DNA of 62,866 bases, filler included. It is 5 parts of 5 records of this genome, joined end to end, with 100 filler letters (N's around TTAATTAATTAA, not from the genome) between each part and the next. Parts side by side here need not be neighbours in the genome. Positions count along the whole stretch, not along the records: positions 1 to 29,806 come from SRR20825015_141; 4 more parts are not named here. One strand, 5' to 3'. Of the stretch, positions 1 through 62,866 are shown piece after piece. A program made the translations under genes and the position numbers. The notes beneath the pieces are model-generated. The model did not search any database and was not told the origin of the DNA. It worked only from the letters and a program-made list of their open reading frames with translations. Each line of letters opens with the position of its first letter. Within the stretch, counting starts at the first letter, position 1.

Positions 1-49
1 GTCAGTTCGAAAGAACAAAAGATAAGTTTATATGGCTATAGACCTAGAG

Positions 50-82
50 AAGCCCAAGATGTATCAATGTCTTGGGCTTTTT
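50..82 (+). terminator. Intrinsic terminator after an upstream gene truncated by the window edge
   Basis: AAGCCCAAGAT / GTCTTGGGCTT inverted repeat followed by a T-run. Confidence 0.7.
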
Positions 83-188
83 GCTTTATAATGGTTCATC
101 TCAGAATACAATATGGGGTCAAGACCAAAAGTTTGAGACTGATTCGGATTACTTTTCTGTATTTTAGACATTCAATAGAAAAGTCCTT

Positions 189-1448
189 ATGAAGTTTTAT
201 TCGCTGCTATTTATTTCGTTCATCTGTTTTTTCGGTCAAAGCCGAGATAAATTGAATTCAAATTTCTCTTTGACCCTGAATAATCAAATAGTAAACCCAC
301 AAAGTTTAATCAATATTCATGACTTTAAAAATCTAAGAGTCACTCCCAATAATAATACAGATTCGCTCAGTGTTCAATTTGCGATTGTACCAATTGGACT
401 TAACATTCTTTCCTTTAAAATAAAAGTTAGCGAAATACATACTTTAGATATCCAACGGATGCTGGAAATTGGTGGTATTCTCGAATCAAAAATATCTCAT
501 GTGATCATAAGTATTGTTGAGAGTGAATTGAAGCCTGCGTTGTACTCGATTACTGTTTTTACTCGAAAAATGGAATTAGCATCCGACTACTTCGAAAACT
601 TTAAATCGTATGCTGAGGCAGGGAATGGAGAAATGGCAGTTTGGAATATTGATCAAGCGATCATTTTAGATCCTGAGAATCTCGAGTACTTAAATGCGAA
701 AGGTCAGATCTACTTTGAAATGGGGGAGTTGATTTCATCAAAAGAGCAATTTGAAAAAATCATTGTATCGAAACCAAATAGTCAATCTTACATTTTTCTA
801 GCTTCGATCTTTATGGAACTTGGAGAATTTACCAACGCCATTAACCACTCATTGAAGGCGGCCGAACTTACCTCAGACAGTATTGAAAAATCGGATCGCT
901 ATGATATAATTGGAACAGCGATGGCAAAGATGTTCCAATATGAAGGAGCGTACAAGAGCTATAAAAAGGCTCTGGAGTATAATCCAGATAACGTTTATGT
1001 CCTCAATAACATCACCACTGTTTTGGATGAACTAAACAAGTCGGACGAAAAGGTGGGATATTTCAAAAGAATAATTGAGGTCGATTCTAGCTTCTACTTG
1101 GTGCATATTAACATTGGATTTCATTATCTAAGTGAGAAACAATTCGATTTGGCACTTCAGGAGTTTAATTCGGTTTTAAAGATTGATTCAACTCAGGCGA
1201 TTGCACTGAGTAATAAAGCGTTTGCTTTGCACAAATTGGGGGAGAATCCAGAAGCCTTAAGTGTTATTAATGAATCGATTAAATACAACCCTACGAACTC
1301 TTACGCGTATAGAAATAGAGCATTAATCCATCTTGAACTGAATAAACAAACTCAAGCGTGTGAAGATTTAGAAACCGCGTTGAATCTAAATTTCACAGAA
1401 CAATACGGGGATGAAATAGAAACACTTTGGGAAAAGCATTGCAGGTAA
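189..1448 (+). CDS. Exported tetratricopeptide repeat protein
   Basis: Hydrophobic N-terminal signal; many TPR-like units (e.g. AYKSYKKALEYNPDN, YAYRNRALIHLELN), ending ACEDLETALNL. Confidence 0.85.
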   Translation: MKFYSLLFISFICFFGQSRDKLNSNFSLTLNNQIVNPQSLINIHDFKNLRVTPNNNTDSLSVQFAIVPIGLNILSFKIKVSEIHTLDIQRMLEIGGILESKISHVIISIVESELKPALYSITVFTRKMELASDYFENFKSYAEAGNGEMAVWNIDQAIILDPENLEYLNAKGQIYFEMGELISSKEQFEKIIVSKPNSQSYIFLASIFMELGEFTNAINHSLKAAELTSDSIEKSDRYDIIGTAMAKMFQYEGAYKSYKKALEYNPDNVYVLNNITTVLDELNKSDEKVGYFKRIIEVDSSFYLVHINIGFHYLSEKQFDLALQEFNSVLKIDSTQAIALSNKAFALHKLGENPEALSVINESIKYNPTNSYAYRNRALIHLELNKQTQACEDLETALNLNFTEQYGDEIETLWEKHCR

Positions 1449-1484
1449 CGATTGACACGGTCTTCGCTTTATCTAAAACTTAAA

Positions 1485-2585
1485 TCACATCAATTTTTTC
1501 GCAAGGTATAGGTATTGCTGAGGCAAATGATGCTGCCAAATGTTAACGTTTTCAGGATCATTATTGTACAATTCATAATAATCACTCTCTGGATAAAGCA
1601 CTATAGTATTGCCCGTCCGGACATAATAATTGCTGTTATAGTATTCTGGAGTCTTGAAGTTAGGAATTTGTTTCTTGACCGCTTGAGATACCATTTTACC
1701 CAAGTACTTTTCATAATTTCTTTGAGCCTTCAAACTTGGTTTACTCAAGTTATTGTACACTTTTTTTAGGGCGAGATTGACAGGGAATTTTTGCTTTTTA
1801 ATTAATGATTTTGCGTTTCTAAATGGGTTCATATTTGTAAAATCATCCACGGTTTGAACAGAAAAAGGGACATCTGGAACCCAATCAACAGTATTCACAA
1901 CATTAAATGCCCACCCGCCTTTCGTCATATTCTCGTAATCGTAGGCAAAAAACAAATTCCCAGGTTTAGGTCCAGCACTGCAATACGTCTTGAAGCGAAT
2001 ATCTTGGGGCAATTTATTCTCAAGTTTTAAATTTTCCAGATAGGCATTGAGCATGTAGGTAATCCCACCGCCTTGACTATGTCCAGTAAGTATAAAATCC
2101 TTAATTCCTGTTTTGTAGCACGAATCAATTTTTGCTTCTATTGTTCGAGAGAGATACGCCATTGCTACGAACCAACCAACTTGAACAGCGGCTCTAGGGT
2201 TTTCAGCAAGTTTATATTTGAAAAGAAAATCGTCATCCAATTGAAGTTCGCCAGTAGCTGGAACCATTGCCGCATATAAGTTCGCCAGAAAACTTGCTTC
2301 TGTTTGAATACTTCCTTGAACAGCGATCATGGCTACATGTTGATCCTTTTTAATCCATAAATCCCAAATATTATCGAAAGCTACAACGGGTGAGCGATAA
2401 ATAAAATCGAAGTCTTGCGGCAACGGCATTGCGGTATCTCCTGCCCAATCATCAAGAGGAATGTGTGTTTTGTAGTTAATTTTTAAAGTCTCTATATACT
2501 CCGCTTTGTCAAATCCAGGTGTTAAGTGTTGTCCGTACAAGATTGAAACGAAGAAAATAAAACTGATTAGAGTAAGAACTTTCAT
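1485..2585 (-). CDS. Secreted class 3 lipase-family alpha/beta hydrolase
   Basis: Signal peptide; nucleophile elbow LTGHSQGGG; PKPGN and VNTVDWVPDVP motifs. Confidence 0.85.
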   Translation of the reverse strand: MKVLTLISFIFFVSILYGQHLTPGFDKAEYIETLKINYKTHIPLDDWAGDTAMPLPQDFDFIYRSPVVAFDNIWDLWIKKDQHVAMIAVQGSIQTEASFLANLYAAMVPATGELQLDDDFLFKYKLAENPRAAVQVGWFVAMAYLSRTIEAKIDSCYKTGIKDFILTGHSQGGGITYMLNAYLENLKLENKLPQDIRFKTYCSAGPKPGNLFFAYDYENMTKGGWAFNVVNTVDWVPDVPFSVQTVDDFTNMNPFRNAKSLIKKQKFPVNLALKKVYNNLSKPSLKAQRNYEKYLGKMVSQAVKKQIPNFKTPEYYNSNYYVRTGNTIVLYPESDYYELYNNDPENVNIWQHHLPQQYLYLAKKLM

Positions 2586-2723
2586 AAGATTTCGGATTAA
2601 GGTTATATGGTATATGGATTTTGATGAAAAAATAATGGTTCAACTCAAATATACAAGTATTTATCCAAAATAAACTGGAGATCAGAAAGCACTGTTTTAA
2701 AAATAATTCAAAAGAAAAATTAT

Positions 2724-2744
2724 CTGCGCAAAATTATTGCGTAG
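2724..2744. promoter_or_regulatory. Palindromic operator candidate upstream of the ncRNA array
   Basis: CTGCGCAA-AATTA-TTGCGTAG, 7 of 8 arm positions complementary; lies just upstream of a near-consensus Bacteroidota -7 element AATCTTTG (2753-2760; consensus TAnnTTTG). Confidence 0.6.
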
Positions 2745-2794
2745 TACAGTTTAATCTTTGACCTGTCGAAAGGCAAAAACGTTCTTTTAAATAC

Positions 2795-2860
2795 AGCAGG
2801 TCAAGAATCAAGTTACTTCAAACACACCCTTAAACGTAATAACTTATTCAATTATCTGCT
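2795..2860 (+). ncRNA. Y RNA-like hairpin, unit 1
   Basis: AGCAGGT(2795-2801)/ATCTGCT(2854-2860), bulged C2802, AA/TT, AA bulge 2850-2851, GAAT/ATTC, AAGTTA/TAACTT; TTACTTC at the top of the stem. Confidence 0.7.
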
Positions 2861-2865
2861 TAAAT

Positions 2866-3054
2866 GAGGCAGTAGCTCAGATGGTAGAGCAGGTCAGCTT
2901 TTAAATTACCTAACGCAACAAGTACGTGGTGAAACGGATTTTAAATGGTCGACTAAAGCATTGTTTACAGCGCCGCGGTCGTACCTATGGTCAATAAAGG
3001 CTTACTTGAGCACTTCTAATGCCCGGGTCGTGGGTTCGAATCCCACCTGCCTCA
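2866..3054 (+). ncRNA. tRNA-like RNA (anticodon UCU) with a 116-nt inserted Y-like bulged-helix arm, unit 2
   Basis: Acceptor GAGGCAG/CTGCCTC-A; D arm GCTC-AGATGGTA-GAGC; anticodon arm GAGCA-CTTCTAA-TGCCC (3008-3024); variable GGGTC; T arm GTGGG-TTCGAAT-CCCAC; insert 2892-3007 in which 2896-2910 pairs with 2989-3002. Confidence 0.8.
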
Positions 3055-3055
3055 C

Positions 3056-3132
3056 TTTTGGTCAAAACTAACTTACTACTGATCGGCACTTACGGTTCGA
3101 ATCCGTCTTTGAGAGTTTGTTAATAACCAAAA
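3056..3132 (+). ncRNA. Y RNA-like hairpin with T-arm, unit 3
   Basis: TTTTGGT/ACCAAAA closing stem, GGTCA-N8-TTACTA 5' strand, internal ACGG-TTCGAAT-CCGT (3092-3106); upper stem less regular than in the other units. Confidence 0.65.
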
Positions 3133-3136
3133 AAAA

Positions 3137-3231
3137 CATGGGTCAACATGATCTTACTTCGTTGTCCAGGTTCGAATCCTGGTCTCCGAAAGGAGGACGA
3201 TTGGTTGAATTTAGAATGTGAATTACCCATG
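3137..3231 (+). ncRNA. YrlA-like RNA with permuted tRNA-like domain, unit 4
   Basis: CATGGGT/ACCCATG, bulged C3144, AA/TT, AA bulge; TTACTTC; T arm CCAGG-TTCGAAT-CCTGG (3166-3182) directly followed by TCTCC-GAAA-GGAGG (3183-3196) and a TTGGTT D-loop-like segment. Confidence 0.75.
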
Positions 3232-3236
3232 GAAAT

Positions 3237-3311
3237 TTAGGTCAATTGTTTCTTACTTCTGGGGATTTCCCCACCATTTTACGGCAATGATTTAGAAACA
3301 AGATTACCTGA
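3237..3311 (+). ncRNA. Y RNA-like hairpin, unit 5
   Basis: TTAGGT/ACCTGA, bulged C3243, AA/TT, GA bulge 3302-3303, perfect TTGTTTCT/AGAAACAA; TTACTTC; internal hairpin TGGGG-ATTT-CCCCA. Confidence 0.75.
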
Positions 3312-3337
3312 TTTATTAAACTTTAAAAATTAGAATT

Positions 3338-5581
3338 ATGAAAAGAGATTTATTAAAAGTATCCATTCGAAAAAATGCAATTGTGATTCCTTCGGATTGG
3401 ATCATGAATGAAACAAGTGTGGCATTTAACGAGACAACAGGCGTATTGTTAGCCAATTGCTCAAAATTGGGATATACTTTTTCAGAAGATTTATTGAAAA
3501 AAGTTAATGGAATTTCTCCGATTGCGAAACTGGAATTGTTCGAACTCTTAAAAGAAGTTTCAGGTGTAAACAAGAATTGGACGCCACTTGTTAAACAATG
3601 GAATGTGCCAACCGGAGAATCTGTGTTGGATCATATTGTGACTTGGTTCGCAAATGTTTTTCAAGTGAACGGAGGAACGAAACTCCCATGTGGTCATTCG
3701 ATTTTGGAGAACACTTTTCCGATTGAAAGATACAATGGTTGCCCATACTGTGGAACACCATTTGAATTTGCTGAATTGGAGTATGTTGGAGGTGTCAACA
3801 AGCTCAAAATATTGAATCTGTGGACGGAAGAGGATTTGATGAACGAACTGAAGAGTTTGTTGATGTCTCCTGTGGCGTTGGATGCTACTCAAGCGGATAG
3901 TTTAAAGAAACTGCTTGCGACTTTTGGTTTACCTGAAGGAATCGAAATCAGTATGAAAGAAACTGTAATGATGGTGATCGACGCGCTTGCGGAAGTTGGT
4001 AAAACGGAAGAGGCTGGAACGCTGTTTAAAACACCAAATGATGTTTTGAGGTATTTGTGGTACAAAAAAACAGGATTTTTACAGCTACTTGAACCGAAAA
4101 CAATTGCTAACAGAATGCGAAAAAATGCATTGAATCTGCATGCTCGCTTGGATCAAAGCACCGAAACCAAAATCAAGTCTTTGGAAGATTTGAAGTTGAA
4201 ATTTAATCGTGTGGAATGTAAGCAATATGCGACTTGGTTAACGCAACTGAACATGAATGTTGCAGATCAATGTGAAATCATGCATCCGAAAAGAGGAATG
4301 TGGGTGAGGGTGATTCGTGCACTTCGATTGGCAGAATACAGTAAGAGAAAAGGGTTCGAAAAGCTTGCTGAGCTGTTGGACTTCTTCTACAACGAAAAGT
4401 ACGAAGTTTGGCAAGGAAAGGTGAACGCGCATAAACTAAAAATGGACGCAGAGGCGACGTTTGAACTGTTAAAACAAAGACCGGGATTGTTCGCAAGATC
4501 TTTATTCTCTTCGATGTTATGGTTTGGACCCGATCTTTCAATCGCGCACTTCAAGGAAATAATGCACAAAGTACCATCGAGATTGATCTTCACGCTAAAT
4601 ATGTATGCGGAGGTGTATTTTGATAAGAACGCCATAAGAACCGTGAAACCGTTAGGAGGAGTGAGTAAAAGAGTTCCTTTGAATAAATTACTTCAACTCT
4701 ACTCGGATGAGAAATTGCAAAGAATGCATTCGCTTGTGCAGGAGTTAAGTTTGGAAGTAATCAAAGAGAACTTGAGAGGAGTCCATAATCCAAATACTAC
4801 GATGTTTATTGATAAGGGCTTGTTCAATATTCCAATCTCGATAGGAGATAGAGGTGAACATGTTCAGGATTTGCAGGGAGCATTGATGGGATCTAAGTTC
4901 AATGTTGAAGGAGATACTGTTCGATTGTTTTTACAATGGGGGGAAGGACTTCCAGCTCAGCATCTTGATATGGATTTGAGTTGTAAAGTATCTTACGAAA
5001 AGAAAAGTGAGTTCTGCTCATATTCTCAACTCGTAATTCCCGGATGTAAACATAGCGGCGATATTAGAAGTATTCCTAATAAAGTAGGAACCGCCGAATA
5101 CATCGACCTCGACTTGAATGAACTGGCGAAACTAGGCGCGAAATATGTGACTTTCACATGTAATGCGTACTCAAATGGAAGTTTGACTCCGAACCTGGTG
5201 GTTGGTTGGATGAATAGCAAATATCCAATGAAGATTTCCTCGAGCGGTGTGGCATACGATCCAACGGCAGTTCAACATCAGGTGAGAATTAAGCAAAACC
5301 TTACAAAGGGTCTCGTGTTCGGTGTCTTGGATGTTGTAAAAAGAGAAATAACGTGGTTGGAAATGAGCTTCGATGGACAATTGGTCCAAAATTTAAATCT
5401 AGAAACACTAGAAGGAATGCTCAACAAGTTGAACGCTAAATTGAAAATTGGCGATTTACTTACATTGAAAGCCGAAGTTCAAAGGTTGACCATTGTGGAA
5501 GATTCAGAAAAGGCTGATGAAGTTTATTCTATGGATTGGGCAATGAACACAGCCGACGTAAGTAAATTATTTTTAGAATAA
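3338..5581 (+). CDS. Zn-finger (prokaryotic RING-like) + long helical region + C-terminal TerD-like domain protein; candidate Ro/TROVE-like RNA-binding protein
   Basis: LPCGH...GCPYCG metal-ligand motif; central LLKQRPGLFARSL helical region; C-terminal LFLQWG...DMDLS...HSGD...AEYIDLDL TerD signature. The Ro/TROVE relation is inferred from the adjacent RNAs. Confidence 0.7.
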   Translation: MKRDLLKVSIRKNAIVIPSDWIMNETSVAFNETTGVLLANCSKLGYTFSEDLLKKVNGISPIAKLELFELLKEVSGVNKNWTPLVKQWNVPTGESVLDHIVTWFANVFQVNGGTKLPCGHSILENTFPIERYNGCPYCGTPFEFAELEYVGGVNKLKILNLWTEEDLMNELKSLLMSPVALDATQADSLKKLLATFGLPEGIEISMKETVMMVIDALAEVGKTEEAGTLFKTPNDVLRYLWYKKTGFLQLLEPKTIANRMRKNALNLHARLDQSTETKIKSLEDLKLKFNRVECKQYATWLTQLNMNVADQCEIMHPKRGMWVRVIRALRLAEYSKRKGFEKLAELLDFFYNEKYEVWQGKVNAHKLKMDAEATFELLKQRPGLFARSLFSSMLWFGPDLSIAHFKEIMHKVPSRLIFTLNMYAEVYFDKNAIRTVKPLGGVSKRVPLNKLLQLYSDEKLQRMHSLVQELSLEVIKENLRGVHNPNTTMFIDKGLFNIPISIGDRGEHVQDLQGALMGSKFNVEGDTVRLFLQWGEGLPAQHLDMDLSCKVSYEKKSEFCSYSQLVIPGCKHSGDIRSIPNKVGTAEYIDLDLNELAKLGAKYVTFTCNAYSNGSLTPNLVVGWMNSKYPMKISSSGVAYDPTAVQHQVRIKQNLTKGLVFGVLDVVKREITWLEMSFDGQLVQNLNLETLEGMLNKLNAKLKIGDLLTLKAEVQRLTIVEDSEKADEVYSMDWAMNTADVSKLFLE

Positions 5582-5603
5582 TCTATTTCTATGAAGGAAA
5601 GAA

Positions 5604-5640
5604 TAGAAGGCTCTGCAATTGCGGAGCTTTCTAGTTTTTT
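5604..5640 (+). terminator. Intrinsic terminator closing the ncRNA-protein unit
   Basis: TAGAAGGCTCTGC-AATT-GCGGAGCTTTCTA hairpin followed by GTTTTTT. Confidence 0.75.
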
Positions 5641-6827
5641 ACACATTTTAAACGCTCCATCGTATTGTTATCGTGGTGAATAATCACATGATAAATTCCA
5701 GAAGATATTTTACCTGAAAGATCGTCAACTATTCCATTCGTGTTTTCATCGTACGGCGCGCTGTAAATCATTTTTCCCATTCCATTGTAAATGTCGATTG
5801 AACTGATCTGCTCACCACGAACGATCAGTTCACCATTTAAGAAATGCGCTACGGTAACACCAGATTGGCAATTATTGATGGAAATCATTTTGAACTCTTC
5901 AGTTCTACCGTCAAAGTCAGTTTGACTCAGCTTATAGTAGTTCGGTTGTCCGTCAATATTGTTCAAAGCCAACCAGCTATAAGATTTTTTCTCTTGCGAA
6001 TTTCCAACACCATTAATAATTCCAACAGCTTTGAAATCGACTCCGTCTGTTGAGTGTGAGATTGTAAAATAATCGTTGTCGATTTCTGAAGCAACACTCC
6101 AAGTGAGTTCCGGAACATTGTTAACACACTCGTATCCAAAGTCGATGAATTCAACGGGTAACGGAACGGAACAGTTTACAGTACAAAATGAGCTTATCAA
6201 ACCTGTTGAAGCTGTAGGAGCAACAGTTGAAGTACGAATGATTAAAATGGTGTGTCCAGCTTGAGCTGCAGTTGCCGTGAACGTGTACGTATTCGTTGTC
6301 CATGCAGTTCCCGCTGCGGTTAGATTTGGCATTGCAACTGCGCCGCCCATTGTCCCAGCGGTGTTACTGAATACCTGTGGAGAAAACGATCCTGTGCTTC
6401 CAGTTCCGTGACTTACCGAAGTAATATTGTATGAATAGGTTTGTCCACTTACAAGAGGAGCACTCAATCTAAATCCAAATGCTTCTCCACCACTTGTCCA
6501 TGCGGTACCTGAACCAATAAAAACAGCTCTACATCCTACGTTTCCCGAGATCGGTGGGATTGTTAAATTCGCGCCTGCGTATGACCCCGTCCATCCTGAT
6601 CCATTCCATGAGATTAAATCAGCGTCTGCTACATTTAGCAAATTGGCAGAAGAAGCGAAACCGGTGCTCGGCGTGGCAGACATAAAACAAGGATCTAATA
6701 CTATTTGACCAAAGGAACAAAACGATAGTAGAAAGAACGCACTGCATCCTAACGCTTTTTTTATACTTTTCGGGGCGTGCTTCATGTTTACAAAATTAAG
6801 GTCGAAGTTACGGGCGGTCTCAATCAT
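5631..6827 (-). CDS. Type IX secretion (T9SS type A C-terminal domain) cargo protein
   Basis: Signal peptide, Ser/Thr/Gly-rich beta domain, PLPVEF...W.VASEIDNDYF...YYKLSQTDFDG module, CTD IYNGMGKMI...SGIYHVII...KCVKN; true start may be the second Met. Confidence 0.8.
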   Translation of the reverse strand: MIETARNFDLNFVNMKHAPKSIKKALGCSAFFLLSFCSFGQIVLDPCFMSATPSTGFASSANLLNVADADLISWNGSGWTGSYAGANLTIPPISGNVGCRAVFIGSGTAWTSGGEAFGFRLSAPLVSGQTYSYNITSVSHGTGSTGSFSPQVFSNTAGTMGGAVAMPNLTAAGTAWTTNTYTFTATAAQAGHTILIIRTSTVAPTASTGLISSFCTVNCSVPLPVEFIDFGYECVNNVPELTWSVASEIDNDYFTISHSTDGVDFKAVGIINGVGNSQEKKSYSWLALNNIDGQPNYYKLSQTDFDGRTEEFKMISINNCQSGVTVAHFLNGELIVRGEQISSIDIYNGMGKMIYSAPYDENTNGIVDDLSGKISSGIYHVIIHHDNNTMERLKCVKN

Positions 6828-7089
6828 TTTAAGTTGAAAGTCACAAAGTTATTTGTGTTCTGAAAATGGCTAATACGCACGATTTGATGAAGTAAAAATA
6901 GTAAAGAAAACGATTCAATCCCAAAAAAAGATACAGCGACGAATAAATGTGTTGACTAGGTTTTTGTCTTTGATAAATAGGTTGTTACGTTAATTTTTTG
7001 ACGTTGAATCGATAAGAACTGTCAGGAAAATAGATGTATGATCAACACAATAATGAAATAATGTGATGCCAAATCGTCTAGGTATGTTT

Positions 7090-7461
7090 CTATACTACTT
7101 TAATGATTTCAACAATCTCAACCTCATTATCTCTGAGCCAAGAAATTTTACCACCTTCAGTACCACCGAATAAGGCAACGCCAAGGCTTGATAAAATAGA
7201 TAGTTTGTTTACGCGCATGTCCGCATTTGCAGGAAGGACTAACATTAAGCCATATTTATACCCAAAGGACGTTTTAATAGTAATCATTTTTCCGAGTGAA
7301 ACAACGGTGCGGGGAATTTGGTCAGTCTTGCAAGTGATACTTTCGTTTAGCTTCAATTCCAAGTACTTCTGATTGGCTTGTTGCCCAATGGTCAGTACTT
7401 TGGTATTTCTCAATAGCTTTAAAAGTTGTTCTTTCTCTTTTTCCCCGACCATTATTCTCAT
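7090..7461 (-). CDS. GreA/GreB C-terminal-domain (Rnk-like) protein
   Basis: IPRTVVSLG...LVLPANAD...KLSILSSLGVALFG...ISW matches the Rnk/Gre C-terminal pattern. Confidence 0.75.
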   Translation of the reverse strand: MRIMVGEKEKEQLLKLLRNTKVLTIGQQANQKYLELKLNESITCKTDQIPRTVVSLGKMITIKTSFGYKYGLMLVLPANADMRVNKLSILSSLGVALFGGTEGGKISWLRDNEVEIVEIIKVV

Positions 7462-7470
7462 TCAAAAGGT

Positions 7471-8862
7471 TTAGATGCTTTTTAGTTCTGAAATAATTTT
7501 TCCTAGTCCAACTTTTGCGTCAGCAAGCAATAAATCGCAATTATCAGCATCAAAAAGCGGATTTGAAATACCAGCATATCCCGTTGCTAAGCTTCTTTTT
7601 ATGACAACTACCTTTTTTGCCTTGTATGTTTGGATAATTGGCATTCCGTAGATTGGACTATTTTCATCTGATTCTGCAGCGGTATTCACAACATCATTTG
7701 CTCCAATAATGAAGCAGTAATCGGTTTCAGAAAGGTATTCATTTCCCAAATCGAGGTCTAGAATTTCATCGTAGTTAATATTCGCTTCCGCAAGTAAAAC
7801 GTTCATGTGTCCAGGCATTCTTCCTGCTACAGGATGGATTACAAACTTTAATTCAATGTCCAATTCACTCAAGTGTTCTTTGAGTTCAAAGCACAACTTT
7901 TGGGCCTGTGCAACTGCCAACCCGAATCCTGGGACAATTACCACCCGTTTTGAAAAAGTCAGTTCGCTTGCAATTTTAGCTGTCGTCGTCTCCTGAATGT
8001 TTGTGTAAATCGTCGCACTTGAATTAGATTGCTGAGGTTTTCGTTTTGAAAAGAACACACGTATGAGTGAAGTATTCATTGCGCGACTCATCTGGATGGT
8101 GAGAATAACTCCCGTGAATCCAACAAATACGCCGAGCAGAATCATGATGGTATTCTCAAAATATACTCCGGAAATTGTCGTGATAATTCCAGTGAGTCCG
8201 TTAAGCACAGCAATAAGTACTGGCATGTCTGCGCCTCCAACACCATTCGCAAAGAAGATCCCGTTGAATAAACTAGAAATGAACAGAAGTATAATGTAAA
8301 GGATAAATTCGGAGTAACTTTCTGTGAAAATTCCTTGAAGGATGATTATTATACAAATAACAAGTGTAATCGCTGTGAAAGCTTGGTTCCTTGAAAATGA
8401 AATCCCGAATTTTCCGCTGAGCTTGAGAAAAGCGAGGATACTCCCTGAAAAGGTCATTAAACCAAGGTAAAGAGATCCGAGTAACAAGGCTTTAATTCCA
8501 ATACCGATCGAATCGTAAGCTACCAATATGCCAGCAAGACTTATGAGAGCTGCTGAGAGTCCACCGAATCCGTTGAACAAAGAGACTAATTCAGGCATTC
8601 GAGTGATTTCAAACGCGAAGGAGATTCTTTTTCCAAGTGCAATACCGAGTAGGAGTAAACCTGCGATGAACAGCCAATTGTGCCAGTAAAAATCTAATTC
8701 CAGGTTTGTACTGATAAGCAAGGTGCTAAAAATGGCTATAAACATACCGAGAACCATGACAAAGTTCCCTCTTTTAGCCGTGCCGGGATTGTTCATTTGG
8801 ACCATTCCAAGAACAAAAAATACAGTGGCAAATAAATAGCCCAAATTTCCAGTGATTGCCAT
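7471..8862 (-). CDS. pntB: NAD(P) transhydrogenase subunit beta
   Basis: MPELVSLFNGFGG, GGADMPVLI, VPGFGLAVAQAQ, IHPVAGRMPGHMNVLLAEA, IGANDVVN. Confidence 0.95.
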   Translation of the reverse strand: MAITGNLGYLFATVFFVLGMVQMNNPGTAKRGNFVMVLGMFIAIFSTLLISTNLELDFYWHNWLFIAGLLLLGIALGKRISFAFEITRMPELVSLFNGFGGLSAALISLAGILVAYDSIGIGIKALLLGSLYLGLMTFSGSILAFLKLSGKFGISFSRNQAFTAITLVICIIIILQGIFTESYSEFILYIILLFISSLFNGIFFANGVGGADMPVLIAVLNGLTGIITTISGVYFENTIMILLGVFVGFTGVILTIQMSRAMNTSLIRVFFSKRKPQQSNSSATIYTNIQETTTAKIASELTFSKRVVIVPGFGLAVAQAQKLCFELKEHLSELDIELKFVIHPVAGRMPGHMNVLLAEANINYDEILDLDLGNEYLSETDYCFIIGANDVVNTAAESDENSPIYGMPIIQTYKAKKVVVIKRSLATGYAGISNPLFDADNCDLLLADAKVGLGKIISELKSI

Positions 8863-9170
8863 TATTTTCGTTTAGTTGATTTGAATAATTTTAACATGCG
8901 GTGAGTCACAAAGAATCCACCTGAAATATTGATTGTTCCAATAAGAACTCCCAAGGAAGAAATTACTGTAGAAACCGATAATGATAGATCCGTTTGAAGT
9001 AATTGTACGATGCCTCCGATGATCACAATCCCACTAATGGCATTCGAGCCTGACATGAGTGGAGTGTGGAGAATGGGTGGGACTTTTCGTATAACTTCAA
9101 TCCCAATTAATGAGCAAAGTAATAAAGTGTATATCCCATCAATAGGGGATATAGTAAAGCTGAAATCCAT
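8862..9170 (-). CDS. pntAB: NAD(P) transhydrogenase alpha-2 (membrane) subunit
   Basis: VPPILHTPLMSGSNAISG...NISGGFFVTHRML. Confidence 0.93.
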   Translation of the reverse strand: MDFSFTISPIDGIYTLLLCSLIGIEVIRKVPPILHTPLMSGSNAISGIVIIGGIVQLLQTDLSLSVSTVISSLGVLIGTINISGGFFVTHRMLKLFKSTKRK

Positions 9171-9173
9171 AGT

Positions 9174-10292
9174 TTAGTATTCTTTTATCTGTTCGATTAT
9201 TTTTCTGTTTACGAGTCTTCCGCCCTCTAAAATTAGAGTCGATTGAAGGATTTCGTCGTGTAGAATATGTTCTTCGTGTGTGCGATAATAGTTTAGGTAG
9301 GATTGCATATTATTTCCAAGTAGGATGGAAGACGAGGTTGGTACATTATTGTAAAGATGTGATTCACCCAAGATGCTCACAACGCCTGTTTCCTGAGCAT
9401 CTGCATTCGATGGATGTTCTGTGTTTCCTCCAGTGCTTGAGGCTAAATCAATAATGATACTTCCGACTTTCATCTTTTTTATTGCTTGTTTTGTGATCAA
9501 GATTGGAGCCTTTTGTCCAGGGATTTTGGCCGTAGTGATAATCAAATCCATTTCTCCAATTACGTTTGCAATTGTTTCCTGCACAAGTCGGTTAAACTCT
9601 GTAGTCTGCTGAACGGCATATCCACCGCTTTGCTTGTCTTCAACGGAACCTTCAATTTCAATGAATTTGGCACCCAAACTTTCCACTTCGATTTTTGTTT
9701 GTTTTCTGACATCAAATGCGTGGACAACTGCACCTAGTCTTTTAGCGGTGGCTATCGCTTGAAGACCAGCAACACCTGCACCAAGAACAAGGACTTTTGC
9801 AGGGTACAAGGTTCCACCAGCTCCGGAAATCATTGGCCCAACGATTTTTAATCGCTCGAAACCGAGTAAAACCGATTGATAGCCCGAAAGTGAGGCAAAG
9901 CTTGAGAGAACATCCATAGTTTGCGCTATGGTTGTTCTCGGAAGCATATCTAAGCTAAAAAAGTTGATTTTTTTGCCCTTTAGCGGGACTAATTTCTCAA
10001 ATTCATCTCGCACCGGAAAGCAGGATATCACTGTTTGCAAATGATCATTTTTCAGATCTTCCAAATCACCGGCATAGGTGATCAGAATATCTGTTTTTTT
10101 AAACAATAGAACACGATCATCAACAACCTCTCCCCCCGCAGATTCATACGCCTCATTCGTGAATCCTGCTTTTGCTCCAGCGTCTCTTTCTATCAATATT
10201 GAATAATGCTCGCTAAGTGACCTGACGTTTTCAGGTGTTAACGCGACAATATTCAATTCTTTATTCTCTTTTAATAATCCTATTGTTTTCAT
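9174..10292 (-). CDS. pntAA: NAD(P) transhydrogenase alpha-1 (soluble dI) subunit
   Basis: PRTTIAQTMDVLSS, VLGAGVAGLQAIATAKRLGA, TTAKIPGQKAP, DLASSTGGN. Confidence 0.93.
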   Translation of the reverse strand: MKTIGLLKENKELNIVALTPENVRSLSEHYSILIERDAGAKAGFTNEAYESAGGEVVDDRVLLFKKTDILITYAGDLEDLKNDHLQTVISCFPVRDEFEKLVPLKGKKINFFSLDMLPRTTIAQTMDVLSSFASLSGYQSVLLGFERLKIVGPMISGAGGTLYPAKVLVLGAGVAGLQAIATAKRLGAVVHAFDVRKQTKIEVESLGAKFIEIEGSVEDKQSGGYAVQQTTEFNRLVQETIANVIGEMDLIITTAKIPGQKAPILITKQAIKKMKVGSIIIDLASSTGGNTEHPSNADAQETGVVSILGESHLYNNVPTSSSILLGNNMQSYLNYYRTHEEHILHDEILQSTLILEGGRLVNRKIIEQIKEY

Positions 10293-10296
10293 ACTT

Positions 10297-11574
10297 CTAA
10301 GGAAATACCCCTCGTTCTTTGTAAGTTCTTTCGAGTCGTTTCAATCCAACGATGTATGCACTTGTTCTCCAGTCTGTTTGGTAGAAATTTGCATTTTGAA
10401 CCGTGTTGTTAAAGGCAACTACTATTTTCGCCTCAATCTGGTTCAGTACGGATTGAATCTCCCAGTTTTCACTTCTTTTATTTTGTAACCATTCATAGTA
10501 ACTTCCAATCACGCCGCCTGAATTGCAGAGAATATCTGGAATTACGTCTATGCCTTTTGAAAGAAGAATTTTTTCAGCCTCCACATTTGTTGGACCATTC
10601 GCACCTTCTGCGATCAATTCAGCCTTGATGAGGTCTGCGTTTTCGACAGTAATTTGATTTCCAAGCGCTGCAGGAACAATGATGGAACAGTTGATTTCAA
10701 AAAATGAACGATTATCCATCTCAACGGCTTGTTCAAAACCATTGATTCGCCCTTCATTCTTATTACAGTGATCAATAAGTCTTTCTGGATCAATCCCTTT
10801 TTCGTTGTAAATCGTTCCACTAGCATCTTGAACACCGATAAGAATCGCGCCTTCTTGCTGTAAGAAATGAGCCGTCCAGTAGCCAACATTTCCAAATCCT
10901 TGAACGATGAATGTTTTACCAGAGAGATTTATCTTTTTCAAGTTTGCCCAAGCCTTAATGGTAACAACTACACCAAATCCTGTTGCTCTGTCTCGTCCTT
11001 CTAAACCTCCAGATCCTACTGGTTTTCCTGTAACTACATGTAAGTTAAGTGAACGAGTTGCAGGAGATTTTGTTGAAACAAATGCGTCGGCAATCCAAGC
11101 CATTGTTTGTGAATTTGTATTCACATCTGGAGCGGGAATATCTAAATCTGGACCGATATTATCACCAAGTGCGAATGTAAATCTTCGTGTAATTCGCTCT
11201 AGTTCACCCAAAGAGTATTTCGTTGGATCAATTTCGATTCCACCTTTTCCACCGCCATACGGTAATCCTGCCAAGGCTGTTTTCCAAGTCATCCAGATTG
11301 CCAATGCGCGAGCGGCATCGATATCTACCGTTGGGTGATAGCGCAATCCACCTTTGTACGGTCCAAGTGCGTTATTGTGTTGAACGCGATATCCCGTGAA
11401 AATTTTGATGCTTCCATCGTCCATTTTAACTGGAAAATGAACAACGATCTCATTGTTCGTTGAAGCAAGAATTTCTCGAACTCCTTTATCGAGTCCCATA
11501 ATGTCGGCTGCATGACTAAATTGTTGCATGACGTTCTCATACATGCCTGTTTTTTTTGGTGTTTTTGTTTCCAT
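10297..11574 (-). CDS. gdhA: Glutamate dehydrogenase (Glu/Leu/Phe/Val dehydrogenase family)
   Basis: GYRVQHNNALGPYKGGLRYHP, GGGKGG, DIPAPDVNT, QGFGNVG, EGANGP, PDILCNSGGV. Confidence 0.9.
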   Translation of the reverse strand: METKTPKKTGMYENVMQQFSHAADIMGLDKGVREILASTNNEIVVHFPVKMDDGSIKIFTGYRVQHNNALGPYKGGLRYHPTVDIDAARALAIWMTWKTALAGLPYGGGKGGIEIDPTKYSLGELERITRRFTFALGDNIGPDLDIPAPDVNTNSQTMAWIADAFVSTKSPATRSLNLHVVTGKPVGSGGLEGRDRATGFGVVVTIKAWANLKKINLSGKTFIVQGFGNVGYWTAHFLQQEGAILIGVQDASGTIYNEKGIDPERLIDHCNKNEGRINGFEQAVEMDNRSFFEINCSIIVPAALGNQITVENADLIKAELIAEGANGPTNVEAEKILLSKGIDVIPDILCNSGGVIGSYYEWLQNKRSENWEIQSVLNQIEAKIVVAFNNTVQNANFYQTDWRTSAYIVGLKRLERTYKERGVFP

Positions 11575-11588
11575 TTATCTGAATTTAT

Positions 11589-11861
11589 TCATTGGTAATA
11601 TTCACAGTTGTAGACACTTTCCGACTTGTGGCGGTATAAACAATCGATACGGTGTTGACAGTCGTCGCAAAGACTAACAACGTTTCGAACTTCAAGGGGA
11701 ATGGGTTTAATTATTTTACTCTGCGGAGAAGGTATTTCTACCAAACGCTGTGCTTCTATAAAGTGCTCTTCACAATAGTAAATGGGTGCCGTCGCACGGG
11801 CCTCAATAATACAATCTCCCCGGTAAAGACAGTTAGGACATAAAGAGACTTTATCATTCAT
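11589..11861 (-). CDS. Small protein with duplicated Cys-rich motif
   Basis: LCPNCLYRGDC..YYCEEH and LCDDCQHRIDC..YNCEYY; 14 nt upstream of gdhA on the same strand. Confidence 0.7.
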   Translation of the reverse strand: MNDKVSLCPNCLYRGDCIIEARATAPIYYCEEHFIEAQRLVEIPSPQSKIIKPIPLEVRNVVSLCDDCQHRIDCLYRHKSESVYNCEYYQ

Positions 11862-11894
11862 GGATCGATAATTTTAATTGTTCGATTCCACTAA

Positions 11895-11910
11895 GCCAAT
11901 TAGAGTGCCA
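11895..11910 (-). promoter_or_regulatory. Probable sigma54 (-24/-12) promoter of the gdh-pnt operon
   Basis: Minus strand TGGCAC-TCTAA-TTGGC versus consensus TGGCAC-N5-TTGC (one deviation at -12); next to a GAFTGA activator gene. Confidence 0.55.
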
Positions 11911-12053
11911 CTAATTCAGATAGAATAACTTGAAAGTTATTAATTGATTGATTTACAAGTGGTTGTTATTTTTGCTTTTTGGTATTTGGAAATATCCAGA
12001 GATGATTATCGGCTGAAAATCGGGGCGAAATTACCCGCATGGGGAGGATTGAA

Positions 12054-13379
12054 TCAGGCCTTTTTTAACTTTTCTCGAAGCGTTTTACGATCGATGCCAA
12101 GAATTTCTGCGGCTTTCGTTTTGTTATTATTAGTCAGCAAAAGAACTTTGTTGATGTATTTTTTTTCGAATTCTGCGAGCGAAAGAATTCCACCTTCTAT
12201 TTCCATAGAGGGTGCGCGCATTTTCATATACGTCGGAATGTCGGATAATTCAAGCTCTGAATCACTCATAATTACCATTCGCTGAATAAAATTTTCCAGT
12301 TCACGGACATTTCCTGGCCATGAGTAGGAGCGAAGAACTTCTAACACTCTCGCATTTATTTTGAGCGATTTTTTCCCCATTTCTTTGCTGAACTTTCGAT
12401 TGAAATGTCCCACAAGTAAATCAATATCACTCTCTCGTTCCCTGAGCGGGGGAATGTGAACAGAAATAACATTCAAACGATAGTATAAATCCTCGCGAAA
12501 ATGCCCTTGTTTAATTTGTTCATCAAAATCTGAGTTTGTTGCCGAAATAATCCGCACGTTGATTTTTTGAGACTTTGTCGATCCCACCATGGTAACTTCC
12601 TTTTCTTGGATCGCGCGCAAGAGTTTTGCCTGAACCGACATTGGTGCGTTGCCTATTTCATCCAAAAAAAGTGTTCCGCCATCCGCAGCTTGGAAAAAAC
12701 CGAATCTATTTGTGATCGCTCCGGTAAAAGCACCTTTCACATGACCAAAAAGCTCGCTTTCTAAGAGTTGTTCTGGGATTGCGCCACAATTTACAGGAAC
12801 AAAAGGAGCCAATGAGAAATCGGAATTGTAGTGAATTGCTCGAGCTACCATTTCTTTACCCGTTCCACTTTCTCCTGTAATTATCACTGATGCGCGATTG
12901 TTCTTTGTCTTCTCGATGATTCGATAGAGTTTTTGCATGGGGGCAGAACGTCCGATAATCCCATGAAATGAATCGAGAATTTCTTCTTCTTGACTCTCTA
13001 CAAGTTCCTTTCCGTTCTGAGCAAGCACTTTTTCTAATGCTCCTTCCAATTCATCAAAGGTAAATGGCTTGATTAGATACTCCAAAGCACCTAATTTCAT
13101 TACTTCAACTGCACCTTCTACACTAGGATAGCCAGTGATAACAAGAATTGGTTTCTCTGGAAAATGCTGCGTTGCGTAGCGAACGAGTTGAATTCCACCG
13201 ATTTCTGGAATATTCAAATCCGTAATGATTAAATCAATCGTAGAATGTTCGATGATTTCAATGGCTTCCACAACGTTGTCGGTTGCCAAGCTGTCGAGTC
13301 CAAGCAAATCCATATTGCGACGGAGTAATTCAAGCATGTCGTGTGAATCATCTACTAATAAAACGGTCAGTTTTGCCAT
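12054..13379 (-). CDS. Sigma54-dependent response regulator (NtrC/AtoC family)
   Basis: Receiver domain, GESGTGKE, ESELFGHVKGAFTGA, WPGNVRELEN, Fis-type HTH. Confidence 0.95.
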   Translation of the reverse strand: MAKLTVLLVDDSHDMLELLRRNMDLLGLDSLATDNVVEAIEIIEHSTIDLIITDLNIPEIGGIQLVRYATQHFPEKPILVITGYPSVEGAVEVMKLGALEYLIKPFTFDELEGALEKVLAQNGKELVESQEEEILDSFHGIIGRSAPMQKLYRIIEKTKNNRASVIITGESGTGKEMVARAIHYNSDFSLAPFVPVNCGAIPEQLLESELFGHVKGAFTGAITNRFGFFQAADGGTLFLDEIGNAPMSVQAKLLRAIQEKEVTMVGSTKSQKINVRIISATNSDFDEQIKQGHFREDLYYRLNVISVHIPPLRERESDIDLLVGHFNRKFSKEMGKKSLKINARVLEVLRSYSWPGNVRELENFIQRMVIMSDSELELSDIPTYMKMRAPSMEIEGGILSLAEFEKKYINKVLLLTNNNKTKAAEILGIDRKTLREKLKKA

Positions 13380-13382
13380 AGT

Positions 13383-14492
13383 CTACCTAGTTTTCTTTGG
13401 AAAGGAAATAATGAATTTTGTGCCTTGATTTAAGGTTGATTTCACCTTAATTTTTGCTCCGTGTGCTTGCACAATTCCGTGCACCACAGATAATCCTAAT
13501 CCTGTTCCAACCACCGATTTCTTAGTTGAAAAGAAAGGTTGGAAAATTTTAGATTCTATTTCTGGAGGAATTCCACGCCCGTTGTCCTCAACAACGAGTG
13601 ATGTTCCGTTGTTTTTTTTGAGGGTGTGAATTGTAATCTGACCTTCAAGTTCTAGCGCATCAATTGCGTTTAAAATCAGATTGAAGAGCACTTGCGTAAA
13701 CTGTAAAGAATCAATTTGGAGTAATTCTATCTCCTGATCAAGATTAAGGCTCAGTTTGATTTGTTTTTCTTCGAGTTGTCGATGCAGCAATGAAACGTTC
13801 TCTAAAATGAGTTTATTGAGGTCGATCGATTCAAATTTCTGTGGAATCTCGCATGAAAAGTACATGAGTCGCTTCACAATCTCCCGAGCGCTTTTTGCAG
13901 AGCTAATAATCTTCTCCAGATCGCTTAATTTGTGCTTGTCGGATTCGTTCTTTTGAAGAAGTTCCGAATATCCAAGAATATTTCCGAGTGGAGTATTTAT
14001 CTCATGTGCGATGCCAGCGGTTAACTCTGCTAACATCGAGAGACGATCTGCGGATTTGATCACTTCGGCGATTTCTTTCTCTCGCTCGCGCTGATTATAG
14101 CGCTCGATGTACGATGACAACTCTATTCCGATATAGTTCAGGAGTTCTTGTTCTTCTTTCAGAAAAGTAATTTTCCCAGAATCATCAGCTGGATAATACA
14201 CCGTAATCGAACCTCTAATTTCTTCCTTGATTATAATATCCGTACGTTGAAAACGACCTTCAATTGGCGTATCATTATTGGAATATTCGTCGAACTGAAG
14301 TCGGGTTCTTAGCTTTTTTGGATGCATCCACCCAAAAGGAAGGAGGTTCATCGCTTCTTCCAGAACAGAGAACATTTCTCGATCATGATTCTGACAAAGT
14401 TGGGCAATGGTAAACAAACACTTGAGTTCCTTTACCCGTTCAATTAAGAGTTTTTCTGTATTTAACTTTGCCATAAACAAGAATGAAAGCAA
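13383..14492 (-). CDS. Cytoplasmic sensor histidine kinase
   Basis: AGIAHEINTPL H-box, NLILNAIDA, DNGRGI, GTGLGL; no transmembrane helix evident; likely start is ATG at 14474 because a TACATTTG -7 element lies at 14490-14497. Confidence 0.92.
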   Translation of the reverse strand: MLSFLFMAKLNTEKLLIERVKELKCLFTIAQLCQNHDREMFSVLEEAMNLLPFGWMHPKKLRTRLQFDEYSNNDTPIEGRFQRTDIIIKEEIRGSITVYYPADDSGKITFLKEEQELLNYIGIELSSYIERYNQREREKEIAEVIKSADRLSMLAELTAGIAHEINTPLGNILGYSELLQKNESDKHKLSDLEKIISSAKSAREIVKRLMYFSCEIPQKFESIDLNKLILENVSLLHRQLEEKQIKLSLNLDQEIELLQIDSLQFTQVLFNLILNAIDALELEGQITIHTLKKNNGTSLVVEDNGRGIPPEIESKIFQPFFSTKKSVVGTGLGLSVVHGIVQAHGAKIKVKSTLNQGTKFIISFPKKTR

Positions 14493-14750
14493 ATGTAGAA
14501 AATATAGTAGACTGTAAAATGGCAGAGACAGAATGTGACTAAGCTGGAAGTTTTGCGAAGTAGACGAAAATTTAGCTACTTGTTTAGACCAAATAAATTG
14601 GGGATTCTGAACGGGAATCGTTGAATTGAACCGAGTTGTAAACTAAAATTGCAAGGGAAAGAAATCCGGGAATAGATGTTTATGAAGTAGAAGATCTATC
14701 TCTCAATTCACAATAATTTCTGAAAGTTTAACAGATCTAATTCGATAGAG

Positions 14751-15164
14751 TTACCTCCAACTACCGTAACCGCCTTCTAATTCAAGTACATTTTCAAAGC
14801 CCATAGATTTCATTTGCTGTAAGGCTTTTGAACTTCTTCCTCCAGATTGACAATAGATGAGCGTCAACTTTTTCTTGTCCAATTGCGCAATTTTATCTGC
14901 GAAATCTGATGACATAAAATCAATGTTCTTCGCTTCGCTAATTTTTCCACCTTGATATTCTCTAGGTGTTCTCACATCGATTAGCTGAGCATCTGGATTT
15001 GCTTCCATTGCGCTCTTAAACTCCGTTGACGATACACTTTTGGAAATTACGTTGGACTCCGCAGACGTCTCACTATTTGAAGTTGAACTTGTTGTTTCTT
15101 GCTGCGAGTTACAGGAAAACATCATCATTAGGGACATGCCGAGTAAAAAAAGAGTCTTATTCAT
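14751..15164 (-). CDS. Rhodanese-like lipoprotein
   Basis: Lipobox MFSC; LIDVRTPREY, YCQSGGRS, LEGGYGSW. Confidence 0.9.
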   Translation of the reverse strand: MNKTLFLLGMSLMMMFSCNSQQETTSSTSNSETSAESNVISKSVSSTEFKSAMEANPDAQLIDVRTPREYQGGKISEAKNIDFMSSDFADKIAQLDKKKLTLIYCQSGGRSSKALQQMKSMGFENVLELEGGYGSWR

Positions 15165-15293
15165 CTATGGAATTATTTCATTAAAAGCGATGTAAGTTAT
15201 GGAGAACTCCTGTGTTCTCAAAACAGTTCTCGATAAATTTCACCAATTACAATCATTCAAAGCTCAAAGTAAGGGGAATCGTCTTTTCTACGA

Positions 15294-15309
15294 TGTAACA
15301 AAGGTTACA
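15294..15309. promoter_or_regulatory. Palindromic site TGTAAC-N4-GTTACA upstream of the rhodanese gene
   Basis: Perfect 6-bp arms; a near-identical copy lies at 16472-16487. Confidence 0.6.
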
Positions 15310-15320
15310 AGATGCGTTTA

Positions 15321-15956
15321 TTATCCCAATAACTGAACCGATCCTTGAGAGAGTTTCACCTTCCCCTGATGTTCTAGTTTTTTGAGCGTTCGTGACATTA
15401 CTTCACGGGTAGAACCGAGGTCTTGCGCAATTTGCTGGTGCGTTTTTTTAATTACAGATTGACCTATTGCTTGAGACGTTTTTTCCAAGTAATCCATGAT
15501 TCGATGCTCGTTTGTGGAAAATATTAAGGTCGTAATCATGTGCAGAAGTTCGTCGTACTTTCGACCAAAAAGCTCGTAAATAAAACTATTCCATGCAGGG
15601 TATTTGTTAGCAATCGCAATGGCTTCATCCGCTGGGACAATTAGAATTTCAGCGTCTTCTTCCACGATACCTTTCACGGGACTTTTTTCACCTTTCATGA
15701 GTGTAGTCATAGACATCACGCAACTTTCGCCTTGCTTCAAATAGTATAAAAGCACTTCCCCTTCCGTTTCATCTTCCTTGTAAACTTTTACTAATCCACT
15801 AATTAGCAATGGAATCGCCTTGATGTATTGACCTTCACGTAGAATGACGTCATCTTTTTTGAATGTATGAATCGTACTGATCCTCGCCAATTCATTTCTC
15901 AATTCAGGAAGTTTGGAAAGTGAAGGGAAATAAGTTTCAAGGATTTGCTCTTTCAT
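15321..15956 (-). CDS. Crp/Fnr family transcriptional regulator
   Basis: cNMP-like domain (LLYYLKQGESC) and HTH THQQIAQDLGSTREVMSRTLKKLE. Confidence 0.92.
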   Translation of the reverse strand: MKEQILETYFPSLSKLPELRNELARISTIHTFKKDDVILREGQYIKAIPLLISGLVKVYKEDETEGEVLLYYLKQGESCVMSMTTLMKGEKSPVKGIVEEDAEILIVPADEAIAIANKYPAWNSFIYELFGRKYDELLHMITTLIFSTNEHRIMDYLEKTSQAIGQSVIKKTHQQIAQDLGSTREVMSRTLKKLEHQGKVKLSQGSVQLLG

Positions 15957-16018
15957 GCTTTTTTAGCCTAAGATAATCAACTCTCCTTGATTGCACTCAA
16001 TAGGATTGCTCAAAAAGA

Positions 16019-16438
16019 CTAATTCTTCACAACGGAACTTGACTCTTGGGATTCAGAAGTCTCAATGGACTCATTTTCACCGTTGGGATGATAATGAAAG
16101 AAAAAATTCGCCCAAATAATTTTAGAAAGGGGATAGGTGAATGGAGCCGTAACTAGCAGTCCAACTACAACTGCGATTAAGATACCGTCGAAGCCAACAT
16201 CTCCGATGAATAATTCAATAGATGTCCAAATAGTAACGAAAATGGCCACACCTAGGGCATAAACGACGTAGTATGATCCTTGATAGAACCCAGGTTCCTT
16301 ACTGAATTTTTTTGAACAGACGTCGCATCTTTCTTTCGGTGTCGCCTTAAAAAATGAAGCTTCAAAAAATTTTCCTTCATGACAGTGCGGACATTTGTCG
16401 TTGAAAATACTGTATAGTTTTGATCCCTTCTTAAACAT
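16019..16438 (-). CDS. DUF983-like membrane protein
   Basis: KCPHCHEG...CDVC...EPGFYQGSYYV plus two TM helices; ATG at 16438 preferred over the longer GTG-started ORF. Confidence 0.75.
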   Translation of the reverse strand: MFKKGSKLYSIFNDKCPHCHEGKFFEASFFKATPKERCDVCSKKFSKEPGFYQGSYYVVYALGVAIFVTIWTSIELFIGDVGFDGILIAVVVGLLVTAPFTYPLSKIIWANFFFHYHPNGENESIETSESQESSSVVKN

Positions 16439-16471
16439 TGGACGAAGATATTCATCTAGGTTCACGTAAGA

Positions 16472-16487
16472 TGTAACGTTGGTCACA
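16472..16487. promoter_or_regulatory. Palindromic site TGTAAC-N4-GTCACA upstream of the DUF983-crp genes
   Basis: Second copy of the 15294-15309 motif, about 34 nt upstream of ATG 16438. Confidence 0.6.
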
Positions 16488-16509
16488 TACGCACAGGTTT
16501 TTTCCTGCG

Positions 16510-16995
16510 TTAAACGTTGGATTTAGATTGAGAGATCACGGCGTAGGACCGCTCTTCGAATGTTGTTTGTTCTTTGGGAACGTTGATTTTCTCGAACAAT
16601 TCCATGAATTCGGGAGTATGCTCTGCCATTTTTTGAGTTTGAAAATTATAGCAAATAAACTTGGTCCAAATAATGGATTTCAAAACAGTTCTGTCCTTAT
16701 TCCACATGGTCATTTCCGCTAGAAGAATATTTTTGGTGTGCATGATTAATTCTGATTCGATCAAAATTTCTTCCATTGTATACGCTGGTTTATAGTAGGC
16801 AATCTGATTTGAACCAACAACCCAACTTTGACCTGTTTTTTTCGCCAACTCGAAAATATCGATGCCATAGTGCTTAAAAATTTGATCCTCTCGAGCATTT
16901 ATGAAATAGTCGACGTATTTGGAATTATTCAGGTGATTGAATGGATCCGCGTCTTGAAATCTGACTTTTGTAGTACTTTGAAGTGTTTTTTCCAT
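16510..16995 (-). CDS. Acyl-CoA thioesterase (4HBT/YbgC hotdog family)
   Basis: VRFQDADPFNHLNNSKYVDYFINARE. Confidence 0.9.
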   Translation of the reverse strand: MEKTLQSTTKVRFQDADPFNHLNNSKYVDYFINAREDQIFKHYGIDIFELAKKTGQSWVVGSNQIAYYKPAYTMEEILIESELIMHTKNILLAEMTMWNKDRTVLKSIIWTKFICYNFQTQKMAEHTPEFMELFEKINVPKEQTTFEERSYAVISQSKSNV

Positions 16996-17008
16996 GATTA
17001 TTGTTTTT

Positions 17009-17024
17009 TATACCAATCGGTATA
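17009..17024. promoter_or_regulatory. TetR operator candidate 1
   Basis: TATACCAATCGGTATA, 13 nt upstream of the thioesterase start; exact reverse complement of 17660-17675. Confidence 0.75.
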
Positions 17025-17042
17025 TGTTATAGTAAAAAAATA

Positions 17043-17639
17043 TTAGCTCTTCATTTCATTTAAAATTAGGTCATCAACTCGCTCTAGAGTCGAAGAAAGA
17101 AAGGATCTGTTTTCATTCGTCAAAGCGAGAAATATCCCTCCTTGAATCATTGAGAAGATGCTTTTCGAGTAAGCGTCAATGTCAATACTACTTCGAATTT
17201 CCCCTTTTTCAATTCCCATTTGAATGACGCTGGCCAATTCAGTTAAAATAGAGTTCGCTACTTTTTTAGCTGCCTCAAATAAAATTGGGTTATTGAATTT
17301 CGCATCAGCACTAACATTGAGTAGGGGACAGCCCCCAAATTCGACAACTAGGTGATAGTATTTTTTGTAAAAGTTGGAAACCGAAAGCAGTTTATCGATG
17401 CTTGATTTGTGTTTTGCCATTTCTGGGATAAGCGGAGAAATCGACTTTTCAAAATTAAAATAGAAAGATTTCAATGCGAGATCTTCTTTGTTTTTGAAGT
17501 TGCCGTAGAGCGCTCCTTTGGTCAATCCAGTGGCTTTGGTAAGATCAGAAAGACTCGTACCAATATAACCCTGTCTATTGAAAATCGGAGCTACCGTTTC
17601 CAAAATAAAGAGTGCCGTTGGTGAGAGATCTCGTTTCAT
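17043..17639 (-). CDS. TetR/AcrR family regulator
   Basis: FNRQGYIGTSLSDLTKATGLTKGALYGNFKNKEDL; GGCPLLN; ATG 17639 preferred because a TACTTTTG -7 element lies at 17646-17653. Confidence 0.92.
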   Translation of the reverse strand: MKRDLSPTALFILETVAPIFNRQGYIGTSLSDLTKATGLTKGALYGNFKNKEDLALKSFYFNFEKSISPLIPEMAKHKSSIDKLLSVSNFYKKYYHLVVEFGGCPLLNVSADAKFNNPILFEAAKKVANSILTELASVIQMGIEKGEIRSSIDIDAYSKSIFSMIQGGIFLALTNENRSFLSSTLERVDDLILNEMKS

Positions 17640-17659
17640 GATAGGCAAAAGTAGTAAAA

Positions 17660-17675
17660 TATACCGATTGGTATA
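17660..17675. promoter_or_regulatory. TetR operator candidate 2 (autoregulatory)
   Basis: TATACCGATTGGTATA just upstream of the -7 element of tetR. Confidence 0.75.
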
Positions 17676-17724
17676 TATGTTGATGCTTATTTTTCTGAAC
17701 GTGTGAAAAGGTGAGACTCTCTGA

Positions 17725-18387
17725 TTATGGATGGCATGTTTGGTCTAACGAGAGAATCCTCGCGTCAATGCGACTTTGGCATTTCTCAATTCCTTCGCAG
17801 TTCAGCGGCGAATCTGTCTTATTAAAAATAAGATGATTCATTGGAACAGCATTTAATTCAAGATATTCCTGAAAATTTCGAATTCTTTCCTGCGCGAGGG
17901 ATAGAGATTCTTTAGGATTTCGGACATGAATAAATTCGATGCATACTGATGGATTTTCCTTGATTACATTGATGAGAAGATGAACTTGAAACTGTGTGAA
18001 CTCTTCTGTTTCATTGAGTTCATAGATGGCATATAAACCACCGTGATTTACAGGGAGAGACATTAATTCTAATTCAAAAAAGAAGTCAGTTGTGAATTCA
18101 TTTTCAATTTTGAAGCGAGTTTCCCTAGATTGATAATTTTTGTAGTGAGTGGTAAGCTTTACTTCGCTTCCAATCTCTAATTCAACCACAACGGAGAATT
18201 TTCCATCTTCATCTGAATAAATTCGTTGGATGGTATCGAAACCAATCGATAAAATTACTTCGACATCTTTTATCGCAGAAAAATCATCTGTTTGGGTGAC
18301 TCCTTCTATTCTAATTGATCTAGTTTGCGACCATGACAAGTTGCCTAGAAAGCATATTAGTAAGCTCAATAACAGTTTTTTAGTCAT
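17725..18387 (-). CDS. Hypothetical exported protein
   Basis: Signal peptide; N-terminal beta-sandwich-like segment (SDEDGKFSV); 220-aa ORF. Confidence 0.65.
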   Translation of the reverse strand: MTKKLLLSLLICFLGNLSWSQTRSIRIEGVTQTDDFSAIKDVEVILSIGFDTIQRIYSDEDGKFSVVVELEIGSEVKLTTHYKNYQSRETRFKIENEFTTDFFFELELMSLPVNHGGLYAIYELNETEEFTQFQVHLLINVIKENPSVCIEFIHVRNPKESLSLAQERIRNFQEYLELNAVPMNHLIFNKTDSPLNCEGIEKCQSRIDARILSLDQTCHP

Positions 18388-18490
18388 TTCTTTGTTTTGA
18401 TCGACGATTGTGGACCTTATGCTGCGTTTCCTTCTAGCGGTTTGATATCGTTAAGTTCTCTTCTTCTAACTCCTGTTTTTGTTTTCAATT

Positions 18491-19249
18491 TCACCACTTC
18501 GAAAATTCAAGTTCATCAAAGTCCTTAATCTTCGAAAGTTGAAGTAATTTTTCCACGGTCAAATTCTTCCATGTATCCTTGAATACTTCATTTTCGGGGT
18601 CTTCCGTATCGATATTAATATTCTCCTTGATGAGCTTTTTCTTTGTGAGAAAGTTATAGCTTTCACTTCGCGATACAATTGGTCCGCGGTTTTCGCTTTG
18701 ATCAAAGCCGATTAACTCAAAATCGTTTTGTTTGTAGCGAAATGTGTATTTCCAAAAGCCGTATCGTCCGTGAGAATAATTCATGTAGAGTTTTCCTTTT
18801 TTAATTTCGATATCTAATTCTGGAGCGAAGTAAACTCCACCATCTTCATTCTCGGAAGAAAAGCAATCTTCATTTTTTACAACGAGTTCGTAGCTTGCTT
18901 TGTTCTTTGTGAGTACAATAATCCCTCGTCGGTTTCGATCTAATTCTCCTTGATATTCATCTTTGATTATTTTGTTTTTCTTCGTTCCCTTGATGATAAG
19001 CACGCAATCGTCAACGCTATCGTTATTTAAATCGCCGTAAATTTCCTTGAAAATAACATAGCCTGCAGGTAAGAAATCGGATGGAAGTTTCGTTTGATCT
19101 GTTTCAACTGTGTTGCTTTCCGGTTCCGATTGCTCTACATTAACTTCTTGATTTTGATCCTTTTTTGGGTTAGTTTTCTCTTGTTCGGTACAACGATTGT
19201 TAATCCAAAGCAGAAAGGGAAGGATTAGTAAAGGAATGGTTCTATTCAT
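18491..19249 (-). CDS. Hypothetical exported protein or lipoprotein
   Basis: Signal-like N-terminus; GDLNNDSVDD FG-GAP-like motif; YTFRY...FELIGFD. Confidence 0.7.
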   Translation of the reverse strand: MNRTIPLLILPFLLWINNRCTEQEKTNPKKDQNQEVNVEQSEPESNTVETDQTKLPSDFLPAGYVIFKEIYGDLNNDSVDDCVLIIKGTKKNKIIKDEYQGELDRNRRGIIVLTKNKASYELVVKNEDCFSSENEDGGVYFAPELDIEIKKGKLYMNYSHGRYGFWKYTFRYKQNDFELIGFDQSENRGPIVSRSESYNFLTKKKLIKENINIDTEDPENEVFKDTWKNLTVEKLLQLSKIKDFDELEFSKW

Positions 19250-19479
19250 AGTGTTTTTTAGTTGGTTTTTGCCCGTTTTGTAATCGGAATAGTATTCTAG
19301 GCTTGGCGCAGTTTAACTCTTCCAGATTTTTGTTTAAAGTAAGAAATAGATTCCGATTCTGAGTTGACGATGTGAAAGACTCGAAATAGTTTCGGATCAG
19401 TTGTAAAGAAAAAAAGAGGAGTAATTGTTAGAAGGAATATTTTAAGAATCGTTTTCATTAATAAGAATTGCTGACGCTG

Positions 19480-20535
19480 TTAACTGCGTACAATTTTCGA
19501 TTTCTTATGTACCTTATTCGAAATGATCAATAAGGTAGAGTTAGCTAGAATTAAAATACCGATTTTACCGAGAACAAACCAGGATAAATTAGAATAATTC
19601 GCATCCAGTAGCAAACCTAAAACACCCATACCGAAGTACCAAACGCAAATTATCGCAATAAGTATTCCTATTAGCACGGTTTTACGAAACGGGATTAAGT
19701 AACCCAAGAGAGTACCAAATATCAGAAATAGTAGGATATAAAATGGAGTAAAGTGAATAACCATGATTTCATCTCGATAGTTATTTTGCTGCTCTTTTAG
19801 AGTATCTATATACTGCAAAATGGGAAGGTTTATGAAGAGATCATCATTGCGCTCGACTCCATCCCATTTCTTCGATGATGTAAGAATATCTATCGGCTCG
19901 ATTGAACTTGATCCAAAATCAATTTTTTCTAAAACACTCTCTCGTTGCGAAGTGGGAATCATTAGTGCAAGATGATCCACTAATTTGTCTTCAAGATCCT
20001 TTATTTCAACGTTTAGGTTGTCAATTTTTTCATGCAGACCATTCAAATTGGGTGATTTTAGCAATTCAAAAGTGTTTGGATCTTGAACTAACTTTTCTCC
20101 TGGCTCCAGCAACTGTACTTCAAATATCATTGTATAGAAACTCCGCTTGACAGGTTCGTCATAAAAAGCACCGTAAGCCCAAAGGATTATTCCCAATGGG
20201 ATAATAACAATCAGATCTCTTTTGATTGTGATTATTGGATTTATGTTTTTGAGCCTCACCAATCGATAAACTAAAGCTCCAGAGAAAAAAAACAGAGGAA
20301 CGAATAAGTCCGATAATCTTGACCCAATGGAGTAGGCGGAGAGTTTAAAAAGCTGACCTACTGTGAGTGAATTAGTAAATACATCATTCCAATAATGATA
20401 GTAGAATACAACAACAACGTGTAGAGCAAGAATGGCAAAAGTGATTCCTAGATATTTCAACCATTGTATGGACGTAAGCGACGTTTTTAGGGGATTTAAA
20501 GTCGAATTTGAAGTCCTAGGCTGATGTGAGGTCAT
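19480..20535 (-). CDS. Hypothetical multi-pass membrane protein
   Basis: Three N-terminal and three C-terminal hydrophobic helices around a soluble loop (topology reminiscent of LptF/LptG). Confidence 0.65.
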   Translation of the reverse strand: MTSHQPRTSNSTLNPLKTSLTSIQWLKYLGITFAILALHVVVVFYYHYWNDVFTNSLTVGQLFKLSAYSIGSRLSDLFVPLFFFSGALVYRLVRLKNINPIITIKRDLIVIIPLGIILWAYGAFYDEPVKRSFYTMIFEVQLLEPGEKLVQDPNTFELLKSPNLNGLHEKIDNLNVEIKDLEDKLVDHLALMIPTSQRESVLEKIDFGSSSIEPIDILTSSKKWDGVERNDDLFINLPILQYIDTLKEQQNNYRDEIMVIHFTPFYILLFLIFGTLLGYLIPFRKTVLIGILIAIICVWYFGMGVLGLLLDANYSNLSWFVLGKIGILILANSTLLIISNKVHKKSKIVRS

Positions 20536-20604
20536 TTTTGTTTAAATTGGGAAGTGTGCTTTTATAGATGCTTATTGAGTTTTAAAACGTTATTCTATGA
20601 ATTT

Positions 20605-21078
20605 TCATCGTGTGATAAGCTCGATTAATAAAATATTATTTTTCCCAACTAGGAGATGCCCATCTGTTGTAAGTGCTCTTGGATAATCTATATTCCATTT
20701 GCTGTTTTTAGGTAAAAACTGTTTCCAATTATCAACTTTTATGGTACCTGACTCTTCGGATAGACTTATTTTTTCGATTTCAGAAGAGTCCAGCTTGAAT
20801 GCAAAAAGCATTGTCCAGTCGGACGGCCCAGGAACGAGCCCAGATCCATTATCAGAATACATTATATGATACTCAACATCTTCATAATGAAATTTTGGAG
20901 AATAGTATTTTTCCATGAAAGCAATTTTTTCAGCATCGCTCTTAAAAATGGTACTGATAGTGTCGGTTGATTTATCTTGATAAGAATTGCACCCAGTCAA
21001 ACTAACGGTAAATAATACTAAAGCAAATATTAAATTTTTCATACTATAGTTTATAGTAGGTAATTTATAGATTGGCAT
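20605..21078 (-). CDS. Hypothetical lipoprotein
   Basis: Lipobox SLTGC after MKNLIFALVLF; VPGPSDW motif. Confidence 0.65.
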   Translation of the reverse strand: MPIYKLPTINYSMKNLIFALVLFTVSLTGCNSYQDKSTDTISTIFKSDAEKIAFMEKYYSPKFHYEDVEYHIMYSDNGSGLVPGPSDWTMLFAFKLDSSEIEKISLSEESGTIKVDNWKQFLPKNSKWNIDYPRALTTDGHLLVGKNNILLIELITR

Positions 21079-21254
21079 CTAAAATATCATTTATGGCAGA
21101 TATAAGCAATAACAGTCTTGCTAAGTGCCATTCATGTGAGTGAATGTTCATTTTTAGTTTGTGGTACTTTGCTTATGCAGACTTACGAAAATTTATGCTT
21201 AATCCCCAAGTTTTGATCTTCACCCCGTTTATTCCAAGGTCAAAATCATTCCAT

Positions 21255-21288
21255 AAAAAAAGGGTTTCAGAAAAATCTGAAACCCTTT
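21255..21288 (-). terminator. Intrinsic terminator downstream of tRNA-Val
   Basis: AAAGGGTTTCAG / CTGAAACCCTTT inverted repeat with T-run on the minus strand. Confidence 0.85.
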
Positions 21289-21298
21289 GAATGTGTTG

Positions 21299-21373
21299 TG
21301 GGAGTTGAGGGATTCGAACCCCCGACCCTCTGCTTGTAAGGCAGATGCTCTAAACCAACTGAGCTAAACTCCC
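21299..21373 (-). tRNA. tRNA-Val(TAC)
   Basis: GGGAGTT TA GCTC AGTTGGTTTA GAGC A TCTGC CTTACAA GCAGA GGGTC GGGGG TTCGAAT CCCTC AACTCCC A; CCA not encoded. Confidence 0.97.
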
Positions 21374-21406
21374 GCTTATTGTTGACTCGTTTGCCAAAAG
21401 CGTGTG

Positions 21407-21437
21407 CAAATATACACTTGATTTGCGTAATGACAAA
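21407..21437 (-). promoter_or_regulatory. Bacteroidota housekeeping promoter for tRNA-Val
   Basis: Minus strand TTTG-N19-TATATTTG matches -33/-7 consensus TTTG-N19-21-TAnnTTTG. Confidence 0.7.
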
Positions 21438-21453
21438 CAAAAAATGGAAAAAA

Positions 21454-22683
21454 TTAAAAAAAATCGCTGATTAAAAAGAAGCTCCCAATAATCAAAATTG
21501 TATCGCCTTGTTTTGCAGTGTTTTGTGCTTTGCTCAATGCTGAGGCGAAATTTGAAGAAAAATTGACTTTTTTTAGTTGGAGTGGTTCAATGGCGTTTTT
21601 TAGTTGGTCAAGTGTCGCTGAACGTGGACTTGAAAACATCGTAAAATAGAATGAAGCGTCTTTTGGAAAGAGTGCTACGATACTATGGATGTCTTTATCG
21701 GAACTCGTTCCATATACGATGTGAAGATCTCCCTTTTGATACTGTTGGAGGGATCCAAGGGTTTTTTCGATTCCATCAGGGTTGTGCGAAACATCTAAAA
21801 TCGTTAATGGATCGTGTCCCACAACTTGCATTCTCGCTCGAAGTCCAGAGTTGGTAGATAAATTATCTAGACCTTTGAGAATTGCCGTGCTACTGATTAC
21901 AAAGTGTGATGTAAGGGCGTTCAGTGAAGTAATTACCAAACGATAGTTATCATGTTGATAATTGCCCAATAATGGAAAATTAGAAGGGATTTCTACTGAC
22001 GAATCGGTTAATATTAGAGTTGAATCTCGTGATTCAGCAATTTCGGTAAATTGAGTGAGTAAAGAATCTGACATCGGTCCCAAAACGACAGGTGTATTTT
22101 CTTTTATGATTCCTCCTTTTTCTGCGGCAATTAATTCTAGTGTGTCACCTAAAAATTGGGTGTGTTCCAAACTGATATTGGTAATGACACTAAGAATAGG
22201 AGAGATGATGTTTGTTGCATCCAACCGACCACCAAGACCAGTTTCAATGATACACACGTCGCAACCTTGATTTTTGAAATAATCCAACGAAAGTGCGAAA
22301 GTGATTTCAAAGAAGGACGGCTCAAAATCGAAGGTATGCTGCTGAATTCGATATACAAAATCTACGACAGCTTCTTTGGAGATCGCAGTTCCATTAATTC
22401 TAATTCGTTCCGTAAAGTCTTCTATGTGTGGTGACGTGTATAAGCCGACTGAATACCCGCTCTCTGTGAGCATGGAAGCCATCATGGAGCAGGTCGAACC
22501 TTTTCCATTACTTCCGGCAACGTGCACAAAAGTTAGATCGTTTTGGGGATTTCCAATCCAATCGAGTAAGCGACGAATATTATCGAGTGTTGGCTTAAAA
22601 GCCTTAGCGCCTATAAGTTGGTACTGAGGAAACTGCTGAAAAAGCCATTCCGTTACCTCGAGGTACTGTTTAGTTAGCGTCAA
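21454..22683 (-). CDS. folC: Folylpolyglutamate synthase/dihydrofolate synthase
   Basis: HVAGSNGKGS, YTSPH, ETGLGGRLDATN, LDVSHN. Confidence 0.95.
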   Translation of the reverse strand: MTLTKQYLEVTEWLFQQFPQYQLIGAKAFKPTLDNIRRLLDWIGNPQNDLTFVHVAGSNGKGSTCSMMASMLTESGYSVGLYTSPHIEDFTERIRINGTAISKEAVVDFVYRIQQHTFDFEPSFFEITFALSLDYFKNQGCDVCIIETGLGGRLDATNIISPILSVITNISLEHTQFLGDTLELIAAEKGGIIKENTPVVLGPMSDSLLTQFTEIAESRDSTLILTDSSVEIPSNFPLLGNYQHDNYRLVITSLNALTSHFVISSTAILKGLDNLSTNSGLRARMQVVGHDPLTILDVSHNPDGIEKTLGSLQQYQKGDLHIVYGTSSDKDIHSIVALFPKDASFYFTMFSSPRSATLDQLKNAIEPLQLKKVNFSSNFASALSKAQNTAKQGDTILIIGSFFLISDFF

Positions 22684-23404
22684 TGTTTACGGAAAGAAAA
22701 ACTTGAACTGGCGGAGATCCAGGATCTTTATTGTATTTCACCTGTCTTTTTACGGCGTCTTTCACCTTGTTAATCATCACACCATCCGAAGTGGTTGTTT
22801 GAGGCGTATGAACTGCTGAAATAACATTTCCATCCTCATCAATTGTGAGTTTCAGGTGAATGAGAACATCGTTGGAAGAAGTGATATTATCAACATTAGG
22901 ATCGTTTAAACGAATTCGATTTTTACCAGACCCACTAATTCCAGGTCCTTTACCATCTGTACCTTTGTCAGTTCCAAATTTGCCATCTTCACCACCGTCA
23001 TGGCCATTATTGTTTCCTCCTGGAGCAAAAGGATCGTCGGATGGTTTGGGCGAACTTGGTTTATTTGTCTGATTGTTCGCGTTCGTATGATTGGATTCTC
23101 CTGTTTTAACTTTAGTCTTCGGATTCGTCGTCTTAGTGATGATTTTTTCCGTTTGATCTTGCGGTTTATCCAATGGAGCATCTACTGGTCGTCCAGAACC
23201 TGACCCACCTGCAACCGTTAATTTTTCAATAAGAACTTCATCCAACGGCGGCATTTCCGTTTTAAGAGGAATATCTACCGGCGGTGGATCTGGAAATTCA
23301 AATTTCACAAGTATGAGCACTACAACCATCAGAGCTGACGCCACAATGGCGATAATCAGCCCATTTCGTTTGTCAATGTCGTTTACTACTGGAGTTGCTG
23401 CCAT
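22670..23404 (-). CDS. TonB-like energy transducer
   Basis: Single N-terminal TM helix, Pro/Gly-rich linker, C-terminal TonB-like domain; follows exbB-exbD. Confidence 0.75.
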   Translation of the reverse strand: MAATPVVNDIDKRNGLIIAIVASALMVVVLILVKFEFPDPPPVDIPLKTEMPPLDEVLIEKLTVAGGSGSGRPVDAPLDKPQDQTEKIITKTTNPKTKVKTGESNHTNANNQTNKPSSPKPSDDPFAPGGNNNGHDGGEDGKFGTDKGTDGKGPGISGSGKNRIRLNDPNVDNITSSNDVLIHLKLTIDEDGNVISAVHTPQTTTSDGVMINKVKDAVKRQVKYNKDPGSPPVQVFLSVNIDAN

Positions 23405-23414
23405 AATTTTTGTT

Positions 23415-23831
23415 TTATTTTTCGTAAGCTAAAACGGGATCCCATCCATTTGCTTGACATAATGCAAGGACCTTGAAAACCGCTTCATAAGATGCTTTAC
23501 GATGACCAGCGATTTTTAGTTTCGTTTTTTCCGATTGAATTACTGCCGCAGCCGCCAATTCTTTGATTTCTTCGAATTCCAAGTTCTCAGTTACACCCAA
23601 TGCTGATCGCACTGTGTAGGTATCATCTTCGGTAACTTCAACGGTTGGTTGAACTTGTTCTTGCTCTGGCGGTGGAGCAGGTTCCCCAGCCTCAGGTAAA
23701 TCCACGGTTACTTGGCTATTACTCATCAAACTCATAATAATGAAGAAGATGAGCAGTAGGAACACCAAGTCGGTCATAGAAGCCATTCCGCCTTCTACTT
23801 TCGTTTTATTGGTTGTTTTAAATCCTCCCAT
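23415..23831 (-). CDS. exbD: Biopolymer transporter ExbD
   Basis: SMTDLVFLLLIFF motif. Confidence 0.9.
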   Translation of the reverse strand: MGGFKTTNKTKVEGGMASMTDLVFLLLIFFIIMSLMSNSQVTVDLPEAGEPAPPPEQEQVQPTVEVTEDDTYTVRSALGVTENLEFEEIKELAAAAVIQSEKTKLKIAGHRKASYEAVFKVLALCQANGWDPVLAYEK

Positions 23832-23839
23832 TGCTTAAA

Positions 23840-24553
23840 TTATTTCCCTGGTTCGTTTAATAGATCCATAAATTCTAACGCATCATTCTCCATTTGGTAC
23901 ACTACTTTTTCAATTCGTGCTACCAAATAGTTGTAACCGATGTAAGAAATAATACCAACAACCAAGCCAGCAACTGTTGTTACCATCGCAGTCATGATCC
24001 CCGGAGCGATTACTTTAATATCCAATGACGTTGCTTGACCTAAATCCATGAACAAACCTACCATTCCGACTGTAGTTCCCAAGAACCCAATCATTGGTGC
24101 CGCTCCAGAAGCAGTTCCTAAAAAGCTGATTCGTTGTTCCAAACGAGAAACTTCTAATTTACCAGCGTTTTCAATAGATGCAGAAATACTGTCGATTGGC
24201 TTCCCTAAACGGTTGATTCCTTTCAAAAGCATTCTAGCAGAAGGAGATTCAGAACGCGTGCAATAATCTTTAGCAGCATCAATTTTTCCGTCAAGAATGT
24301 AATCACGTACTTTTTCAAGAAGACCTGATTTTTCTTTCAACGCTTTTCTCAATGCGAAGTAGCGTTCTGCAAAAATAAAGATGGCATATCCCATCATCAA
24401 GGCGAGAATAATTACAATAATCCAACCACTCCAGCCAATTCCTTCTTGAGCAAGTTCGTTATTTCCTTTCAGAACATTCCACAAAGAAACATCCTTAACA
24501 CCTGTTGACGGAGCACCTGTAGTCTCAATCTGAAGTAAAAATGATAAATTCAT
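23840..24553 (-). CDS. exbB: MotA/TolQ/ExbB proton channel protein
   Basis: APMIGFLGTTVGM, AMVTTVAGLVVGI. Confidence 0.9.
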   Translation of the reverse strand: MNLSFLLQIETTGAPSTGVKDVSLWNVLKGNNELAQEGIGWSGWIIVIILALMMGYAIFIFAERYFALRKALKEKSGLLEKVRDYILDGKIDAAKDYCTRSESPSARMLLKGINRLGKPIDSISASIENAGKLEVSRLEQRISFLGTASGAAPMIGFLGTTVGMVGLFMDLGQATSLDIKVIAPGIMTAMVTTVAGLVVGIISYIGYNYLVARIEKVVYQMENDALEFMDLLNEPGK

Positions 24554-24614
24554 AATTTGTATTATCTAAAGTAAACGGTTAACAATTAGTTGTATTCTCT
24601 CTTGTTTCAATTTT

Positions 24615-26027
24615 TTAAGCGTGCTCGAGCAAGAAAATTCCAGCTCCGGCAAGATAACCAATCAATGCTAGTCCTGCAATATTCTTCAAATACCAGAAAA
24701 AGGAAATCTTTTCCATTCCCATGGCAACAACTCCTGCCGCCGATCCGATAATTAACATACTACCTCCAGTTCCAGCTGCGTATGCGATAAAATGCCAAAT
24801 TGGCGAATCAGTAGCATACATAAGTTCACCAGCTTCATTCACCGCTTGCATGTCAAACATTCCCATGGAAGCCGCAACTAAAGGCACATTATCAATTACT
24901 GCTGATCCAGCTCCAAGCAACATAACGAATAAATTATTGTCCATCGAAGCTTGAACATCTTGACCGAATTCAAAAATCAAGCCTAAAGATTCAAGTGCCG
25001 CTACAGTCATCAAAATCCCTAAGAAAAATAGGATGGAAGGCATTTCAATACTTCCCAATGCTTTGAATGTTGGACTACTGTGATGTCCTCCATGTGCTTC
25101 TTGTTCTTCGTTATCAGCTATACTTGTTAAAGAAAACTGTCTTGCACTGATCAACTCCGCAACTAAAGCAACAACTCCTAGAGAAAGCATCATTCCAATG
25201 TACGGAGGTAAATGTGTCATTGTTTTAAATACAGGAACGAACACGATCATAATCAATCCTAAGTATAACATTAACGGTCCGCGTTTGTTTTGGTTACCTT
25301 CTTCTTCAGGAGACTCGAACGTTCCTTTGAAAGGCTTCATGAAACTTGCGATAAACGTTGGAAGTGCCATACAAACGAGTGACGGTATGATTAGGTATTC
25401 CATAAGGGCAACAGTTGTCACCTTTTTCCCCATCCATAACATCGTTGTAGTAACATCACCAATTGGAGACCATGCACCACCAGCATTTGCAGCAATAATG
25501 ATCATTCCGGCATACCACATTCGAAGGTTACCGTCTGCAATTAGCTTACGAAGAATTGTAATTAAAACAATTGTTGCAGTAAGGTTATCAATGATCGCTG
25601 AAAGAATAAATCCTAGGATACATACGATCCAAAGCAACGAACGCTTCTTTTTCGTACGGATAAAGTTTTTAATTGTTGAGAACCCATCAAAATGATCAAT
25701 AATCTCTACGATTGTCATTGCTCCAACAAGGAAAATAAGAATCTCTGCTGTTTTCCCGAAATGGTGTAACAAGGTTGATTCCATCCATGATGCTTTGGTT
25801 GTTTCATGAATGTTCTCTGAATGTGCAGCCAAACTTCCGAAACCTTCTACAAGGTGTCCGTTGTGACTATCAAACCAACTAGTAAAGCCATCTAGACCGA
25901 ATGCAACACCAGCCCACGCAAGTGCCATCATTAATAAAGCTGGAATTAGCTTGTCAATTTTCAAAGTGTGTTCTAGTGTAATGGCTAAATAACCGAGGAC
26001 AAAGACACAAACAATAAAGAGGATCAT
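24615..26027 (-). CDS. nhaD: Na+/H+ antiporter NhaD
   Basis: LSAIIDNLTAT, AANAGGAWSPIGDVTTTMLW, SAVIDNVPLVAA, AGTGGSMLIIGSAAGV. Confidence 0.92.
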   Translation of the reverse strand: MILFIVCVFVLGYLAITLEHTLKIDKLIPALLMMALAWAGVAFGLDGFTSWFDSHNGHLVEGFGSLAAHSENIHETTKASWMESTLLHHFGKTAEILIFLVGAMTIVEIIDHFDGFSTIKNFIRTKKKRSLLWIVCILGFILSAIIDNLTATIVLITILRKLIADGNLRMWYAGMIIIAANAGGAWSPIGDVTTTMLWMGKKVTTVALMEYLIIPSLVCMALPTFIASFMKPFKGTFESPEEEGNQNKRGPLMLYLGLIMIVFVPVFKTMTHLPPYIGMMLSLGVVALVAELISARQFSLTSIADNEEQEAHGGHHSSPTFKALGSIEMPSILFFLGILMTVAALESLGLIFEFGQDVQASMDNNLFVMLLGAGSAVIDNVPLVAASMGMFDMQAVNEAGELMYATDSPIWHFIAYAAGTGGSMLIIGSAAGVVAMGMEKISFFWYLKNIAGLALIGYLAGAGIFLLEHA

Positions 26028-26051
26028 TTTTTTAGTTTTTGAGGGTTTAGT

Positions 26052-27281
26052 TTATACAAGTTGTTGTAAGGCAATTTCAAATGCCGTTTTAGCAAGACCG
26101 ATTTTGGAGTCTTTCTTACTTTTGGCTTTCGCAATGGCATTTTTGATGATTTCGCTTGTGTCAGAAAAGATTCCTTCATCAGTAAGTTCACCTAAATCAT
26201 TACTCATTAGGTAAGCAAAGACACGCGCCATACCGCAATTCGAGATGAAATCTGGAATAACAGTCAAGCTATTATCTGCTTTATCAGCGATTTTACCAAA
26301 GAAAATTTCTGGGTCTGCGAAAGGAACATTTGCTCCTGCAGAAATCACTTCCATACCGTTCGCAATCATTCTGTCTAATTGGTCTTCAGTGATCAATCGA
26401 GACGCTGCACATGGAATGAAAACTTCAGCTTTCAAATCCCAAATCTTTGCATTCACTTCGTCGAAGGAGAGCATATTTGGAGCGTTCAGTTGATTACCTT
26501 TCTTGGAATTGAATAATGTGCGAATTTCTTCGAGCGAAAATCCATTTTCATTTATAAGTCCACCAGCGCGATCGATGATTCCGACAATTTTCGCGCCTTG
26601 TTGTGCTAAATAATAAGCTCCTGCTGAACCTACATTTCCCCAACCTTGAACAATTACTCTTTTCCCTTCAACTTGTCCGCCAAAGAGATTGTAAAAGTGT
26701 TTTATAGATTCTGCAACGCCATATCCAGTAATCATATCAGCGACAACATACTTTCTGTTGACATCTGGAGAATATTGTGTATCCTCAATTACTTTCAAAA
26801 CGCCTAATCGGAGTTGACCGATTCGATTAATTTTCTGAGCGTCACGTGGTTGAAAGTGTCCATTAAACACGCCTTCCTGTGGATGCCAAACTCCGCAGTC
26901 TTCCGTAATTGGAATAACTTCGTGAATTTCATCGACATTCAAATCTCCACCTGTACCGTAATAGTGTTTTAAAAGTGGAGTTACTGCGGCATACCATCTA
27001 CGAAGAACGCCCTCTTTTCGTGGATCTTGTGGATCAAAATTTATCCCTGACTTCGCACCGCCAATTGGAGGCCCAGCTACAGTAAATTTCACTTCCATTG
27101 TTTTTGCAAGCGATTCAACTTCTCTCTTATCGAGTCCAGCGCGCATCCGAGTTCCTCCTCCTGCTGCACCTCCACGAAGTGAATTTATAACTACCCAACC
27201 TTCAGCTTCTGTTTCCGCATCTTTCCATTCAAATACGATCTCTGGTTGCTTATTTTCAAATTTTTGAAGTAATTCTTTCAT
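26052..27281 (-). CDS. Glu/Leu/Phe/Val dehydrogenase family protein (Bacteroidota type)
   Basis: SLRGGAAGGGTRM, GGAKSGI, QGWGNVG, GANVPF, PDFISNCG. Confidence 0.88.
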   Translation of the reverse strand: MKELLQKFENKQPEIVFEWKDAETEAEGWVVINSLRGGAAGGGTRMRAGLDKREVESLAKTMEVKFTVAGPPIGGAKSGINFDPQDPRKEGVLRRWYAAVTPLLKHYYGTGGDLNVDEIHEVIPITEDCGVWHPQEGVFNGHFQPRDAQKINRIGQLRLGVLKVIEDTQYSPDVNRKYVVADMITGYGVAESIKHFYNLFGGQVEGKRVIVQGWGNVGSAGAYYLAQQGAKIVGIIDRAGGLINENGFSLEEIRTLFNSKKGNQLNAPNMLSFDEVNAKIWDLKAEVFIPCAASRLITEDQLDRMIANGMEVISAGANVPFADPEIFFGKIADKADNSLTVIPDFISNCGMARVFAYLMSNDLGELTDEGIFSDTSEIIKNAIAKAKSKKDSKIGLAKTAFEIALQQLV

Positions 27282-27387
27282 CGATTTTATTCCATTCTAT
27301 AGTCAACAAAGTTAACAAAGTATTTTATCTGCTTAGGGATTTTTTATGGGTTTTGAATTGAGTTACTAACACGGTTTTTGTTGATAA

Positions 27388-28461
27388 TCAGGGAGTGTGA
27401 ATAATCCCTCCGCGAGATGATCTAGTAGCTCCTGTAACGCTGCTCAACACATTGTTTTCTCCTGCTAAATAAAGCGCTCCTAAAAAACCAAAAACGATGG
27501 CTTCCTTAAAATCAATGATCTCCTGAGATGGGAGAATGATTTCACCTTCAAATTTCGCTTGAATTCGCTCAATCAAATAGGTGTTTTTAGCTCCTCCACC
27601 AGTCGCAAGGACTTTCTCAACGGAGTTCTTTTGCAGTGAATTAGCGATTTGACAAGCAATGTGTTCGGTTATTGTCGCTAGTTGATTTTCTGGGGAAATT
27701 TCATCCTTGAGCAAGGGCATAAAAGCACTAAAGAGCCATTCGGTACCGAGTGATTTAGGTCCACTAGAGGAATAAAAATCTAATTCGTTTAATTGAGAAA
27801 GAAGCGCTTGATCTACGTTTCCGCTGCGCGATTTGTCTCCGTTTTTATCAAAATTGACGTTAAAATATCGTTCCATTAGATGGTTCAGAGGAAGATTTCC
27901 TGGGCAAATATCAAATGCGATGATCGGGCTCTTTTTGGGATACGAGATATTACAAAACCCTCCAATATTCAGAAATGCATCGGCAAACTCGTTAAATAGA
28001 ATTAAATCTCCAATTGGAACAAGTGGTGCGCCTTGTCCACCAAGGGCGATGTCTTTTGAACGAAAGTCGTTAATGACTGGAATCCCACAGGTAACAGCTA
28101 AGCTCGTTCCACAACCAATCTGTAGGGTAAATCCATTTTCGGGTTGGTGAAAAATGGTTTGACCATGAGAAGCAACCGCATGAATTTCAGCTTTGTTAAT
28201 CCCATTTTCATGAACAAACGAATCTACGACCTCACCAAAGAAAACACCGAGTTCTTTATCTAAAATGCACAATTCTTCTGTTGAAAGTGTTGGAGCTTCT
28301 TTTAATTTCCTGAGCAATTTCTCTGGATATTCCACACCGAGAGTGCTGAGAATTTCAAAATTCCAATCTCCTGTTTTTTGTTGGTCGTACCTGCAATAGG
28401 CGACGTCAACTCCGTCTAGAGAAGTGCCCGACATTAATCCTATTATAGTGCATGAATTCAA
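27388..28461 (-). CDS. anmK: Anhydro-N-acetylmuramic acid kinase
   Basis: IGLMSGTSLDGVD, SHGQT, DFRSKDIALGGQGAPLVP, LNIGG, KEAIVF. Confidence 0.95.
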   Translation of the reverse strand: MNSCTIIGLMSGTSLDGVDVAYCRYDQQKTGDWNFEILSTLGVEYPEKLLRKLKEAPTLSTEELCILDKELGVFFGEVVDSFVHENGINKAEIHAVASHGQTIFHQPENGFTLQIGCGTSLAVTCGIPVINDFRSKDIALGGQGAPLVPIGDLILFNEFADAFLNIGGFCNISYPKKSPIIAFDICPGNLPLNHLMERYFNVNFDKNGDKSRSGNVDQALLSQLNELDFYSSSGPKSLGTEWLFSAFMPLLKDEISPENQLATITEHIACQIANSLQKNSVEKVLATGGGAKNTYLIERIQAKFEGEIILPSQEIIDFKEAIVFGFLGALYLAGENNVLSSVTGATRSSRGGIIHTP

Positions 28462-28544
28462 GATGTGATTAAAGGTAGAAATTTAAATTAAAGCATTAAC
28501 TTTGCTTTTCGGTTATTTTACCAAAAAAATAAAACCTCAATTAT

Positions 28545-29687
28545 ATGAATTTTGATCTCTCTGAAGAGCACTTGGCAGTTAAGAAAGCTGCGCGGGATTT
28601 TGCTCAGAATGTCTTGAAACCAGGAGTTATAGCTCGAGATAATGAACAACGTTTTCCTGCGGATGAAATCCGTCAATTGGGAGAATTGGGGTTCATGGGA
28701 ATGATGGTTGACCCAAAATATGGTGGGTCTGGAATGGATACTTTGTCGTATGTACTTGCAATGGAAGAGATTTCTAAAGTAGATGCATCGACTTCGGTAT
28801 GTATGTCTGTAAACAATTCGCTCGTTTGCTGGGGATTGGAGAAGTTCGGTACGGAAGAGCAAAAACAGAAATACTTAGTTCCACTTGCAACAGGAGAGAA
28901 AATTGGTGCTTTTTGTTTGTCGGAGCCTGAAGCTGGATCAGATGCAACATCTCAAAGGACTACGGCTATCGATCACGGTGATCACTATATTTTGAATGGA
29001 ACAAAAAACTGGATTACAAATGGTTCTTCTGCTTCTATTTATTTAGTAATTGCTCAAACAGATGCTGAAGCGAAACATAAAGGAATCAATGCGTTCATCA
29101 TCGAGCGTGGAATGGAAGGATTTATCGTTGGAGCGAAAGAAGATAAAATGGGAATTCGTGGATCGGATACTCACACACTTTTATTCAACGATGTGAAAGT
29201 TCCTAAGGAAAATCGAATCGGTGAAGATGGTTTTGGATTTACGTTCGCAATGAAAGTACTTTCTGGTGGTAGAATTGGAATCGCATCGCAGGCATTAGGA
29301 ATTGCTGGTGGGGCTTATGAATTGTCTTTGGCATATTCAAAAGAGCGTAAAGCGTTTGGAAAAGAAATTTCTAAGCATCAAGCAATCGCTTTCAAGTTGG
29401 CTGATATGGCGACTGATATCGAAGCTGCGAAAATGTTGGTTTATCGTTCTGCACTTGATAAAGATCAAGGAAGAAACTATGATCGTTCTAGCGCAATGGC
29501 GAAATTGTACGCTTCTAAAGTGGCAATGGAACATACCGTTGAAGCGGTGCAAATTCACGGAGGATACGGATTCGTGAAGGAATACCACGTAGAAAGAATG
29601 ATGCGTGACGCGAAAATCACACAGATCTACGAAGGAACTTCGGAAGTTCAGAAAATTGTAATTTCTAGAAGTTTGTTAAGTGAATAA
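28545..29687 (+). CDS. Short-chain acyl-CoA dehydrogenase
   Basis: FCLSEPEAGSDA, LNGTKNWITNG, QIHGGYGF, IYEGTSEVQ. Confidence 0.93.
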   Translation: MNFDLSEEHLAVKKAARDFAQNVLKPGVIARDNEQRFPADEIRQLGELGFMGMMVDPKYGGSGMDTLSYVLAMEEISKVDASTSVCMSVNNSLVCWGLEKFGTEEQKQKYLVPLATGEKIGAFCLSEPEAGSDATSQRTTAIDHGDHYILNGTKNWITNGSSASIYLVIAQTDAEAKHKGINAFIIERGMEGFIVGAKEDKMGIRGSDTHTLLFNDVKVPKENRIGEDGFGFTFAMKVLSGGRIGIASQALGIAGGAYELSLAYSKERKAFGKEISKHQAIAFKLADMATDIEAAKMLVYRSALDKDQGRNYDRSSAMAKLYASKVAMEHTVEAVQIHGGYGFVKEYHVERMMRDAKITQIYEGTSEVQKIVISRSLLSE

Positions 29688-29708
29688 TCTTCGTTAATAA
29701 AGATATGG

Positions 29709-29740
29709 AAGCTCGTTTCGAAAGGAACGGGCTTTTTTTT
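29709..29740 (+). terminator. Intrinsic terminator
   Basis: AAGCTCGTTTC-GAAA-GGAACGGGCTT followed by T-run. Confidence 0.85.
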
Positions 29741-29743
29741 GAT

Positions 29744-29772
29744 GTAGTCGCGGATTGAAAATCCGCGACTAC
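29744..29772. repeat. REP-like perfect palindrome
   Basis: GTAGTCGCGGATT-GAA-AATCCGCGACTAC, 13-bp perfect arms beginning GTAG. Confidence 0.6.
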
Positions 29773-29806
29773 TAGTTCGTTAGTGGGTTTCGAGAGCCTC
29801 AACCCA

Positions 29807-29906
29807 NNNNNNNNNNNNNNNNNNNNNNNNNNNNNNNNNNNNNNNNNNNNTTAATTAATTAANNNNNNNNNNNNNNNNNNNNNNNNNNNNNNNNNNNNNN
29901 NNNNNN
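29807..29906. other. Artificial contig linker
   Basis: N-run, TTAATTAATTAA (stops in all six frames), N-run. Confidence 0.99.
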
Positions 29907-32900
29907 ACACAATCACACAAACACACAAACACACAATCGCACGGCCGTACCTCCAACACTCAACGTATGTCCCGTGAAAGCCCATCCATCCCCCTCACTG
30001 ATGCATAGGACGTACTCGCCAGCCAATGTCACTTCCAAGCCAACAGATCCAATGAGTCCATCTTCCGTATCCACGTATGCGAGCAGTGTGGCCTCAGACG
30101 TTTGGGCAAGATCCACTTGACCACATCCGAGCGTTGTAGCCACCACCGGCATTGAAGGGTACAACCCTGTGCCATTGAGAACGATGGGTTGTGATTCTTT
30201 GGTTGAAAAAGTGGCCGGGATAACCTCAACAATATTTGGTGCTGTTTTAAAGGTGAGCATTATACCCAAGGTTTGTTATGCTTAGCTTCTTACTTGCAAT
30301 ATCAAGCAGCAGCCCTTCCACTGCTTGCCAATCAGCATTTTGATCGTCTCGCTTGTAGCAAACAGCAAAGGATCCTCGAGGAGGTGTCATAATTGTGACT
30401 TCGCCGCTTGTTCCACTCCCTTCCACCGACCCGTCTTCATTGGTGAGCGAGAGACCATACGAGGGGTACACCTCTGCCGCACATTCTTCTTCCGATGCAG
30501 CGAGTGCGAACTGCATGTTGGATGCTAAATTCTCGCCCTCTACACCAAACACTACCTCCACTTCTCCGAGGATGTCTTCACTACCATCAGCCGTTGCAAA
30601 TAGTGACACAATCGGTTCTAAAGGCGTGCAGTGTTGAGCGTTAGTAGTGCAAACCACGCGATGTACCGCGCAACGTTTAGTGAGGTTCCTACCTATGACT
30701 GTAAGTGACGCGAGTGCTTTGAATGCGCCATTTGGGGTGTAGTGGACGCAAAGTATATAGCCTCCACTCGTCACTGGATGTGTGACATTTGCGGAACCCT
30801 CAGTTCTTGTGCGATCCACTTCCAGTGGCGACGACGACTCGACTGTGGCACAGTCAGTACCTATGCCGATGCTACTGCCAGGTATCAAGTGGCTGCCGGT
30901 GAGTGCGACAGTGATAGTCGACCCAGATATTGAGGCTGGGAAGACATTTGAAGGTGTGACCGTGTGAACTTCCTCCTCGGCTACAAGACGACGCTGTTAG
31001 AGTCTGCTCGCCTATTTGTTTTACCAGTTCGTGATCGTCGTTACCTATTGTGAAGTTGAAAGTCTGAGAGAAGCCTTCATTCCCAGCGACGTCGTACACC
31101 AAGTGATGGAGTTCGTGAGGTCCTGGTATCAGCACGTCTGTCACAACAAGTTGGGCAGAAGATCCGATCCAGTTCACAGCGTTGTCAACCTTGTACAGGA
31201 AGGGCAAATCTCTATCCTCGACCTCCGGAACGGCTTCATTGCTTGCGAAGACGAACTCGGCTCCAAGGCGGAGAGCGTATGATGCAACTGAGGAGATTGG
31301 AGGGGTGGTATCTGCGGAGAAGGGTGGTGAGCGTGAGATCAACGGGGGTTGATGTTATGGTGAGGTGCGGGGGTAGCAGAAACAGTGTGCCATCTTAGCG
31401 TAATCTCACCAATTTCCCAAGTGTACGAGGTGCCCAGTGGATCAACATTGCCCGCACGGTCAATTGCCTGAGCCACAAGTGTGTGGGCGCCCTCTGCAAG
31501 CGCATCTTCCTTCAGCGTGTATGGATTGGAGCACGCAGCAAAATCGTGTCCATCTAACGAACACTGAAAAGTCGACAGCGTTTCAGACGACTGAAACTTG
31601 AACTTGCTCTTGTGGAAGTTTTGAACGACGAGCGGGGTGTCAAGGAGAGATGTTATGGGGGGAGTTGTGTCTAGGGGGACCCGTGTGGAGGAGAGTTAAT
31701 CCTTGAAATAGTAAGTGGTCGCAGACGAAGTATCGCACTCACCAACTGTCCAAATCGTCTTAGCAGCACTCAGCTCTTCATTTCCGTAAGAGTCGGTTGC
31801 GAGGATTTCCAGCACATACACTCCGTCTCCATTCTCTGAAACGGTCGAGACAGGAGACTCGCAGGGCTCATTGTCGATGACCGCGACACCGTCAGGTTGC
31901 GTGAAGGTGCAAGTGAAGGTGCAGTCTTCCTCGGAGCATTCAAACGAGGTCTCCCACTCCAGTATGGGAGTGATGGTGGCGGGCTTGGACAAGAGAGACG
32001 TGTCCGGCTTGGACTTGTCTGTTTAGGCAGCGTTAGTCTCCAGAGACAGCCAACGGATTGATTGATGGGAGTCGTCGTAAGTATGGGCAGTATCACGCTG
32101 TGCTGAGAGAACGCGAAATTTCTTACCAACTTCGAACTCAAAAGTCAACTTGTCTGCTACATTTCCAGCGATATCCTCTGCACGAACGTCAAATGAGTGA
32201 GTCCCAGCCTCCATCTCGTGCACCACATGAGGTGAGCTACAATCGGCGTATTGGTCGCTGTTCATACGGCAAAGGAAGGAAGCAGTCTCATCCGCTTCGA
32301 ACTCAAACGTGAGGTCCAAACCTCCGTTGATGGCGTCCGGAGTGTACAGAAAGTGACTAGCCGGAGGAGTGATATCTGTAACATGCAATCCCCATTAGCC
32401 GTTCCGAAGCGAAACAAGAAATACCGAACATACCGATAAACCACTCATACTCCACTCCAGCCGCGTCCGTGTTGCCAGCGGTGTCCGTAGCAAAGGCTCG
32501 TAACGTGTGCTCACCAGCCTCGAGGGCCGTGGAGAAGATGAACGACTCGGAACAACTAATCGGGCTACCATCGATTTCACAACTGAACGTGGATGGCTCC
32601 GAGGCCCCCAACTCAAACTCTGGTTTGGTCTCCCGACTGACTTCGCTTGGGAAAACCTCAATAAGGGTAGAGGGAGGTTGTATGTCTGCAGTGCAGCGGC
32701 AGAAGTCCGAATGATTAAAAACCAAACGAAAGAAAATTGTGTCCCATCTGAGGAGCTCTTCAATCTATTCTTACCAACAATCCACTGAAAGGCACTTGGG
32801 GATTCTTCAACAAGTCCAGCAACATCTGTAGCCGTTACGACTACGGAATGTTCTCCCTCCACTAAACCCGAAACGACCAAAGGAGATGTACAATCCTCTT

Positions 32901-35900
32901 CCACACCTCCGTCGATCGCGCATGTGAACGTTGCCTCCTCAGTCGCTGTGAACTCGATAGACACTTCCACTAGGTTGCTTACAGCTGCTGGACCATCCAC
33001 CACCGTTGTCACAGGAGGAGTTAAATCTGGTGGTCATGGCACGGACAAGTCAGGAAAGCTGAAACATCTAATAGTGCAAACGAAAAGACAGAGGCCCGTA
33101 CCTATTACCCAATCGACACGCAGAGGAGGATTGGCCCAATTTCCCACCGCATCACGAGCAAAGATGTAGACTGAGTGCTCCCCAGCATCGAGGGGTCCAA
33201 CCGACAGAGGCGACGAGCAGATTGCGACTACAGTTCCGTCAAGCAAGCAGTTATGCTCGGAAATTGGTTCAGATTCGGTCCAAGACATTGTCGCCTCAGT
33301 AGAAGAGGTTCTTTCAGGAGGGCCAGACGTGAGAGTGGATGTGGGAGGTGTTAAATCCGTCAACCAAGATGTGGTGGCTGCCGTCGAGTCTTGGAGTCCA
33401 GCGGCGTCTACGGCCCACACCTCCACTGTGTGGAAGCCTTCGTTGGTGGTCACACTCCACGGGGAGCTGCAGACAATGACATCCCCACCATTGAGAGAAC
33501 ATAGGAATGTCGATCCTTCCTCATTGGAGGAGAAATACACAGTCGCTTTGTTCTCAGCACTCTGCTCTGGTGGAATTGGACTGTCTAAAGTGGTCTCTGG
33601 CGGCGTAGCATCTGCAGAAAGGAGGGGTGTCAGTGTTTGGAAGTTGGACCGACTGTAGATTCACTTTACCTAAAGTTGTGACGTCGTTGAGTGACACGAC
33701 AGTCCCGTAGGACGAGCCATCGGTGGAGACAGGCGCAAAGTATATGTCGTAGGTGGAGCTATCCAAGAGGTCTTCAACCACCACAGTCGATGTTGTCTCC
33801 ACCGACGATGCGAGCAGAATTCCTCCGCTGACGACATCGTCCGTCGGGAGTTCCACCATAGCACGTACATCTTCTGCGGAAGGAGGTGTGCTTCCGTCGA
33901 CCATTGCAACATAGTAGACGTCGAAGACGCCAGAGGTGGACCACACGGAGGTCGCGCTGTATCCACTCACATCCGTCAACTCCAAATTTTCAATCTCACC
34001 CATTTCTTTCGCAGGAGCGAAATGTTAGTTACGAAGGCGATGGGAGAGGGGTTTCTCCTTTGGTGAGTGATGTGGGAGACGGAAACTTACCAGTGGTGAC
34101 CGTGAGTGATTGGAACGTCGAAGACAGGGAGCTGCCGTCGTAGCTTCTCAGGACAACGAAGAATTCATACTCCACACCAGCCATAAGTCCAGGCACGTCC
34201 AGCTCGGAAATGTCGTTGATTGTATCCATCAGGAAAGAAGTGGCGAGGGCGATCGTATCGCTCTCTCCACTATCGTACGCTGCGGCAACGTCAGCCGGAG
34301 ACGTTGGTGTGTCCGATGATGCCACAAGAAGCAGCTCCGAGTAACCCGTCACACCCACAAAGATGGTGAGTCCTTGATTGTTGATAGACCCTGGCTTGAC
34401 GGAAGTTGTTGTGAAGAACTCGGACATTTCTGAACAAATGCGAAACGAATAGTGAGTTTCGATCGATGAACGCGTTACGAAGAAGGGGGGTGTCTACATA
34501 CCTGTAAGAATGGGAACAGTTTCCACTACGTGATCGCTAAGAGCATTCGCAGCGGCGTTTAAACTGACTGTGAAAGCTTTGAGATTTACTCCAGCCGGAA
34601 GACCGTCCGCCGTCTCGGACACTGTGCCGTAAGTGGTCGCACTGATGGTACCGACACTGTAGACTCCATCAAACAATTGCACCCCGCCCGAGTGAGCGTT
34701 GAGGAAGTTACTGACGGAGGTTGCGGGATGTGTAACGTCGCTTTGGGCAATGATGTAGTGAACCAAACCATCTCCATCCACCGTGACCTCTACTGTGACA
34801 GATCCCAATACCGGGTTGCCAACAGTAGACGCCGTCACTCGCGGATACGCATTGAAGCAAATAGTGGCGTACTCGGATGAGGTTTCGCTGTCCTGCCCGA
34901 CTGCTGCTGACAGACATTGGCCCGTCTTGCCAGCGATCAGTTGACCGCATTCCAGACTAGTTTCTTCCTGGCCAACGGTGTGAATCAGTGGGACCGCACA
35001 CAAGGCCCACTCTGCACCGGCGGTACCAAAGGAGAGACCTTCAATGACGACTCCGTCCACCTGATTGGCTGCACATTCGTCAAGTGCGAATGGGTCGGCA
35101 CTACTGACAACGCAGTTGCCACCATCCACTGCAGCCACTGATACGATATGAGGAACAGCACTGTATCCCACCGTGATCCCGGATGGCCCAAGCGTCTCAT
35201 CCGCTCTGAACACTTCTACGTTCACAACGGAAGCACTGACCCCCGGTTTCAAGTGACACGATAGCTCGGAGGAAGAGACGAACACTACGGATCCACTAGT
35301 ACAGATGTTGCAGTCCACACCACCATCCAAATGGCTACCATGAATGGTCGCGGTGCTCAAACCAATGGTGGGGCACTCCATGATCCCGTTGGCTCCATCA
35401 TCTTCGCATCCGGAAGCTGCTGTTATCGACGTGATAGTGGGCATGCCTAGTTGGTATCAAAGATTCGTTGTTAGTATGGTAGAGCCGTTTAGAAAACAAA
35501 AATAGTTGTATACAAATAATAACGCAGTCATCACACACACCAAAAACAAAAACATAACATCACAGCCTTACCTAAGGTGATGAAGGTTCTCTTTGTAGCA
35601 CTGATGGCTCCGTCGGTCGACGGATTGCCAGCCAGGTCAGTCGCGAAACAGAATACGTTATAACTTGTCCTCGCAGATAGACTGGCGATGTTCACGTCCA
35701 ACCACTGCATACCAATGTCTACAGTCACTGGTGTGGCGGCAGCTGTGATGGCTTCCGGGGTGGGAGCAACGTCAAACATGTGACACCAGACAGTGCCGGG
35801 CTCACTGAGGCGAACTCGGACGGCGACGCTAAGAGCTGTTGGTGTAATCGTACCCATAAACACACTCGGCGGTGTACCTTCAAAACAAAAAAAGAATGTT

Positions 35901-38615
35901 GTAAACACACACACAAAGAAAACAAAAGAAAAACGGTCGTTCAGTTGGCACCTGTCAGAGTATCGGGTCGAAGATGGAGGACTCATAAGGCGAAAGCACG
36001 AACTTACCAAACCTCACACTTGTGGCAACAGCTGCAGCCGCCGGGTTACCAAGGTCATCCTGGTAGGACATCGTGACATCGTAGATCCCCCCGTCCACGA
36101 TATCGAAGCCAACTGGATCCAGGGCCACAACCACATCCGAAACTTCTGAGAAAGAGGAGATGACAAGACTGTGCGTGCCTTGGTGTTCATGAGCAGGCGC
36201 GAGTGTTAGCGTGCGAGTTCCCACCGGGTCGTCATTGCCATCGACGTGTTCCAACGTGATAGTGGAGCTAGACGATGTCGCATGCTCGGGTAGATTGAAC
36301 TGAAACTGAGACGACGAGGGGGACACACGACCACCAGCAGTTGGTTCAGAAAGTATTGGCACCTCGGTAGTTGCATCTGTGACACAAAGAAGAAGATAGT
36401 GTGAGCCCCGGTCTTCAGAGGTATTTGGAGCCAGGAGTCACTCACCGTACGTGACTCCAGTGGCCGTGACACCGGATTCATCATTCTGCAGAGCGTCGAC
36501 GTAGGTGAGAGATATATCATACTTGGCACCATCGACTAGGGTGTCGTCAACCCCAATTTCTCCGTTGTATTGGCACACGACTGCATCATCGACAGCAAGT
36601 TGTGTGGCTTCAAAGTCAATGGTGTGATCGCCACTTGTTTCGAACGAGCTGCAAAGCACAAACTCATGCGGAGCATTCTCATCCGACGCCTCAGAATCCG
36701 ACGCCAACTCCATAGTTAAGGTCACAGAGTTGTTGTCAGCACCCTCAGGAAGTACGAATGATACTCGGAGCGTTGTGGAAATTCGAGAGCTGGATGCAGG
36801 GGAGGAGAGGCTTGGCTCTTCACTCAGTCCGTCTGTGAGGGAGGAGGTAACGTTAGCAAATTCGATCGCTTTTGGACCCTTTCGAAGGGGCGTTACCGTA
36901 GGCTACAAGCATGGCCTGCACGGAAGCCTCAGGGTTGTACAGCGCATCTCTGTACTTAAGCGTGATAGTGTACACCTGATCATGCTTCAATCCGACACCT
37001 TCGGGGGCAGTGGATGACTGTAGCAACAACGGGTTCGTGGCGTGACTCAAATCAAAGCCATCAAGAACTCCGGAGTGAGTGCCAGCGCTCTCGTATGCAT
37101 CCGACAATACAAGACTATACGGAGCATCGGAATCTTCTGAGCCATCTTCGACTTCGAACGTGATTGTCAAACTACCAGGATAAGCGTCTTCAGCAAGTGT
37201 GAACGTCACATCAACTTCACTGTTCTCCAGGATCTCCGAAAGTGGCGATATCAATACTGGTGTGGCAGTAGTGGTGTCAACTGTCCATTCGTACGAAGCC
37301 CCAACCAAGTCAACATTGCCAGCCTCGTCAGAGCTGATCACTGTGAACATGTGAGTGCCATCACTGAGTGGCGACAGTGTGCGAGGCGAAGTACAGTCCT
37401 TGTAGGCTTCTGCGTCAACCATACACTGGAAGGTTATGCCACCATCAGTGGAGGTGAACTTGAACTCGGGAGAATCCTGCTTGCTGGGCGATGGTGGTTT
37501 GGAGGTGATGGAAGTGGTCGGATCAACAGTGTCTACGCACAAGACGGTCAGACAAAGCAAAGCAGTATTTCAGTCAGTAACAACTCCGTTCAAGAGATAC
37601 ATTGGACACCAAAACAAAAGAGAAAGAAGGAGAAACTATCTCGTCGGCCTTCCTTCCGTACCTTGGGTCCAGGTGAAGCTTGCAGGTGTCGCATCGGCAT
37701 TTCCGGCCTGATCTATCGCTCGTACTTGGAAAGTATGGCTGCCATCCACAGTCTCAGCGACAACTGTGGGACTCGAGCAAGCTTCCCAGTCCCCGTCATC
37801 AAGCTTGCACTCAACAGCGATCGCATCATCTCGGCCACTGAAGGACACGGAAGGACTGACATAGTTGATGGACAATTCAGGAGTCACATCTATGACGGTA
37901 TCTGGCGCAGTGGTGTCTATAGACGAGCAATCAAAGAGTCAGCCTCTGCAATCGCAACTTGGCGACTACTTACCAACAGTCCACGAATACTCCAGTGGAT
38001 CAACTTCAACGTTTCCTGCCGCATCTGTCGCTCGGAACGACACAGTCCTCGCTCCTTCCTCCAAAGGTTCGCCCACGGTGAAGGGAGTCGAGCAGGGAAC
38101 CCAGTCCGCTCCATTGACGCTGCATTGCAAGTCGCAGTCGGCGCAATCACCTCCATCCACATGAACGCCAAACGTAGGCGTTACTTCATTGTCTGGATCG
38201 CTCGGAGCACTCGTCAAGGAGGACACAGGAGGAGTTGTGTCTAGAGGAAGGGTCGAGTAGACGTTGCCGTGTTAAAATTGAGATTCAGGCAGAGTAATAG
38301 CATTTCGTTACCAATGGTCCATTCATACAACGCATGTCCCACTTCACTATTACCAGCCTCATCGATCGAGCGGACAGAGAATGTGTGTGGTCCATCAGTC
38401 AACTCAGCAGCAACCACGAACGGAGAAACGCAGACATCATAATCTTCGTCATCAATACTACACTGAAACGTCACAACGTCCAGAGGATCTGTGGTGAAGA
38501 AAAAAGCCGCTGCGGCAGATGCTGAGGGATTGCTCGGTCCCGAATCTATAACGGAGTTCGCCGGGGTGGTGTCAACAGTCCATGTGTACGTGGCGGGAGA
38601 TGAGTCCGTGTTTCC
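29907..38615 (-). CDS. Interior of a giant multi-exon eukaryotic extracellular protein with tandem Ig-like repeats (both ends missing)
   Basis: Minus-strand exons repeat D-x-T-P-P...F.F...TF.C..DG....C.SP...L..G.H.F.V.A.D.AGN...Y.W; at least 12 GT-AG introns of 57-129 nt restore the frame; also IPT/TIG-like and other beta-sandwich segments. Confidence 0.85.
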
Positions 38616-38715
38616 NNNNNNNNNNNNNNNNNNNNNNNNNNNNNNNNNNNNNNNNNNNNTTAATTAATTAANNNNNNNNNNNNNNNNNNNNNNNNNNNNN
38701 NNNNNNNNNNNNNNN
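38616..38715. other. Artificial contig linker
   Basis: N-run, TTAATTAATTAA, N-run. Confidence 0.99.
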
Positions 38716-38877
38716 CAGGTGGCACCATCACTCCGAAATAGCCACCCGCATCAAATAGACTCAATTTCCGACCTTATTTATGCGTCTGGATTTAACAATA
38801 AAGTATCTTTCTACAACGCTTTCAAAAAGCGAAAAAGTATGACTCCAGTCCAGTATATCAAAGCTTTAAACCAGTAA
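38716..38877 (+). CDS. 3' end of an AraC-family regulator (truncated by contig edge)
   Basis: Translates ...ISDLIYASGFNNKVSFYNAFKKRKSMTPVQYIKALNQ*, the AraC second-HTH signature. Confidence 0.8.
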   Translation, partial: QVAPSLRNSHPHQIDSISDLIYASGFNNKVSFYNAFKKRKSMTPVQYIKALNQ

Positions 38878-39196
38878 TTTTTTTTGCTTTTTTTAAGTGA
38901 AAGCTACCTAGTCCAAGTTTTTTAACATAAACATAAATATCTTATTTACAAATACTTAATATAAAGTAAAGGTATATATTCGTCGGCAAACCATAAACCT
39001 AGGTCGGTCGTAATCATCATCCCATCACCTCTCATTTATTTTATCCATTGATTAAGATTAGCACGGTCATTTTTCAAAACATTATGTCGTCTAACTGGCC
39101 CATTTGTTTATTTGGATTAGTCACCAAAAAATTGACCGGCTTTTCTTAGTCAAAAACTAATTCAAAAATGATTCTATTAATTAACACTCAAGTTAA

Positions 39197-42100
39197 ATGA
39201 GAACAAAAACAAAAGTATTACTGACACTTTTGATGGCATTTGTTGTACATCTGTCTTCCGCACAGGAAAAAATGATAAGTGGTACGGTAACTGATGGGGG
39301 CGGATTGCCATTACCTGGCGTCAACGTTGTTATCAAGGGAACCTCACAAGGTACCCAAACCGATTTTGATGGTAACTATAACTTACAAGCAGAAGTGGGC
39401 CAGACCCTAGTATTTACTTATCTGGGTCAAAAAGAGACCCAAGCGACAGTTGGCGCACAGAGCGTCATAAACATACAAATGGAAGAAGACGCGCAAGCGT
39501 TGGAAGAAGTTGTAGTGGTCGGTTATGGCGTTCAAAAAAGGAAGGAAATCACAGGAGCAATTGCCAGTGTATCCGGAGGAGACATCCAAGGCCTTGTAAC
39601 ACCCAGTTTCGAAAGCCAATTGGCCGGTAGAGCAGCCGGTGTGCAGATTACCACAAACAACGGTATTATCGGGGAAGCTCCAAGAATCAGGATCAGGGGT
39701 CTAGGCTCAATTAGTTCTGGAACTTATCCTTTGGTAGTTGTGGACGGTATTCCGATTATTACAGGGGATATTGGGGGATATGCATCGACCAACGCACTGA
39801 ACAGCATCAACCCTAATGACATTGAATCCTTTGAGATTCTAAAAGATGGTGCCGCAACAGCTATTTATGGATCTCGTGCAGCCAATGGTGTAATCTTGAT
39901 CACCACCAAAAAAGGTAAAAAAGGTTCTACCCAAGTGAGTTACAATGTCGTGACCGGTTTTGCATCACCTATCAAAACCTTTGATTTGTTGAACACAGCA
40001 CAGTTCTTGGAAACTGCAAACGAAAAACGTACCAACAGAGGACAAACTCCATGGGCCGTTGGAAATGAATATGACACTGATTGGCAAGGAGCTGTACTTA
40101 ATTCAAACGCCCTGCAAATGGACCACAACCTATCTATAAATGGAGGAACCGATAGGACCAAATATTTCATGTCCTTAGGTTTTACCGATCAAGATGGTGT
40201 TGCCGTATCCAATAACATGAAGCGTCACAGTATCAGGACCAACCTTGAGCATGATGTGTTTGATTGGTTGACCGTTGGTGGCAACCTTGCCATCACTAGA
40301 ACTGAATTAAATGGATTGAATACGGGAGGAAACTCACTTTCAGGAAACATTTTCAATGCCACCAGACAGCTTCCCAATATTCCTATTTACGACCCAAGCA
40401 ACCCTACTGGTTTTAACCTATCCGCAGATGGAAGCGTAGTAGGTCAATGGGACAACACAGACCCTGTTGGCGACAATATTTCCAATATTGGCTACGTACT
40501 TGCCAATAATAAATTCCAGTCCATCTCAAACAATACTTTGGCCAGCGCTTTTGGAGAGGTGAAACTATTGGAAGGTCTTACCTACAGATTTCAGGCCAGT
40601 GCCAACAATACCATTACCAATGGATTTTTGTATTACAGCCCCATCCATGGTGACGGTAGAGGATCCAATGGTAGGTTACAAAACAACAATCAGGATTATC
40701 TACGTTGGAATACTCAGAACATCATCAACTACAACACTAGTATTGCCGATGCTCACAACATTGGTGTTACTGCTGTTATGGAATTTCAAAAAGATAAGTT
40801 CAAAAGTTTCTTTGGAACTGGTACCGATCTTTTGGATGAGTTCTACAACAAAAACTTAGTTACCGGAGCTTATGGTACACAAACTTCCGGTGGTAGTGTA
40901 ACAGAAAACGGTATCAGCTCCTATGTAGGTCGTTTAAGCTATAACTTTAAACAACGTTATTTTCTTCAAGGATCTATACGAAGGGATGGTATTTCAAAAT
41001 TGAGCGAAGCTACCCGTTGGAATAACTTTACCGGGTATTCTGCAGGTTGGAACATTGCCAACGAGGAATTTTTCAGTGGTTTGAACCCTGCTATTTCCCT
41101 CTTCAAGCTCAGGGGTTCATACTCTGAAGTAGGAAACACTGATATTGGAGACTATCCCTATTTAGGATTGACCTCGGCTTCACAATACGGCACCCTAAAC
41201 GGTATAGCATTCACCCAATTTGGAAACGACCTATTGATTTGGGAAACCAGCAAAAAGACAGATTATGGTGTAGATTTAGGCTTCATGTCAGACAAATTGA
41301 CCATCAGTTTTGACTACTATAAAAATGATATTGATGGTTTGATTCTTGATGTACCTGTTCCTCAATCATTGGGTGTGCCGGACAGTAGAATCAAGAAAAA
41401 TATTGGTAATATGGTAAACGAAGGCCTTGAATTTGCCGTAAATTACACTCCTTTCAACACAGCGGATTTCAGCTGGAATGTTTCCGCTAACTTGACATTG
41501 GACAAAAACAAGATAACCAACCTTCCCGAAGGCCAAGATATTATTGGAGGTACTTCTACCAACACTAACATCGCTCCCAACTTGATTATTAGAGAGGGAG
41601 AATCCATCAACTCTATTTATGGACACAGATATTGGGGCGTTAACCCTGCTAACGGTAACCCAGTGTACTATAAAGCTGATGGTTCTTTGGTACAGGGCAA
41701 CCTGGACACACAGACCTATTTTGTATTCAACCCCAGCAATCCTGGAGACCTATCAGAAGCTTCTTCTTTAAGTGCTGCGGACGACAAGTTTATTCTTGGA
41801 AACTCCTTGCCAACTTATTACGGCTCCGTAATCAACAGGTTCACATACAAAGGCTTCGATTTTAGCTTTATGTTCCGTTATAGTGGTGGCAACGAGGTAT
41901 TCAATGCAACTCGTAGAGATTTGGTGACCCAAAACTTCAATAACAACTCTACTGAGATTTTGGGAAGATGGCAAAGTGCTTCCAATCCTGGAGATGGAAT
42001 TACACCTAGGCTTTACGCAAGTAGCAACACCTTTACCAACCTAACAGGACATGCTACAACTAGATTCTTGGAAAAAGGTGATTTTATCAGCTTGGACAAT

Positions 42101-42301
42101 ATCACTTTGGGCTATAAACTCCCATCACTAGTAACTGATAAGTTGAATGTGGACATGGTAAGGTTCTTTATCCAAGGACAAAACCTATTGACCATTACAG
42201 ACTATAAGGGCTTGAACCCGGAAATGGAGTCCAGCGGTGTAGACATTAATGGTACACCAAGATCAAAAGTATTATCCATAGGTCTAAATGTTAATCTATA
42301 A
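39197..42301 (+). CDS. susC: SusC/RagA family TonB-dependent outer membrane transporter
   Basis: LPGVNVVIKGT, LEEVVVVGYG, INPNDIESFEILKDGAATAIYGSRAANGVILITTKKG, LIWETSKK. Confidence 0.95.
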   Translation: MRTKTKVLLTLLMAFVVHLSSAQEKMISGTVTDGGGLPLPGVNVVIKGTSQGTQTDFDGNYNLQAEVGQTLVFTYLGQKETQATVGAQSVINIQMEEDAQALEEVVVVGYGVQKRKEITGAIASVSGGDIQGLVTPSFESQLAGRAAGVQITTNNGIIGEAPRIRIRGLGSISSGTYPLVVVDGIPIITGDIGGYASTNALNSINPNDIESFEILKDGAATAIYGSRAANGVILITTKKGKKGSTQVSYNVVTGFASPIKTFDLLNTAQFLETANEKRTNRGQTPWAVGNEYDTDWQGAVLNSNALQMDHNLSINGGTDRTKYFMSLGFTDQDGVAVSNNMKRHSIRTNLEHDVFDWLTVGGNLAITRTELNGLNTGGNSLSGNIFNATRQLPNIPIYDPSNPTGFNLSADGSVVGQWDNTDPVGDNISNIGYVLANNKFQSISNNTLASAFGEVKLLEGLTYRFQASANNTITNGFLYYSPIHGDGRGSNGRLQNNNQDYLRWNTQNIINYNTSIADAHNIGVTAVMEFQKDKFKSFFGTGTDLLDEFYNKNLVTGAYGTQTSGGSVTENGISSYVGRLSYNFKQRYFLQGSIRRDGISKLSEATRWNNFTGYSAGWNIANEEFFSGLNPAISLFKLRGSYSEVGNTDIGDYPYLGLTSASQYGTLNGIAFTQFGNDLLIWETSKKTDYGVDLGFMSDKLTISFDYYKNDIDGLILDVPVPQSLGVPDSRIKKNIGNMVNEGLEFAVNYTPFNTADFSWNVSANLTLDKNKITNLPEGQDIIGGTSTNTNIAPNLIIREGESINSIYGHRYWGVNPANGNPVYYKADGSLVQGNLDTQTYFVFNPSNPGDLSEASSLSAADDKFILGNSLPTYYGSVINRFTYKGFDFSFMFRYSGGNEVFNATRRDLVTQNFNNNSTEILGRWQSASNPGDGITPRLYASSNTFTNLTGHATTRFLEKGDFISLDNITLGYKLPSLVTDKLNVDMVRFFIQGQNLLTITDYKGLNPEMESSGVDINGTPRSKVLSIGLNVNL

Positions 42302-42310
42302 TTCTTTAAA

Positions 42311-43879
42311 ATGAAAAAGATATTCAAATACATCACCCTTTCCTTTTTCGGGATTAGTGTGATCTCATGTTCCGACGAAACTCTTTTGGACCTGAGTCCT
42401 ATCAATAACATTTCGTTGAGTGACTCATATTCATCCGCCTCGTTGATCGAGAGTTCGGTTAACGGGATGTACAATGCTGCCGCAATTGGTCAGTATAACT
42501 CAACTAACCCCAATGCTGGGCGTGGATATATCTGGGGTGCTGCTTTCGTACAACAAGGGGACAACCGAGGAGAAGATGTAGTTAATACCGCTACCTTCTA
42601 TCAGTTGACCTATACGGCCACCTACGACCCGACAACTGCGAACAACGTTTATTATTGGGTAGATGGCTACCGTTTGATCAACAGGGCCAACTTGGTGATT
42701 GAAGGAGTTACCACAGCAGCTGAAGCAGGTATCATTACCCAAGCTGTTGCCGATGATTATATTGGACAAGCGAAATTTTTGCGTGCCATTACACACTTTG
42801 AGTTATTGAACTTCTTTGCAAGACCCTATAACTTTTCTGCAGGCGCTTCACACCCTGGAGTTCCTTACAGGGAGGTAGGTATTGACACTCAGGCTGAAAT
42901 CGATTCTGAAATCGTACTAGGCAGAAACACCGTAGCAGAGGTTTACGAAAAAGTATTGCAAGACTTGGACGATGCAGAGAGCCTGATCACCAACACATCA
43001 TTGACCAAGGCGTCTGCAAACGCAGCCATCGCGTTTAAAACAAGGGTATATCTTCATATGAGAGATTGGGACGGGGTTATCGCCGAAGGCAACAAGCTTA
43101 CTGGTGAATACACTTTGGAAGATTCTCCAAATGGCCCCTTTCTTGACAGTTATGGAAATTCCGAGTCAATTTTCTCATTGACACAAGCCGCAACCATGAA
43201 CCCAGGTGTGAACGCTGCTTTGGCCTCACAGTACAACAGAAGAAGATTGGTGGCCATTAGTCCTATCATCTGGAGGGATCCTAGCTGGTTGGCGGACGAT
43301 TTGCGTCGCGAGGACAATTCAACCGAAACGGAAGTAGGTACCGGAATGGTATTTACGGCTGGAGGAGCAAAATTCACCCTAAAATATAAAGATGGGGTAA
43401 ACTATACCGATGCTTCTCCTGTTATCCGTTACGCTGAAGTATTGTTGAACATGGCCGAAGCACAAGCTAGAAGAGCAGCTGCCGATCTAGGAGCTTCCTT
43501 GTCTTTATTAAACCAAGTTAGAAACAGATCTCTTGCTGATCCAGCTACCCAAGCTTATGTAGCCGGTGATTTTGCCAATGCTGGAGAACTTGTTGGTGCA
43601 ATCCTAAAAGAGAGAAGAATCGAGTTTTTAATGGAGGGCAGAAGATGGTCCGACATTCACAGACTTCAAGGAGATGATCTTCAACCCATCAACGGAATAC
43701 CACAAAAGGTAGCCAATGGAACTCCTGCTGCAGAATTGTACACTTTGGGGACTCCATACGATGGTCCTTATGGTGTTCCTGCTGTGCCTTATGCAGACTT
43801 CAAGTTTCTCTGGCCAATTCCTCAGATAGAGGTCAATGCCAATCCAACTCTGGCCGAACAACAAAACCCAGGCTGGTAA
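42311..43879 (+). CDS. susD: RagB/SusD family lipoprotein
   Basis: Lipobox VISC; AKFLRA, IRYAEVLLNMAEA, ERRIEFLMEGRRWSDIHR, PIPQIE...QNPGW. Confidence 0.95.
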   Translation: MKKIFKYITLSFFGISVISCSDETLLDLSPINNISLSDSYSSASLIESSVNGMYNAAAIGQYNSTNPNAGRGYIWGAAFVQQGDNRGEDVVNTATFYQLTYTATYDPTTANNVYYWVDGYRLINRANLVIEGVTTAAEAGIITQAVADDYIGQAKFLRAITHFELLNFFARPYNFSAGASHPGVPYREVGIDTQAEIDSEIVLGRNTVAEVYEKVLQDLDDAESLITNTSLTKASANAAIAFKTRVYLHMRDWDGVIAEGNKLTGEYTLEDSPNGPFLDSYGNSESIFSLTQAATMNPGVNAALASQYNRRRLVAISPIIWRDPSWLADDLRREDNSTETEVGTGMVFTAGGAKFTLKYKDGVNYTDASPVIRYAEVLLNMAEAQARRAAADLGASLSLLNQVRNRSLADPATQAYVAGDFANAGELVGAILKERRIEFLMEGRRWSDIHRLQGDDLQPINGIPQKVANGTPAAELYTLGTPYDGPYGVPAVPYADFKFLWPIPQIEVNANPTLAEQQNPGW

Positions 43880-43908
43880 TACTCCAGACTATAAAAAGTA
43901 TATCAACA

Positions 43909-43938
43909 AAAAACCCGTGGGCTCTCCCACGGGTTTTT
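43909..43938. terminator. Bidirectional intrinsic terminator
   Basis: AAAAACCCGTGGG-CTCT-CCCACGGGTTTTT between convergent genes. Confidence 0.88.
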
Positions 43939-43989
43939 AATTTTATACTATCATCAACTCTGTTTTCCAGAGCTCATAGTTCATCTTCT

Positions 43990-45735
43990 TTAAAAATCAA
44001 ACTTATAGGACACTCCTGCCAAGGCTTGGAAACCTTGAACCCTAAAGTTGGCCCAACGCTGGTAACTATTGTTGGCAATATTTGATGCCTTTACAAAAAT
44101 AGATAGTTGCTCATTGAATCGATATCCTACGTGTGCATTGGCATCAAAAAAACCATCTAAGGTTACCTGTTGGAATTGCAACTCGGAATCAAGCGGATTA
44201 ATTTGGGATAACAAATCATCTCTTTCACCTACATAAAACAAGTTGGCACCCATATACCATTGGTCGGAGATTTGATAATCCATGAAAACCGACCCCTTAA
44301 TGGAGGGTAGGTTCCACGCTGGATTGTCGGTTTCGGTATCATAATCGTAGAATTCCGCATTGACACCAAGGGAGAAATTACGGTTGACGTCCACATTGAT
44401 TTCCCCGAAAACACCTAACGTTTTCACATCATCATAAAACACCTGAAAAGAGTTGCCGTAGTAATAGCTTTTTTCATCATCCCGAGAAGTATTAATAGGA
44501 TTATGAAAGAACAATGGCTTTCTATTCTCGGCCATATAGGAACCTTTGATGTTGTATCCCACATTGGAGGTCAACTGCCCTTTCAAACCTAAATAGCCTT
44601 CATATTGTTGGTCCGTTGGAATAATATCCAAAGTCGGTGAAACAAAGGGATTCTCATTTACAAAATCGTAATAAGAGTTTTGCTTCAACTCCCCTTCTAC
44701 TCCACCATAGGCGATTACATTTTCGTCCATCACACGGTACGATGCCGTTACAGCGGGATAGATATAAAAATTGTTCTCACTGTTTTCCATATCAAGACCA
44801 TAAACAATATTGGCCCCCAAGTTAATGGTCAAGTCATCACGCAGGATCAATAAACTCGGCGTTACCCCTGCCTGAAGATTGCTATACTTTTTCTCTCCTG
44901 AATTCACTCCTTCCGTAATAGAGCCATTTTCAAAGCTACCCCCTACATAATCGACTTTAGCTGAAATCGTAATCAACTCCTCGGTTATGGGAAGTTCAAA
45001 TGTTGGATTGATCACCGCGCGGTTCTCCGCAGATTCAGTAGCATCCCAAAAGCGTCTCAACAAAAGATTTCCGCTCTTAAAATAAGAATCTTCCATATTA
45101 AAATGCGCTTTGGCCTCGGCATTGAAATAGTTTTGTGTTTCATCCATGGCATTGATCTCACCCTCACTGAACAGTTCGCTCTGAATTCCGTACCAATTGT
45201 AAAGTTGATGTTGCAACCCTATGGCCGCACCCCAATCCATATAACGGTCCTTTTTGGCATAGGAAGCATTCAACTTGGTGTCATAGAAATCGGTCTCCAA
45301 AGGGGTGGAATCCAAATCACCACGGGACGAGTTATGGGTCAGACCAAAATCCAACAAATCTTCTCCCCTGTTGAATTCCCGACTGGTATAAAAATCCACC
45401 AAGGCATTATTGTAATTGCCCAAACCGATTGATGCATAGGAATTGTACAAGGTGGGTGGTGGAGTTTTTTCCACTCCCGAAGCTTTTCCCTTTGCCGGGG
45501 TAAAGGTGGATGCCACGGGCACCGAAAATATACTGTAATTGATTTTCTTTTTTTGAAGCACAATGGAATCGTTCAAGCTGGGGGACGATTTGATCTTAAA
45601 GGCATCCGAAACGGTCGGGGAATACGGCTTTACCACCGTTACCGTTTCCGTACCAATGTTATCCTCTTCTTGGGCGATAACCATTCCGCAAAGGCTCAAA
45701 AAAAGTAATGAAAATATATAGGTTCTCTTTTGCAT
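43990..45735 (-). CDS. Outer membrane beta-barrel protein (TonB-dependent receptor-like C-terminus)
   Basis: Signal peptide, VTVVKPYSPTVSDAFK, aromatic-rich alternating strands, terminal GVSYKFDF. Confidence 0.8.
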   Translation of the reverse strand: MQKRTYIFSLLFLSLCGMVIAQEEDNIGTETVTVVKPYSPTVSDAFKIKSSPSLNDSIVLQKKKINYSIFSVPVASTFTPAKGKASGVEKTPPPTLYNSYASIGLGNYNNALVDFYTSREFNRGEDLLDFGLTHNSSRGDLDSTPLETDFYDTKLNASYAKKDRYMDWGAAIGLQHQLYNWYGIQSELFSEGEINAMDETQNYFNAEAKAHFNMEDSYFKSGNLLLRRFWDATESAENRAVINPTFELPITEELITISAKVDYVGGSFENGSITEGVNSGEKKYSNLQAGVTPSLLILRDDLTINLGANIVYGLDMENSENNFYIYPAVTASYRVMDENVIAYGGVEGELKQNSYYDFVNENPFVSPTLDIIPTDQQYEGYLGLKGQLTSNVGYNIKGSYMAENRKPLFFHNPINTSRDDEKSYYYGNSFQVFYDDVKTLGVFGEINVDVNRNFSLGVNAEFYDYDTETDNPAWNLPSIKGSVFMDYQISDQWYMGANLFYVGERDDLLSQINPLDSELQFQQVTLDGFFDANAHVGYRFNEQLSIFVKASNIANNSYQRWANFRVQGFQALAGVSYKFDF

Positions 45736-45747
45736 GTTGTGTCTCGT

Positions 45748-48700
45748 TTAGTTTTCGTTGAGGTCTACGGATGAATTGCTCTCTGCTTCCTTGGCCTTAA
45801 TGGTGGCCAGTTCACTTTTGGCATCCGAAACGATTTCATCGAATTCGGAAAAGTTGGAGATGACACTTTCCAAAATATAGGTAGCCTGAAAGGCATCTCC
45901 CAGATTGTAGAAGTTCTTCGCCATGATTACCAACCCTTTTCCTGCCCATTCCTTGTATGCAGCATAGTCCTTTGCCAATTTTTGAACCGACTCGTTAGAA
46001 GCTTCATAATTCTGCTCCTGATTCTTAAAATAGGCATCGTAGTACCAAGCTTCGGCCGCCAATTCTCCAGATGCTATCTGCTTCACATCCTGGTAAGCAG
46101 TTTTAGCTAAGTTCTCATTGTTCGTAGCAATGGCCGAACGAGCAATCATGATCTGCGCATCACTTTTAATACGGTCATCAATTTTAGGGGCCTTCAGCAC
46201 TTTCTCGGCATAAGCAATGGTCTGCGAATAATCCTTTTGGCCATAATATCCTTTCATCAAATTGGATTGGGCAAAGGTTTTGTTCTCCGAAATATCCGCA
46301 GTGTTCTCCAATCTTTTCAAATACGGAATAGCGTTATTATAATCTTTCCTATCCACATAGATTTCACAAACACGCGTTAAAGCTTGTTCCGTGTACTCGC
46401 CATTGCCGTCATCGGCAACAGCTTTGTATTTAGGTAATGCCTTATCTTTTTCTCCATTGGCAAAATACAATTGCGCTAATGCGAAATTGGCACTTTGGGC
46501 ATGCAATCCTCTTGGGAATTGCTTCAGGTAATCCTCATATCCTCGGATAGCCGCAGGTGTTTTGCCTTCGATTTGTTTTCTTTCGGCGGATTCGAAACTT
46601 GCATTATCCAGCTCGGAATCGGTCACCTCTACAAAATCCAAGTTTCTGGCCCATGCAGCGTACTCACTTACCCGGCCTTCGTCCACGTAGACCAATTTGG
46701 CCGTGGCCACCGCTTGTTTGGCCTCTTGGGTGTTCGGATATTTTTGGACCACTTCCTTAAGTTTGCTCAACGCCTGTTCATTTCGGCTGGAATTGTAATA
46801 CACCAATCCAGAACGCAACAGTCCACGTGGCGCAAATTTGCTCGTAGCGTATTCTGCGACGATACGGTCGTAGGTTTGCAGCCCCAAACTTTCTTGGTTA
46901 TTGTTGATATAGGAATTGCCCAGTTCGAAGAGGGCATCATCTCGAAGGGATGAGGAAGGATAATTGGTCAAAAACTCGTTCAGGCCATCGATTTTCGCGG
47001 AATTATTCCCCAAAAAGCCATCACATAGTGTTTTCTGGAACGCCGCATAATCCCGCTCAGGACCATTCATACTGGATGCCGTATCGTACGCCTTCTTTGC
47101 CAATTGATATTTACTGTTCACAAAATAGCTGTCGCCCAAACGCAAATAACCATCGTTCTTTCTTTGGTTATCGATAGCATTGGAGCCCACAACATTTTGA
47201 AAATATGAAATGGCACTATTATAGTCTTTTAATTTGAAGTAAGAATAGCCCAGGTTATAATCCAAATGTTCGTACTCTGGAAGCGATTTGGCAACTGGTG
47301 AGTTCTGGAAACGCACAAAATCAACCAAAGCTTCCTCAAAACGGTTCAATCTGTAAGCTGATTCCGCTTTCCAATAAAGTGTCCGGGCCTCAAAATTGGC
47401 GTTCGATGCACTTTTCAAGGATTTATCAAATCGTTCCCAAGCACCTTCGTAATCACCATCGATAAATAATTCAATTCCTCGGTAGTACGCCACTTTTTGA
47501 TAGGTTTCCTTGCTTGCGTAGTTTTGGTTCTCTTCCAACAGCTGCATGGCCCCCTCAAAATTTCGTGAAGTGATATACGAGTCCACCAATAGCTCTTGAA
47601 CCTCCATTTGATGCTCATCCTTTGGATATTTATCCAAATATGAGGTCAAAACTTGCGGAACCGGTTCGTAGGCGTTTCCGATTTCGTAGCTCAAACGGGC
47701 ATAGTTCAACCAAGCATCCTTTTGGATTTCTGGACTGAACTCCATTTGCGAAGCATTTCGGAACGCGTTCAATGCTTCGGATTTTTTATCCAATTTTAAA
47801 TAGCACTCGGCCAAATGGTAGTATGCATTTTGGGAAACTGCATTGCTACCCCCAATGATTTTATTGAACTGTTGAATGGCCTGATCGTAGTTGCTCAATT
47901 TATAATGGCTGTAGCCCAAGAGGTAATAATCAGTATTGTTCCATTTGCCGCGCTTGCCCCTATATGCTTCCAAATAGGGAACGGCCTCGGCATATTGTTC
48001 CAAATTGAAATAGCTTTCCCCGATAATTTTGTTGAGTTCAGAAATTTCTTCCCTATTTGATTTAGGCAATTGTTTTTTGGCCAACTCAATGGCCTCTTGG
48101 AACTTACCAAGCTTAAAATTCAGGTCCGCTTGATAATAGGTCAATTTTTCATCCAGCAACTCTGGGTCTCGGATTTGGTCGAACCGAGCACTTGCCGAGT
48201 TGTAATCGTCCTGTTCGTAGGCAATATATCCCAAATAATATTTGGCCTGTGAACCATATTTTTGGGAAGTCGTTACCTTGTTCAGATAGCGTTCTGCCTC
48301 TTGCGGACGTTTGGACGCATAAAGCGCATAACCATTATTGAAGTTAAAACGTTCCCGCTCCGAATAGGGCATGGAACTCTCATCCACTTTTTTGTACCAT
48401 TTTAAAGCGTAGGGATATTTTCCCGTTTCAAAATAGTAGTCGGCCACGTCCAAAAATGCTGAATTTCGCTTGGTAGATGTTGGGTAACGCTCTACAAAGT
48501 CTTCCATCATTTTATCCGCTCCGCGCTGATTCAAACGTATAGCGGCGTTCGCGGCATAATAAGCGCTATTGGCTTCGGTCTCCCCATCCTTGGTGGATGC
48601 CTTTACGGACTCAAAAATGTTCTGAGCGGCCTGGTATTGCTCGTTGTTGTAGAGCGCCAAGGCATCTTGATAGGCTTTGTTTTCGTGGGTATATATCTTG

Positions 48701-48771
48701 GTTTCCTGTGCGGATAGCACAAAAAAAGTTCCCATAAAAATGGGAATTAAAAGGAGGTTTTTTCGATTCAT
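45748..48771 (-). CDS. Large exported tetratricopeptide repeat protein
   Basis: Signal peptide; many TPRs (AYYHLAECYLKL, LRLGDSYF, ALFELGNSY). Confidence 0.9.
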   Translation of the reverse strand: MNRKNLLLIPIFMGTFFVLSAQETKIYTHENKAYQDALALYNNEQYQAAQNIFESVKASTKDGETEANSAYYAANAAIRLNQRGADKMMEDFVERYPTSTKRNSAFLDVADYYFETGKYPYALKWYKKVDESSMPYSERERFNFNNGYALYASKRPQEAERYLNKVTTSQKYGSQAKYYLGYIAYEQDDYNSASARFDQIRDPELLDEKLTYYQADLNFKLGKFQEAIELAKKQLPKSNREEISELNKIIGESYFNLEQYAEAVPYLEAYRGKRGKWNNTDYYLLGYSHYKLSNYDQAIQQFNKIIGGSNAVSQNAYYHLAECYLKLDKKSEALNAFRNASQMEFSPEIQKDAWLNYARLSYEIGNAYEPVPQVLTSYLDKYPKDEHQMEVQELLVDSYITSRNFEGAMQLLEENQNYASKETYQKVAYYRGIELFIDGDYEGAWERFDKSLKSASNANFEARTLYWKAESAYRLNRFEEALVDFVRFQNSPVAKSLPEYEHLDYNLGYSYFKLKDYNSAISYFQNVVGSNAIDNQRKNDGYLRLGDSYFVNSKYQLAKKAYDTASSMNGPERDYAAFQKTLCDGFLGNNSAKIDGLNEFLTNYPSSSLRDDALFELGNSYINNNQESLGLQTYDRIVAEYATSKFAPRGLLRSGLVYYNSSRNEQALSKLKEVVQKYPNTQEAKQAVATAKLVYVDEGRVSEYAAWARNLDFVEVTDSELDNASFESAERKQIEGKTPAAIRGYEDYLKQFPRGLHAQSANFALAQLYFANGEKDKALPKYKAVADDGNGEYTEQALTRVCEIYVDRKDYNNAIPYLKRLENTADISENKTFAQSNLMKGYYGQKDYSQTIAYAEKVLKAPKIDDRIKSDAQIMIARSAIATNNENLAKTAYQDVKQIASGELAAEAWYYDAYFKNQEQNYEASNESVQKLAKDYAAYKEWAGKGLVIMAKNFYNLGDAFQATYILESVISNFSEFDEIVSDAKSELATIKAKEAESNSSVDLNEN

Positions 48772-49034
48772 AGTGTTCTACGCTCTTCTCGATTGACTTT
48801 ACACATAACGTCAAATTTAAGGCCAAAGTATATTTTAATCTGTCATTTACCGAAATTTACGAAGCCGAACTTGATTTATTGGCACGAAATAGTATTTTTA
48901 AGTCCTCTATTGAAAACCCCTTCAATAGTTAGAATTCCAAACCTCAACATATAAAGCCCATTTGGGCTTTACGATTACAAGAAAGGGACAATCCTTTTGT
49001 TTGTGTTCCATTGTCTAATTTATACCATGTTGAG

Positions 49035-49586
49035 ATGTCTTATTTTATTTTGATTATTGTCCTTATCCTATTGTTTTGTGTTTTCCTATACAACAACCTA
49101 ATCAGTAAAAAAAACAAGGTCGAAGAATCTTATAGCACCATTGATGTGATGCTAAAAAAGAGAACTGACCTCATTCCCCAACTCGTAACAACGGTAAAAG
49201 GCTCCATTCAGCACGAGCGGGAAACCTTGACCGAGCTCACCCGACTCCGAGAAAAAATATTGGACAAAGAAGTGGGAACTGAGGAACGGTTTCAGTTAGA
49301 AAGTCAGTTGGGAATCATGTTGGGGAAATTGCAGGTGCGCGCCGAAGCATATCCGGATTTAAAGGCCAATCAGAATTTTTTATTGTTGCAATCCAGCCTT
49401 AACGAAGTGGAGGAACAACTCTCCGCAGCACGAAGAGCATACAATGCCGCCGTAAACTCCTTCAACAATGCCATTGAAATGTTCCCCTCGAACCTTATGG
49501 GTAAAATGATGGGATACCAGCAAAGAACACTCTTCATCATTAAGGAAGAAGAGAGAAGCGTACCAAAGATTTCATTCAACTCGTAG
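49035..49586 (+). CDS. lemA: LemA family protein
   Basis: N-terminal TM; IDVMLKKRTDLIPQLV, AEAYPDLKANQNF, ARRAYN...FPSN; ATG 49035 preferred over TTG 49011. Confidence 0.92.
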   Translation: MSYFILIIVLILLFCVFLYNNLISKKNKVEESYSTIDVMLKKRTDLIPQLVTTVKGSIQHERETLTELTRLREKILDKEVGTEERFQLESQLGIMLGKLQVRAEAYPDLKANQNFLLLQSSLNEVEEQLSAARRAYNAAVNSFNNAIEMFPSNLMGKMMGYQQRTLFIIKEEERSVPKISFNS

Positions 49587-49589
49587 CAA

Positions 49590-50717
49590 ATGGTAGATTT
49601 AAATAAAATCAGGGACGAGCTGCATCCGCTTCTATTGAAAGCAGAACAAATACGAAGGAAACATATTGTTTATCAAAGTGTATTTTCAATTTTAATGTCA
49701 CTAATGATTTTTGGATTTTTGCTTTTGCCCATCATTACATATTTCAACAATGCCGGCTTTAGCAAATGGATTGCCAATGTGACCGAAGGAAGTTCGTGGA
49801 ACCCCATTCAAGTGATAGCAACGTTATATTGGGTGCCTTTTTTCATTACGATGATTGCCTCCTATACCACCAAAAATAAATACAAGGCAATGGAAAGGGA
49901 AATAATAACGATTGCCCTGAATAAAATGGTGCCCGAACTGAAATTTGACCCCAAAAGACAGATTACCCCAAAACTGATTGAAGAAAGTAAACTGCTCCCC
50001 TCCTATGCCCAAATCAAAAAAAGCCAAAACAAGCAGGGTGGTTATAACCTCCATTTTGGGACTTTAAAAGGAACAGTAGGAAACACATCAATAACCATGG
50101 GAGATGTCAACATCATCAACCAGGGGGTTTATGGTTCCTTTTTGATGTACATTCCTTTGTTCCCCTACCTCAATTTTGCCTATAATTATATGAGGCCTTA
50201 TTTTTCCAAACATCATTCCACAGAGAATTTAGGAAGTAGTTTTGTTGGAATGTTTGCCGTGGTCGATTTTAATAAAAAGTTTAAGGGATACACCATTGTT
50301 TTGCCCGATGCAATGGAAAAAAGGGTCGGATATCTGGCAAAAAATCTACAAACTTTGAATGCTGCAAGAGGTGAACTTGTACATCTGGAAGATATGGAGT
50401 TTGAAAACGATTTTATGGTGTACAGTACCGATCAAGTTGAGGCCCGATATATTCTATCCACCTCCCTAATGGAAAAAATCACCCGATTAAAAAGAAAAAT
50501 TGACAAACCCATTATGCTGTCGTTCAATAAGAACAAATTGTATCTGGGCATACAGCATCCACATGATTTTTTGTGTTTTGACAAGAAGAAAAACTTATTG
50601 ACCTCCAATGTTTTTGAAAAGATACACGATGATGTTTATGCTGCCATAGGCATTGTGGAAGATTTAAACCTGAACACCAGAATCTGGAAAAACGAATCTG
50701 TGGAAGTTTCAAAATAA
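49590..50717 (+). CDS. DUF3137-like membrane protein
   Basis: Two N-terminal TMs; DFNKKFKG.T, LEDMEFENDFMVYSTDQVEARYILS; follows lemA. Confidence 0.8.
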   Translation: MVDLNKIRDELHPLLLKAEQIRRKHIVYQSVFSILMSLMIFGFLLLPIITYFNNAGFSKWIANVTEGSSWNPIQVIATLYWVPFFITMIASYTTKNKYKAMEREIITIALNKMVPELKFDPKRQITPKLIEESKLLPSYAQIKKSQNKQGGYNLHFGTLKGTVGNTSITMGDVNIINQGVYGSFLMYIPLFPYLNFAYNYMRPYFSKHHSTENLGSSFVGMFAVVDFNKKFKGYTIVLPDAMEKRVGYLAKNLQTLNAARGELVHLEDMEFENDFMVYSTDQVEARYILSTSLMEKITRLKRKIDKPIMLSFNKNKLYLGIQHPHDFLCFDKKKNLLTSNVFEKIHDDVYAAIGIVEDLNLNTRIWKNESVEVSK

Positions 50718-50794
50718 ATTTGGGATTAACCTTTTATTTTGATGTCGCTTAGCATATTTTCAAATACTTTTGTGTAAGAAGCTGAAATAAAATT

Positions 50795-51478
50795 ATGTCC
50801 GAAACCATTCTAAAATTAAAAGACGTAGCGGTATTCCAAAACGAGAACATGGTTCTCAACGATGTTGACCTCGAGGTCAAAAAGGGAGAATTCGTCTATG
50901 TAATCGGAAAAACAGGTAGCGGAAAAAGTAGTTTTATGAAAACCCTTTACGCCGACCTTCCCTTAAAACAAGGTGAAGGACAGGTAGTGGATTTTGACCT
51001 AAAGACCTTGAAAGAAAAGGATATTCCATTTTTACGCAGAAAGCTGGGCATTGTTTTTCAGGATTTTAAATTGCTGCCCGACAGGAACATCAACAATAAT
51101 CTCAATTTTGTTCTCAAAGCGACCGGTTGGACAGACCCCAAGAAAATGAACGATAAAATCGAGGAGGTTTTGGACAAGGTTGGCATGAAAACCAAAGGTT
51201 TTAAGTTTCCCCACGAACTATCAGGTGGTGAACAACAACGGATTGCCATTGCAAGGGCCCTGCTCAACGACCCTGAGCTGATTTTGGCGGACGAGCCTAC
51301 AGGTAACCTTGACCCGCAAACCAGTGTCGAGGTGATGAAAGTTCTTCAGGACATCAACCAAAATGGGCGCACCATTATTATGGCGACCCACGATTACGCC
51401 CTAATCCTAAAATATCCGCATAAAACGTTAAAATGTGATGGCAGCAAAGTGTTCGAGGTAATCCAAAAAGCGATATAA
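50795..51478 (+). CDS. ftsE: Cell division ATP-binding protein FtsE-like
   Basis: [54 protein letters not shown]. Confidence 0.85.
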
Positions 51479-51575
51479 CACCCAAAACACCTTTTTAGTG
51501 GATTGATTTCCACTGAAATTACTTGGTCATCAAAAGTTTTTGTTACTTTGTTCAAACTAACATTGATTCCTTTCT

Positions 51576-52334
51576 ATGGAGATTCTTGGTATTGATATTG
51601 GCGGGTCGGGCATTAAAGGTGCCCTAGTAAACGCCGAAACTGGAGAGATGTTGACAGAACGCTTCCGAATTCCAACCCCAAAATCAAAAAAACCCAAAGA
51701 TATGGCCAAAGTGGTGGCCGAAATCGTGGAACACTTCAATTATGAAGGACCTGTGGGCTGTGGATTCCCATCCATAGTAAAAAACGGGGTTTGCAAATCG
51801 CCAGGAAACCTTCATCCAAGTTGGGTGGGTGTTAATATCGATGAATTATTCACCGAATATACCGGACATGAATTTACCGTACTCAACGATGCAGATGCCG
51901 CTGGCTATGCCTCAATGAACTATGGTATTGGAAAAGGTAAAAATGGTCTTGTAATAATGATTACCATCGGAACAGGACTAGGTAGTGGTGCCTTCTATAA
52001 CGGTGTGCTCATCCCAAATTTTGAGCTGGGCCAGATTCCATACAAAAAGCACAAAAAGATTGAAAAATGGGCGGCCGCTTCGGCAAAAGAACGAGAAGAG
52101 CTCAGTTTTAAAAAGTGGGGCAAACGCTTCAATAAATTTCTAAAACTGGTGGAGCTTATCGTTTGCCCCGACCTTATCATTGTTGGCGGGGGAACCTCAA
52201 AAAATTGGGAGGAATTCAGTCATCATATAGATATTGAGACCGAGGTAATCAAGGCTGAATTAATGAACCATGCAGGTATCATTGGAGCTGCCGTAGCGTG
52301 TTTGCGAGAACAGCACCACGGACATTTGCAGTAA
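51576..52334 (+). CDS. ppgK: Polyphosphate glucokinase (ROK family)
   Basis: [50 protein letters not shown]. Confidence 0.88.
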
Positions 52335-52437
52335 ATTTTAAGATTAAAGAACTTGGGCCTCTTCGCTTGTTTTAAAAAGAAAAGCGAATGAAGTATATCA
52401 CTCCATCCGCTTTATTCAAATGTCAAATTGAATTATC

Positions 52438-54237
52438 TTAAACTACTTTATTTCTTTTTCTATCTACCTCTTTTAGGTATATTTTCCTAAGTCTCAAGTG
52501 GTTTGGAGTCACCTCTACGTATTCATCCTTTTGAATGTATTCCAATGCTTCTTCCAGAGAGAATTTGATAGCAGGAACAATCTTTGCCTTATCATCAGCT
52601 CCAGAAGAACGAACGTTAGATAGTTTTTTGGTCTTGGTCACGTTCACTGTCATATCATCCTGACGGGAGTTTTCGCCGATTACCTGCCCTTCATAGATAT
52701 CCTCTCCCGGGTCAATAAAGAACTTACCTCTTTCCTGAAGTTTATCGATGGAATAAGGAATCGCTGTTCCGTTTTCCATGGAAACCAAAGAACCGTTCAA
52801 TCGCTGGGCGATATCCCCTTTCAATGGTTGATATTCAAAAAATCTATGCGCCATAATGGCCTCACCTGCGGTAGCCGTCAACAATTGGTTTCTAAGACCG
52901 ATGATTCCTCTGGATGGAATTACAAATTCACAAACCATTCGGGAACCTCTTGCCTCCATACTGGTCATTTCCCCTTTTCTGATGGATACCATCTCAACAG
53001 CTTTTCCTGATACTTCTTCTGGCAAATCAATGGTCAAGTGTTCCACCGGTTCACATTTAACTCCATCAATCTCCTTGATGATAACCTGTGGCTGACCAAT
53101 TTGAAGCTCGTAACCTTCCCTACGCATGGTTTCGATCAAAACAGAAAGGTGCAATACCCCACGGCCATAGACCAAGAATTTATCGGCACTATCGGTTTGT
53201 TGTACACGAAGCGCCAAGTTTTTCTCCAATTCTTTTTCCAAACGCTCCTTGATGTGACGGGAAGTAACAAACTTTCCATCCTTACCAAAAAACGGACTAT
53301 CGTTGATCGTGAAAAGCATACTCATGGTAGGCTCATCAATAGCGATAGTCTTCAATTTTTCTGGGTTTTCAATGTCGGCAACGGTATCCCCGATCTCGAA
53401 TCCTTCCATACCCACAATGGCACAAATATCACCAGCAACCACTTCTTCTACTCTTAAACGGCCCAAGCCTTCAAAAGTGTAAAGTTCCTTGATCCTAGTT
53501 TTTACGATGGAACCATCTCTTTTCACCAAAGAAACCTGTTGTCCTTCTCGAAGTTTACCACGTTGCAATCTACCAATCGCGATTCGCCCTGTAAACGATG
53601 AGTAATCCAACGAAGTGATCAACATTTGAGTGGTACCTTCTTGAGGTTTGAACTCAGGCACGTGTTCGATCACCATATCCAACAACGGCTCAATGTTCTC
53701 GGTCTGTACTTTCCAATCCTCGCCCATCCAGTTGTTCTTTGCAGAACCGTAAACGGTTGGGAAATCCAACTGCCATTCTTCGGCACCCAGTTCAAACATC
53801 AAATCGAATACTTTCTCGTGCACTTCTTCCGGCGTACAGTTTTCTTTATCCACTTTGTTAATCACCACGCAAGGCTTCAAACCAAGGTCAATTGCCTTTT
53901 GAAGCACAAAACGGGTCTGTGGCATTGGCCCTTCGAAGGCATCCACCAACAACAAAACCCCATCGGCCATGTTCAAAACACGCTCTACCTCACCACCGAA
54001 ATCGGCGTGACCAGGGGTATCTATAATATTAATTTTTGTGTCTTTGTAAACAACGGAAACGTTTTTGGAAACAATGGTGATTCCACGCTCCCTTTCCAGG
54101 TCGTTGTTATCCAATATCAGGTCGCCCTTGTTCTCGTTTTCGCGGAACAACTGGCAATGGTACATGATTTTATCGACCAAGGTAGTTTTACCGTGGTCTA
54201 CGTGTGCAATGATTGCAATATTTTTGATTTTGGACAT
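52438..54237 (-). CDS. typA: Translational GTPase TypA/BipA
   Basis: [56 protein letters not shown]. Confidence 0.97.
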
Positions 54238-54334
54238 AACCTATTTTTTAAGCCCGCAAAGATACTGCTATTTTTTCTTGTGCAACACTCCTAAATATTA
54301 TTTTTATCTTATTGATTTTGTGATAGTTCCAAAT

Positions 54335-54892
54335 CTAAAGACCAACACACCAGCGTTTTTCGCTGATAATCCAACCAATACTCAAGTTTACAACGGGTTG
54401 AATGGTTCCTTTGAACGGCCCTACATAGTAGCCGGCACCGGCATCAATAGAGAAACTGAAGCCTGAATCAAAACTGCGTTGAATGCCATAAACCAGACCA
54501 CCATAACCGTGAATACCATCTACCAGTTGCCCCTCGACCACACGGTCTCCGGGAGAAAAGATAGCTGCTGATGGTGCGATGTAGTTGCCCGAATTCCCAT
54601 AAATGGACCTCCTGCGTCTTTCCCGACTGTTCAAGTTGTGGTAATATCGGTTTTGAACGGTAATGGCAGGAAAAAAATCAAAATCTTCCAAAGGTTGGGA
54701 ACTAGCTGGTTCCAGAGCGACCTGATATGCTACGCGAATATCCAGCGTACTGTTCACGCCCAAAGCCATCTCATACTCAATACCGGGATTAAAAGCATTG
54801 AGCTTAAACTGGCGGATTTCGCAGTTTGTCCCATATTGGGCTTGGGTCAGAAATCCAATCAAAAGGAAAGCCAAAAATAATAAGCGACGCAT
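54335..54892 (-). CDS. Hypothetical small outer-membrane beta-barrel-like protein (paralog A)
   Basis: Signal peptide; QFKLN..PG..YE, RYYHN, GNSGNYIA, YGIQR shared with 54956-55537. Confidence 0.75.
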   Translation of the reverse strand: MRRLLFLAFLLIGFLTQAQYGTNCEIRQFKLNAFNPGIEYEMALGVNSTLDIRVAYQVALEPASSQPLEDFDFFPAITVQNRYYHNLNSRERRRRSIYGNSGNYIAPSAAIFSPGDRVVEGQLVDGIHGYGGLVYGIQRSFDSGFSFSIDAGAGYYVGPFKGTIQPVVNLSIGWIISEKRWCVGL

Positions 54893-54955
54893 GTAGGTTA
54901 ATTTGGTAGTACTATAACCCTAAGTTGAGCAAAATAGTATGCTTTAATGTGCTTT

Positions 54956-55537
54956 TTAGTCAAAATACGGGTCTTTTTTCTTCCGTTTGGTCGCCACCCA
55001 ACCAAAGGTAAAGTTTATCAAAGGTCCATAACCATCGGGCACACCATCCCCTTTGTAATATCCTGCCCCAAGTTCCAAATTAAAATTGAAGCCTTTCTCA
55101 TACGTACGCTGTATACCGTAAGCCAGTCCGTAAAAACCTAGATTGAAATCGTCCGGACCTTCAACGTTTGTGGAAATCCGAAGTTGTGAAAAGAAAATAG
55201 CTTGAGCGGCGGCGATATAATTCCCAGAGTTACCAGAGGTATTTTTGTCCAACCGCTCCCTCCTATCAAAATTATGGTAATAGCGGTAACGGTTGTTCAT
55301 TGCCAAACCGAGTACATAGCCCTCTTCGTATGTAGCATTGGCCAAACCAAGGTTGGTGGACACACTCTGGTTTTTAAACAGACCCAGTTCATAGGTAAAT
55401 CCAGGGCTCAATAAATTCAATTTAAATTGATGTCGCTCCAAATGGGCCAAATCAAAAGTACCTCCCCGCTCTTGCCATTGAGCGTTTGCGAAAGTTGAAA
55501 CAAAACAAACTAAAATAAGAACGTATGTATTTTTCAT
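54956..55537 (-). CDS. Hypothetical small outer-membrane beta-barrel-like protein (paralog B)
   Basis: Signal peptide; same motifs as 54335-54892. Confidence 0.75.
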   Translation of the reverse strand: MKNTYVLILVCFVSTFANAQWQERGGTFDLAHLERHQFKLNLLSPGFTYELGLFKNQSVSTNLGLANATYEEGYVLGLAMNNRYRYYHNFDRRERLDKNTSGNSGNYIAAAQAIFFSQLRISTNVEGPDDFNLGFYGLAYGIQRTYEKGFNFNLELGAGYYKGDGVPDGYGPLINFTFGWVATKRKKKDPYFD

Positions 55538-55610
55538 GGTCGATGGTTTGTATCGATAAATCTAAAAAGGATACCATGGTTTAATAGTATATTTGTGCAA
55601 ACTTTAAGAA

Positions 55611-56048
55611 ATGGACATCACCAAAATTCCACAGATAAAACACACGGAGAGCGATAATTTTTTCTTATTGGCAGGCCCTTGCGCCATTGAAGGCGAGGAG
55701 ATGGCCATGCGAATTGCAGAAAAGGCGGTTGCCATTACCGATAAGCTTAACATTCCTTATATTTTCAAGGGTAGTTTTAAAAAAGCGAACCGGAGCCGCA
55801 TGGATTCCTTCACCGGAATTGGAGATGAAAAAGCTTTAAAAATTCTTCGAAAAGTTTCGGAGACTTTTGGTGTTCCGACCGTAACCGACATTCATGAAAT
55901 TTCTGATGCCGCCATGGCTGCTGAATATGTGGACGTTCTTCAGATTCCTGCCTTTTTGGTTAGGCAGACCGATTTGGTCGTAGCTGCCGCAGAAACAGGC
56001 AAGGTCGTCAACTTGAAGAAAGGGCAATTTATGAGCCCTGAAAGCATG
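55611..56048 (+). CDS. kdsA: KDO 8-phosphate synthase, 3' truncated
   Basis: AGPCAIE, KGSFKKANRS, QIPAFLVRQTDL, NLKKGQFMSP. Confidence 0.95.
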
Positions 56049-56148
56049 NNNNNNNNNNNNNNNNNNNNNNNNNNNNNNNNNNNNNNNNNNNNTTAATTAA
56101 TTAANNNNNNNNNNNNNNNNNNNNNNNNNNNNNNNNNNNNNNNNNNNN
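56049..56148. other. Artificial contig linker
   Basis: N-run, TTAATTAATTAA, N-run. Confidence 0.99.
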
Positions 56149-56544
56149 CTGAATGGCAAAAAACGACGGGCGGATATTGATCGCCTGGCGTTCATCCCAA
56201 TATTCCGGCGTTACGTCCTGCCATTTATGGCGGGTGTCATTGGCGGCATTATTAAGCAGTGCCGTGATCGGGCCGTTGGCCTTGGCAGCCGTTGCCACCG
56301 CATCCTGAAGCGCCTTGATATCGGTAATGTCGCATGTGATGAAAAGCGGCTTGTTTTTCGCGGTCTTAGCCAGCTTTTCAACAAGCGCATGGCCTGCTTC
56401 CTCGGCAATGTCGACAAAGGCGACTTTCGCGCCCTGCTCGACAAAGGCGGTGACAAGCGCCTCGCCAATGCCCGTGGCACCGCCGGTAATGAAAACCGAT
56501 TTATCGGCAAGGCTGGTATAGTTCGTTGGCATGCGATCGGACAT
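56149..56544 (-). CDS. SDR sugar dehydrogenase resembling D-xylose 1-dehydrogenase, 3' truncated
   Basis: YTSLADKSVFITGGATGIG, NNAANDTRH, VTPEYWDERQAIN. Confidence 0.8.
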
Positions 56545-57146
56545 GATCGTCGGCTCTCCCGTTATCTGGTCTTTATGTGCCGATCCCCTCCGGGTACCGG
56601 TCCGTCCGGCACGCCATGATCGGGATCAGGATTAAACTGGCAGGTTTGCACCCCGCCCAAAATACTGTACGGGATACTTGATGGGGCATCGCATGGGATG
56701 ATCACCGCATGGATGCATGCGAAAAATCCACAATCGCACCTCTTTCGGGCCGGATTATGATACCCGTTTACAATACCCGTTCCCGCGCGATGGGCCGCTT
56801 CCTCCTGACAGTCTTGTTCTTTTATTCTTCATACAATAACATTAATTATCAGGATGTCGCTTGCTGTCAAGCCGCAAACCGGCAAAACAAGGCCTGATAC
56901 AACACTCAACTGATTGCTTCTTGTTTGGTGATAAGTGGTCTATAAAAATGACACCTCTGATGTGGTGCAAACAGTCCCCGAAAAACCGCACCGAAATAAT
57001 TATATGCGTTGCAGCACAAGGCATTATCGGGCGCGCAGAAGTTGCCCTTAAAATAAATTCATATTATATGAATAATGTCAGAGTGCGGTCACCGATCCAG
57101 CCACCGCCGTCCGCAGATATCAAAAGACCGCACCGGAGGAATTTGA

Positions 57147-57896
57147 ATGCCATCGTCCATGTCAAGAACCTATGCAAGGCGCAGCCTGCACAGCATCGTT
57201 GCCCATGATCTGGGAACCCGGATCGTCTCGGGCAAGCTGGCACCGGGCGATGTCCTCCCGACCGAGGCAGCCTTGAGTGAATCACTCGATGTCTCGCGCA
57301 CGGCATTGCGCGAAGCCATCAAGATCCTCTCGGCCAAGGGGCTGATCGAAAGCCGTCCGAAAACCGGTACGCGCGTCAAACCGCGCAAAAGCTGGAACCT
57401 GCTCGACCCCGATGTTCTGTCATGGCATTTCCCCGATCCCGATCCGGCGTTTCTGTATGGCCTGTTTGAAACCCGCATGATCATCGAACCCAACACCGCC
57501 GCCATGGCCGCCGAACGCGCGACCGAGGAACAATTGGCCACGATCGAGGCCGCCTATACCGGCATGGAAAATGCCGAACTGGGTACCGAGGCCGTCTATA
57601 TCACCGACCTGATTTTCCATCAGGCGATTTTGGATGCGTCGGGCAATGATTTTATGAAATCGTTCGGCATGCTGATTGAAACCGCCCTGATCGGATCGTT
57701 CCGCCTGTCATCGGGCGGGCCAAAGGCGCATGTCAAATCCCTGCCCGACCATTTCGCGGTCTACCGCGCCATCGCGCACCGCGAACCCGGCGACGCCCGC
57801 GAAGCCATGCGCAACCTGCTCAGCCGCACCATGCTGCAACTCCGCCAGCAGCTCGGCATGAAAAGCGAACATGACTGGGACGTGATCGGGCTTTGA
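57147..57896 (+). CDS. FadR/GntR family regulator (DgoR-like)
   Basis: LPTEAALSESLDVSRTALREAIKILSAKGLIESRPKTGTRV, WNLLDPDVLSW, FCD domain. Confidence 0.92.
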   Translation: MPSSMSRTYARRSLHSIVAHDLGTRIVSGKLAPGDVLPTEAALSESLDVSRTALREAIKILSAKGLIESRPKTGTRVKPRKSWNLLDPDVLSWHFPDPDPAFLYGLFETRMIIEPNTAAMAAERATEEQLATIEAAYTGMENAELGTEAVYITDLIFHQAILDASGNDFMKSFGMLIETALIGSFRLSSGGPKAHVKSLPDHFAVYRAIAHREPGDAREAMRNLLSRTMLQLRQQLGMKSEHDWDVIGL

Positions 57897-58319
57897 TACT
57901 GCTTTGACCGGTCTGTGATATCGCTTTGACACCGTCTTACGGCCCCGGCGATGTCATCGCCCTCAAACAGCGGCAAAAGACAAAAACGGGGCTGTCATCA
58001 GGACGGCCCCTTTTGCATTCCTCATACAAATAAAAAGCCATTTTTCGCCTCATAACGACCAAAACCCGTATTCCTCACATAAATAAAAGCCGGTTTTTCG
58101 CGCCTGGAATGGCCGCGCGCGATCCTCGACACGCCCCTTACCGATCCATTATTCACCAAAATTGAAAAATCGGATCGATTATGAAAAATAACTTCATAAA
58201 AAACCGGCCCCAAACCCCGCATTCTGACCGCCGGAATAAACGCCCCTGAAAACAATTCGGGCCGAAGCAGCCCTGCCGCCCCGGCCCGAATTCCCCCACC
58301 CGAAAAGGCTAAATCCGGC

Positions 58320-58938
58320 TCACCCCGCCCCGGCACGCATGCCCGAAAATGACCGGGTAATCAGGCGTTGCAGCACGATAAAGCCAAACAGAAGCGCCCC
58401 GATCATGATCTTGGTCCACCAGCTATTGAGCGACCCGTCAAACGCGATCAGGGTCTGGATCACCCCCATGATGATCCCGCCAAAGAACGTGCCCACCACA
58501 AAGCCCATGCCCCCGGTCAGAAGCGTCCCGCCAATCACCACCGCGGCAATCGCGTCAAGCTCGACCCCGACGGCTGCCAACGGATAGGCAGACGCGGTAT
58601 AAAACGCGAAAACAACACCGGCCAAGGCACTGAAAAAGCCCGATAAAGTGTAAACCCGGATGATCGTGCCCTGCACCGGAATGCCCAGCAATTCTGCCGA
58701 CTGACGATCCCCGCCAATGGCATAAACATTGCGCCCGAACCGGGTGTAATGCGCAATCACCACCCCGGCAATCACCGTCAATAACATCAAAAGCGCCGCC
58801 GCACTGATCCAGCCACGACCAGGCAGCGGGATTTTAAATCCGCTGAAATCGGCGACAAACGGATGATCAATCGGCACGGAATCAAGGTTGATCAAAAAGC
58901 ACATCCCGCGCAGGAAAAACATCCCCGCCAGGGTGATG
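58320..58938 (-). CDS. Sugar ABC transporter permease (YjfF/RbsC-like), 5' truncated
   Basis: TRFGRNVYAIGG, ELDAIAAVVIGGTLLTGG, SWWTKI. Confidence 0.88.
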
Positions 58939-59038
58939 NNNNNNNNNNNNNNNNNNNNNNNNNNNNNNNNNNNNNNNNNNNNTTAATTAATTAANNNNNN
59001 NNNNNNNNNNNNNNNNNNNNNNNNNNNNNNNNNNNNNN
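58939..59038. other. Artificial contig linker
   Basis: N-run, TTAATTAATTAA, N-run. Confidence 0.99.
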
Positions 59039-59040
59039 CT

Positions 59041-59082
59041 GGAGCTGGAGCTGGAGCTGGAGCTGGAGATGGAGATGGAGAT
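59041..59082 (+). repeat. Coding hexanucleotide microsatellite
   Basis: (GGAGCT)4(GGAGAT)3 at the contig start, in frame with the long ORF (Gly-Ala/Gly-Asp). Confidence 0.85.
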
Positions 59083-62000
59083 GGGTGCGGGCAGAAAGTG
59101 ACATATCGTCCCACAATATCTGTCATCCGACCGTTTTCGGTGTACGGTCCCGATGGCAGGCCCGACATGGCCGCGATGCGATTCTCACGCGCTTGTGTAA
59201 GTGGCAGAGCCCCTGTGGTGTTTGGAGATGGCAACGTGTCACGTGACATGACATTCATCAAGGATGCGGTGGAATGCATTATGGCTGTGGTGGATAGAAA
59301 TGTAAATGACTTGGACGACTGTCACTCTGTGTACAATGTGGGTACTGGTCAGGTGGTCACCATCAATAGGTTGGCAAGCTTAGCCATCAAACTGTCGACG
59401 GGATCGTCGTTGGACGGACGCCTTGAAGTCGATGATGATCCAACAGCAGCAGCAGCAGCAACAACATTACCATTGGCAGCCACGCCGACGCGACAAGCGG
59501 GGAGAGAGATGGGAGAGCCAAGTCATGTAGAGTACGCCGAAGGAAACAGCTCAGACTTGTCCGCTACCGAAGCCGACATTAGGAAGCTGGAGAAACTTTG
59601 TTCCGTACCGTCAACAACAGTGGAGGAGGGGTTGAGACAAACAGTGGAATGGTGCCGTGAGCGAATAGACGAAGAGAAAAGTGACGTAGCCGTCGTCATT
59701 GCCACCAAAGAAAGGGACGAATTGTTGGTTAACCGAGCACTGTCCAGTGTTGCCACACAAAAGAAGCTTCCACCGTTGTTGGTGATTGTTGAGGACGTCA
59801 AAGGTGAATTATCGACATCGACTCGGGAGGCCGTTGACAAGTGGGTTCGATGTGTTTATATGGACGGAAGCACTGTCACCACCCGCATTGAGTCCGCTGA
59901 CAAGCGAGTCGAGTGGAAAAATCAGCGTGGACGCACTGTTCGCCTGATAACTAACTCGCGCACACCCGGAGCTAGTGGAGCCTGGAACACTGGGATCCAT
60001 GACGCAATGGATTGGCGCATGTCGAGAATGATGTGTCTTAGTGGCTCTCACTCTCCAAGACTGGACAGACTTTTCGTGGCGATTTTGGATGACGATGATG
60101 AGTGGGAGCAAGACCATCTTTCCAAGTGCTTCGATGCGGTGATGAGAGAACAGACGGACATGGCTGTCTCTGGAATTGTCCGCTATGAATGCATCGTCAG
60201 CGACGATGGCATCACCGGTGAAACCCCTGACGAGAACCCACCTTCCGCAAATGGGTACTCTGCTACCAAGCAGAGTGTGCCTGCTCTGTCCGACCTGACC
60301 GTATCCAATTTCCTTACGGGAAATCCTCACGTCCAGGGTTCCAACATGTTTATATCGTTGGAGGTGTTTCTTAGGTGTGGGGGATTCGACGAAAGTCTCC
60401 AGAGCTCCACTGATCGGGACCTCATGATTCGACTCCTGTCGATGGGAACGACAGCAATATCAGTCGTCAACAGTCACACTGTGCGTCATTACGCAGAGAG
60501 GCACCGGACACGTCTCTCGAACAAATCGCCACAAAAATCGGCAGCGATTGCCAAATTTTATGATAAGTATCGCAACTTTATGACCGAGGAAGAGAGGCGC
60601 CAGTTTTGTAGTCGCACCAACAGATTATTTGGGTGTGAGTTGTCCAACGTTGGTGAAACCGACGTCGGAGATACTTGGCGGGAAAAAGGGTATGCCTTCG
60701 ACCTTGTTCCAATGTCATGTGGACTCGAACCGACATCGACGACGTCAATGACTGCATGTGAAACCCGTTCTAGCAGCAGCAGCAGCAGCCAGAATGAGCG
60801 GGGGAGTGGCATGAAGATGCCTTCTCAGAAATGTGTCAACCTAAGAGTGGGCATTACGTCCGACTCCAACTCCAACTCCGTCAGCAATCTCCTCTCTGAG
60901 CTGCATCGACTGATCGGCGCATGCGGGCACCTGTGGCACGCCAAAGTGTACGTGCTGGAAAATGGACCATCTACATCATTGTCGTCGCCGTCGCCGCTTG
61001 AAGACACATGCAACTTCGCGGCTGGAGCTGGACTTCACGTGCACTTTGTCTCTCTTATTGAGCAGCAAAAGCTGCTTTCTAGACACACAAGTATGACTGA
61101 AAGTAGCCATGCTCAGAAGAAGTGGTTACGCGTGTTGGACTTACACTCGCCCGCTCCCGCCGATGAGCTTTGCGCCCGTTCATTGGGTGATAAGATGGCT
61201 TCTGCTGTGGAGAGGATAATGCGATGTCGTCGTTCCATCGCCGAGACGCGATCGTTTCTGCAAGCGTACATCCATGACCAGATTGAGGAGTCAAAGCACA
61301 CCCAATCCAACTCAGGACCGAAGCCCGCGAGTTTGCACGATTTGGTGTGGATTCTAGATGACGACAAACGGCTTGAAACTCTCATCGTCGATGTAGATGA
61401 TGGTTCCCTGGCACAATGTCAATCCATTTGCCCTTTCTCAGCGGCCATTTCTATCAGAAAAGAGACCCAAGCTGACGTTATCATTGGTGGAGACAGTGTA
61501 TGCGCACCCCTTCCTCCTCTCTACACCCTTCGAACTCAGCTGGTGGACATTTGGCATCACCTTTGCCACGCGCAATTGCTTTACCCTCCTTTCGTTGGGA
61601 GCGGGTACGGTAAACACGATCAACTTCACCGCGACTACTATCATGATATGGGTGCGAGAACAGACCACTTGGAGACGTTTATGTCTTATCTAGCACTAGC
61701 AGGATCCACAAGATCGCTTGAGCACGTAGCACCAGATTCTCTGCCTTCAACACCCACCGTCGACGGAAAAGTCAACACGAAAGACAGCGGTGCGAAGTCG
61801 CTATGTCGCGCGTTAGTTGGAGGTATGGTCCTTCCGAGGATCGCAATCGGAGTGGAGGTCACGCGCCCTTTATTCGTTCCTTCAGGCGTACTGACCAAAG
61901 GGAGTTTGAGAGGCTGTTCGCAACAATCATTCCAACGCGGTGGTAATACGTTCATCTTAGATCCAGATTGTTTACGAGACGTGCCCAACCTGGCCATGGA

Positions 62001-62658
62001 TTTGCCGAGAAAAAGTTCTGTGGTAAATCGAGTTGATGGAGATCGAGGGTGTCGCGATGGAGAGGGTCTTCAGTATAGCCGACGGTCGGACATGGTCTGG
62101 TGCATCCTCAATGCACGTCGAGGGAAGAAAGTTGTGAAGACGGACGCTGTAAGCTGTTCCCACGTGCGGAACCTACCGAGCGCACACACAGAGCTCGGCG
62201 ACTTTTTCAAGGCCGGCAATCGAGAGAGCAACCCGAATTGTGGACTGATGAAAGACGTTTTGGCTGACTGCGTTGGATTTGCGATGTACACAACATTACA
62301 AACCGTTGACAATGGGCATGACGAAGAAGATGAGCTGAAAATGTTTGTGCGGCAGCTGAAATCGAGGGTGTTGTCAATATGTTCTAATTGGCACAGAATT
62401 CACGGCTCCGTGTGTGCCATCCTAAACAAACTTCAATCTCTCCAATCAACGCGCGAGGCGTCACCGTCGACGCCTTTCGACTCACCAGTGTCAGACCTTC
62501 AGTACCACGTGACCTGCTTGCAGCGATCACTCCTGGAAGAGAACAGACGCCTCGACACAATCGTGCGGCAGGTCTTCGATGACAGTGAGAGGAAAAAGCA
62601 CATCGAAGTCTCTGCCAGTAGGTTCTTCAAGTGCGCCCGCGAAATTTCGAGAGAGTAA
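59041..62658 (+). CDS. NAD-dependent nucleotide-sugar epimerase / GT2 glycosyltransferase multidomain fusion, 5' truncated
   Basis: Frame open to contig edge; RPFSVYGPDGRPDMA...SRDMTFIKDAVE...YNVGTG (epimerase C-half); VVIATKER...GASGAWNTG...AILDDDDEW...GGFDESLQSSTDRDL (GT-A); second VWILDDDKRL acidic motif. Confidence 0.8.
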   Translation, partial: GAGAGAGAGDGDGDGCGQKVTYRPTISVIRPFSVYGPDGRPDMAAMRFSRACVSGRAPVVFGDGNVSRDMTFIKDAVECIMAVVDRNVNDLDDCHSVYNVGTGQVVTINRLASLAIKLSTGSSLDGRLEVDDDPTAAAAATTLPLAATPTRQAGREMGEPSHVEYAEGNSSDLSATEADIRKLEKLCSVPSTTVEEGLRQTVEWCRERIDEEKSDVAVVIATKERDELLVNRALSSVATQKKLPPLLVIVEDVKGELSTSTREAVDKWVRCVYMDGSTVTTRIESADKRVEWKNQRGRTVRLITNSRTPGASGAWNTGIHDAMDWRMSRMMCLSGSHSPRLDRLFVAILDDDDEWEQDHLSKCFDAVMREQTDMAVSGIVRYECIVSDDGITGETPDENPPSANGYSATKQSVPALSDLTVSNFLTGNPHVQGSNMFISLEVFLRCGGFDESLQSSTDRDLMIRLLSMGTTAISVVNSHTVRHYAERHRTRLSNKSPQKSAAIAKFYDKYRNFMTEEERRQFCSRTNRLFGCELSNVGETDVGDTWREKGYAFDLVPMSCGLEPTSTTSMTACETRSSSSSSSQNERGSGMKMPSQKCVNLRVGITSDSNSNSVSNLLSELHRLIGACGHLWHAKVYVLENGPSTSLSSPSPLEDTCNFAAGAGLHVHFVSLIEQQKLLSRHTSMTESSHAQKKWLRVLDLHSPAPADELCARSLGDKMASAVERIMRCRRSIAETRSFLQAYIHDQIEESKHTQSNSGPKPASLHDLVWILDDDKRLETLIVDVDDGSLAQCQSICPFSAAISIRKETQADVIIGGDSVCAPLPPLYTLRTQLVDIWHHLCHAQLLYPPFVGSGYGKHDQLHRDYYHDMGARTDHLETFMSYLALAGSTRSLEHVAPDSLPSTPTVDGKVNTKDSGAKSLCRALVGGMVLPRIAIGVEVTRPLFVPSGVLTKGSLRGCSQQSFQRGGNTFILDPDCLRDVPNLAMDLPRKSSVVNRVDGDRGCRDGEGLQYSRRSDMVWCILNARRGKKVVKTDAVSCSHVRNLPSAHTELGDFFKAGNRESNPNCGLMKDVLADCVGFAMYTTLQTVDNGHDEEDELKMFVRQLKSRVLSICSNWHRIHGSVCAILNKLQSLQSTREASPSTPFDSPVSDLQYHVTCLQRSLLEENRRLDTIVRQVFDDSERKKHIEVSASRFFKCAREISRE

Positions 62659-62866
62659 CAATTTAGAAATCAATGTGATGCTCGTCTGATGACGAAGTAG
62701 GTTTAGGAGTGTGTCACAACAATAAATAAGACAGTTCATAATAAGGCGTCGTATAAATAATGTATAATGAACAAAACAGTTCACACACATAAACAGACAA
62801 GCAGTCGAATCATCACCACGAGGGTCGTGATTAGTTCTCCGGGACGTGGATGGCGATACGTAGATC

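What the first reader, a model, noticed from the sequence alone, without database searches (positions are those of the whole stretch)
2795..3311. Tandem array of five Y RNA-like structured RNAs sharing one bulged helix, upstream of a TerD-domain helical protein
Seen in sequence: the motif GGTCA-N8/9-TTACT occurs five times (2799, 2989, 3060, 3141, 3240), each with a partner strand. The shared architecture is a closing stem ending GGU/ACC (AUC in unit 1), a single bulged C, AA/UU (one mismatch in unit 3), a 2-nt purine bulge on the opposite strand, an upper stem of about 8 bp and a UUACU top. The upper and closing stems differ between units yet stay paired (GAAT-AAGTTA/TAACTT-ATTC; TAAAGGCT/AGCTTTTA; TTGTTTCT/AGAAACAA; CATGGGT/ACCCATG), which amounts to covariation within one locus. 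The apical cargo differs in each unit: plain loop, whole tRNA, T-arm, T-arm plus GAAA hairpin, simple hairpin. Established: Ro60/Rsr binds a Y RNA helix with a bulged C in a GGUC context and an opposite-strand bulge, and bacterial Y RNAs are usually encoded next to the Ro gene. Inference: a modular RNP system with one protein and five interchangeable RNA adaptors or decoys, probably co-transcribed from about 2767 through the CDS to the terminator at 5604-5640. Related RNAs may already be partly catalogued; I cannot check that.
Basis: partly seen in the sequence, partly recalled or inferred. Interest (0 to 1): 0.93.

Follow-up and report, generated by a model that had tools for sequence, protein, structure and literature searches.

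The report
Ro60-like protein with tRNA-mimic RNA array
Five structured RNAs that share one protein-docking-type helix and carry tRNA-like pieces sit in the leader of a gene whose protein folds most like the RNA-quality-control protein Ro60, and the pair is conserved across Bacteroidota beside RNA-repair genes, so it looks like an undescribed cousin of the Ro60/Y-RNA particle.

Summary
GGTCA-N7-10-TTACT occurs five times in 2799-3240 on the + strand and nowhere else in the window. The same array lies upstream of the orthologous gene in 66 of 68 loci; the other two have no or little upstream DNA.

The shared helix covaries strongly. In 55 orthologues of unit 5, 94% of cells pair and 10 of 16 pairs show compensatory changes. 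A model built from unit 5 orthologues alone finds units 1, 3 and 4 and nothing else in 62.9 kb.

In 151 sampled Bacteroidota genomes the RNA occurs in exactly the 4 that hold the close protein homologue, directly upstream each time.

Unit 2 is a cloverleaf tRNA mimic carrying the helix as an extra arm. No Rfam family matches.

Neighbours elsewhere are RtcB, RlaP, RNA ligases, Hen1 and a WYL regulator with a shared operator.

Best reading, at about 0.6: a Ro60/Y-RNA-like particle of a new type. Binding and expression are untested.

The parts
2724..2744 (.). Operator-like palindrome CTGCGCA-N7-TGCGTAG upstream of the array promoter
   Evidence: It is the only strict match in the window. The relaxed form RCGCA-N6-8-TGCGY lies within 1 kb upstream of the gene in 55 of 68 loci. 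In Flavobacterium loci it also precedes neighbouring RNA-repair genes, for example L019 at 6354 before an Rnl1-like ligase and 7625 before Hen1. The binding factor is inferred to be the WYL-WCX regulator encoded next door in 7 of 21 loci examined.
2752..2770 (+). Probable promoter -7 region (TAATCTTTG) and inferred transcription start near 2767-2770
   Evidence: A TTTG box follows the palindrome at a similar distance in the other loci read. The Bacteroidota -7 consensus TAnnTTTG is recalled from memory, not tested. No experimental start site is known.
2793..2862 (+). Unit 1: handle helix with a plain loop. 5' strand 2799-2817; 3' strand 2840-2856; closing stem GCAG/CUGC
   Evidence: R1 scores it 46.7 bits, E 3.6e-9, and R1 was built without it. 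The MFE fold reproduces the helix with z -3.4.
2866..3054 (+). Unit 2: five-armed tRNA mimic. Acceptor 2866-2872 with 3047-3053; D arm 2875-2890; handle arm 2896-2910 with 2989-3002; 78-nt insertion in the handle's cap loop 2911-2988; anticodon-like hairpin 3010-3022 with loop CUUCUAA; T arm 3030-3046; discriminator A 3054
   Evidence: The MFE fold gives acceptor, D, handle, anticodon-like and T arms. Orthologues give the same consensus structure, with 11 of 28 pairs showing compensatory changes. The Rfam tRNA model scores orthologues at 54 and 47.8 bits with a 56-60 nt insertion.
3054..3134 (+). Unit 3: handle with T-arm cargo (T arm about 3090-3106); AA/UA mismatch in the core
   Evidence: R1 24.8 bits, E 1e-3. 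The GTTCGAATC T loop starts at 3095. The MFE z-score is only -0.75.
3135..3230 (+). Unit 4: handle with a T arm plus a GAAA-capped hairpin; closing stem CAUGGGU/ACCCAUG
   Evidence: R1 22.4 bits, E 4e-3. The T loop starts at 3170. The MFE fold does not give the upper stem (z -0.64); the R1 alignment does, with one non-standard pair.
3234..3314 (+). Unit 5: handle with hairpin cargo, ending 24 nt before the start codon
   Evidence: R1 62 bits. 55 distinct orthologues pair in 94% of cells, and 10 of 16 pairs show changes on both sides. MFE z -3.3. The last motif starts a median of 88 nt before the gene (range 62-132) across loci.
3338..5581 (+). 747-aa protein: N-terminal region with a C-H-C-C zinc ribbon (about residues 1-155), helical domain (about 160-490), TerD-fold beta sandwich (about 500-690), C-terminal helices
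5604..5643 (+). Terminator-like hairpin (13 bp) with a T run after the ORF

Best explanation
The region is the non-coding leader of one transcription unit: operator, promoter, five RNA modules, ORF, terminator. Each module carries the same two-stranded 'handle'. The 5' strand is GGUCAA, then a stem of about 8 bp, then UUACUUC. The 3' strand is the stem complement, then N-A, then UUA(C/U)C. Closing and upper stems covary freely around this invariant core. Each module also carries a different cargo, including tRNA T arms and one complete tRNA-shaped body.

I read the handle as the docking site for the protein encoded directly downstream. That protein is a Ro60-like helical scaffold with a zinc ribbon in front and a TerD domain where Ro60 has vWA. 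On this reading the locus makes a set of Ro60/Y-RNA-like particles: one protein and several alternative tRNA-mimicking adaptor RNAs. They would work in RNA surveillance and repair under a WYL-type repressor that also controls RtcB, RlaP, RNA ligases and Hen1 in related genomes.

**Shown:** the RNA structure, its conservation, its exclusive linkage to this gene, the fold similarities, and the repair-gene neighbourhood in relatives.

**Inferred:** transcription start, processing into separate RNAs (RNase P at the 7-bp acceptor stem of unit 2 is likely), protein-handle binding, and the biological role.
For: **1. The structure is real and lies on the + strand.**
- In 55 unit-5 orthologues 94.0% of cells pair, against 38-48% when partners are slid. 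10 of 16 pairs change on both sides, and 0 of 500 shuffles reach this.
- In 86 distinct units of all classes 93.5% of cells pair and 12 of 16 pairs covary (that alignment is fitted to the model).
- Pair 8:78 is G:U in 39 of 55 sequences, which fits only a + strand RNA.

**2. The core is sequence-invariant.** 287 of 288 motif instances read GGTCAA and 273 of 288 read TTACTTC. That is the pattern of a protein-recognition site flanked by free helices.

**3. Linkage to the gene is exclusive.**
- All 220 R1 hits in 604 kb are on the + strand upstream of the gene.
- In 5 whole genomes R1 hits only this locus, apart from one error-ridden duplicate contig.
- In 151 Bacteroidota genomes the RNA is in 4 and the close protein homologue is in the same 4, adjacent each time.

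**4. The partner is not canonical Ro60.**
- TROVE was found in only 3 of 5 array-bearing genomes.
- Where present, Rsr has its own YrlA-like RNA beside it with a different 5' motif, GNCGUAGA.
- R1 finds nothing at those rsr loci.

**6. The context is RNA repair.** 14 of 21 related loci examined carry RtcB, RlaP, an RNA ligase, Hen1, a PrfH-like RF-1 protein or a WYL-WCX regulator within 3 kb. The operator palindrome is shared with those genes.

**7. The RNAs share Y-RNA features.** These are a modular stem plus tRNA-like module, YUAY after the stem, and a GGUC-type 5' strand (PMC4201824 section 6; passages of 10.1101/312249).
Against: - There is no experimental evidence of transcription, processing or binding.
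- Foldseek finds no Ro60 for the helical domain, and nothing below E 0.07.
- hhalign against a TROVE alignment gives probability 0.15%.
- The Pfam TROVE model matches 0 of 26 family members at E<=10.
- The core pairs (GGU/AYC, AA/UU) never vary, so the bulged-C geometry itself is a model, not something covariation shows.
- Units 3 and 4 fold no better than shuffled sequence (z -0.75 and -0.64).
- Unit 2 has normal tRNA topology, not the permuted YrlA topology.
- In this window no RNA-repair gene lies within 3 kb or anywhere else in the 62.9 kb.
- Distant relatives of the protein (28% identity, SCO0854 type) have no such RNA upstream: 8 loci read, one of them also searched with R1.
Confidence: 0.6

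Rival explanations
1. The modules form a purely cis-acting leader. They stay on the mRNA and serve as repeated binding sites for autoregulation or for sensing (for example of the protein itself or of tRNA-handling enzymes), not as trans-acting Y-like RNAs.
For: The array is always directly upstream on the same strand, with no terminator before the ORF. The last unit keeps a fixed distance to the start codon, a median of 88 nt from motif start, and has no tRNA-like cargo.
Against: Unit 2 has a 7-bp acceptor stem and full tRNA elbow features, so RNase P would be expected to cut the leader there (inference, by analogy with M. smegmatis YrlA, passage read). Two to seven modules with different, individually conserved cargoes are more than an autoregulatory site needs. 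Flavobacterium loci repeat the promoter and operator inside the array, which suggests the RNAs can be made without the mRNA.
Confidence: 0.15
2. The handle is recognised by another factor and the downstream protein is merely co-regulated. Candidates are canonical Rsr/Ro60 where present, the WYL regulator, RtcB or RlaP.
For: GGUCAA resembles the Ro60-contacted GGUCCGA. 3 of 5 array-bearing genomes also encode a TROVE protein. WYL and RtcB genes lie close by in many loci.
Against: The array is present where no TROVE gene was found (2 of 5 genomes). Rsr has its own neighbouring YrlA-like RNA with a different 5' motif. The only gene that always accompanies the RNA is the 747-aa gene. This window has the array and the gene but no RtcB, RlaP or WYL gene in 62.9 kb.
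Confidence: 0.12
3. The tRNA mimics are sentinels or decoys for tRNA-cleaving toxins. Their cleavage products signal to the WYL regulator or soak up the nuclease, and the handle is mainly a stabilising or processing element.
For: In the tRNA-like units, the hairpin after the handle has an anticodon-type 7-nt loop in 38 of 66 cases: CUUUUAA in 26 and CUUCUAA in 12. The regulon encodes repair enzymes for cleaved tRNAs. That tRNA-Lys(UUU) is a classic anticodon-nuclease target, and that WYL domains bind nucleic-acid ligands, are recalled from memory.
Against: This explains only the tRNA-like unit, not the invariant handle on every module or the plain-loop units. The anticodon-like stem is only 3 bp, and 28 of 66 units lack such a loop. 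The idea is compatible with, rather than exclusive of, the main explanation.
Confidence: 0.1
4. The region holds decayed tRNA gene remnants or chance repeats with no function of their own.
For: T-arm and D-arm sequences are tRNA-derived. Units 3 and 4 have unremarkable folding energies.
Against: The array is conserved across orders of Bacteroidota whose proteins are only 48-79% identical. The stems covary, the core is invariant, and the array is linked to a single locus.
Confidence: 0.01

Closest known systems
Ro60/Rsr with Y RNAs (D. radiodurans Yrn1; Salmonella rsr-yrlBA-rtcBA; YrlA, Rfam RF02553)
   Same: - The RNAs are modular: a conserved protein-docking stem plus a tRNA-like effector module.
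- A YUAY follows the stem, and the 5' strand is of GGUC type.
- The RNAs are encoded next to and on the same strand as the protein gene, and may be several per locus.
- The genomic company includes RtcB and other RNA-repair genes.
- The protein's helical domain is structurally closest to Ro60.
- Sources: Chen et al. 2014 section 6; passages of Wang et al. 2018.
   Different: - There is no Rfam YrlA or Y_RNA match.
- The handle reads GGUCAA...N-A-UUAYC rather than GNCGAA(N)G or GGUCCGA.
- The array precedes the ORF as its leader.
- Cargoes include a non-permuted five-armed tRNA mimic and plain hairpins.
- The protein has no TROVE sequence signal, has an extra zinc-ribbon N-terminus, and has TerD in place of vWA.
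- The regulator is WYL-type with a palindromic operator, not RtcR/sigma-54.
- Genuine Rsr plus YrlA coexist elsewhere in some of the same genomes.
MXAN_6230/SCO0854 family RING domain-containing protein (NCBIfam NF041916); Pfam Prok-RING_4
   Same: The alignment runs end to end (residues 11-698 against profile positions 7-726 of 842, E 5.6e-39). There is a weak Prok-RING_4 hit on the Cys/His cluster at 117-139.
   Different: The score is 134 bits against a 600-bit cut-off, so this is a distant subfamily. A closer member of that family in Bacteroidota (L078, 458 bits) and 7 relatives from metagenomes carry no handle array upstream. I found no paper on the function of that family: the search returned 3 papers, all listing Prok-RING_4 in eukaryotic surveys.
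TerD (tellurite-resistance Ca2+-binding beta sandwich; PDB 2kxt, 2qz7, 3ibz)
   Different: Neither Pfam TerD nor a PDB profile search gives a sequence hit. Here the domain is fused to a Ro60-like scaffold rather than being part of a ter operon.
Scaffold-plus-ncRNA modules of RNA-repair systems proposed by Burroughs & Aravind 2016 (Rot/TROVE with Y RNAs; SPFH/Band-7 with a tRNA-like RNA)
   Same: The general logic is the same: a scaffold protein with a cognate tRNA-like ncRNA embedded among ligases, nucleotidyltransferases (RlaP) and end-modifying enzymes.
   Different: I know that paper only from memory of its abstract. It is not held, so I cannot say whether it already covers this protein family or these RNAs.

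Membership tests
Y RNA / YrlA (Rfam RF02553, RF00019) | Scores at or above the Rfam gathering threshold | tested here: not met
   No Y_RNA or YrlA match in 2500-3500 even at E<=10, and none in L019 or L010 at E<=1. In the same search the rsr-adjacent RNAs in L069 and L070 do hit YrlA, at 38 and 31.7 bits (below the gathering score of 69).
Y RNA / YrlA (Rfam RF02553, RF00019) | Encoded within about 4 kb of an rsr/Ro60 (TROVE) gene | tested here: not met
   No TROVE hit on the neighbouring proteins. In genomes that have TROVE it lies elsewhere, about 70 kb away in G005. TROVE was not found in 2 of 5 array-bearing genomes.
Y RNA / YrlA (Rfam RF02553, RF00019) | 5' strand motif GNCGAAN0-1G (bacteria) or GGUCCGA (metazoa) in a stem formed by two distant strands | tested here: inconclusive
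   The motif here is GGUCAA, in 287 of 288 instances. It shares GGUC and the following A with the metazoan motif but fits neither pattern exactly. The motif definitions come from PMC4201824 section 6.
Y RNA / YrlA (Rfam RF02553, RF00019) | tRNA-like effector module (T and D arms, closed acceptor stem, permuted) following a conserved YUAY | tested here: inconclusive
   UUAC (= YUAY) follows the stem in every unit. T arms occur in units 2, 3 and 4. Only unit 2 has a D arm, and its topology is that of a normal tRNA, not permuted. Units 1 and 5 have no tRNA-like part.
Y RNA / YrlA (Rfam RF02553, RF00019) | Bound by Ro60/Rsr in vivo | not testable with these tools
   Needs RIP or EMSA.
TROVE / Ro60 (Pfam PF05731) | Sequence match to the TROVE profile | tested here: not met
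   The whole protein has no hit at E<=0.01. 0 of 26 helical-domain sequences match at E<=10. hhalign of A1 against an 18-sequence TROVE alignment gives probability 0.15%; both alignments have low diversity.
TROVE / Ro60 (Pfam PF05731) | Helical (HEAT-like) ring fold of Ro60 | tested here: inconclusive
TROVE / Ro60 (Pfam PF05731) | C-terminal vWA domain with a MIDAS site | tested here: not met
   The C-terminal domain is a TerD-fold beta sandwich.
NF041916 MXAN_6230/SCO0854 RING protein | Score above the curated cut-off (600 bits) | tested here: not met
   134 bits, E 5.6e-39, near full-length alignment. This is a distant relative, not an equivalog.
TerD domain | TerD beta-sandwich fold | tested here: met
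tRNA (RF00005) | Cloverleaf with a standard anticodon arm, scoring above gathering | tested here: not met
   Neither ARAGORN by default nor Rfam calls a tRNA at 2866-3054. With introns allowed, ARAGORN calls it with inconsistent anticodons across orthologues. Orthologues score 54 and 47.8 bits only by skipping a 56-60 nt insertion. It is a tRNA mimic with an extra arm, not a decoding tRNA.

The most novel reading that the evidence does not exclude
Bacteroidota possess a second, unrecognised Ro60-type ribonucleoprotein system that runs in parallel with canonical Rsr/YrlA. Its protein is a Ro60-fold scaffold fused to a zinc ribbon and to a TerD ligand/Ca2+-sensing domain. It is loaded through one universal RNA handle with a genetically encoded set of interchangeable tRNA-mimic adaptors. 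One adaptor is a five-armed mimic that displays a tRNA-Lys(UUU)- or tRNA-Arg(UCU)-like anticodon loop. On this reading the adaptors serve as sentinels or decoys for tRNA-cleaving toxins, and they tie damage sensing to a WYL-controlled RtcB/RlaP/ligase/Hen1 repair regulon.
Probability: 0.25. Interest if true: 0.9.

Novelty: new variant of a known kind. Interest (0 to 1): 0.8.

Why it matters
Ro60/Y-RNA particles are the only known RNA-surveillance particles built from a ring protein and modular tRNA-like adaptor RNAs, and what bacterial Y RNAs actually recruit is still open. This looks like a second system on the same plan.

- The handle is different, so in genomes that hold both systems the two should not cross-load.
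- The C-terminal domain is different.
- There are up to seven clearly separable adaptor RNAs per locus.
- The family is large: more than 4000 proteins were found, and about 3% of sampled Bacteroidota species carry it. It includes cultivable Flavobacterium, Chitinophaga and Fluviicola strains.

The hypothesis 'one scaffold, many adaptors' can therefore be tested directly by genetics, RIP-seq and structure determination.

The finding also gives Rfam-absent RNA families a context and assigns a plausible role to a large protein family that is still annotated only as 'RING finger family 4 / hypothetical'.

Tried and rejected
**RNA family and tRNA searches**
- Rfam at gathering on the whole window gave only tRNA-Val at 21299-21373.
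- Rfam at E<=10 on 2500-3500 gave only T-arm fragments, tmRNA and plastid motifs.
- ARAGORN by default found no tRNA in the region.

**Protein family and structure searches**
- PADLOC gave no hit.
- A PDB profile search gave nothing meaningful.
- Foldseek on the whole model gave only TerD. Low-probability rows for large multidomain proteins were treated as noise.
- Foldseek on the helical domain gave nothing below E 0.07.
- hhalign against a TROVE alignment was negative.
- Pfam at E<=10 on 26 domain sequences found no TROVE match. The weak NFACT_N hit in 3 of 26 was judged not meaningful.
- The ESM Atlas returned only the protein's own family.

**Genome and relatives**
- No whole genome is held for this window, so other regulon members in this organism could not be sought.
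- A second R1 cluster in G001 (contig C25) is an error-ridden duplicate of the same locus, with 26 stops in the gene copy. It is not a second array.
- SCO0854-type relatives (L078 and 7 metagenome loci) have no handle, T loop or R1 match upstream.
- My rigid partner-finding script mis-assigned some partners, giving spurious 'UP' and long 'dn' calls. I relied on the covariance model instead.

**Expression**
- No RNA holder was listed. One run guessed to be RNA holds a single 238-nt contig over 2876-3113 at depth 2. I take no conclusion from it.

**Literature**
- Searches found no paper describing this RNA array or linking this protein family to Ro60.
- Burroughs & Aravind 2016 and Sim et al. 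2020 are not held and might bear on novelty.
- The supplements of Chen et al. 2014 were not consulted.

**Earlier findings of this scan**
- Nothing is recorded on this locus or protein.
Full report
**1. Observation**

Reading 2400-3500 and a regular-expression scan confirm GGTCA-N7-10-TTACT at 2799, 2989, 3060, 3141 and 3240. All are on the + strand, and there is no other copy on either strand of the 62,866-base window. The bare pattern is not rare in itself. In five related genomes it occurs 10-34 times forward and 11-28 times reverse, about as often as its reversed control, and it clusters only at this locus.

Each copy has a partner strand. In units 1, 3, 4 and 5 the partner lies downstream. 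In unit 2 it lies upstream (2896-2910), so there the tRNA-like body, not a loop, caps the UUACU end. The two unpaired bases on the 3' strand are N-A with an invariant A: AA in 116, CA in 81 and GA in 16 of 233 scored units. They are not always two purines.

**2. Conservation**

The ORF downstream (3338-5581, 747 aa) has more than 4157 homologues. Those listed are 61-79% identical and come from many Bacteroidota, with Fluviicola taffensis at 77%.

Of 68 related loci from species genomes, 66 carry the motif one to seven times, and 45 carry four or five. Every instance is on the gene's strand and within 1 kb upstream. The two exceptions have no or only 297 nt of upstream DNA. Among 288 instances, 287 read GGTCAA and 273 read TTACTTC.

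**3. The helix is a real RNA structure**

- I aligned 55 distinct orthologues of the last unit (A2). The 16-pair helix pairs in 94.0% of cells, against 38-48% with partners slid by 1-3 columns. Ten pairs change on both sides, and 0 of 500 shuffles reach the observed values.
- The seven variable upper-stem pairs show up to five pair types each. The core (GGU with A-C/U-C, AA with UU, the unpaired C, the last U:A pair and UACUUC) is invariant or nearly so.
- Pair 8:78 is G:U in 39 of 55 sequences, which fixes the RNA to the + strand.
- A covariance model built only from these last-unit orthologues (R1) finds units 1, 3 and 4 in the window at 46.7, 24.8 and 22.4 bits, and nothing else with E<1.
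- Over the window plus 68 loci (604 kb, both strands) all 220 hits at E<=0.01 are on the + strand upstream of the gene.
- On 86 distinct units of all detected classes, 93.5% of cells pair and 12 of 16 pairs covary. That alignment is fitted to the model, so it leans towards it.
- Single-sequence folds reproduce the helix for units 1 and 5 (z -3.4 and -3.3). Units 3, 4 and 2 are unremarkable (z -0.75, -0.64 and -1.0).

**4. The cargoes**

Unit 2 (2866-3054) is a tRNA-shaped RNA:
- a 7-bp acceptor stem;
- a D arm with GG;
- a GGGUC variable region;
- a T arm with UUCGAAU;
- a discriminator A.

Between the D arm and a short anticodon-like hairpin (loop CUUCUAA) it carries the handle as an extra long arm. 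The far (GGU/ACC) end of that arm is closed by a loop. The loop is 4-7 nt in the orthologues read (L010, L001, L003, L005). In this window it has a 78-nt insertion (2911-2988).

Evidence for unit 2:
- ARAGORN with introns allowed finds such a unit containing the handle in 57 of 69 sources, with inconsistent 'anticodons'.
- The Rfam tRNA model scores two orthologues at 54 and 47.8 bits by skipping 56-60 nt.
- RNAalifold on 35 orthologues independently predicts the acceptor, D and T stems and the permuted handle, with 11 of 28 pairs compensatory.
- In 38 of 66 tRNA-like units the hairpin after the handle has the loop CUUUUAA (26) or CUUCUAA (12), which are anticodon-loop-like.

Units 3 and 4 carry a T arm only; unit 4 adds a GAAA-capped hairpin. 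Units 1 and 5 carry a plain loop and a hairpin.

No Rfam family matches any unit, even at E<=10.

**5. Linkage to the gene**

- In five whole genomes R1 hits only this locus. A second cluster in one genome is an error-ridden duplicate contig.
- In an even sample of 151 Bacteroidota genomes the RNA is found in 4. The close protein homologue is found in the same 4, with the RNA directly upstream each time. The RNA search used stricter filters and scored only 33 candidates per genome, so weak matches may be missed.
- A fifth genome has only a 28%-identical relative of the SCO0854 type. That relative and seven metagenomic relatives have no such RNA upstream.

**6. The protein**

- By sequence it is a distant relative of NCBIfam NF041916, 'MXAN_6230/SCO0854 family RING domain-containing protein' (134 bits against a cut-off of 600).
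- It has a weak Prok-RING_4 hit on a C-H-C-C cluster at 117-139.
- AlphaFold2 with 30 homologues gives pLDDT 79. The model shows a mixed N-terminal region, a helical domain at about 160-490 and a beta sandwich at about 500-690.

Against homology:
- Foldseek sees nothing.
- hhalign against an 18-sequence TROVE alignment gives probability 0.15%.
- Pfam TROVE matches 0 of 26 domain sequences at E<=10.

So the fold resemblance is the best available lead, but membership in TROVE is not shown. Ro60's vWA domain is replaced by TerD.

**7. Not canonical Ro60**

A TROVE gene was found in 3 of 5 array-bearing genomes and not found in 2. Where present it lies elsewhere. It has its own YrlA-like RNA next to it, scoring 38 and 31.7 bits on Rfam YrlA, below gathering. 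The stem of that RNA begins GUCGUAGA or GCCGUAGA and is followed by (U)UACUUCG. R1 finds nothing at those loci.

Two handle types therefore coexist in one genome, each beside its own protein gene. The shared UACUUC after the stem corresponds to the conserved YUAY that begins the V loop of YrlA (PMC4201824, section 6). Its UA makes the kink in the YrlA crystal structure (passage of 10.1101/312249).

**8. Context and regulation**

A palindrome, CTGCGCA-N7-TGCGTAG (2724-2744), precedes a TTTG box and the array. The relaxed form lies within 1 kb upstream of the gene in 55 of 68 loci. In Flavobacterium it recurs before internal array promoters and before neighbouring genes.

Among 21 related loci whose flanks I scanned with Pfam:
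- 9 encode RtcB;
- 7 encode a WYL-WCX regulator, often divergent from the array;
- 4 encode RlaP, usually two copies directly downstream;
- 2 encode a PrfH-like RF-1 protein;
- 2 encode other RNA ligases (RLIG1; T4 Rnl1-like);
- 1 encodes Hen1.

In all, 14 of the 21 have at least one of these.

In this window, by contrast, the flanks encode a class-3 lipase and a T9SS-tailed protein, and the rest of the window is housekeeping. No terminator-like site separates the array from the ORF, and a 13-bp hairpin with a T run follows the ORF at 5604-5643.

**9. Interpretation**

The signature is an invariant two-stranded core flanked by freely covarying helices, repeated on modules with different cargo. 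It occurs only beside one gene, whose product looks like Ro60. That is what a protein-docking handle on modular adaptor RNAs would look like, which is the design of Y RNAs.

I therefore favour, at about 0.6, a Ro60/Y-RNA-like particle of a new type acting within a WYL-controlled RNA-repair regulon. Binding, processing and function are inferences.

The rivals are:
- a purely cis-acting leader;
- a handle read by another factor;
- sentinel or decoy tRNA mimics.

The last of these is compatible with the main reading.

**10. Novelty and limits**

Six literature searches and the scan's own index turned up no description of this array or of a Ro60 link for this protein family.

Earlier notes of this scan describe multi-Y-RNA arrays beside genuine Ro60 and a WYL-controlled Ro60/Y-RNA/RlaP regulon in other phyla. 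These are parallels, not tests.

The one paper most likely to bear on priority (Burroughs & Aravind 2016) could not be read. No RNA-seq evidence was available.

Noticed in passing
window 2911-2988: The cap loop of unit 2's handle arm carries a 78-nt insertion that is absent from most orthologues, whose loops are 4-7 nt. It contains a degenerate handle-like pair (GGUCGAC ... GUCGUACC) that the MFE fold pairs. In L004 and L009 the same loop holds a complete nested unit with its own T arm. Modules seem able to insert into one another.
   Followed up: partly
window 3010-3022; orthologues: The anticodon-like hairpin of the tRNA mimic has the loop CUUCUAA here and in 12 of the 66 tRNA-like units scored (this window's unit included), and CUUUUAA in 26 (mostly Flavobacterium). 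These are anticodon loops of Arg(UCU) and Lys(UUU) type on a 3-bp stem.
   Followed up: partly
L019 2037, 2123, 2448, 6354, 7625 and many Flavobacterium loci: The 17-bp palindrome ACGCAAAATAAYTGCGY recurs before the array promoters and before an Rnl1-like RNA ligase, Hen1 and RtcB genes. This outlines a WYL-type RNA-repair regulon in Bacteroidota, which lack RtcR-type control at these loci.
   Followed up: partly
L069 2733-2870; L070 540-650 (- strand): Unannotated YrlA-like RNAs sit beside genuine rsr (TROVE) genes of Aquimarina and a Flavobacterium. They score below Rfam's gathering threshold (38 and 31.7 bits against 69). L069 appears to hold a second copy starting near 2905.
   Followed up: partly
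G001 contig C25 (L073 3300-6600): A 15-kb contig of the Flavobacterium procerum assembly is a homopolymer-error-ridden duplicate of the array-plus-gene locus, with 26 stops in the gene copy. It is an assembly artefact that can mimic a second locus.
   Followed up: yes
Flavobacterium loci, e.g. L025 1496 and 5275, L049 5273, 5349 and 5414: A second, unrelated 16-bp palindrome (ACGCACTGCAGTGCGT and variants) is scattered in intergenic regions, often just after genes. It looks like a REP-like or terminator repeat of Flavobacterium.
   Followed up: no
L010, L011, L014, L017, L019, L037, L062 (about 2200-2450): Some Flavobacterium species carry an extra promoter-operator plus a plain-loop unit and a tRNA-like unit upstream of the main array. 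In the extra tRNA-like unit the handle replaces the anticodon loop inside a normal anticodon stem. This gives 6-7 units and suggests segmental duplication.
   Followed up: partly
window 2876-3113 in run X5: A run guessed, but not recorded, to be RNA holds one 238-nt contig at 100% identity that covers most of unit 2 and the start of unit 3, and nothing of the flanking ORF. It is too thin to interpret.
   Followed up: partly
window 21298-21373 (-): An ordinary tRNA-Val(UAC) is the only canonical tRNA in the window. Its anticodon loop CUUACAA shares CUUAC with the CUUACUUC junction of the handles, which is probably coincidence.
   Followed up: no
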